From a virus, in IMG/VR virus record IMGVR_UViG_3300045988_041147, positions 1-19,032 of that record: a stretch of DNA of 19,032 bases. One strand, 5' to 3'. Under the pieces are notes generated by a model, which made no database searches, was not told the origin of the DNA, and worked only from the letters and a program-made list of their open reading frames with translations. The position numbers were made by a program, and so were the translations under genes. Positions 1 to 19,032 of this stretch are shown here, piece after piece (the stretch's first letter is position 1; each line of letters starts with the position of its first letter).

Positions 1-308
1 AGTTTGCATAACATCAAAAAGAACCATCATTGCAATTGGTGAGTGTCAACTTTTTTTATTTTGGGCTTGTCGTTTTTTTTATTGACACTGTGTCAATGGT
101 TGTATGTACAACAATTTCATATAGCCATTGGTTAACTGGGTTAACTCATGTTGTCTAATTATCTGTAAGTTACGGTAACGTAACCGTAACTTACCAACCG
201 GTAGGTAGGTGTGTTTTAGTGTTTTGCTTCATTTTGTTTTCGGGCGTGTCGTGTTTTTGTTTGTGTTATTATATAACTATCAACTTCAAGGGAAGGAAAA
301 ATAAAATG
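1..308. repeat. Left inverted terminal repeat (308 bp); presumed TP-primed replication origin plus early promoter, RBS and ATG
   Basis: I checked block by block that 1-308 is the exact reverse complement of 18725-19032. Identity stops right after the ATG at 306-308. Confidence 0.97.
262..272 (+). promoter_or_regulatory. Extended -10 promoter inside the left ITR (TGTGtTATTAT)
   Basis: TRTG/TGn motif followed by TATTAT (5/6 match to TATAAT), about 35 nt upstream of the ATG at 306. RBS AAGGGAAGG lies at 288-296. Confidence 0.5.
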
Positions 309-689
309 AAACTTATTCTTAACCATAAGCATGACACGGAAATTCAATCTCAGCTTGACCGTGCAAACCATTTCGCTCACATGCGTACCGTCGATATTGA
401 CGATGTGTATAATGCGGTTGCAGTTCTTGAACGCAAGTTCAAAGATTGCTCTAAGAAAAGCATGGAAGGTTTGATTGTTCATGTTGACTTGAATTCTCAG
501 TACTTTCCGAACGCTTACCGTGGTGTACCCATGAGTACTCTCTTCGTGCTTATGTATGCAAAGCGTTCATGGCGCTTCATTCGTGCGGAACGCTTGCGTT
601 GTAGTGAATCTAAGCGGTATGAAGTAACGTATTTGCCTGACCCTATGCGTGAGGAGTTGTTGAAGCAGTTTGAGTCGTTTGACCGTTGA
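306..689 (+). CDS. Hypothetical early protein (127 aa)
   Basis: ATG at 306 follows a good RBS. The ORF-track start at 219 lies inside the ITR and yields the same 29-aa leader at both genome ends, so it is an artefact. No recognisable domain. Confidence 0.7.
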   Translation: MKLILNHKHDTEIQSQLDRANHFAHMRTVDIDDVYNAVAVLERKFKDCSKKSMEGLIVHVDLNSQYFPNAYRGVPMSTLFVLMYAKRSWRFIRAERLRCSESKRYEVTYLPDPMREELLKQFESFDR

Positions 690-703
690 TTGGAGGAAAA
701 TAA

Positions 704-943
704 ATGAATACTGTAATTGTTGTCAGTTGGTGGGCTAGGACAGCTGTCGTTTTCTTCACTGATATTGATGATTTTTACATGTTAGATACTGGGAAAAATA
801 GAACTCTTAGGGGAGCAAAGTCTTGTATTCGTAGGGAGGTATCCGGTAAGTACGGGATTTCACTATCTCATATTAAGACTGTGAAGGATACTCCTTCGGT
901 TACATTTCTTCTCGCTAAGCGTGCCACAAAAGAGGATGATTGA
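704..943 (+). CDS. Hypothetical early protein (79 aa)
   Basis: GGAGGA RBS lies 8 nt upstream of the ATG, and the ORF is tightly packed with its neighbours. Confidence 0.65.
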   Translation: MNTVIVVSWWARTAVVFFTDIDDFYMLDTGKNRTLRGAKSCIRREVSGKYGISLSHIKTVKDTPSVTFLLAKRATKEDD

Positions 944-944
944 C

Positions 945-1175
945 ATGTGGTATTTTATTATTACCAGTGATGGTTTTCAGGTTTTTGAGGTTTTGCCTGA
1001 TTGTGTGAAGCCTAGTGAAATGTTTTACACTGCATCACTTAAGGATTCTTTGGATGGCGTTCTGTCTCATATCCGTCATGAGTATGCGGGTATGGATGTG
1101 GATGTGGATATTGATAATGCTACGTTTGATCTTGATAATATTATGGTTGGCATGGTGAAGGTGGTGTTGGTATGA
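945..1175 (+). CDS. Hypothetical early protein (76 aa; track start 921 is GTG)
   Basis: AAAGAGGA lies 9 nt upstream of ATG 945, which starts 1 nt after the previous stop. The stop overlaps the next start (ATGA at 1172-1175). Confidence 0.6.
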   Translation: MWYFIITSDGFQVFEVLPDCVKPSEMFYTASLKDSLDGVLSHIRHEYAGMDVDVDIDNATFDLDNIMVGMVKVVLV

Positions 1176-1342
1176 TGATGTGTATGGGTATTGTTTTTAT
1201 CTTGTTTGTGATTTGGTTGATTGTCGTGAGTGCGGTAGCGTTTTGTGAAGCACCTCGTGAGTCGCGTGATGTGCTTTGCTTTTTGGCTATGATTGTTGTG
1301 AGCGTGGCTATTGTATTGGTTTTTATAGTGAAAGGTTTTTGA
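1172..1342 (+). CDS. Small two-helix membrane protein (56 aa), absent from the ORF track
   Basis: My translation is MMMCMGIVFILFVIWLIVVSAVAFCEAPRESRDVLCFLAMIVVSVAIVLVFIVKGF: two hydrophobic stretches joined by a charged loop. AAGGTGG RBS lies 7 nt upstream. There is an ATGA overlap with the upstream gene, and the next ATG follows 2 nt after the stop. Confidence 0.6.
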   Translation: MMMCMGIVFILFVIWLIVVSAVAFCEAPRESRDVLCFLAMIVVSVAIVLVFIVKGF

Positions 1343-1344
1343 TT

Positions 1345-1590
1345 ATGCGTTACTGTGATGTGAAGGTTGCTGTGTTTCCGTCTCAGCACTTGGGTGGTGA
1401 TGTGGAGTTGTGGTATTGCTCTCATAGTCAATCGTATAGGTTGAAGTATGATGTGGCGTTTTATTCGCCGGACGGTTTGTGCTCGGCTGTGGCCTTAGCG
1501 GCCTATAGTGCCACTGATTATGATCAAGTGGTGGACGTGCTTGTTGACGCTATCGACATTGCCAATACTCCTCTACTAGATAGGGATTAG
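1345..1590 (+). CDS. Hypothetical early protein (81 aa)
   Basis: ATG at 1345 (MRYCDVK...) follows GAAAGG. The track start at 1276 would overlap the membrane-protein ORF. Confidence 0.6.
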   Translation: MRYCDVKVAVFPSQHLGGDVELWYCSHSQSYRLKYDVAFYSPDGLCSAVALAAYSATDYDQVVDVLVDAIDIANTPLLDRD

Positions 1591-1592
1591 TC

Positions 1593-1796
1593 ATGTATTT
1601 TCGTGGTTGGATACACTCGTGGATATGCGTCACATGTCCTGACGCTGATAGTTATTGGCGCTTGCGCGCTTTTTGGGACGGAAGGCAACATAAGCGGAGC
1701 GCCACTAATCCGCCGAAACGGTGCCCCGACCCGCAGTTGTGGCATAACATGTGGAAACTTGGGTCTAGAGCCTATGTCGATGGAGTGGATTTTTAG
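1593..1796 (+). CDS. Hypothetical Trp/Cys-rich protein (67 aa)
   Basis: The ATG lies 2 nt after the previous stop with AGGGA upstream, and the ORF ends 2 nt before the next ATG. I prefer it over the overlapping GTG-started ORF 1603-1806 on packing grounds only. Confidence 0.45.
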   Translation: MYFRGWIHSWICVTCPDADSYWRLRAFWDGRQHKRSATNPPKRCPDPQLWHNMWKLGSRAYVDGVDF

Positions 1797-1798
1797 TT

Positions 1799-1975
1799 AT
1801 GTATGAAACTTTTGTCGCACTCGCGTATTTGCGTCATGGTGATAAACCGCCTATCGAAGTAGGTTACGCCAATTCGTATGATAAGGCCGCTGAGCTGGTA
1901 CGCAAGTGGGCGGCAGTGCCTTCGCATACTCGCAATATCGCGTATTTTAAGGTGGAAAGGCGCTACTATGTTTAA
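1799..1975 (+). CDS. Hypothetical protein (58 aa), absent from the ORF track
   Basis: My translation is MYETFVALAYLRHGDKPPIEVGYANSYDKAAELVRKWAAVPSHTRNIAYFKVERRYYV. It fills the gap exactly, and its stop overlaps the next start in ATGTTTAA (1968-1975). Confidence 0.5.
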   Translation: MYETFVALAYLRHGDKPPIEVGYANSYDKAAELVRKWAAVPSHTRNIAYFKVERRYYV

Positions 1976-2486
1976 CCGTGGCGATGACCGTACGCCGGTT
2001 TATCGTATGCGCCGTTTTGATGACGGGATTATGGAATCATCCCGTATTGTCAAGGCTACGCGGGGGCATACTCGTGAATTGAATCTCAGACGCTATGACA
2101 TGGGCTATGGCGATTTTGAAACGTGCTGTAGGGCGGTCAACATGTTGTGTGAATTGTGGCGTGAAGTGCCCAGTGAGTGGTTTACGCAAGCGGTGATCAC
2201 GGTGTCTCAGATTTGCGGAAGCATGTGTATTGGTGATGGACTCGCCGCCGCCCTCTCTCGCACGTATGATGTGGAATATTTGGACGGTTCTATCAATCCG
2301 CCCAATCTTATTGCATGGTGTGCCGTGTGTGCAGTCAAGGGAGCTACGTCGTATGACTGTTGTACGATTTTCGATAATCCGCAAGCGCAAAACATGATTA
2401 TCGCCGTGTTTAAAAATTTTGACAGACTGGATACGACAAGGTATAATGACAGTGAATTGGAAAAAATCTTACTGCAAGGGAGGTAA
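1968..2486 (+). CDS. Hypothetical Cys-rich protein (172 aa)
   Basis: Internal ATG (MFNRGDD...) follows GGAAAGG. The track start at 1878 overlaps the 58-aa ORF in another frame. Many Cys residues; no recognised domain. Confidence 0.65.
   Translation: MFNRGDDRTPVYRMRRFDDGIMESSRIVKATRGHTRELNLRRYDMGYGDFETCCRAVNMLCELWREVPSEWFTQAVITVSQICGSMCIGDGLAAALSRTYDVEYLDGSINPPNLIAWCAVCAVKGATSYDCCTIFDNPQAQNMIIAVFKNFDRLDTTRYNDSELEKILLQGR
2419..2447 (+). promoter_or_regulatory. Perfect consensus sigma-A/sigma-70 promoter TTGACA-17 nt-TATAAT
   Basis: TTGACA at 2419-2424, a 17-nt spacer, and TATAAT at 2442-2447, with an A-rich tract just upstream. It sits in the 3' end of the 172-aa gene and faces the replication genes. 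Confidence 0.75.
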
Positions 2487-2488
2487 AA

Positions 2489-2806
2489 TTGGCTAGAACC
2501 AAAACCGACATTTTCAGAACCCGCGTATATGCCGTCCTTAAAGGCATGGAATTGGTTGACGGCGATTTTATGGAAGCCGAGCACGTCATTGACGGACGTT
2601 TGAAGGATACACGCGCGTATTCGATTCGTGCCAAAAAACTGTTTCCGAATTTCATTCCACGTTCTATCAACATTTTTTCACAAAAAGTTTCTATTAATGA
2701 GGAGACTTTTTACAAGTATGCGACTTTTGAAGAACCTCAGGAATGGAACCCCGAAGAACATACAAACAAACGACACGCCGACATTGAAAATAATGACGGC
2801 ATGTGA
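2489..2806 (+). CDS. Hypothetical protein (105 aa, TTG start)
   Basis: Strong AAGGGAGG RBS lies 5 nt upstream of TTG 2489. Function unknown. Confidence 0.55.
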   Translation: MARTKTDIFRTRVYAVLKGMELVDGDFMEAEHVIDGRLKDTRAYSIRAKKLFPNFIPRSINIFSQKVSINEETFYKYATFEEPQEWNPEEHTNKRHADIENNDGM

Positions 2807-2812
2807 TATAAA
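2802..2812 (+). promoter_or_regulatory. Extended -10 promoter (TGTGaTATAAA)
   Basis: TRTG motif plus TATAAA overlaps the TGA stop at 2804-2806, upstream of the 2870 gene. Confidence 0.5.
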
Positions 2813-2869
2813 AGATTTTAGGCATAAGCCTGAAAATAAAAACAATAACCATAAGGGAAGGTAAATATC

Positions 2870-3304
2870 ATGGAAAACACCAACACCGCACTTGTCGCAT
2901 TCAACACTGAATCCACCGAACTCGGCACCGTCCAGCACTTTATCGACACTTCCACTCGTGAGGGTAAAATCAAGCTCTACAGCGCATTGCAGAACGCCGA
3001 AAAGCTCGACGAACACCTCAACGAAACCTTGAACATGGTGAATGCCGTTGCTCAGGCCGTACAGGTCACGGACGATCAGACGGGCGAAATATCCAATACC
3101 GTGCGTGTTATCATCGTGACCGACGATAACAAGGCGTATGCGGCCACCTCCCCCACTTTGGCGGCAGGATTGAACACCATGTTCGGTATTTTCGGAACCC
3201 CGAACACTTGGGACGCACCATTGGCTATCAAGGTGGTGGAACGTCGCTCCCGTCGCGGCTTCAAGTTTTTCAGCATTGAGCCCGTGGACGAACAGGGTGA
3301 GTGA
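2870..3304 (+). CDS. Putative phage single-stranded DNA-binding protein (144 aa)
   Basis: It lies immediately upstream of the TP and polymerase genes, like phi29 gp5. By eye the sequence pattern resembles the OB-fold phage SSB family of lactococcal phages, with an acidic C-terminal tail (VDEQGE). Not verified by search. Confidence 0.4.
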   Translation: MENTNTALVAFNTESTELGTVQHFIDTSTREGKIKLYSALQNAEKLDEHLNETLNMVNAVAQAVQVTDDQTGEISNTVRVIIVTDDNKAYAATSPTLAAGLNTMFGIFGTPNTWDAPLAIKVVERRSRRGFKFFSIEPVDEQGE

Positions 3305-3307
3305 ACT

Positions 3308-3316
3308 TGCTATAAT
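3308..3316 (+). promoter_or_regulatory. Extended -10 promoter (TGcTATAAT)
   Basis: Exact TGnTATAAT sits 4 nt after the putative-SSB gene stop, about 70 nt upstream of the terminal-protein gene. Confidence 0.65.
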
Positions 3317-3338
3317 CGTTAAGTAGCGTTCGTTCATT

Positions 3339-3363
3339 GAGAGCACCCAATTTGGGTGCTCTC
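3339..3363 (+). other. Perfect 11-bp hairpin (GAGAGCACCCA / TGGGTGCTCTC) with no U-tract
   Basis: Seen directly. It begins about 16 nt downstream of the predicted start of the 3308 promoter. It could be a 5' stabiliser, a processing site or a weak terminator. Confidence 0.6.
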
Positions 3364-3385
3364 GCCATCTTAAGGACTGTGCTAT

Positions 3386-4345
3386 ATGTCTCGGAAGAAG
3401 AAGCATGTCAAGGCACGTCAGGCCGCGCAAGCCCGTGCCGCCCGTAACATCAAACAGCTCGGCGCTTACTCCCACTCGAACCTGGCTAAAACTGCAGATC
3501 GCCAATTAGTCAACATTGCGAAAACGCTGGGTAAGGAGTGGGAGCGGCAGAAGAAACAGTCCATAGCGGAAGCGAAGGCAACCCCATATCATGCCACCGC
3601 CGTGGAAAAGCCGACGAAAAAAGACTACATGTTTGCCCAGCGTACACCCATCACGAACGCGCAAATTCAGGCGGAACCCGTAGCGAAACGGCGCAAACTC
3701 CTGCGACAACAGCAACGGAAAATCAATGCGGCACGACGCAAGATCAATGAATGGAACAAAATGCAGGCCATGCCCCCGCGTAGCGTGTATGACCAGCGCG
3801 TGGCAGAACTTGAAGGCACAACCGGTGAGGGGTTTGGACGCACTCAGATCATTCCGTCAAAACTCACCGACTTCCTGCAAATGACCAACGTGTTGAGTGA
3901 TGAAGCATTCGTGCGAAGTCAATTGGAGAGCGGGCACCGGAATGAATTGCGTGAGCAGATGCATGATGTGGCCGAAATCTTGGGACTGCGTACGGAACAA
4001 AAACGCAAGCCGACTAAAAAACGGAAGACAGAGACTCGACCCGACCTATACGACGATCATAATTGGCCGTCCTACATGAGTCGCGGACGCTATGAAGTGT
4101 TCGAGAAAATCTTGGCTACAACGCTCGGCTCGAAACGTTTAAAGCGGTTCCGTCAACTGTCAGCCGCGCAAAAACGTGCGTTTATCGAACAGACAGACGC
4201 CCCCCGTATCGTGTTCGACTGGACAGTGTATGACTCCGTCCGACACGGTTTCACCTCAGTATTTCGAGATAACAGTGAGGGCTATCAGCGCTCACGGCGG
4301 CAATTCGATAGGTGGTTGGCGGAAGCTGGCGCACTGGAAAAGTAG
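3386..4345 (+). CDS. Putative terminal protein (319 aa)
   Basis: It lies immediately upstream of the protein-primed polymerase, as in phi29 and Cp-1. It is very basic, with Lys/Arg-rich clusters at the N-terminus and in the centre. No convincing by-eye similarity to phi29 gp3. Confidence 0.55.
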   Translation: MSRKKKHVKARQAAQARAARNIKQLGAYSHSNLAKTADRQLVNIAKTLGKEWERQKKQSIAEAKATPYHATAVEKPTKKDYMFAQRTPITNAQIQAEPVAKRRKLLRQQQRKINAARRKINEWNKMQAMPPRSVYDQRVAELEGTTGEGFGRTQIIPSKLTDFLQMTNVLSDEAFVRSQLESGHRNELREQMHDVAEILGLRTEQKRKPTKKRKTETRPDLYDDHNWPSYMSRGRYEVFEKILATTLGSKRLKRFRQLSAAQKRAFIEQTDAPRIVFDWTVYDSVRHGFTSVFRDNSEGYQRSRRQFDRWLAEAGALEK

Positions 4346-4372
4346 CGGTCAGTGATCAAGGGACGTTATACT

Positions 4373-5824
4373 ATGACAGTGCAAGACAATAGGGTGGGAT
4401 TATGGTGTATGGATAGCGTCATACGATTTACGGATGGCACCGTGCTACGTGACATTATCGCCCCTAACCGGCTGTTGTCGTCCATTATGTCGGGTGGCAA
4501 ACTCACCATATATGTGACTAACCCAGACGTTTTAGACCCGTTTATCGCGCACGTCGTGCACTCCCTCCCCCACGATGAGCATAATGCTAACCTCAGCTGG
4601 GACGCCATTGTCTCCAAAAAAGGCAAGTTTTTCAGCTTCACGGTGCGTATAGATCGAGAAAATTCCGCACGCTTTTTCGACATATCGAATCTTTTACGAG
4701 AGAATTGCCGTCTCACCATGACCGACGCCCAGCTACTCAACATTTTACGTGAGTATGATGACCGTGGCTTATGTAAGATTACGGCGGGTGGGGCGAGTAT
4801 GGAAGCGTTCGCGTCCGGCGAGTGGAAATGGTATTACGACAAATTCCCACAATTGGAATCCGAAACTAAAAAGTCATTGCATGATGCCTATATCGGCGGA
4901 TTCATGACCGCCAAAGAAGGCATGTACGGCAAAGCTATCGATGTTGACTGCAATTCCATGTATCCGTCCATACTACGGGATGAATGGCTCCCATGGGGTG
5001 AACCCGAACCATATGAAGGCAAATACGAAGAAGATAGCGACATGCCCCTACATTGTGATGAACTCACATTTCGTGCGGAACTCAAACCAAACGGACACCC
5101 TTTTCTGCTCGACAATCGCAGTGTCTACGGATTGAATCGGCTCACTTCCACCCGTGGCTATATCACGCGCGTATTAACCGACATTGATCAACAACTACTG
5201 TATAACAATTATGAAGTGAGCGTCTACAAGCATGTGCGCGGCTGGAAATTCCGCCGCTCCAAAGGCTTTTTCCGCTCGTTCGTGGATGAATGGGGGGAGC
5301 TGAAACAGAAGGCGACGGGCGAGAAACGACAAATGGCGAAACTCATTATGAACGCCCTAGTTGGGAAAATGGCTAGTTTGCCCAAGGGTGCCGTCATGCT
5401 CCCTACCTCCAAAGATGGCATTACCCTCGACTGGGATGTGTCGCAACGTGAGGAATCGAACCTGAAAACCGATTATCTCCCAGTACCCGTATGGGTGAAT
5501 GCTTATGCACGTCGCAAACTTATGACCGTCTGCCACGCTAACGCCGACCGACTTTTGTACGCTAATACGGACGGTTGCATCCTATCAGGCTGGGAACCTG
5601 TGCGATCATGTGACATTCACCCGACTGAGCTTGGTAAGTGGAAGATCGCCGCCCGATATGAGAAATTGACCATACTCGGCATGAACCGTTATCAGGGGTG
5701 GCGTGATGATGGTGAGGTTGACGTATGTATGGCGGGCAACATGTTCTCGCAGCCCATCCCCTATGAGCAATTCCGGCATGGCGTGCAAGTCATGGATGAT
5801 TACGGAACAATGGTCATGCTATAA
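4373..5824 (+). CDS. Protein-primed family-B DNA polymerase, phi29 gp2-like (483 aa; alternative GTG start at 4352)
   Basis: It aligns with phi29 DNAP over AYxGGF, Dx2SLYP (DVDCNSMYP), Kx3NSxYG (KLIMNALVGK), motif C (YANTDG) and the LGxW/thumb region. Spacing fits the TPR1 and TPR2 insertions. AAGGGA lies 9 nt upstream of ATG 4373. Confidence 0.93.
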   Translation: MTVQDNRVGLWCMDSVIRFTDGTVLRDIIAPNRLLSSIMSGGKLTIYVTNPDVLDPFIAHVVHSLPHDEHNANLSWDAIVSKKGKFFSFTVRIDRENSARFFDISNLLRENCRLTMTDAQLLNILREYDDRGLCKITAGGASMEAFASGEWKWYYDKFPQLESETKKSLHDAYIGGFMTAKEGMYGKAIDVDCNSMYPSILRDEWLPWGEPEPYEGKYEEDSDMPLHCDELTFRAELKPNGHPFLLDNRSVYGLNRLTSTRGYITRVLTDIDQQLLYNNYEVSVYKHVRGWKFRRSKGFFRSFVDEWGELKQKATGEKRQMAKLIMNALVGKMASLPKGAVMLPTSKDGITLDWDVSQREESNLKTDYLPVPVWVNAYARRKLMTVCHANADRLLYANTDGCILSGWEPVRSCDIHPTELGKWKIAARYEKLTILGMNRYQGWRDDGEVDVCMAGNMFSQPIPYEQFRHGVQVMDDYGTMVML

Positions 5825-5825
5825 T
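5817..5825 (+). promoter_or_regulatory. Extended -10 promoter (TGcTATAAT) overlapping the polymerase stop codon
   Basis: Exact TGnTATAAT. The TAA stop (5822-5824) lies inside the hexamer. Confidence 0.6.
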
Positions 5826-5829
5826 GTCT

Positions 5830-6002
5830 ATTGTCTTCTGAGCGTCGATTTTCGGCTGGGGATAACACGGGTCGGACTGCCACGGCTGAGAATGCCGCCG
5901 ACCGTGAACATCACTATCATGGCGGTAGTGCTCTACGATTTTCACTTTGCGCTCACATAAGACAGTCTAGACCCCGCGTGATTGCGGGGTCATTTATTTT
6001 CT
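5830..6002 (+). ncRNA. Candidate structured non-coding RNA of about 170 nt (pRNA-like or regulatory leader)
   Basis: It is bounded by the 5817 promoter and the 5970-6002 terminator. A long-range helix pairs 5830-5837 and 5839-5844 with 5950-5955 and 5959-5966. Internal hairpins lie at 5866-5906 and 5912-5930. No credible ORF is present. Confidence 0.45.
5970..6002 (+). terminator. Intrinsic terminator (GACCCCGC-6 nt-GCGGGGTC followed by ATTTATTTTCT)
   Basis: An 8-bp GC-rich stem and T-rich tail, seen directly. It ends the early/replication transcription unit. Confidence 0.8.
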
Positions 6003-6009
6003 CGCCGCA

Positions 6010-6018
6010 TGATATAAT
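6010..6018 (+). promoter_or_regulatory. Extended -10 promoter (TGaTATAAT) for the morphogenesis genes
   Basis: Exact TGnTATAAT lies 8 nt after the terminator and about 37 nt upstream of the scaffold ATG. There is no obvious -35. Confidence 0.7.
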
Positions 6019-6054
6019 TTTGATGGAAACATTACCGATCATAAGGAGCTTTGC

Positions 6055-6339
6055 ATGGCAGACCCAAACAATGACGGCGAGGAAAACACTACCCCACCGC
6101 CGACCGAAGAGGAACAGCAGACCGAAACCGTAGATGATGAAGTCAAACCGAAGGAGCCGGAACCGGAACCGAAACAGGAACCGGACGTTTCCGCACGACT
6201 CGACTCCATTGAAAAAGAATTGGCTACGTTGAAGGCCATGATGGATACGCTCGGCTACACCGACCCCACCCCATCCGACAATGATAATGGTGGCGACGGT
6301 GATAAGGCGCAAGAGTCCATCGAAGATTTGTTCGACTAA
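6055..6339 (+). CDS. Scaffolding protein, phi29 gp7-like (94 aa, acidic)
   Basis: It lies directly upstream of the MCP gene. It is small, very acidic and helix-prone. AAGGAG RBS upstream. Confidence 0.7.
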   Translation: MADPNNDGEENTTPPPTEEEQQTETVDDEVKPKEPEPEPKQEPDVSARLDSIEKELATLKAMMDTLGYTDPTPSDNDNGGDGDKAQESIEDLFD

Positions 6340-6355
6340 CAGAAAGGTATAAACA

Positions 6356-8071
6356 ATGTCCAATATTCGACCATTGGCCGGTAAGGGTGACGTTGAGATT
6401 TTCAACGCCGTCCGTAACGCCACATCCCCACAGTTCCAAATCCGTATCCCGTCTGTCACGCAGGGCAATATCCGCAATGCGGTGGACACCATGCGTAACT
6501 TCCCCTACTTACGCGATGAGTTCACCGGTGTTTTGATTCAGCGCTTGATCGGCCTGTATATCCAGCATGCTGATTGGGATGACCCGCTCAAGCTGATTGG
6601 CTCCCCCCGCACCCTCAAGCGTTACGGCTCCACGTATGAGCAGGCGGCAGTAGGCTTGGTCAAGGCACGCACCCGTAATTTCAACAAGGAATATCTCGGC
6701 GATGACGTCTACGGACGCTATTCGCTGCCGACCGCAAGCGTATTCCATCCACTGACGTTCGATCATTACTATCCTGTCACTATCCCAGAGGATGCCTTGC
6801 TGACCGCTTTTGACGGCGAATCCGGCATGAGCGATTACATTTCCGAGATTATGAACGCCCCGATCTTGAGTGATCGTAACGACATGTATCTCATGAAAAC
6901 CCAGTGTTTCGCGGAATACGCACGCAAGGGCGGCTTCTACCGTGTCCACACGACGGACGTGGGCGCGGCAAATTCCACCGAAGCGGACGCCAAGGGACTG
7001 TTGCGTCTTATCCAGCAGGTTGCGAACGAGTTGAAGGCGTCTCCAATGTCGGCTATGCCGCGATATAACGCCATGAGCTGGGTGACTCCGTGGCGAGATT
7101 CGGAAGCGATCCTGTTTGCTACGCCGCAGGTGATTGCCGCGCTTAACGTCGAAGCTCTCGCCGCCGCGTTTAATATCGACAAGGTCAATGTGCCGTATCG
7201 TATCATCCCAATTCCGGAAGACATGTTCGGCATTGGCGGGCAGGGCGGCAAGGTGCAGGCCGTGCTCACCACGGAAGACTTCTTCTTCTGCTGGGATGAG
7301 ATGCTGGAAACGACGAACTCTCCCGTGAATCCGATTGACGGCACGCGCAATATCTTCTACAAGCACAGGGGATCTATCACCCCTAATCCGTTTGCCAACG
7401 CTATTCTGTTTTGGACTGGCAAAGATTCCACCCAGTCCGTGACGTTGCCGGATACGCTCACTACATCGAAGCCGGTGTTCGAACTGAAAGTGCAGAAATA
7501 CGGTCAGCCCGCCGTCACACCGCAAAATGTTAACCGTGGCGATTTGGTACAGGTGGTGTCTACCATCGAAAGTGCCAACAAGGCTAAGGCAACGTTCCAG
7601 CCGGTCGGCGTCACCTATGAACTTGAGGGCGCAACCTCGCAGTTTACCATCATTGATAATGACGGTATCCTTCGTTGTGGCCTTGACGAAACCGCAGAAT
7701 CCCTCAAGGTCACCGCACAGGCCACCTATATCAATCCAGCAACCCCCGAAATCGACCAGACCGTTTCCGCCGCGCTGGATGTACCGGTTGTGGGCACTTG
7801 GGTTGGCGGTTTCAAAGTCGGGGCGTTGAATCAAATCCATGTTGACGGATTAAGCGCTGTCAAGCAGGGGGAAAGCATTAAACTGACCGCCTCGACCGTC
7901 ACAGCCGATGGGAATAAGGTTGATATCAGTAACATAGCCAAGTGGGCAGTGGACTCGCACGCCACCGTTGACCAGACTGGCAAAGTTACCGGCGTAAGTG
8001 CCGGAACCGCCAACGTCTCAGCCAAGTTTGCGGGTATGACAGGATATCGTGCTATCACTGTCACCGTCTGA
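6356..8071 (+). CDS. Major capsid protein, phi29 gp8-like, with C-terminal Big_2 Ig-like domain (571 aa)
   Basis: By eye it aligns with phi29 gp8 over several blocks (for example ALLTAF...ISEIMNA and LAAAFNI). The C-terminal ~80 aa (about 7830-8068) show the Big_2 pattern. Confidence 0.93.
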   Translation: MSNIRPLAGKGDVEIFNAVRNATSPQFQIRIPSVTQGNIRNAVDTMRNFPYLRDEFTGVLIQRLIGLYIQHADWDDPLKLIGSPRTLKRYGSTYEQAAVGLVKARTRNFNKEYLGDDVYGRYSLPTASVFHPLTFDHYYPVTIPEDALLTAFDGESGMSDYISEIMNAPILSDRNDMYLMKTQCFAEYARKGGFYRVHTTDVGAANSTEADAKGLLRLIQQVANELKASPMSAMPRYNAMSWVTPWRDSEAILFATPQVIAALNVEALAAAFNIDKVNVPYRIIPIPEDMFGIGGQGGKVQAVLTTEDFFFCWDEMLETTNSPVNPIDGTRNIFYKHRGSITPNPFANAILFWTGKDSTQSVTLPDTLTTSKPVFELKVQKYGQPAVTPQNVNRGDLVQVVSTIESANKAKATFQPVGVTYELEGATSQFTIIDNDGILRCGLDETAESLKVTAQATYINPATPEIDQTVSAALDVPVVGTWVGGFKVGALNQIHVDGLSAVKQGESIKLTASTVTADGNKVDISNIAKWAVDSHATVDQTGKVTGVSAGTANVSAKFAGMTGYRAITVTV

Positions 8072-8089
8072 CATAATCGGTAGGCGATA

Positions 8090-8128
8090 GAATGGGTATG
8101 GGAGCGATTTCATGCCCATTCTTTTTTT
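8090..8128 (+). terminator. Strong intrinsic terminator after the capsid gene
   Basis: An 11-bp stem (8090-8100 with 8111-8121, one G-U pair), a 10-nt loop, then seven T residues (8122-8128). Confidence 0.85.
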
Positions 8129-8141
8129 AGGAGGATTTTTT

Positions 8142-10376
8142 ATGAGCGCTAACGATCTGCCCATTAATTTTTCGTACGCAAAATGGACGCCAAACACCAA
8201 ATTCAAACTCTGTAACGTCCCGTGGGATATGGGCTACCGAGACATAGTCAAATGGGATAAAAACACTCAGCAAGAGTATTTCGACCGTTTGAATGGCATC
8301 GAGTTCACAAATTGCACCATGAGCAAGTACGGACTACCCGTGAGACTGCCCGTGCCTTTTGCGCAAGCGTGTCAATACAATTATCTGATCGCCACGAACG
8401 ACTATGACTTCGACACCCCCCGTAGTTGGTATTATTTCATCCAGACATGCGATTATATCAACGCCAACACCACGCAGCTCAATATCCAGTTGGACGTATG
8501 GCAATCATTCCAGCACGATATTCAATTGGGCAATGCCTATGTGGAGCGCGGCCATGTGGGGGTTGCCAACGAGAACGCATGGAAAGATTATGGCAAAACG
8601 TACCTTGATCTACCTGAGGGGCTTGACACCGGTAAATGCACCGTGCTCACGAATGAGTCATGGCACCCATTGATGGGGGCTAAGTCAAACTCGGAATACT
8701 CGTATGGCATCATCATTGCTACCACGGTAAAACTGGAGGCTGATGCCGGAAACAAAGACAATCCAACCGTACAAAGCGCTACCGGGAGCACGTTTGAGAA
8801 CCAGATGAACGGCACGGAACTCTACTATCTCGATAATACGTCCGATATTTTCAAATTCTTCGGAGCAGGCTCTACGAAACCATGGGCAACGCAAGGAATT
8901 TGTGGAATCTACATGGTGCCGACCATTCCAACGAAAATGCTTGAAAACCATGCCGCCAAAAATCCAAAACTGTTCGGACAGAATGTGCAATGGTCGGGCG
9001 CGTGCTGGCTTTTGACGGGCAATGTTGCAAACTCTTCCGATAGATATGAAGATATTATCGATATTAAGAATTTTCGTGACACATTCCAACTCCCAGCACG
9101 GTACAGGTATTTGAAGAAATTCCTTACCGCCCCATACGCCTACATCGAATGTTCATGCTTGAACGGTACCGTGATCACGTATGAGCCTGAGCAAATTCCG
9201 AGTGCTGACTTGATTATCCGCGAGTCGTGGAATTACGCGCCACCTTCCCCACGCTTGAACTTCTACGCGAGAGGTTATCATGCAGGGAACTTAGGTGAAC
9301 GCCAACCGCTACCAAACGGACTCGGGTTGCCTATCGATACGGGCGACATGCTCAACGCAAGTTTCGGCATCACCAATTTCCCCACCTTCATGGCGGTAAA
9401 CAATGGCAGCGCCCTCGCTCTTGCGAACAGCGCCTACACGCGCCAATACGCCCAGCAATCCGCTGACTGGGGTTATCAGAAAACCCAAATGGGTATCAAC
9501 AACGCTTACGCTCAGGCACAACTTGGAACGCAGTATGCGAGCGCACAGAACAGGTTGGGCTCGTCCAACCGGAACGCCATGAATGCGATCAGCAATCAAT
9601 CTGCGCAGATGGGCACCGATTTGACGTTGAAGAATCTCGGATTCAACAACCAGATGGCGCAGTTGAATACCATCGGATCTGGCATTGCGAACGCCGCCGG
9701 TGCCGCCGTAACCGGCAATATCGGGGGTGTGGCCGGAGCGGCTGCAGGCACCGCCATTGGCGCATGGACAAATCAGCAGACCTACAACAACAACGTGTCA
9801 ACCGCGAACCAGCAATTGGCGAACACGCAGACCACGAACAATGCCAGCACCTCACAGGCCAACGCTTTTTCACTTGCGCAAACCAACTTGAGCAACCAAC
9901 AAACCATGCAGCTTGCCGATATGAACAAACAACTAGCTCAAGCCACGGCGCAAGGCGATTACGAAAACACGATCGCCGGAATCAACGCGCAGGTACAACA
10001 GACCCAAACCGTACCGCCGACCACGTCCGGCGCTCTAGGAGGTGATGCATTCAACTTGGCTAACGGGCTGATCGGTGTCATGGTACGTTTCAGGCAAATC
10101 TCTCCCGCCGCCATGCACGCCATTGGCGAGGTGTGGCTACGCTACGGCTACTATGTGCAACGCTTCATGAAACTGCCTGAAAATCTCATGGCAATGTCTA
10201 ATTTCACATATTGGAAACTGCATGAATTGTATGTGCGTAGTTCGACGTGCCCAGAAGAATACCGTCTTACCGTAAAAGGTATTTTTGAGAGTGGCGTGAC
10301 CGTATGGACCGACCCCGATAAGATTGGTGTCACCGATTATGCGGACAATATGCCACTAGCCGGTATCGCATACTAA
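8142..10376 (+). CDS. Tail knob / distal tube protein, phi29 gp9-like (744 aa)
   Basis: The N-terminal and C-terminal blocks align with phi29 gp9, including the C-terminal ...GVTVWTD.DKIG. It has a central Q/N/A-rich region with a Gly/Ala hydrophobic loop. AGGAGG at 8129-8134 lies 7 nt upstream of ATG 8142; the track start at 8112 lies inside the terminator stem. Confidence 0.9.
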   Translation: MSANDLPINFSYAKWTPNTKFKLCNVPWDMGYRDIVKWDKNTQQEYFDRLNGIEFTNCTMSKYGLPVRLPVPFAQACQYNYLIATNDYDFDTPRSWYYFIQTCDYINANTTQLNIQLDVWQSFQHDIQLGNAYVERGHVGVANENAWKDYGKTYLDLPEGLDTGKCTVLTNESWHPLMGAKSNSEYSYGIIIATTVKLEADAGNKDNPTVQSATGSTFENQMNGTELYYLDNTSDIFKFFGAGSTKPWATQGICGIYMVPTIPTKMLENHAAKNPKLFGQNVQWSGACWLLTGNVANSSDRYEDIIDIKNFRDTFQLPARYRYLKKFLTAPYAYIECSCLNGTVITYEPEQIPSADLIIRESWNYAPPSPRLNFYARGYHAGNLGERQPLPNGLGLPIDTGDMLNASFGITNFPTFMAVNNGSALALANSAYTRQYAQQSADWGYQKTQMGINNAYAQAQLGTQYASAQNRLGSSNRNAMNAISNQSAQMGTDLTLKNLGFNNQMAQLNTIGSGIANAAGAAVTGNIGGVAGAAAGTAIGAWTNQQTYNNNVSTANQQLANTQTTNNASTSQANAFSLAQTNLSNQQTMQLADMNKQLAQATAQGDYENTIAGINAQVQQTQTVPPTTSGALGGDAFNLANGLIGVMVRFRQISPAAMHAIGEVWLRYGYYVQRFMKLPENLMAMSNFTYWKLHELYVRSSTCPEEYRLTVKGIFESGVTVWTDPDKIGVTDYADNMPLAGIAY

Positions 10377-10383
10377 AAGGTAT

Positions 10384-10414
10384 AATGGGGAGAGTGTAAG
10401 AAACTCTCCCCATT
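10384..10414 (+). terminator. Perfect 12-bp hairpin (AATGGGGAGAGT / ACTCTCCCCATT) with a weak A/T-rich tail
   Basis: Seen directly between the tail knob and portal genes. It is followed by ATTATTATGTT rather than a clean U-tract. A TATAAT at 10381-10386 overlaps its 5' arm. Confidence 0.45.
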
Positions 10415-10434
10415 ATTATGTTAGGACGGTGATT

Positions 10435-11373
10435 ATGGGTAAACGTAATAACGCAAGAAAGGCCGCGCACTGGGACAACCAGAGCGTTTTAGGATCCATG
10501 TGGGGTAATCTGAATCTGCCCGAAATGCGGCAGTCGCTCAGAATTAACCAGTATATGAAGCTTATTGAAATGTTGGCGGTAAGTCGGTTCAAGTGGATTA
10601 ATCTACCACCTTATATCGATGAAAGATATTTGGAACTAACACTATTCGAGAATGGTCTAGCCCTCTTTTTCCCCGACAAGCGTAAGGGCGTTAACCGTTT
10701 TATGGTCACGTCCGGTAATATTGGCGGGGTTAACAACTATAATAATCCAACCTTGTTCCAGCCGGTGGCAACCCACTATTCGCACCCTCAGATTGGTAGC
10801 AAGGAATGCGTGCCCATTTGGGATAATCAGCTCAGGTGTACGATGATTGACGTGATGTGGAATTATGCCACGCGCCTTGCTATTGCAGACCGTGCGCTGG
10901 ATGTGAATTTGGACAATATCAGCGTTCCACTCATTATTGCCACGTCCGAAACCAACAAATTGACCGCCCAAAATCTCATGAAGGCGCGTGAAGACGGCGA
11001 CCCATACATTTACACGTATGATTCCGCCGATATTACCGGTATGTTCCAGACATTTCCTAACGTCACGCCGTTTTTGGCGGATAAGATCATCACCACGAAA
11101 ACGCAGATTTGGAACGAACTTGTTAATTACCTTGGCATTGATAACAGCACGACGGAAAAGAAGGAACGACTACTTGAAAGTGAGGTCACGGCGGGAAACT
11201 CACGTACGAACGTGTTTCGCCTGAGCTATCTCAAGGCGCGTCAACAGGCGTGCGATACGATCAACCGACTGTGGCCGCAAATGGCCGACTCGGGATATCC
11301 TATTGGCATTGAATGGAATGACACCACGTCCGGTGGTCTATTGGACGTGGAAGGCAACAAGGAGGAAGAATGA
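10435..11373 (+). CDS. Portal / upper collar connector, phi29 gp10-like (312 aa)
   Basis: Strong by-eye alignment to phi29 gp10: RFKWINLPPYID.., WNELVNYLGIDNSTTEKKERLLESEV, LKARQQACDTIN. ATG 10435 follows AGGACGG; the track start at 10429 is GTG. Confidence 0.95.
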   Translation: MGKRNNARKAAHWDNQSVLGSMWGNLNLPEMRQSLRINQYMKLIEMLAVSRFKWINLPPYIDERYLELTLFENGLALFFPDKRKGVNRFMVTSGNIGGVNNYNNPTLFQPVATHYSHPQIGSKECVPIWDNQLRCTMIDVMWNYATRLAIADRALDVNLDNISVPLIIATSETNKLTAQNLMKAREDGDPYIYTYDSADITGMFQTFPNVTPFLADKIITTKTQIWNELVNYLGIDNSTTEKKERLLESEVTAGNSRTNVFRLSYLKARQQACDTINRLWPQMADSGYPIGIEWNDTTSGGLLDVEGNKEEE

Positions 11374-12185
11374 TGACGCAAGACTTGAGCATGTATGCGA
11401 TCAAAGACAGCATGGCCGACTACACCTTGACGCTCGGCAATCTGATAGACCGTGGGTTTAATACGGACGAAAAACTGCATTTAAGTTCGCAATATTATCC
11501 GATTTTCGATGAAAATTATAGGGCGAAATTGAACGAGAAAATCGTGGCACACTACGCACTGCGCGAAATCGGTTCGGAAACGCCACAAATGTTCGTCTTT
11601 TACTTGGGGCGTACCATGCGTGAACAGATGGAATATTACAATCAGCTCTATTTGTCGGCACAGCGCAAGTTCGACCCGTTTATTACGTCCGATATTCGGC
11701 AGGAAATGGATTCGACCAGTGTTAACGAGTCGAGCGGCAAATCTTCGGGCACGCAGTCCAACGAATCCACTGCCAATAGCACGTCCGATACTACCGCCGA
11801 TAATTCCAGCATGACTTTTAACTCAGAGTTCCCGCAGACTCGTATTGATGATTTTAAGCAATTCGCCACCAGTGCATCACAAACCGACTCGCTCGGTAAC
11901 ACGCATACAACCACCCAGCAGGACAGTACGGCCACCGCAACCAGCACCAGCAACACCGACTATGCGCACTCCTCGGACAAAGGCAATTCAACCTCACACA
12001 CGCTCGGCACCAGCGGTTCACAATCCCAACTCTTGCAGGACTGGCGAAACACCATGCTTAATATCGACCTCATGGTTATTGATTCGTTGGAAAACTTGTT
12101 TATGGGCATGTGGGGCAGTGGCGACAACATGACCAACATACCCCAACTGTATTCCACGTCACTCGCCTATAACTTGGGTCATTAG
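11370..12185 (+). CDS. Lower collar protein, phi29 gp11-like (271 aa)
   Basis: It lies right after the portal gene with an ATGA overlap. The N-terminal YPIFDENYR...REIGSETP...YYNQLY pattern is typical of podovirus lower-collar proteins. It has a central S/T/N-rich low-complexity region. The start could instead be the second ATG at 11373. Confidence 0.7.
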   Translation: MMTQDLSMYAIKDSMADYTLTLGNLIDRGFNTDEKLHLSSQYYPIFDENYRAKLNEKIVAHYALREIGSETPQMFVFYLGRTMREQMEYYNQLYLSAQRKFDPFITSDIRQEMDSTSVNESSGKSSGTQSNESTANSTSDTTADNSSMTFNSEFPQTRIDDFKQFATSASQTDSLGNTHTTTQQDSTATATSTSNTDYAHSSDKGNSTSHTLGTSGSQSQLLQDWRNTMLNIDLMVIDSLENLFMGMWGSGDNMTNIPQLYSTSLAYNLGH

Positions 12186-12217
12186 AGTATACTGGAAAAA
12201 GACAGATAGGAGGATAT

Positions 12218-12817
12218 ATGGACGGAATCAATATGTGCGCCGCCCCCTTGGATATCGACCCGCGACAACGGTATTTCACTACCATTCAGCCGTTCTCGTA
12301 CCGCGATACGCTCACCGTATTGGGCTATGTGCAGGAAGTAGCCGAACATCTCGACCAGCTCAGGGAACAGCTCGACAATCTCGCCAAAGACGAAAACGCC
12401 GACATTGAAGCCATCAAACAGCTGATAGCCGGTTTTAATGAGCAGTTCGAGCGCATCAACAAGACGTTGGATGACTTGGAAAAGCAGGTCGGACAGTACG
12501 AAGACTCTGACTTAACCTATAATCCGACTCGCGGCAAATATGAAGACTCGAAAAGCACGAATCGTGATCTGTACCGAGAGTTGGCAGTGTTCGGGGCGCG
12601 AGTCAATCAAATGGCTCAACTTAGCGTGCCCATGTCGGCGGCGCACACCTGCTTGGAGTTCGCCGTGCTCGGTAACAAAACCATTTTTCACAATGACGAG
12701 CCACGCATCACACCGCGAGACGTGCACGTGGACGATGGGGAGCCGGTCAATCCGCTATCGGTCGAAAACCTTGCCAACGGCGTCGTGGTCAATAATTTCA
12801 TGAAAACCGCTCAGTAA
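12218..12817 (+). CDS. Putative tail/neck structural protein with central coiled coil (199 aa)
   Basis: AGGAGG RBS upstream, a location inside the tail module, and a heptad-like acidic helix (EVAEHLDQLREQLDNLAK...). No recognised domain. Confidence 0.6.
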   Translation: MDGINMCAAPLDIDPRQRYFTTIQPFSYRDTLTVLGYVQEVAEHLDQLREQLDNLAKDENADIEAIKQLIAGFNEQFERINKTLDDLEKQVGQYEDSDLTYNPTRGKYEDSKSTNRDLYRELAVFGARVNQMAQLSVPMSAAHTCLEFAVLGNKTIFHNDEPRITPRDVHVDDGEPVNPLSVENLANGVVVNNFMKTAQ

Positions 12818-12832
12818 TATAAGGAGAGACAA

Positions 12833-13186
12833 ATGGTACAGAAGACACCGAATTATAATCTGGAGAAATATAGCGCGACTGATGCGCCGAATCTCGAAGG
12901 CTCGTACAACCGTTCGATGGACATTCTTGACACGACGCTGAAAACGCAGTCGGATAGGATTGATGCAATCCCGACACCGGAAAGCCTTCCCGAGGGTTTG
13001 AAGGCGTTTGCCACCGCTCTCGGATTGAGCGCCTCGAACGCCAACGCGCTCGGCACCGCGCTTAATCATTTCCTCAACCGTGTCCCCGCAACCGGTGGCG
13101 GACAGTATACCGTCAAAAAACTTACTGATACGAAGGTCACTGCGGAGGGGCTGCCGTTCGTGTCCACTACCTCTTCGGGAGATTGA
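12833..13186 (+). CDS. Short fibre-like protein with conserved N-terminal anchor motif (117 aa)
   Basis: The N-terminus NYNLEKYSATDAPNLEGSYNRSMDILDTTL matches the motif in the next two ORFs. This motif is common at the N-termini of Firmicutes phage tail fibres. Confidence 0.65.
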   Translation: MVQKTPNYNLEKYSATDAPNLEGSYNRSMDILDTTLKTQSDRIDAIPTPESLPEGLKAFATALGLSASNANALGTALNHFLNRVPATGGGQYTVKKLTDTKVTAEGLPFVSTTSSGD

Positions 13187-13191
13187 TAGTT

Positions 13192-13374
13192 ATGGCAGAC
13201 GGTCAGCAGACCACGCCCGTGGATTCCGCCGCGTACGACGTAACCAGACATTGGGGATTACCCCTCTACAATGATGCAACCACCATGGATTTAAGAGACG
13301 GGTACAATCATGCCATGCGTATGATTGACCAGATTTTAACCCAGTTGCAGACTCAAATTCGAGAAAAGGACTGA
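13192..13374 (+). CDS. Anchor-motif-only miniprotein (60 aa)
   Basis: ATG 13192 (the track start at 13183 is TTG). It contains WGLPLYNDATTMDLRDGYNHAMRMIDQIL and almost nothing else. Confidence 0.55.
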   Translation: MADGQQTTPVDSAAYDVTRHWGLPLYNDATTMDLRDGYNHAMRMIDQILTQLQTQIREKD

Positions 13375-13379
13375 CATAA

Positions 13380-14927
13380 ATGACTACAGCATACACGAAA
13401 ACCGACAATTACGGTTTGAACTTGTATGGGGACAATGACCCCGCCGATTTGCGCGACGGTTACAACGGCTCCATGCGCACCATTGACACGACGATGGAAC
13501 AACATTTGAATCGTATCGAATCGGTGGAAGCGCGAGAGACTCATGATGAAGCGGTCATGAAGGCACTCCTTGTGGATAACACGGTGGATAACGCCACCGC
13601 GTCGAAAACCAAATGGGATAAAGCAGGTATCGACGCCACCGCCGCCGCAAGCAAGGCCGATGCAAACACGGCGATTCTCGCCGCGCTCGGCGCAGATTCC
13701 ACCGTCAATGCCGCCACGCAGAAAACCAAGTGGAATAAGGCAGTGGACACCGCCAATAGCAACGCTCAGGCATTGACCGCGCTCGGAAGCGAAACCACTG
13801 ACAAGGCGAACGCCAATAAGGTTAAGTGGAATACCGCCGCCACTACCGCTACTAGCAATAATCAGGCATTGACCGCCCTTGGCAGCAACACAGTCGGCAC
13901 CGCCACCGCCAATAGATCCAAGTGGGACAAGGCTGCAACGGACGCTACCGCCGCTCTCAACGCCGTCCACACCCCAGACAAGCTCAAGGACTATGTCGTG
14001 GTATTGGGTGATAGTTGGGTGGACGGATATTATGGTGGTGCGAAACATATCGACCAGTCACCCGCCGTCGCCATCAAGGAAAAACTCAGCCCACAACGCT
14101 TTTACTACAAGGGTTCCAGCGCTGGAGGTTTCGCCATATCCGGTGACAATGGGACGTTTGCGGACATTTGGAACACCGTGCCAGATAAAAGCAAGGTGAC
14201 GGCGGTTATCGTCATCGGCGGACAGAATGACGCCACTGGACTCGAACAGCAACGTACCAGTGAATCCGTCATTACCTCCAAGGCTCGCGAACTCATGCAG
14301 ACCATCCACGCGGAAGCGCCGAACGCCGAAATCCACGTCTGCCCCATGGTGTTGGCAGTCGGCCAAACATTGACAAAAACTCAGAACCACGGCGCGAATA
14401 GGGCGCACCGTCTTGCAGTCGTGAAGGCATTGACCCTCAACTTGAAGGATTTAGGTTTCGGCTGGATTCGTGTACATGAGGGCGGATACCGTATCGGCGT
14501 GGTGGCTTCTCAGGCGTCGGACGGTGGCGACGGTGGTGATGGTGCGCACCTGAGCCGTGGGGGATACGTGCTTGCCGGATATTGGATAGCACACTGCATC
14601 GCCGCAGGTATCGACCTATGGCCCACGAACTACGGAGGTCCAAGCGATAGCCAAATCAGCGGCACATGGGATTACGTCAACATCTACGAGCATGATGGAA
14701 TATTGTTCATCGGCTTCAAAGTCAACTATAACGCGAAGCCGAACAATTCCGACCGTATCTTCAAACTGCCGAAATGGGCAACCATCGGCAACCCCCATTA
14801 CTACCTGAATTTCGACAGCAAAGGATTCGTGGCCATTGACAACAATACGCTCAGCATCCAGAACGCCGGAAATTTGGACAATACGGGCATTATCGTAGGC
14901 TCCTATACGATTCCCGCAGGAATGTGA
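13380..14927 (+). CDS. Tail fibre/appendage with repeat shaft, SGNH (GDSL-type) hydrolase domain and C-terminal beta-rich domain (515 aa)
   Basis: N-terminal anchor motif. Repeats centred on K-W-[DN]-x-A (three clear 32-aa units plus a longer first copy). SGNH blocks are GDSW (Ser codon 14013-14015), a Gly block, GGQND, and DGAH (His codon 14547-14549). Confidence 0.8.
   Translation: MTTAYTKTDNYGLNLYGDNDPADLRDGYNGSMRTIDTTMEQHLNRIESVEARETHDEAVMKALLVDNTVDNATASKTKWDKAGIDATAAASKADANTAILAALGADSTVNAATQKTKWNKAVDTANSNAQALTALGSETTDKANANKVKWNTAATTATSNNQALTALGSNTVGTATANRSKWDKAATDATAALNAVHTPDKLKDYVVVLGDSWVDGYYGGAKHIDQSPAVAIKEKLSPQRFYYKGSSAGGFAISGDNGTFADIWNTVPDKSKVTAVIVIGGQNDATGLEQQRTSESVITSKARELMQTIHAEAPNAEIHVCPMVLAVGQTLTKTQNHGANRAHRLAVVKALTLNLKDLGFGWIRVHEGGYRIGVVASQASDGGDGGDGAHLSRGGYVLAGYWIAHCIAAGIDLWPTNYGGPSDSQISGTWDYVNIYEHDGILFIGFKVNYNAKPNNSDRIFKLPKWATIGNPHYYLNFDSKGFVAIDNNTLSIQNAGNLDNTGIIVGSYTIPAGM
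13566..13967 (+). repeat. In-frame tandem repeats (about 96 nt / 32 aa per unit) in the fibre shaft
   Basis: Units are LAALGADSTVNAATQKTKWNKAVDTANSNAQA, LTALGSETTDKANANKVKWNTAATTATSNNQA and LTALGSNTVGTATANRSKWDKAATDATAALNAV, plus a longer first copy. Confidence 0.8.
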
Positions 14928-14933
14928 TATAGT
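14923..14933 (+). promoter_or_regulatory. Extended -10-like promoter (TGTGaTATAGT)
   Basis: TRTG motif plus TATAGT overlaps the fibre gene stop (TGA 14925-14927). Confidence 0.4.
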
Positions 14934-14942
14934 CGGCATATG

Positions 14943-14975
14943 ATAGCCATACCACTATAATGGTGGTATGGCTAT
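14943..14975 (+). promoter_or_regulatory. Perfect 13-bp hairpin with a TATAATG loop, enclosing the tail-lysin start codon
   Basis: ATAGCCATACCAC (14943-14955) pairs with GTGGTATGGCTAT (14963-14975). ATG 14968-14970 pairs with CAT 14948-14950. Confidence 0.7.
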
Positions 14976-16182
14976 TACTTTCTCGCAGTGGATTGATCAG
15001 ACGAAAAACCGATACTGGGATATGGACGGCGCGTACGGGGCGCAATGCTGGGACTTATGGGCAAAATATTCCATGGATATGTACAGCATGAGTATTCAGG
15101 ACTGCATTACCCCCACCGGTTATGCGGGCGGACTGTACACCTCATATCCCGTGTCGGCTCGATGCGAACAAGTGTACGAACGTATCCCTGCCAATGGGTA
15201 CTCGCCTGTGGCGGGGGACGTGGCAATATGGGGATACGGCACATATACCCCATACACGCATGTTGCGATTGTGGCTAGCAATGATGGGGTGAAAAACAAC
15301 AGCATTTACATCATCACCCAGAATCCGGACGCAAGCGCCTTGAAATGGTTTCCCACCGCTGGACTGTTGGGCTACCTACACCCCCGTACCATGCCTAAGC
15401 CGGACGTTGACAATCCGACCGGCGACAACAATCAGGGACACCCCGACACAGCGCGGGGCGGCGCGTGGATACACTGGCAGGGTGACAATCTGTACTTGCA
15501 CGAAACAGACAATAGTGGCGCAAGGACTCGCATTTTCTACAAAACTACCGCCAATAATTTTTCGGAAAAAGCGTCGCAAGGCCAACCGTCCGACTCGCAA
15601 GGACAAGGCCACCCAAGCAGTTCGGCCAGTGCGGAAAACTCTTATGCCCTCTATGTGGTCGGCACGGTGGAAGCTGGCTTAAGATGGGATGCGGTGGAAG
15701 CGGCCAACTTGCAGGGTATTGGCATTGCCCAATGGAGTTTCGGACGCCGATTGCAGGTGCTCAATAAGATGAGAGAAGCTGACCCGACCGGCTATACGAC
15801 ATTCAAGACGGCAGCTCCACAGATCGCCGCATTAATGGAGAGCGGGGGAGATTTCACGAGAAACCTCACTCAATCGGAAGCTAGCGCATTCCAGGCATGG
15901 GCAGCACGCAGTGAATCCCATGAGGGGCAACGCAAACAGTTCGCGGAAGACTATGCCGGATATCCACAGGAATATGAGGATGATAAAATGCAGATACTGT
16001 GGGTCACTGCCTATCACCAGTCGCCCGCGAACGCGCTGAAAGTACCGAAGGCGTCGAACCTTGCACAGCTCAAGACGAACATTTTGAATACGTACCCGTT
16101 TCAGCCGTACACGAATCGATACAATCAGGCGTACTCGTTATTGAGTGTGTGGGATGGAAAATCGAATCCGCCCGCATTCTAA
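14968..16182 (+). CDS. Virion-associated peptidoglycan hydrolase: N-terminal CHAP plus C-terminal phi29 gp13-like lysozyme domain (404 aa)
   Basis: CHAP signature DMDGAYGAQCWDLW...HVAIV. The C-terminal GTVEAG...GIGIAQWS...TAYHQSPANA aligns by eye with the phi29 gp13 N-terminal domain (SES...GFGLVQWT...ASYERPANP). Its position is equivalent to gene 13. Confidence 0.8.
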   Translation: MAITFSQWIDQTKNRYWDMDGAYGAQCWDLWAKYSMDMYSMSIQDCITPTGYAGGLYTSYPVSARCEQVYERIPANGYSPVAGDVAIWGYGTYTPYTHVAIVASNDGVKNNSIYIITQNPDASALKWFPTAGLLGYLHPRTMPKPDVDNPTGDNNQGHPDTARGGAWIHWQGDNLYLHETDNSGARTRIFYKTTANNFSEKASQGQPSDSQGQGHPSSSASAENSYALYVVGTVEAGLRWDAVEAANLQGIGIAQWSFGRRLQVLNKMREADPTGYTTFKTAAPQIAALMESGGDFTRNLTQSEASAFQAWAARSESHEGQRKQFAEDYAGYPQEYEDDKMQILWVTAYHQSPANALKVPKASNLAQLKTNILNTYPFQPYTNRYNQAYSLLSVWDGKSNPPAF

Positions 16183-16185
16183 ACG

Positions 16186-16196
16186 TGTGATATAAT
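16186..16196 (+). promoter_or_regulatory. Extended -10 promoter (TGTGaTATAAT)
   Basis: Exact TRTGnTATAAT lies 4 nt after the tail-lysin stop. Confidence 0.65.
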
Positions 16197-16202
16197 AAGG
16201 AA

Positions 16203-16286
16203 TGTCGGCATGTGATGACTTCCCTTGAGCCGACCGTAACTAGTGGGAGCGTAACGGTGGTCATGACGTTACGCTCTCATTGTTTT
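16203..16286 (+). ncRNA. Structured leader / small RNA of about 85 nt ending in a terminator-like hairpin just before the ATPase RBS
   Basis: Hairpin 1 is 16204-16209 with 16229-16234 (19-nt loop). Hairpin 2 is 16245-16256 with 16267-16278 (12 bp, one G-U), followed by ATTGTTTT. AGGAGG at 16287-16292 comes next. Confidence 0.45.
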
Positions 16287-16299
16287 AGGAGGTGAGCGC

Positions 16300-17367
16300 A
16301 TGGCATTGCAAACATTGGCCGAAGATGACTATTATGACTTACATAATCTGCTCACCCGAAACGCTCCATGGAATTTCATTATCGGCGCACGCGGACTCGG
16401 CAAAACGTTCGCCGCCAAACGATACGGCATCAAGGAATACATCAAGCACGGCCATGAATTCATTTATCTCAGGCGCACAGACGTGGAACAGCACCGCAAG
16501 GAAACCTTCTTCAAAGACATTCAAGAGTTCTTTCCCTCATACGAGTTTCGTGTGAACGGCGAAAAAGGACAATTGCATAAGACATCATGGGACGAAAAAG
16601 ACTGGCGCACATGCTGCTATTTCGTCGCACTCTCCCAAGCGGGCGGACTAAAATCAGTGGCCTACCCTAAAGTACATTTGATTATTTTCGACGAAATCTT
16701 CCCCGACAACCTACGTTTTTTAAGCAATGAAGTAAACAGTTTCAGCGAGTTCTATAATACCGTTGACCGTTGGCAGGATAGAACAAAAGTGCTGTTTTTA
16801 TCCAACGCAGTGCAGAAAGCCAATCCCTATTTCGCGAAATACCGACTAGACATTGGAGCACAACAAACCAACCAACAACAATACAAACTCTACTGCGGTG
16901 GATTCGTCTGCTTAGAATTGGCAGACTATGGCGGATTCAGTGCGAAAGTCGCACAGTCCAAGTTCGGACGATTTCTTGAGCAGTATGACGGGGATTATGC
17001 CGACTATGCGATCAGAAACAAGTTCCGAGATGAGTCGGACACATTGCTAGCGCCCATCCCGAGCGACGGCGAACTCTCATACATTTTAGACACTAACGAC
17101 TATGCGCGATTCGGAATATGGGTTTCCGTATCCGAACGCGATGGGCATGTTTCACAATATGTTTCACGACGTATCCCCAAAGACAATACCAGACCCGTCT
17201 ACACGCTCGACCCCAACCATGTTGACGAAAAAACATGGTACGTCAAAAAGTCAGATGATATCATACGACGGCTCACCACCGGCTATCGACTCGGTAAAAT
17301 CCGTTTCGATGATTCGCAGGTCAAGGCCGATTTTGGTTTGATCATTGGAGAATTACTAGGCAAATAG
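16300..17367 (+). CDS. DNA encapsidation (packaging) ATPase, phi29 gp16-like (355 aa)
   Basis: NFIIGARGLGKT (Walker A), HLIIFDEI (Walker B), LSNAV...NPYF, VYTLDP and IRFDD blocks all align with phi29 gp16. Confidence 0.96.
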   Translation: MALQTLAEDDYYDLHNLLTRNAPWNFIIGARGLGKTFAAKRYGIKEYIKHGHEFIYLRRTDVEQHRKETFFKDIQEFFPSYEFRVNGEKGQLHKTSWDEKDWRTCCYFVALSQAGGLKSVAYPKVHLIIFDEIFPDNLRFLSNEVNSFSEFYNTVDRWQDRTKVLFLSNAVQKANPYFAKYRLDIGAQQTNQQQYKLYCGGFVCLELADYGGFSAKVAQSKFGRFLEQYDGDYADYAIRNKFRDESDTLLAPIPSDGELSYILDTNDYARFGIWVSVSERDGHVSQYVSRRIPKDNTRPVYTLDPNHVDEKTWYVKKSDDIIRRLTTGYRLGKIRFDDSQVKADFGLIIGELLGK

Positions 17368-17381
17368 GAAGGATAATATTA

Positions 17382-17753
17382 ATGACAATGACGGCAACGG
17401 ACGTGTGGTGTGTGTTTGCGGTAGTCTTTTTCATTATTGTGGACTACGTGACCGGCATTGCAAAAGCCATACTCAACGACACGCTAAGTTCACAAAAAAT
17501 GCGGCAGGGGTTATGGCACAAGTTCGCCTACCTCATGCTAACCTTAGTCGCCTATTTCGTAGACATGATTAATCTCCACGTTGACTTGGGACTTCCGGTC
17601 AGCGTATTCGTGTGTACCGTAGGCGGAATCTCCCTCATCGAACTCACGTCAATCTTGGAAAACATCACCGCAATCAACCCCGAACTAGCGGACGCACCAT
17701 TCATGAGCGTGTTCGCACAAAACAGCACCCCAAAACATAAGAAGGAAAACTAG
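17382..17753 (+). CDS. Holin, phage_holin_4_1 / TcdE-like (123 aa)
   Basis: DYVTGIAKA motif, three hydrophobic segments and a charged C-terminus (KHKKEN). It lies immediately upstream of the endolysin gene. Confidence 0.85.
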   Translation: MTMTATDVWCVFAVVFFIIVDYVTGIAKAILNDTLSSQKMRQGLWHKFAYLMLTLVAYFVDMINLHVDLGLPVSVFVCTVGGISLIELTSILENITAINPELADAPFMSVFAQNSTPKHKKEN

Positions 17754-17754
17754 C

Positions 17755-18432
17755 ATGAATATTCAAGAATGGATGAACTCAATAAACGGACAGGTTGTGG
17801 ATATGGACGGCGCATACGGCGGGCAATGCTGGGACCTATGGAGTTCCTACGCGCGAAACGTGTACGGCATTCCAGCCGCCGACACCAACACCGTAGACGG
17901 TTACGCCGCAAGCGTTTACACTGCACAATATGACCGCTCCCGCGCTCTGCAAGACATGTTCTGCAGAGAAGCAGGAAACTACACGCCGGTTTACGGTGAC
18001 GTGGCATTTTGGAACGGCGCAGGCATGAACCATGTCGCGATTGTGGTACGAGACAACGGCAACGGGACACTCGACACCATGTCGCAAAACCCGAACAAGG
18101 CAGGATACGTCACGATCAGCAAGAACGGCATTATCGGTTACTTCCATCCGCGCACAGCAAACACGCCCACACCTGCACCGGCAAACAATAATGTGACCGT
18201 CATTCCACGCACATACAAGGTCAACGTGGACGTGCTTAACGTACGTTCGGCACCGTCAACCTCAGCGCCAGTAGTAGCCCAATATCATTACGGACAGACA
18301 GTTAATTTGTCCGAAGGCGGTGTGATCGCAGACGGATACATTTGGGCACACTATGTTGGCGGTTCAGGCGCAACACGATACGTAGCACTAGCGCCAGCAG
18401 ACAAATCAATGTGGTATCTCGTATTTGCCTAA
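17755..18432 (+). CDS. Endolysin: N-terminal CHAP amidase/endopeptidase plus C-terminal SH3b cell-wall binding domain (225 aa)
   Basis: DMDGAYGGQCWDLW...HVAIV CHAP signature. The C-terminal LNVRSAPSTSAPVV...GYIWAHY...RYVA shows the SH3b pattern. Confidence 0.9.
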   Translation: MNIQEWMNSINGQVVDMDGAYGGQCWDLWSSYARNVYGIPAADTNTVDGYAASVYTAQYDRSRALQDMFCREAGNYTPVYGDVAFWNGAGMNHVAIVVRDNGNGTLDTMSQNPNKAGYVTISKNGIIGYFHPRTANTPTPAPANNNVTVIPRTYKVNVDVLNVRSAPSTSAPVVAQYHYGQTVNLSEGGVIADGYIWAHYVGGSGATRYVALAPADKSMWYLVFA

Positions 18433-18446
18433 TTAGCGGCATAAGA

Positions 18447-18477
18447 AAAGCCCCTAGGTTGATAGCCTAGGGGCTTT
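18447..18477. terminator. Bidirectional intrinsic terminator between convergent genes
   Basis: Perfect 12-bp stem AAAGCCCCTAGG / CCTAGGGGCTTT with a 7-nt loop. A-rich and T-rich flanks give a U-tract on both strands. Confidence 0.8.
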
Positions 18478-18481
18478 CCTA

Positions 18482-18727
18482 TTACCAAGTACGAGCGAAC
18501 GCTTCAATATCCTCTGCAGAAAACAGGTACAAATCATCATCTGTCTCATATGGTAGAAGGAACTGATAGGAATCATACTGAGCCACGCCATAATCGTCAA
18601 CAGCTTGGACACGGTCAATACTGGTCACGATGGCGACCTTGAAGCCCAGAAGCGTTATGGACGGGTCATTCCACAGCGTAGTGAGAAGTTCGTTCTTTTC
18701 ATTTGGGGTCATGTTTGAAATATCCAT
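18482..18727 (-). CDS. Small, highly acidic right-end early protein (81 aa)
   Basis: It starts at the ITR-borne ATG (complement of 18725-18727). By my count it has 15 Asp/Glu against 4 Lys/Arg. The track start at 18814 lies in the ITR and is an artefact. Confidence 0.7.
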   Translation of the reverse strand: MDISNMTPNEKNELLTTLWNDPSITLLGFKVAIVTSIDRVQAVDDYGVAQYDSYQFLLPYETDDDLYLFSAEDIEAFARTW

Positions 18728-19032
18728 TTTATTTTTCCTTCCCTTGAAGTTGATAGTTATATAATAACACAAACAAAAACACGACACGCCCGAAAACAAA
18801 ATGAAGCAAAACACTAAAACACACCTACCTACCGGTTGGTAAGTTACGGTTACGTTACCGTAACTTACAGATAATTAGACAACATGAGTTAACCCAGTTA
18901 ACCAATGGCTATATGAAATTGTTGTACATACAACCATTGACACAGTGTCAATAAAAAAAACGACAAGCCCAAAATAAAAAAAGTTGACACTCACCAATTG
19001 CAATGATGGTTCTTTTTGATGTTATGCAAACT
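18725..19032. repeat. Right inverted terminal repeat (308 bp)
   Basis: Exact reverse complement of 1-308. Confidence 0.97.
18761..18771 (-). promoter_or_regulatory. Extended -10 promoter inside the right ITR (mirror of 262-272)
   Basis: Same sequence as the left ITR promoter. It drives the acidic 81-aa gene. Confidence 0.5.

What the first reader, a model, noticed from the sequence alone, without database searches (positions are those of the whole stretch)
5817..6002. Self-contained promoter-to-terminator non-coding unit (~170 nt) between polymerase and scaffold genes: candidate pRNA-like packaging RNA
The 230-bp gap after the polymerase gene is the largest non-coding region apart from the ITRs. 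An exact extended -10 (TGCTATAAT, 5817-5825) overlaps the polymerase stop. A good intrinsic terminator lies at 5970-6002. A second exact TGATATAAT (6010-6018) then restarts transcription for the late genes, so the unit looks like its own transcript of roughly 170 nt. That is the size class of phi29 pRNA (174 nt), which gp10-portal/gp16-ATPase packaging motors of the phi29 group need. Both motor proteins here are clear phi29 homologues. The predicted 5' end pairs with a distal segment: 5830-5837 with 5959-5966 (8 bp, one G-U) and 5839-5844 with 5950-5955 (6 bp). This resembles the 5'/3' helix A of pRNA. Inside the helix are a bulged hairpin (5866-5875 with 5898-5906, capped by 5883-5886 with 5894-5897) and a 7-bp hairpin (5912-5918 with 5924-5930). 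An 8-nt U-rich direct repeat CGATTTTC (5846-5853 and 5936-5943) flanks them at the junction. The internal loop GCCA (5879-5882) is complementary to the hairpin loop UGGC (5920-5923), like the 4-bp inter-loop contacts that oligomerise pRNA. Caveats: 4-nt complementarity is easily a chance event, I folded only by eye, and I see no primary-sequence similarity to phi29 pRNA. Alternative readings are a put-like antitermination RNA, a regulatory leader, or simply a structured 3' UTR.
Basis: partly seen in the sequence, partly recalled or inferred. Interest (0 to 1): 0.8.

Follow-up and report, generated by a model that had tools for sequence, protein, structure and literature searches.

The report
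Candidate packaging RNA of Bifidobacterium phage
Between the DNA polymerase and scaffold genes of this small phi29-like Bifidobacterium phage lies a conserved gene for a folded RNA of about 170 nt whose shape matches, helix for helix, the 'prohead RNA' that Bacillus phage phi29 needs to package its DNA; that kind of RNA has so far been reported only from Bacillus phages.

Summary
Window 5817-6002 holds a conserved extended -10 promoter, a ~135-nt folded domain and an intrinsic terminator. A second promoter for the late genes follows.

The element is present once, on the gene strand and in the same gap, in all 100 related phage contigs examined. It is non-coding.

Covariation supports the fold. 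On 88 distinct sequences 89% of cells are paired, against 32-48% in slid controls, and 35 pairs show compensatory changes. The 4-nt contact GCCA (5879-5882) with UGGC (5920-5923) is 98% paired. Its G-C pair changed to A-U at least six times, always via G-U.

Rfam's pRNA model RF00044 does not match. The architecture is nevertheless the same as phi29 pRNA:
- a helix formed by the 5' and 3' ends;
- a three-way junction;
- a helix of 5 bp, one bulged base and 4 bp;
- a bulge on the 5' side only, whose last four bases pair with the last four bases of a 5-nt hairpin loop;
- a 4-bp hairpin with a UGAG-containing loop.

The genome encodes phi29-type portal and packaging ATPase proteins. Similar RNAs sit at the same locus in other phi29-like phages of Actinobacteria.

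Best reading: a diverged prohead (packaging) RNA, probability about 0.65. Its function is untested.

The parts
5817..5825 (+). Extended -10 promoter P1 (TGCTATAAT), overlapping the polymerase stop codon (TAA, 5822-5824). The inferred transcription start is about 5832.
   Evidence: In 78 of 79 relatives the sequence is TGYTATRAT (L048 has CGCTATAAT). The last Leu codon is always CTA or TTA, the two rarest Leu codons in this genome (70 of 415). Where the stop codon changes from TAA to TGA, the TAnnnT pattern is kept. That it acts as a promoter is inferred.
5830..5966 (+). Domain I of the RNA, closed by helix A. Helix A has four segments: P1a 5830-5837/5959-5966, P1b 5839-5845/5949-5955, P1c 5847-5854/5936-5943 (with a UUU/UUU internal loop) and P1d 5858-5860/5931-5933.
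   Evidence: P1a has 7 of 8 pairs with compensatory changes, and P1b has 4 of 7. P1c is fully Watson-Crick or wobble paired in L282 and nearly so in L048. Covariance model R1 scores 152.9 bits here, and this is its only match in the window.
5866..5906 (+). C/E-like arm. Helix P2 pairs 5866-5870 with 5902-5906, has G5871 bulged, then pairs 5872-5875 with 5898-5901. A bulge on the 5' side only follows at 5876-5882 (ACUGCCA). Helix P2b pairs 5883-5886 with 5894-5897 and is capped by the loop UGAGAAU at 5887-5893.
   Evidence: P2 has 7 of 9 pairs with compensatory changes. P2b is 99.7% paired, with double changes in L282. The layout is the same as the C helix, CE bulge and E hairpin of RF00044.
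5879..5882 (+). GCCA, the last four bases of the bulge. It is the proposed partner of the hairpin loop (counterpart of the 'right-hand' or CE loop of pRNA).
   Evidence: The contact is 98% paired with 5920-5923 in 88 distinct sequences. The pair 5879:5923 is G-C in 71, G-U in 9, A-U in 8, and never broken.
5912..5930 (+). D-like hairpin P3. Its stem pairs 5912-5918 with 5924-5930. Its 5-nt loop at 5919-5923 reads AUGGC here and GUGGC in most relatives. UGGC at 5920-5923 pairs with GCCA.
   Evidence: All 7 stem pairs show compensatory changes and 100% of cells are paired.
5970..6002 (+). Intrinsic terminator: a hairpin at 5970-5991 followed by a U-rich tract. It is the counterpart of domain II and the 3' end of the RNA.
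   Evidence: it heads the terminator-like list for the window. The stem covaries (CCCCGCG/CGCGGGG, CCCUCCG/CGGAGGG, CUCGGCG/CGCCGAG). That it terminates transcription is inferred.
6010..6018 (+). Second extended -10 promoter P2 (TGATATAAT) for the scaffold, capsid and later genes. The ribosome-binding site AAGGAG is at 6043-6048 and the scaffold ATG at 6055.
   Evidence: All 79 relatives have TGRTATRAT here, apart from a 1-base gap in the last positions in one.
10429..11373 (+). Portal (upper collar) protein, a homologue of phi29 gp10. It is the expected docking site of a prohead RNA. Its N-terminus is basic (MGKRNNARKAAH).
   Evidence: (chain 1h5w, E = 7.5e-29).
16300..17367 (+). Packaging ATPase, homologous to phi29 gp16 over nearly its whole length, including the C-terminal domain.
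   Evidence: chain 7jqq, E = 1.5e-37, query residues 11-341 aligned to chain residues 6-318.

Best explanation
The region encodes a discrete non-coding RNA of about 170 nt. It is transcribed from its own extended -10 promoter (start near 5832) and ends at the intrinsic terminator at 5970-6002. I propose that it is the functional counterpart of phi29 prohead RNA (pRNA).

Domain I (5832-5964) folds into a long, interrupted helix made by the 5' and 3' ends, and this helix leads to a three-way junction. One arm of the junction is a 9-bp helix with a 7-nt bulge on its 5' side, capped by a 4-bp hairpin with a conserved UGAGAAU loop. The other arm is a 7-bp hairpin with a 5-nt loop.

The proposed mechanism is inferred from phi29. 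GCCA in the bulge pairs with UGGC in the hairpin loop of a neighbouring molecule, so that the RNAs form a ring on the portal vertex of the empty prohead. The long helices A then project outward and dock the gp16-like ATPase that pumps the terminal-protein-capped DNA into the head.

Shown here: the fold, its conservation, the base-pairing of the two tetranucleotides, and the presence of phi29-type motor proteins.

Inferred: transcription as a separate unit, pairing between molecules rather than within one, binding to proheads, and a requirement for packaging.
For: (1) Conservation. Covariance model R1 finds exactly one match per locus in 100 of 100 related contigs, always on the gene strand in the polymerase-scaffold gap. 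It finds one match in the window.

(2) It is an RNA of the + strand. On a MAFFT-only alignment of 35 sequences, 92.6% of cells are paired against 34-50% in slid controls, and 27 pairs have double changes. On 88 distinct sequences the figures are 89.3% against 32-48%, with 35 pairs. G-U cells outnumber A-C cells 375 to 60. No reading frame is conserved and lengths vary modulo 3. The reverse strand folds 10 kcal/mol worse.

(3) Loop-loop contact. It is 98% paired, against 2-67% in slid controls. All 8 sequences with A at 5879 have U at 5923. On a neighbour-joining tree the G-to-A change arose at least 6 times, each time with U as the partner.

(4) Architecture. The RF00044 consensus on phi29 reads: helix A with bulges; C helix of 5 bp, a 1-nt bulge and 4 bp; a 9-nt bulge on the 5' side only, ending in AACC; E helix of 4 bp with loop UUGAGU; UUU; D helix of 6 bp with loop UGGUU; no unpaired base before helix A. 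This RNA reads: helix A with internal loops; 5 bp, a 1-nt bulge and 4 bp; a 7-nt bulge on the 5' side only, ending in GCCA; 4 bp with loop UGAGAAU; AACAU; 7 bp with loop AUGGC (GUGGC in most relatives); no unpaired base before helix A. In both RNAs the complementary tetranucleotides are the last four bases of the bulge and of the D loop.

(5) Two-domain layout and size. The predicted RNA is about 167-171 nt, made of domain I, a short linker and a terminal hairpin. phi29 pRNA is 174 nt, made of domain I (117 nt), a 13-nt linker and domain II (PMC5066667).

(6) Motor proteins. The ATPase matches phi29 gp16 over nearly its full length (7jqq, E = 1.5e-37). The portal matches gp10 (1h5w, E = 7.5e-29) and has a basic N-terminus.

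(7) The criteria used in 2025 to accept new pRNAs are all met. They are a conserved secondary structure with a three-way junction, paired right- and left-hand loops that covary with a CC/GG core, and gp10 and gp16 in the same genome (PMC12670572).

(8) RNAs with a helix from the two ends and a bulged C/E-like arm, and with a D hairpin where it could be resolved, lie at the same locus in other phi29-like phages of Actinobacteria. The Arthrobacter Anjalivirus type has an E loop UUGAAU and GCU/AGC complementarity. The BadAztec type has an E loop UUARGU. Curtobacterium phage Reje has one too.
Against: - RF00044 gives no match, even at E <= 10. There is no demonstrable sequence homology, so the likeness could be convergence or chance resemblance between two three-way-junction RNAs.
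- The gene sits between the polymerase and scaffold genes. The phi29 pRNA gene lies near the left end of the genome, under early promoter A1.
- Only one of the four loop-loop pairs covaries; the others are nearly invariant. Sequence data cannot tell pairing between molecules from a pseudoknot within one molecule.
- In BadAztec-type relatives the hairpin after the RNA has no U tract and no second promoter follows. There the RNA would be the 5' leader of the late mRNA, which fits a cis-regulatory role at least as well.
- In the Anjalivirus-type RNAs the loop complementarity is an invariant 3-bp core, and the fourth position pairs in only about half of the sequence types.
- The strict structural descriptor was written after I had seen the structures. 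It has a background of about one hit per 50 kb.
- There are no expression, prohead or packaging data.
Confidence: 0.65

Rival explanations
1. It is a cis-acting transcription-control RNA at the boundary between early and late genes, in the manner of the put RNAs of phage HK022. The nascent RNA made from promoter P1 would modify RNA polymerase. The polymerase would then read through the terminator at 5970-6002 and later terminators in the late operon.
For: The RNA lies directly after a promoter and directly before a terminator, at the head of an operon of about 12 kb on one strand. A strong terminator-like hairpin follows the capsid gene at 8089-8122, and no TGNTATAAT occurs on the + strand between there and 16188. 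Some form of read-through is therefore needed. In BadAztec-type relatives the RNA is contiguous with the late-gene leader and no second promoter is present.
Against: In all 79 sequences of this clade a canonical terminator with a U tract is followed by a separate conserved promoter, which makes read-through unnecessary for the scaffold and capsid genes. No alternative pairing competes with the terminator stem; domain I and the terminator form together in the minimum-energy fold. put RNAs are two simple stem-loops of about 70 nt (my own knowledge), not a three-way junction with a covarying loop-loop contact. The detailed match to pRNA, and the recurrence of this RNA type in phi29-like phages of distant hosts, would be coincidence under this reading.
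Confidence: 0.13
2. It is a trans-acting structured non-coding RNA with a function unrelated to packaging, for example a decoy for a host protein, an anti-defence RNA, or a factor in protein-primed replication.
For: The fold, the covariation and the self-contained promoter-to-terminator layout show only that it is a functional RNA. Nothing measured here ties it physically to the prohead. No Rfam family matches.
Against: This reading does not explain the element-by-element correspondence with pRNA. It also does not explain why similar RNAs accompany phi29-type motor genes in phages of Bifidobacterium, Arthrobacter and Curtobacterium. No other pRNA candidate was found in a genome whose ATPase is of the pRNA-dependent phi29 type.
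Confidence: 0.15
3. It is only a structured 3' untranslated region and terminator region of the early (polymerase) mRNA, serving to stabilise that message. The upstream TGCTATAAT is not a working promoter.
For: Early transcripts that run through the polymerase gene would include the element and end at the same terminator. Promoter activity has not been tested.
Against: A 135-nt three-way junction with invariant single-stranded loops and a covarying tertiary contact is far more than a stabilising hairpin needs. The -10 element is conserved at the nucleotide level, against codon preference and across changes of stop codon. Conserved pairing begins exactly where a transcript from P1 would start.
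Confidence: 0.05
4. It is a DNA-level element (a protein-binding site or cruciform) or a small protein-coding gene.
For: Mechanical ORFs overlap the region: 5703-5960 and 5831-6133 on the + strand, and 5814-5945 on the - strand.
Against: G-U pairs outnumber A-C pairs 375 to 60, which is specific to an RNA of the + strand. All three + strand frames carry stop codons in 61-69 of the 79 relatives, and lengths vary modulo 3. Compensatory changes preserve pairing, not sequence.
Confidence: 0.02

Closest known systems
Prohead/packaging RNA (pRNA) of Bacillus phage phi29 and its relatives (Rfam RF00044 Phage_pRNA; phages SF5, B103, M2/NF, GA1, DLc1 and others)
   Same: - A small non-coding RNA of a phi29-like phage with protein-primed replication, encoding gp10-type portal and gp16-type ATPase proteins.
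- About 170 nt, with its own promoter, made of a folded domain I followed by a terminal hairpin domain.
- Helix A is formed by the 5' and 3' ends and is interrupted by bulges.
- A three-way junction.
- C helix of 5 bp, a 1-nt bulge and 4 bp.
- A bulge on the 5' side only, next to a 4-bp E hairpin whose loop contains UGAG.
- A D hairpin with a 5-nt loop, stacked directly on helix A.
- The last four bases of the bulge are complementary to the last four bases of the D loop, with a CC/GG core and covariation.
   Different: - RF00044 does not match, and there is no sequence similarity.
- Domain I is about 133-137 nt rather than 117 nt. Helix A carries extra internal loops, including a conserved UUU/UUU loop.
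- The junction linkers are 5 nt and 5 nt, rather than 1 nt and 3 nt (UUU).
- The E loop has 7 nt rather than 6, and the bulge has 7 nt rather than 9.
- The gene lies between the polymerase and scaffold genes on the same strand as every other gene, not near the left end of the genome.
- The host is an actinobacterium from the human gut (Bifidobacterium), not Bacillus.
- Binding to proheads and formation of a ring have not been tested.
put antiterminator RNAs of lambdoid phage HK022 (my own knowledge)
   Same: A structured RNA encoded immediately after a promoter and before a terminator, at the head of a long phage operon.
   Different: put RNAs are two stem-loops of about 70 nt that act in cis on RNA polymerase. 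They have no helix formed by the two ends, no three-way junction and no loop-loop contact. Here a second promoter follows the terminator, and the RNA looks like a finished product.
Unannotated structured RNAs at the syntenic position in other phi29-like phages of Actinobacteria (BadAztec1/BadAargau2, the Anjalivirus phages, Curtobacterium phage Reje), found here
   Same: They occupy the same locus, upstream of the scaffold gene. They share a helix formed by the two ends and a C helix with a bulge on the 5' side only, next to a short E hairpin. Their E loops (UUGAAU, UUARGU, CUGAUA) resemble the UUGAGU of phi29. They have a D hairpin whose loop is complementary to the bulge over 3-4 bases (the D hairpin of the BadAztec type is not resolved). 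A strong hairpin follows the RNA in the BadAztec and Anjalivirus types.
   Different: Models R1 and R2 do not find each other's families. The BadAztec type lacks a U-tract terminator and a second promoter. Too few sequences are available to test these structures by covariation, and the loop complementarity is mostly invariant or only 3 bp.

Membership tests
Phage pRNA (Rfam RF00044) | Scores at or above the gathering threshold (100 bits) of the RF00044 covariance model | tested here: not met
   No match at the gathering threshold over the whole window. None at E <= 10 in 5750-6080. The positive control, phi29, scores 145.4 bits. The RNA is therefore not a member of the Rfam sequence family.
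Phage pRNA (structural and functional class) | Helix A formed by pairing of the 5' and 3' ends of domain I, interrupted by bulges | tested here: met
   Segments P1a to P1d (5830-5860 paired with 5931-5966). They are present in the minimum-energy fold. Compensatory changes occur in 7 of 8 P1a pairs and 4 of 7 P1b pairs. P1c is fully paired in L282.
Phage pRNA (structural and functional class) | Three-way junction joining helix A, the C/E arm and the D hairpin | tested here: met
   The comparative structure has a single branch point. The D-like hairpin abuts helix A with no unpaired base between them, as in RF00044.
Phage pRNA (structural and functional class) | C helix, then a bulge loop on the 5' side only (CE or right-hand loop), then the E stem-loop | tested here: met
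   5866-5906 consists of 5 bp, a 1-nt bulge, 4 bp, a 7-nt 5' bulge, and a 4-bp stem with a 7-nt loop. Helix P2 has 7 of 9 covarying pairs. RF00044 shows the same pattern.
Phage pRNA (structural and functional class) | Right-hand (bulge) and left-hand (D) loops complementary over 3-4 bases, with covariation | tested here: met
   GCCA at 5879-5882 pairs with UGGC at 5920-5923. The contact is 98% paired in 88 sequences, against 2-67% in slid controls. The first pair is G-C in 71, G-U in 9 and A-U in 8. The G-to-A change arose at least 6 times independently, always with U as partner. Only this one pair varies informatively.
Phage pRNA (structural and functional class) | The loop-loop pairing is between molecules and builds a ring on the prohead | not testable with these tools
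   Sequence covariation cannot tell pairing between molecules from pairing within one. This needs trans-complementation of loop mutants, native gels or cryo-EM.
Phage pRNA (structural and functional class) | Encoded by a genome that also has a gp10-type portal and a gp16-type packaging ATPase | tested here: met
   ATPase against chain 7jqq, E = 1.5e-37, matching nearly the whole length. Portal against chain 1h5w, E = 7.5e-29. PHROGs families for terminase and upper collar connector match.
Phage pRNA (structural and functional class) | A discrete transcript of about 170 nt, made of domain I, a linker and domain II | tested here: inconclusive
   A conserved promoter, a terminator whose stem covaries, and pairing that starts at the predicted transcription start together predict an RNA of 167-171 nt. 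No transcript data are available.
Phage pRNA (structural and functional class) | Bound to proheads and required for DNA packaging (packaging sensitive to RNase) | not testable with these tools
   Experimental only.
put-type processive antiterminator RNA | Acts in cis: the regulated genes are on the same transcript, downstream of the RNA, with no intervening promoter | tested here: inconclusive
   In this clade a conserved second promoter follows the terminator, which argues against this. BadAztec-type relatives have none. A terminator-like hairpin at 8089-8122 has no consensus promoter after it.
Riboswitch or attenuator leader | Mutually exclusive terminator and antiterminator pairings | tested here: not met
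   Domain I and the terminator hairpin form together in the minimum-energy and centroid folds. Only 3-5 nt separate them. No Rfam cis-regulatory family matches.

The most novel reading that the evidence does not exclude
Prohead RNA is not peculiar to Bacillus phages. On this reading it is an ancestral, widespread part of the phi29-type packaging motor. In phi29-like phages of Actinobacteria (Bifidobacterium phages of the human and honeybee gut, and Arthrobacter and Curtobacterium phages from soil) it would be encoded between the replication and head genes. This window's RNA would be the best-supported representative, forming a ring through GCCA/UGGC pairing.
Probability: 0.55. Interest if true: 0.85.

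Novelty: new variant of a known kind. Interest (0 to 1): 0.8.

Why it matters
According to a 2024 review and a 2025 covariance-model survey, pRNA is known only from phi29 and related Bacillus phages (PMC11476376; PMC12670572). It is the only known case of an RNA built into a viral DNA-packaging motor. It is also a workhorse of RNA nanotechnology.

A pRNA-type RNA in abundant Bifidobacterium phages of the human gut, with look-alikes in other phi29-like phages of Actinobacteria, would have several consequences:
- It would show that RNA-dependent packaging is a general trait of the phi29-like lineage, not a Bacillus oddity.
- It would give a second, deeply diverged family for asking which features of pRNA are essential. 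Candidates are the junction geometry, the bulge-loop contact and the E loop.
- It would make the question of whether pRNA is ancestral to these motors directly testable, because cultured phages carrying this RNA exist (BP1 and BD811P1-3).
- It would add new self-assembling three-way-junction scaffolds.
- It would correct genome annotations. None of the GenBank records fetched here marks an RNA in this region, and in phage Reje the annotated scaffold start overlaps it.

Tried and rejected
- Rfam scans found nothing: the gathering threshold on the whole window, E <= 10 on the region, and E <= 5 on eight related loci.
- No tRNA or tmRNA gene is present.
- The minimum-energy fold of this one sequence pairs 5848-5858 with 5883-5893. 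I rejected this pairing. It can form in most close relatives only because both strands are conserved, and it breaks in L042 and L282, where helix P1c instead shows compensatory changes.
- RNAalifold suggested a small hairpin at CGAUUUUCG (5846-5854). I rejected it in favour of P1c because of L048 and L282. One sequence, L059, does fit the hairpin better.
- The 16-mer GGCTGARAAYGCCGCC (viral contigs) and the 16-mer CGTATTARGTTACGCC (metagenomes) returned mostly chance matches. The first search gave only a handful of new family members (among them L192, L193, L198 and L204). The second gave four BadAztec-type copies.
- A protein search with the capsid protein listed only relatives that are 79-88% identical, so it gave no intermediates.
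- Model R1 does not detect the BadAztec, Anjali or Reje RNAs. Model R2 does not detect the window or phi29. Homology among these families therefore rests on position and architecture only.
- A loose structural descriptor was useless, giving 5-11 hits per 19-kb strand. The strict version still gives about one false hit per 50 kb and was designed after I had seen the structures.
- The D hairpin and the loop contact of the BadAztec-type RNA could not be resolved from the sequences available, which form only two subgroups.
- In the Anjalivirus-type family the fourth loop-loop pair is not consistently maintained.


Full report
WHAT THE WINDOW IS. The 19,032-bp window is a complete linear phage genome with perfect 308-bp inverted terminal repeats. 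It is identical in length to IMG/VR contig UViG_3300045988_023605, which was recovered as locus L254. All convincing genes lie on the + strand. In order they are: a DNA polymerase (4352-5824); a short acidic ORF that I take, from its position next to the capsid gene, to be the scaffold gene (6055-6339; no family match); the major capsid protein (6356-8071); a tail protein; the upper collar or portal protein (10429-11373); the lower collar protein; an endolysin; and the packaging ATPase (16300-17367). The closest cultured relatives are Bifidobacterium phages BP1 and BD811P1-3, at 75-80% DNA identity across this region. These are phi29-like podoviruses (PMC11476376). In their GenBank records the gap of about 230 bp between the polymerase and the next gene carries no annotation.

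THE OBSERVATION.
- TGCTATAAT (5817-5825) overlaps the polymerase stop codon, and TGATATAAT lies at 6010-6018.
- The motif TGNTATAAT occurs five times, against 0.64 expected, and no shuffle reaches five. Its four + strand copies all fall at gene junctions.
- The hairpin at 5970-5991 with its U-rich tail heads the terminator-like list for the window.
- The reverse strand folds 10 kcal/mol less well.
- No tRNA or tmRNA gene and no Rfam family match the region.

CONSERVATION. A search with the capsid protein returned 80 IMG/VR contigs, and further scans added more.
- The intergenic region can be aligned in all of them, at 71-97% identity. Three divergent copies (L042, L025, L033) are recognisable only by structure and by a few invariant blocks.
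- A covariance model (R1) built from 35 diverse copies finds exactly one full-length match in each of 100 loci. The match is always on the capsid-gene strand and always in the polymerase-scaffold gap. The window has one match.
- The upstream -10 element is TGYTATRAT in 78 of 79 unique sequences (L048 has CGCTATAAT). The final Leu codon of the polymerase is always CTA or TTA, the two rarest Leu codons in this genome. Where the stop codon changes from TAA to TGA, the TAnnnT pattern survives.
- The second promoter is likewise conserved (TGRTATRAT in all 79, apart from a 1-base gap in one), and the terminator stem shows compensatory changes.
- No reading frame stays open across the element, and its length varies modulo 3.

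THE STRUCTURE. Comparative analysis gives the following fold, written with index i equal to the window coordinate minus 5825.
- Helix A has four segments: P1a 5-12:134-141, P1b 14-20:124-130, P1c 22-29:111-118 (with a UUU/UUU internal loop) and P1d 33-35:106-108.
- A three-way junction follows.
- The first arm starts with helix P2 (41-45:77-81, G46 bulged, 47-50:73-76). It continues with a 7-nt bulge on the 5' side only (51-57, ACUGCCA). It ends in helix P2b (58-61:69-72), capped by the loop UGAGAAU.
- The second arm is hairpin P3 (87-93:99-105) with a 5-nt loop, which reads AUGGC here and GUGGC in most relatives.

On a plain MAFFT alignment of 35 sequences, 92.6% of cells are paired, against 34-50% when the partners are slid by 1-3 columns. 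Twenty-seven pairs have changes on both sides, against 7-11 in the slid controls. All five whole-structure measures exceed every one of 500 shuffles. On the model-guided alignment of 100 loci (88 distinct rows) the figures are 89.3% against 32-48%, and 35 pairs against 10-15. That alignment leans towards the modelled structure, but the MAFFT-only result and an independent RNAalifold run agree with it.

G-U cells outnumber A-C cells 375 to 60, so the structure belongs to an RNA of the + strand. The very divergent copy L282 (92 bits) keeps every helix with many double changes, and turns the UUU/UUU region of P1c into eight contiguous pairs.

Conserved pairing begins at 5832, which is where a transcript from the 5817-5825 promoter should start. 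For this sequence the comparative structure is only 2.4 kcal/mol above the minimum-energy fold.

THE LOOP-LOOP CONTACT. GCCA is the last four bases of the bulge (5879-5882). UGGC is the last four bases of the P3 loop (5920-5923).
- Across 88 distinct sequences 98% of cells are paired, against 2-67% in slid controls.
- The first pair is G-C in 71 sequences, G-U in 9 and A-U in 8, and is never broken. All eight A-containing bulges go with a U-containing loop.
- On a neighbour-joining tree built without these two columns, the G-to-A change arose at least six times and the C-to-U change at least seven times. The A always appears where the partner is U. This is the classic route from G-C through G-U to A-U.
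- The other three pairs are almost invariant. The few changes are mostly wobble-compatible (C to U opposite G, A to G opposite U), and seven sequences have a mismatch at the A-U pair.
- The two tetranucleotides therefore do pair. Whether they pair within one molecule or between molecules cannot be read from sequences.

COMPARISON WITH pRNA. As a control I ran Rfam on the left end of phi29. RF00044 matches 201-318 on the - strand at 145 bits, and the tool prints its consensus structure. Set side by side:
- Helix A: interrupted by bulges in phi29; interrupted by internal loops here.
- Junction from A to C: 1 nt in phi29; 5 nt here.
- C helix: 5 bp, a 1-nt bulge on the 5' strand, then 4 bp, in both.
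- Bulge, on the 5' side only: 9 nt ending in AACC in phi29; 7 nt ending in GCCA here.
- E stem: 4 bp in both. E loop: UUGAGU in phi29; UGAGAAU here.
- Junction from C to D: UUU in phi29; AACAU here.
- D stem: 6 bp in phi29; 7 bp here.
- D loop: 5 nt in both, UGGUU in phi29 and AUGGC (GUGGC in most relatives) here. In each, the last four bases are the complement of the bulge tetranucleotide.
- No unpaired base lies between the D hairpin and helix A in either RNA.

phi29 pRNA is 174 nt, made of domain I (117 nt), a 13-nt linker and domain II. Different pRNAs share only about 12% sequence identity but keep this secondary structure (PMC5066667). The RNA predicted here is about 167-171 nt, made of domain I (about 133 nt), a 5-nt linker and the terminator hairpin.

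The packaging ATPase aligns with phi29 gp16 over nearly its whole length, including the C-terminal domain (7jqq, E = 1.5e-37). The portal aligns with gp10 (1h5w, E = 7.5e-29). The portal starts MGKRNNARKAAH. [quoted passage not shown]

A 2025 survey accepted twelve new Bacillus-phage pRNAs on three criteria: a conserved secondary structure with a three-way junction, paired and covarying right- and left-hand loops with a CC/GG core, and gp10 plus gp16 in the same genome (PMC12670572). This RNA meets all three.

It fails the one formal test of family membership, a match to RF00044. I therefore do not file it as a member of that Rfam family. I file it as a structurally equivalent, sequence-unrelated variant of the same kind of RNA.

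RELATED RNAs ELSEWHERE. At the same locus, other phi29-like phages of Actinobacteria carry unannotated structured regions.
- Honeybee-gut Bifidobacterium phages BadAztec1 and BadAargau2, four metagenomic copies, and the more distant L215 and L216. These have a TGYTATRRT promoter over the polymerase stop codon, an outer helix GUGAGCG/CGCUCAC, a C helix with compensatory changes, a 5' bulge, and an E hairpin CGUA[UUARGU]UACG. A strong hairpin follows, but it has no U tract and there is no second promoter. Their D hairpin is not resolved.
- Arthrobacter phages Anjali, Swim, Tillums and Mendel, with IMG/VR contigs L379 and L376-L378, found with a second model, R2. These have a helix formed by the two ends, a C helix, a 6-nt bulge on the 5' side only ending in GCU, an E hairpin with a UUGAAU loop, and a D hairpin whose loop contains UAGC. 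A strong hairpin follows. GCU/AGC is an invariant 3-bp complement. The fourth position pairs in Anjali, Swim, Mendel and L379 (A-U or U-A), but not in Tillums, L376 or L377.
- Curtobacterium phage Reje shows the same layout by eye.

A strict descriptor of the shared core hits the phi29 pRNA, the window RNA, the Anjali RNA and L379 at the right places. I wrote it after seeing the structures, and its background is about one hit per 50 kb, so it counts only as weak support. None of these RNAs matches RF00044. Models R1 and R2 do not cross-detect.

INTERPRETATION. It is close to certain that this is a functional, structured RNA of the + strand. The best explanation is a prohead-RNA equivalent, at about 0.65.

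The main rival is a cis-acting control RNA at the switch from early to late genes (about 0.13). Three things keep it alive: the arrangement in BadAztec-type phages, the terminator-like hairpin after the capsid gene at 8089-8122, and the absence of a consensus promoter between there and 16188. Three things weaken it: in this clade a canonical terminator is followed by a separate conserved promoter; no antiterminator pairing competes with the terminator; and the detailed match to pRNA would be left unexplained.

An unrelated trans-acting function (about 0.15) cannot be excluded without experiments. A mere 3' untranslated region (about 0.05), or a DNA element or small protein (about 0.02), is unlikely.

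NOVELTY. The literature I could search treats pRNA as confined to phi29 and related Bacillus phages. None of the papers that mention these Bifidobacterium or Curtobacterium phages and that I checked mentions a pRNA. I rate the finding a new variant of a known kind, with interest 0.8.

Noticed in passing
L206 2866-2990 (BadAztec1); L207 2881-3003 (BadAargau2); L215 1980-2100; L216 1976-2096; also L300, L320, L329 and L370: Honeybee-gut Bifidobacterium phages and two IMG/VR contigs carry a different structured RNA at the same polymerase-scaffold junction. It has a TGYTATRRT promoter over the polymerase stop codon, an outer helix GUGAGCG/CGCUCAC, a C helix with a 5' bulge, and an E-like hairpin CGUA[UUARGU]UACG. 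A strong hairpin follows, but it has no U tract, and no second promoter precedes the scaffold ribosome-binding site. The D hairpin and the loop contact are unresolved.
   Followed up: partly
L208 2857-2971 (Arthrobacter phage Anjali); L372-L374; L379 648-762; L376 690-804; L377 234-347; L378 727-840: Anjalivirus-type phages and soil contigs have a 115-nt RNA upstream of the scaffold gene. It has a helix formed by the two ends, a three-way junction, a 6-nt bulge on the 5' side only (NNNGCU), an E hairpin with a UUGAAU loop, and a D loop containing UAGC. GCU/AGC complementarity is invariant. A strong hairpin follows. Model R2 finds it at 51-137 bits. Its 5' end overlaps the last bases of the annotated ribbon-helix-helix gene.
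   Followed up: partly
L209 2925-3040 (Curtobacterium phage Reje): By eye the same layout is present: helix GAUACCUAG/CUAGGUAUC, C helix GGGGA/UCCCC, 5' bulge AUCGCUA, E hairpin GGG[CUGAUA]CCC, and a long D arm with loop CUUGCGU (CGC/GCG complementarity). The 3' strand of the outer helix overlaps the annotated start of the scaffold gene at 3021, so that start may be placed too early.
   Followed up: no
L381 700-815 (IMGVR_UViG_3300045988_111193, human gut): This is a weak R2 match (18.9 bits) with mixed features. It has an 8-bp C helix, a 5' bulge AGUGCCA that is almost identical to the window's ACUGCCA, an E loop containing UGAAU, and a downstream GUGGC. It may link the window's family to the Anjalivirus type. 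Its D hairpin is unclear.
   Followed up: no
window 1-308 and 18725-19032: The inverted terminal repeats are perfect and 308 bp long. Those of phi29 are 6 bp (PMC11476376). Each contains a terminator-like hairpin (189-206 on the + strand; 18844-18827 on the - strand).
   Followed up: partly
window 3308-3316, 16188-16196 (+) and 8452-8460 (-): These are the other exact TGNTATAAT motifs. The two + strand copies sit just before the ORFs that start at 3386 (unidentified; the gene upstream of the polymerase) and at 16300 (packaging ATPase), which suggests separate promoters for those genes. The - strand copy lies inside the tail gene.
   Followed up: partly
window 8089-8122 (+): A strong terminator-like hairpin (15 pairs plus TTTTTTT) lies right after the capsid gene. 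The mechanically called start of the next ORF (ATG at 8112) lies inside its 3' arm, so either that start is wrong or translation initiation and termination overlap. No TGNTATAAT follows on the + strand until 16188, so the tail and portal genes seem to need read-through.
   Followed up: no
window 10382-10416 (-): A 14-pair hairpin with a T-rich tail is predicted on the - strand, between the tail gene and the portal gene, although every convincing gene is on the + strand. On the + strand it is an inverted repeat in the 52-nt gap before the portal start.
   Followed up: no
window 5848-5858 with 5883-5893: The minimum-energy fold of this one sequence pairs AUUUUCGGCUG with CGGCUGAGAAU, that is, the 5' strand of P1c with the 5' strand of P2b and the E loop. 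This pairing can form in most close relatives (69-100% per position at 10 of 11 positions) but not in divergent ones. It could be a folding intermediate or alternative conformer, or just a by-product of conserved sequence.
   Followed up: partly
window 10429-10470: The ORF called for the portal starts at a GTG two codons before an ATG. From the ATG the protein begins MGKRNNARKAAH, a basic N-terminus that recalls the N-terminal region of phi29 gp10 that contacts RNA.
   Followed up: no

What the first reader, a model, noticed from the sequence alone, without database searches (positions are those of the whole stretch)
16186..16299. Second promoter / two-hairpin RNA / terminator cassette abutting the packaging ATPase RBS
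An exact TGTGATATAAT (16186-16196) is followed from about +1 by two hairpins. The first is 16204-16209 with 16229-16234 (19-nt loop). The second is 16245-16256 with 16267-16278 (12 bp, 10-nt loop), and ATTGTTTT follows it. The ATPase AGGAGG starts at the very next nucleotide (16287). No other promoter lies between the terminator-like hairpin and the ATPase-holin-endolysin genes. Their expression therefore needs read-through, which is the architecture of an attenuator or riboswitch-like leader, or of an abundant small RNA with leaky read-through. Loop 1 contains AUGAC (16215-16219), which is complementary to GUCAU (16260-16264) in loop 2. That would allow an intramolecular kissing complex or an intermolecular pRNA-style contact. 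By my rough estimate such a 5-nt match has about a 1 in 10 chance of arising between loops of this size. Sitting immediately upstream of the gene whose product binds pRNA in phi29 makes this a second pRNA or regulator candidate.
Basis: partly seen in the sequence, partly recalled or inferred. Interest (0 to 1): 0.65.

Follow-up and report, generated by a model that had tools for sequence, protein, structure and literature searches.

The report
Phage antisense RNA against early genes
The promoter-plus-two-hairpin element in front of the packaging ATPase gene of this phi29-like Bifidobacterium phage is real and conserved, and its first loop is complementary to, and co-evolves with, the ribosome-binding sites of the phage's own DNA polymerase, SSB and terminal early genes, so it is most likely a regulatory antisense RNA and not a second prohead RNA.

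Summary
The window is a complete ~19 kb phi29-like podophage of human-gut Bifidobacterium (closest: phage BP1). The cassette is conserved in 121 distinct relatives. These keep an extended -10 box 4-11 nt (mostly 6-7) before hairpin 1, covarying stems (32 and 61 stem variants) and conserved loop sequences. The proposed AUGAC/GUCAU loop-loop contact is not conserved. No pRNA hallmark is met, and a different RNA (5832-5991) has the pRNA-like architecture.

Loop 1 (AUGACUUCCCUUGA, 16215-16228) is antisense to the Shine-Dalgarno regions of five early genes in the window. These are the two ITR-encoded terminal genes, gene 2489, SSB and DNA polymerase; no late gene is matched. Loop and targets change together across lineages. 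Examples are GAUAACUUCCCUUGA with UCAAGGGAAGUUAU (14 nt) and GCAACCUU with AAGGUUGC upstream of five early genes.

Best reading: a trans-acting antisense RNA, either a terminated sRNA or the ATPase mRNA leader, that masks early-gene ribosome-binding sites. Expression and effect are untested. Whether hairpin 2 terminates transcription is open, because its U-tract is not conserved.

The parts
16186..16196 (+). Extended -10 promoter element (TGTGATATAAT; core TGaTATAAT at 16188-16196). The transcription start is inferred at about 16203-16204.
   Evidence: sequence. (TGNTATAAT: 5 observed against 0.64 expected). (one TATAnT in 85/85 relatives; TG extension in 120/121 distinct copies; mostly 6-7 nt before hairpin 1). 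The start site itself was not measured.
16204..16234 (+). Hairpin 1: stem 16204-16209 with 16229-16234, and a 19-nt loop at 16210-16228.
   Evidence: There are 32 distinct stem variants among relatives that keep pairing, 20% of pairs being G-U on the + strand.
16215..16228 (+). Seed in loop 1 (AUGACUUCCCUUGA), antisense to early-gene ribosome-binding regions. Mean unpaired probability is 0.77.
16235..16244 (+). Variable single-stranded linker between the hairpins (8-25 nt in relatives).
16245..16278 (+). Hairpin 2: a 12-bp G+C-rich stem (16245-16256 with 16267-16278) and a 10-nt loop GUGGUCAUGA (16257-16266). The loop holds the near-invariant GUCAUG.
   Evidence: 61 stem variants; several positions split between G-C, A-U and U-A; loop GUGGUCAUGA in 59 and AGUCAUGG in 45 distinct copies.
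16279..16286 (+). U-rich tail AUUGUUUU. Together with hairpin 2 it is terminator-like in this genome.
   Evidence: It resembles the tail AUUUAUUUU of the clear terminator at 5970-5991. It is not conserved: U counts in the 9 nt after hairpin 2 range from 1 to 7.
16287..16302 (+). SD (AGGAGG) and start codon of the packaging ATPase gene (16300-17367).
   Evidence: 96.9% identical to the BP1 'DNA packaging protein'.
286..295 (+). Target 1: UCAAGGGAAG in the 5' UTR/SD of the left terminal gene (ATG 306). It lies inside the 308-nt ITR and gives 10 contiguous Watson-Crick pairs with 16219-16228.
   Evidence: -17.0 kcal/mol.
18738..18747 (-). Target 2: the same UCAAGGGAAG in the 5' UTR/SD of the right terminal gene (ATG 18727, - strand), in the other ITR copy.
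2475..2484 (+). Target 3: CAAGGGAGGU, the SD of the gene starting at TTG 2489, downstream of a perfect TTGACA-17-TATAAT promoter at 2419-2447.
   Evidence: -16.8 kcal/mol; 10 consecutive pairs in the printed duplex, by my reading 9 Watson-Crick and one G-U.
2853..2860 (+). Target 4: AAGGGAAG, the SD of the SSB gene (ATG 2870).
   Evidence: -14.9 kcal/mol.
4356..4369 (+). Target 5: UCAAGGGACGUUAU, the SD and spacer of the DNA polymerase gene (ATG 4373). 13 of 14 positions pair (one mismatch, one G-U).
   Evidence: -17.5 kcal/mol.

Best explanation
The cassette encodes a base-pairing regulatory RNA.

How it is made (inferred, not shown): it is transcribed from its own extended -10 promoter, starts at hairpin 1, and runs at least through hairpin 2. 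In this genome, hairpin 2 plus AUUGUUUU probably releases part of the transcripts as an ~84-nt sRNA. The rest read through and form the 5' leader of the ATPase-holin-endolysin mRNA.

What it does: the large apical loop of hairpin 1 displays a 10-14 nt seed (AUGACUUCCCUUGA). The seed is antisense to the Shine-Dalgarno and spacer region of the phage's early mRNAs. These are the two terminal genes driven from the inverted terminal repeats, the gene at 2489, SSB and DNA polymerase. Pairing would cover the ribosome-binding site and so lower translation (and probably stability) of replication and early proteins. This couples their shut-down, or a dosage-dependent damping, to transcription of the packaging/lysis unit.

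Shown here: the structure, its conservation, the complementarity, its restriction to early-gene start regions, and the co-variation of seed and targets across lineages.

Inferred: the transcription start, the 3' end, the sign of regulation (repression) and its timing.

Secondary, weaker inference: the invariant GUCAUG of loop 2 contacts the (C/U)AUGAC start-codon region of the polymerase mRNA. That would give a two-loop grip like that of P1 c4 RNA.
For: 1. Real structured RNA on the + strand.
- MFE z = -3.47.
- Compensatory changes appear already among 5 isolates.
- There are 121 distinct copies with 32 and 61 stem variants.
- There are 158 G-U pairs on the + strand.
- 1-2 nt indels in loop 1 and in the linker rule out coding.

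2. Promoter.
- The TG-extended -10 is kept in 120/121 copies, mostly 6-7 nt before hairpin 1.
- The motif is enriched in the window.

3. Targets in the window.
- Exact complements of at least 7 nt to loop 1 lie just upstream of the start codons at 306, 2489, 2870, 4373 and 18727(-). No late-gene start region is hit.
- In one search each of these five sites is followed within 6-10 nt by a start codon. Only two other sense-strand sites of at least 7 nt were found (2335 and 6991), both inside genes.
- Duplex energies are -14.9 to -17.5 kcal/mol. Other start regions give -4 to -10, apart from -13.8 at 1593 and -14.3 at 16300, whose test stretch overlaps the RNA's own hairpin 2.
- Shuffled loops reach 5 hits with P = 0.002 (whole loop) or 0.0008 (core).

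4. Co-variation.
- Loop GAUAACUUCCCUUGA matches the polymerase TIR UCAAGGGAAGUUAU, 14/14.
- L069: AUAGAUAACUUCC matches GGAAGUUAUCUAU (13).
- L078: CAUCUUCCCUUG matches CAAGGGAAGAUG (12).
- L084: CUUUCCCCCUUG matches CAAGGGGGAAAG (12).
- Type B: CCUUUCCCUUGAA matches the terminal-gene UTR UUCAAGGGAAAGG (13).
- L261: a changed loop tail AAGUUG matches CAACUU in the same UTR.
- Type C: GCAACCUUA matches the polymerase TIR UAAGGUUGC (9), and its terminal-gene SD UAAGGUUG pairs with loop CAACCUUA (8).
- Type D: GCAACCUU matches AAGGUUG(C) directly upstream of five early genes including SSB and polymerase. Four of these register in the shuffle test, P = 0.004.
- Cross-controls (type A loop on a type D genome and the reverse) hit no annotated gene start.
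- Permuting loops among 63 genomes never reaches the cognate mean (8.54 against 7.58 +/- 0.18; 0/5000).

5. The seed is exposed: unpaired probability 0.77.

6. Read on the opposite strand, the loop-1 region is a near copy of the polymerase start region including an ATG (my comparison of the sequences). This is what an antisense RNA derived from its target would look like.
Against: - No expression data.
- The seed is pyrimidine-rich and therefore has a generic affinity for any SD. In type B genomes a 7-nt match also falls on the capsid SD.
- In a whole-genome duplex scan the ITR site ranks only about 8th. Several better-scoring sites lie on the opposite strand or inside genes.
- Many type B genomes have poor complementarity to the polymerase TIR (4-8 nt). 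Type D has only 5 nt to its terminal-gene UTR. The target set is therefore not constant.
- Many of the sequences are closely related, so permutation P values overstate independence. Only about 5-6 independent co-variation events are seen.
- The U-tract after hairpin 2 is absent in types C and D, so a discrete terminated sRNA cannot be the universal form.
- The conserved loop 2 is not explained with confidence.
Confidence: 0.68

Rival explanations
1. Cis-acting leader or attenuator. Hairpin 2 plus the U-tract is a conditional terminator, or an RNA switch, that sets how much transcription enters the ATPase-holin-endolysin genes. The conserved loops bind a phage or host factor. This is not exclusive with the antisense role.
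For: - Hairpin 2 is followed by AUUGUUUU and then immediately by the SD, with no promoter in between.
- The tail resembles that of the clear terminator at 5970-5991.
- The ATPase genes of all cassette-bearing relatives depend on transcripts that cross hairpin 2.
Against: - No mutually exclusive alternative pairing was evident by eye. The MFE and the centroid are the same two hairpins. A systematic search was not done.
- The U-tract is weak in type B and absent in types C and D.
- No Rfam leader or riboswitch matches, even at E <= 10.
- It does not explain why loop 1 co-varies with early-gene ribosome-binding sites.
- Sister phages do without it: the ATPase gene abuts the upstream gene in BadAargau2, BadAztec1, Av-1 and L295.
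Confidence: 0.25
2. A second prohead RNA (pRNA), or a pRNA-like packaging RNA, that multimerises through loop-loop contacts and docks the ATPase.
For: - It sits next to the gp16-type ATPase gene.
- It has two hairpins with a 5-nt loop-loop complementarity in this genome.
- Loop 2 contains the self-complementary UCAUGA.
Against: - The AUGAC/GUCAU match is at chance level and is broken without compensation in most relatives.
- There is no 5'/3' helix and no three-way junction.
- There is no Rfam pRNA hit.
- It is absent from related phages with the same ATPase family.
- A separate, universally conserved RNA at 5832-5991 has the pRNA-like layout, with 20 of 37 pairs showing compensatory changes.
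- There is no significant sequence similarity between the two cassettes.
Confidence: 0.03
3. Passive punctuation. Hairpin 2 simply terminates the upstream structural operon. The promoter restarts transcription, and hairpin 1 is a 5' stabiliser. The loop complementarity to SDs is a by-product of pyrimidine-rich composition.
For: - Other promoters in this genome are also followed by a hairpin (3308-3365).
- A 5' stem-loop starting at +1 is a known mRNA stabiliser (general knowledge).
- The loop is anti-SD-like.
Against: - The promoter lies upstream of the hairpin, not downstream of it. That is an odd design for pure punctuation.
- The loops are more conserved than the stems.
- Complementarity extends well beyond the SD core (up to 14 nt), is limited to early genes, and switches to a different motif together with the targets in types C and D.
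- Composition-preserving shuffles rarely reproduce it.
Confidence: 0.08
4. Cis translational control. Loop 1 pairs with the SD of the ATPase gene on the same RNA and masks it.
For: ACUUCC can pair with GGAGGU of the ATPase SD (6 bp with one G-U). This comes from inspecting the sequence.
Against: - By inspection of the sequences, only 4-6 nt in any lineage, and 4-5 nt in types C and D. That is much less than for early genes (8-14 nt).
- A very stable hairpin 2 lies in between.
- There is no co-variation with the ATPase SD.
Confidence: 0.05

Closest known systems
c4 antisense RNA of phages P1 and P7 (immI region)
   Same: - A phage-encoded, trans-acting small RNA.
- Its recognition sequences are displayed in hairpin loops and pair with the ribosome-binding region of a phage mRNA.
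- Loop and target sequences differ together between related phages.
- It can be cut out of a longer transcript.
(Basis: my own knowledge; the review PMC12197685, describes the loop-displayed antisense sequences.)
   Different: - No sequence or structural homology was detected.
- c4 controls one operon (icd-ant) for lysogenic immunity in temperate phages. The RNA here is in a lytic phi29-like phage of an actinobacterium.
- Here at least five separate early genes are addressed, including the replication proteins.
- Processing, if any, is unknown.
RegA translational repressor of phage T4
   Same: The proposed role is the same: one late-acting factor that masks the translation-initiation regions of many early mRNAs. 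(Basis: my own knowledge; the review PMC3014915 is listed.)
   Different: RegA is a protein. Here the repressor would be an RNA acting by base pairing.
Gram-positive and actinobacterial sRNAs with C-rich or UCCC loops (RsaE/RoxS, 6C RNA)
   Same: Pyrimidine/C-rich motifs exposed in hairpin loops pair with G-rich SD regions of several mRNAs, and a 3' hairpin follows. (Basis: my own knowledge.)
   Different: - Those are chromosomal sRNAs regulating host metabolism.
- No Rfam match to 6C or to any other family was found.
- The seed here extends well beyond the SD core and is phage-specific.
Plasmid copy-number antisense RNAs (for example CopA of R1)
   Same: A constitutively made antisense RNA, whose dose follows template copy number, blocks translation of the replication protein through loop contacts. 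(Basis: my own knowledge.)
   Different: Those are cis-encoded and fully complementary. Here the RNA is encoded 12 kb away from the polymerase gene and has 8-14 nt seeds.
phi29 prohead RNA (pRNA, Rfam RF00044)
   Same: A small structured RNA of a phi29-like phage with its own promoter, and it lies next to the packaging ATPase gene.
   Different: - None of the structural hallmarks is present.
- It is not universal among relatives.
- The pRNA-like RNA of this phage is a different locus (5832-5991).

Membership tests
phi29-type prohead RNA (pRNA) | Match to the Rfam pRNA covariance model. | tested here: not met
   No match in the window at the gathering score. None of the 5 matches at E <= 10 is pRNA or lies in 16186-16299.
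phi29-type prohead RNA (pRNA) | Long helix formed by the 5' and 3' ends, closing a three-way junction. | tested here: not met
   The predicted fold is two independent hairpins. The RNA starts at hairpin 1, and no conserved 5'/3' pairing is seen.
phi29-type prohead RNA (pRNA) | Two loops with intermolecular complementarity that is kept (co-varies) among relatives. | tested here: not met
   AUGAC in loop 1 varies at 3 of 5 positions while GUCAU in loop 2 is invariant.
phi29-type prohead RNA (pRNA) | Bound to proheads and required for packaging. | not testable with these tools
   This needs biochemistry.
Trans-acting base-pairing regulatory RNA (c4-like antisense sRNA) | Independent transcript with a defined promoter and 5' end. 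| tested here: inconclusive
   The conserved extended -10 lies a few nt (mostly 6-7) upstream of hairpin 1. No transcript data were available.
Trans-acting base-pairing regulatory RNA (c4-like antisense sRNA) | Accessible seed complementary to the translation-initiation regions of its targets. | tested here: met
   The seed has unpaired probability 0.77. There are 8-14 nt duplexes with five early-gene SD regions, at -14.9 to -17.5 kcal/mol. Shuffle P = 0.002 to 0.0008.
Trans-acting base-pairing regulatory RNA (c4-like antisense sRNA) | Seed and target change together in evolution. | tested here: met
   Lineage-specific matches of 8-14 nt, orthogonal between types A/B/E and types C/D.
Trans-acting base-pairing regulatory RNA (c4-like antisense sRNA) | 3' end formed by an intrinsic terminator or by processing. 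| tested here: inconclusive
   Hairpin plus U-tract is good in the window but not conserved. Processing is not testable here.
Trans-acting base-pairing regulatory RNA (c4-like antisense sRNA) | Measurable effect on target translation or stability. | not testable with these tools
   This needs reporter assays or toeprinting.
Riboswitch or transcription attenuator leader | Terminator with a competing, conserved antiterminator structure or a ligand-binding core. | tested here: inconclusive
   No competing helix was evident. MFE and centroid agree. There are no Rfam hits. The U-tract is missing in types C and D. A systematic search for alternative folds was not done.

The most novel reading that the evidence does not exclude
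The RNA is a two-loop 'address code'. Loop 1 grips the SD and loop 2 grips the start codon of the DNA polymerase mRNA. This switches the phage from replication to packaging.

Because it acts in trans and its seed/target pairs have diversified into mutually orthogonal types (CUUCCCUU with AAGGGAAG against GCAACCUU with AAGGUUGC), it would also work between phages. An established infection would silence the early genes of co-infecting relatives that carry the same code. That would be an RNA-based exclusion or incompatibility system in strictly lytic gut phages, analogous to P1/P7 heteroimmunity, and escape from it would drive the seed switches.
Probability: 0.15. Interest if true: 0.85.

Novelty: new variant of a known kind. 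Interest (0 to 1): 0.72.

Why it matters
- phi29-like phages are a textbook system for protein-primed replication and RNA-dependent packaging. Their temporal control is thought of as purely transcriptional (p4, p6). A review of the group records pRNA as their only special RNA, and only in Bacillus phages (PMC11476376).
- An antisense RNA addressing the ribosome-binding sites of the polymerase, SSB and terminal early genes would add a post-transcriptional layer of control. It would also be an RNA counterpart of T4 RegA.
- The prediction is immediately testable in phages that can be cultured (BP1, BD811P1-3).
- It defines a new RNA family, with about 120 distinct members in human-gut viromes, that has a built-in co-variation record with its targets.
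- The same analysis points to the likely pRNA of these actinobacterial phages (5832-5991). That would extend pRNA beyond Bacillus.

Tried and rejected
- **Rfam**, at the gathering score and at E <= 10: nothing at the locus.
- **Paralogy between cassette 1 and cassette 2**: the best local alignment is 13 nt, and 64 of 1000 shuffles score as well. Rejected.
- **Small ORFs**: there is a 27-codon ORF at 16212-16295 and a short uORF from the loop-2 AUG. They are not conserved. ATG becomes ATA in many relatives, and 1-2 nt indels shift the frame. Rejected.
- **Loop 1 pairing with the 5' arm of hairpin 2 or with the ATPase SD**: only 4-6 nt by inspection and no co-variation. Set aside.
- **RNAalifold on a 50-sequence MAFFT alignment**: it gave no structure because the lineages were misaligned. 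I replaced it with a structure-aware count in Python. That count can only record pairs that form, so it shows variety of stems, not the absence of breaks.
- **Two further IMG/VR scans with other ATPase queries**: they returned the same ~80 contigs.
- **Whole-genome duplex scan**: the ITR site is not the single best site, so energy alone is not decisive.
- **Contigs L387-L389**: found through a UTR motif, but they turned out to be unrelated.
- **Literature searches**: I found no description of this RNA.
Full report
**What the window is**

The 19,032-bp window is a complete linear phi29-like genome with a perfect 308-bp inverted terminal repeat.
- Its closest isolate is Bifidobacterium phage BP1: 83% DNA identity over the region, and the packaging ATPase is 96.9% identical.
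- Next come BD811P1-3 of B. dentium.
- Apart from one gene at the right end, the annotated genes are on the + strand. In order they are: small early genes, SSB (2870), a probable terminal protein (3386), DNA polymerase (4373), scaffold-like and capsid genes, tail, portal, tail spike, a CHAP-type lysin (14968-16182), the ATPase (16300-17367), holin and endolysin.

**Check of the observation**

- The -10 box is a perfect extended -10 (TGaTATAAT, 16188-16196).
- Hairpin 2 contains one G-U pair.
- The stretch folds into exactly the two hairpins, with z = -3.47.
- TGNTATAAT is eight-fold enriched in the genome. Its four + strand copies all sit at gene boundaries, at 3308, 5817, 6010 and 16188. It is therefore plausibly the phage's standard promoter type.

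**Conservation**

About 80 IMG/VR contigs, 56 metagenome contigs and four isolates carry a closely related ATPase.
- 129 loci gave a parseable cassette, and these are 121 distinct sequences.
- 120 of the 121 keep the TG-extended -10. Hairpin 1 begins 4-11 nt, mostly 6-7 nt, after it.
- There are 32 different hairpin-1 stems and 61 different hairpin-2 stems. Several stem positions are split among G-C, A-U and U-A.
- G-U pairs are frequent on the + strand: 158 in the distinct stems. This points to a + strand RNA rather than a DNA site.
- Loop 1 and the linker tolerate 1-2 nt indels, and the ATG of the 27-codon ORF is often ATA. The region is therefore noncoding.
- The loops are more conserved than the stems. 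Loop 1 keeps AC(C)UU(U)CCC..UUG, and loop 2 keeps GUCAUG.
- The cassette is clade-specific. In the honeybee Bifidobacterium phages BadAargau2 and BadAztec1, in Actinomyces phage Av-1, and in a metagenome relative with 68% ATPase identity (L295), the ATPase gene abuts the upstream gene.

The AUGAC/GUCAU contact has a chance probability of about 0.09. In relatives, loop 1 reads GAUAAC, GAUGCU, GAUUAC, AACAAC or GACAUC while loop 2 is unchanged. It is not a conserved interaction.

Nothing else pRNA-like is present.
- There is no terminal helix, no junction and no Rfam hit.
- In contrast, the RNA between the polymerase and scaffold genes has a long 5'/3' helix closing a junction with two hairpins. 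It has its own promoter at 5817-5825, a body at about 5832-5968, and a terminator at 5970-5991.
- That RNA is present in every lineage I looked at. It shows compensatory changes in 20 of 37 pairs among only eight sequences.
- If this phage has a pRNA, that is it. The two cassettes share no significant similarity.

**What loop 1 matches**

Searching the window for the complement of the invariant part of loop 1 gave a perfect 10-mer, UCAAGGGAAG, at 286-295 (+) and at 18738-18747 (-).
- Both lie in the ITR, which ends exactly at the ATG of the first gene at each end.
- The 10-mer is the SD region of those two genes.
- Three more exact matches of at least 7 nt lie directly upstream of start codons: gene 2489, SSB and DNA polymerase.
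- In the polymerase case, 13 of 14 positions pair.
- No late-gene start region is matched.
- Duplex energies are -14.9 to -17.5 kcal/mol for these five. Other start regions give -4 to -10, apart from -13.8 at 1593 and -14.3 at 16300, whose test stretch overlaps the RNA's own hairpin 2.
- Composition-preserving shuffles of the loop reach five start regions with P = 0.002, or 0.0008 for the core.

**Co-variation**

The decisive evidence is comparative. I paired each cassette with the polymerase start region of the same contig, for 63 genomes.

| Lineage or locus | Loop 1 | Target | Match |
|---|---|---|---|
| L015, L036, L058 | GAUAACUUCCCUUGA | polymerase TIR UCAAGGGAAGUUAU | 14/14 |
| L069 | AUAGAUAACUUCC | polymerase TIR GGAAGUUAUCUAU | 13 |
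| L078 | CAUCUUCCCUUG | polymerase TIR CAAGGGAAGAUG | 12 |
| L084 | CUUUCCCCCUUG | polymerase TIR CAAGGGGGAAAG | 12 |
| Type B | CCUUUCCCUUGAA | terminal-gene UTR UUCAAGGGAAAGG | 13 |
| Type C | GCAACCUUA | polymerase TIR UAAGGUUGC | 9 |
| Type D | GCAACCUU | polymerase TIR AAGGUUGC | 8 |

- Type B loops also match the SSB SD GGAAAGGU(UA).
- One variant (L261) lost the UUGAA tail and gained AAGUUG, which pairs with CAACUU a few nucleotides upstream in the same UTR.
- Types C and D have a completely different loop, GCAACCUU. In type C both the polymerase start region (UAAGGUUGC) and the terminal-gene SD (UAAGGUUG) match it.
- For type D I recovered the whole genome. AAGGUUG(C) lies directly upstream of five early genes, including the SSB and polymerase orthologues, and upstream of no late-gene start. 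Four of these register in the shuffle test, P = 0.004.
- The type A loop finds no annotated gene start in the type D genome, and the type D loop finds none in the window.
- Permuting loops among genomes never reaches the observed mean complementarity.
- Because many genomes are close relatives, I count about five or six independent events rather than relying on that P value.

**Mechanism**

The simplest reading is an antisense regulator. Its exposed loop (unpaired probability 0.77) covers the SD and spacer of early mRNAs and blocks ribosome binding.

This works like P1/P7 c4 RNA, with loop-displayed antisense sequences and co-varying targets (review PMC12197685). In outcome it resembles T4 RegA.

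Its position links it physically to the packaging and lysis genes. It either precedes them as a separately terminated sRNA or forms the 5' leader of their mRNA. This fits a replication-to-packaging switch, or a dose-dependent brake on replication proteins. Timing and sign of regulation are inferences.

**Loop 2**

Its GUCAUG could pair with the (C/U)AUGAC start of the polymerase gene.
- In type B, GUCAUGG matches CCAUGAC (7 nt).
- In BD811-like genomes, UCAUGAC gives 7 nt.
- In type A it is 6 with a wobble.
- CAUG is a palindrome, and the ATPase start region fits almost as well. I therefore treat this as a lead only.

**Terminator question**

In the window, hairpin 2 plus AUUGUUUU resembles the genome's clear terminator at 5970-5991.
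- U-richness varies widely among relatives and is lost in types C and D.
- The conserved function therefore cannot depend on intrinsic termination. The attenuator idea remains possible for this genome but is not supported comparatively.

**Caveats**

- There are no transcript data.
- The seed is pyrimidine-rich and has some affinity for any SD, with a 7-nt match to the capsid SD in type B.
- The ITR site is not the top hit in an unrestricted duplex scan.
- The target repertoire differs between lineages.

**Verdict**

The pRNA or kissing reading is not supported, and the attenuator reading is untested.

The best explanation is a new family of phage antisense regulatory RNA directed at early-gene ribosome-binding sites. 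I give it a confidence of about 0.7 for functional base pairing, and less for the details. I found no description of it in Rfam or in the searchable literature.

Noticed in passing
window 5817-5995: The first promoter/RNA/terminator cassette looks like the phage's true pRNA. It has TGCTATAAT at 5817-5825, an RNA body at about 5832-5968, and a terminator at 5970-5991. The fold is a long 5'/3' helix closing a junction with two hairpins. It is conserved in types A, B, C, D, E and the BD811-like phages, and 20 of 37 pairs show compensatory changes among 8 sequences. An internal loop UGCCAC and the second hairpin's loop GUGGC are complementary, like the R and L loops of phi29 pRNA.
   Followed up: partly
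window 1-308 and 18725-19032: The perfect 308-bp ITR ends exactly at the ATG of the first gene at each end. Both terminal genes therefore share an identical promoter (TGTTATTAT, about 264-272), 5' UTR and SD but encode different proteins. The same arrangement is seen in the type D genome (L384/L381).
   Followed up: partly
window 4352-4409: The DNA polymerase most likely starts at ATG 4373, giving 483 aa. An ORF of 480-484 aa with a conserved SD is present in every lineage examined. The start equivalent to 4409, which is annotated in BP1, gives 471 aa.
   Followed up: partly
window 16204-16234, opposite strand: Read on the - strand, the loop-1 region (UCAAGGGAAGUCAUCACAUG) is a near copy of the polymerase start region (UCAAGGGAAGUUAUACUAUG in relatives), including an ATG at the same spacing. 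This suggests that the seed arose by inverted duplication of its target.
   Followed up: no
window 16257-16266: The hairpin-2 loop GUGGUCAUGA holds the palindrome UCAUGA (GUCAUGAC with the first stem base). GUCAUG is nearly invariant in types A, B, E and BD811-like but is replaced in types C, D and F. Its partner is unknown. It could be the polymerase or ATPase start codon, self-dimerisation, or a protein.
   Followed up: partly
window 3308-3365: A third extended -10 (TGCTATAAT, 3308-3316) is followed by a perfect 10-bp hairpin, GAGAGCACCC-AAUUU-GGGUGCUCUC (3341-3365), just before the probable terminal-protein gene (ATG 3386).
   Followed up: no
window 2419-2447: This is the only perfect TTGACA-17-TATAAT promoter in the genome. 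It lies inside the end of ORF 1878-2486 and drives the gene at 2489, whose SD is one of the loop-1 targets.
   Followed up: no
window 18442-18480: A strong hairpin, AAAGCCCCUAGG...CCUAGGGGCUUU, lies between the convergent endolysin gene and the right terminal gene. It looks like a bidirectional terminator. It gave a weak, sub-threshold Rfam match (ncr1015, E = 4.9), and similar hairpins are seen at the ends of several relatives.
   Followed up: no
L001 / L165 (GenBank PQ571273.1, roughly positions 1-300): The deposited BP1 genome appears to begin with a fragment of the terminal gene. This is followed by what I recognise from memory as Illumina adapter sequence (…ACCGAGATCTACAC…ACACTCTTTCCCTACACGACGCTCTTCCGATCT), and only then by the real genome end. 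It is probably an assembly artefact in the record.
   Followed up: no
L279 (ERZ808275 contig), about 3380-3500: A further cassette type ('F') has the GCAACCUUG loop on a longer composite hairpin. Its second hairpin is a different, palindromic G+C-rich one (ACCCCGCGCGGGGU) without GUCAUG. The left half of this genome was not available to test its targets.
   Followed up: no
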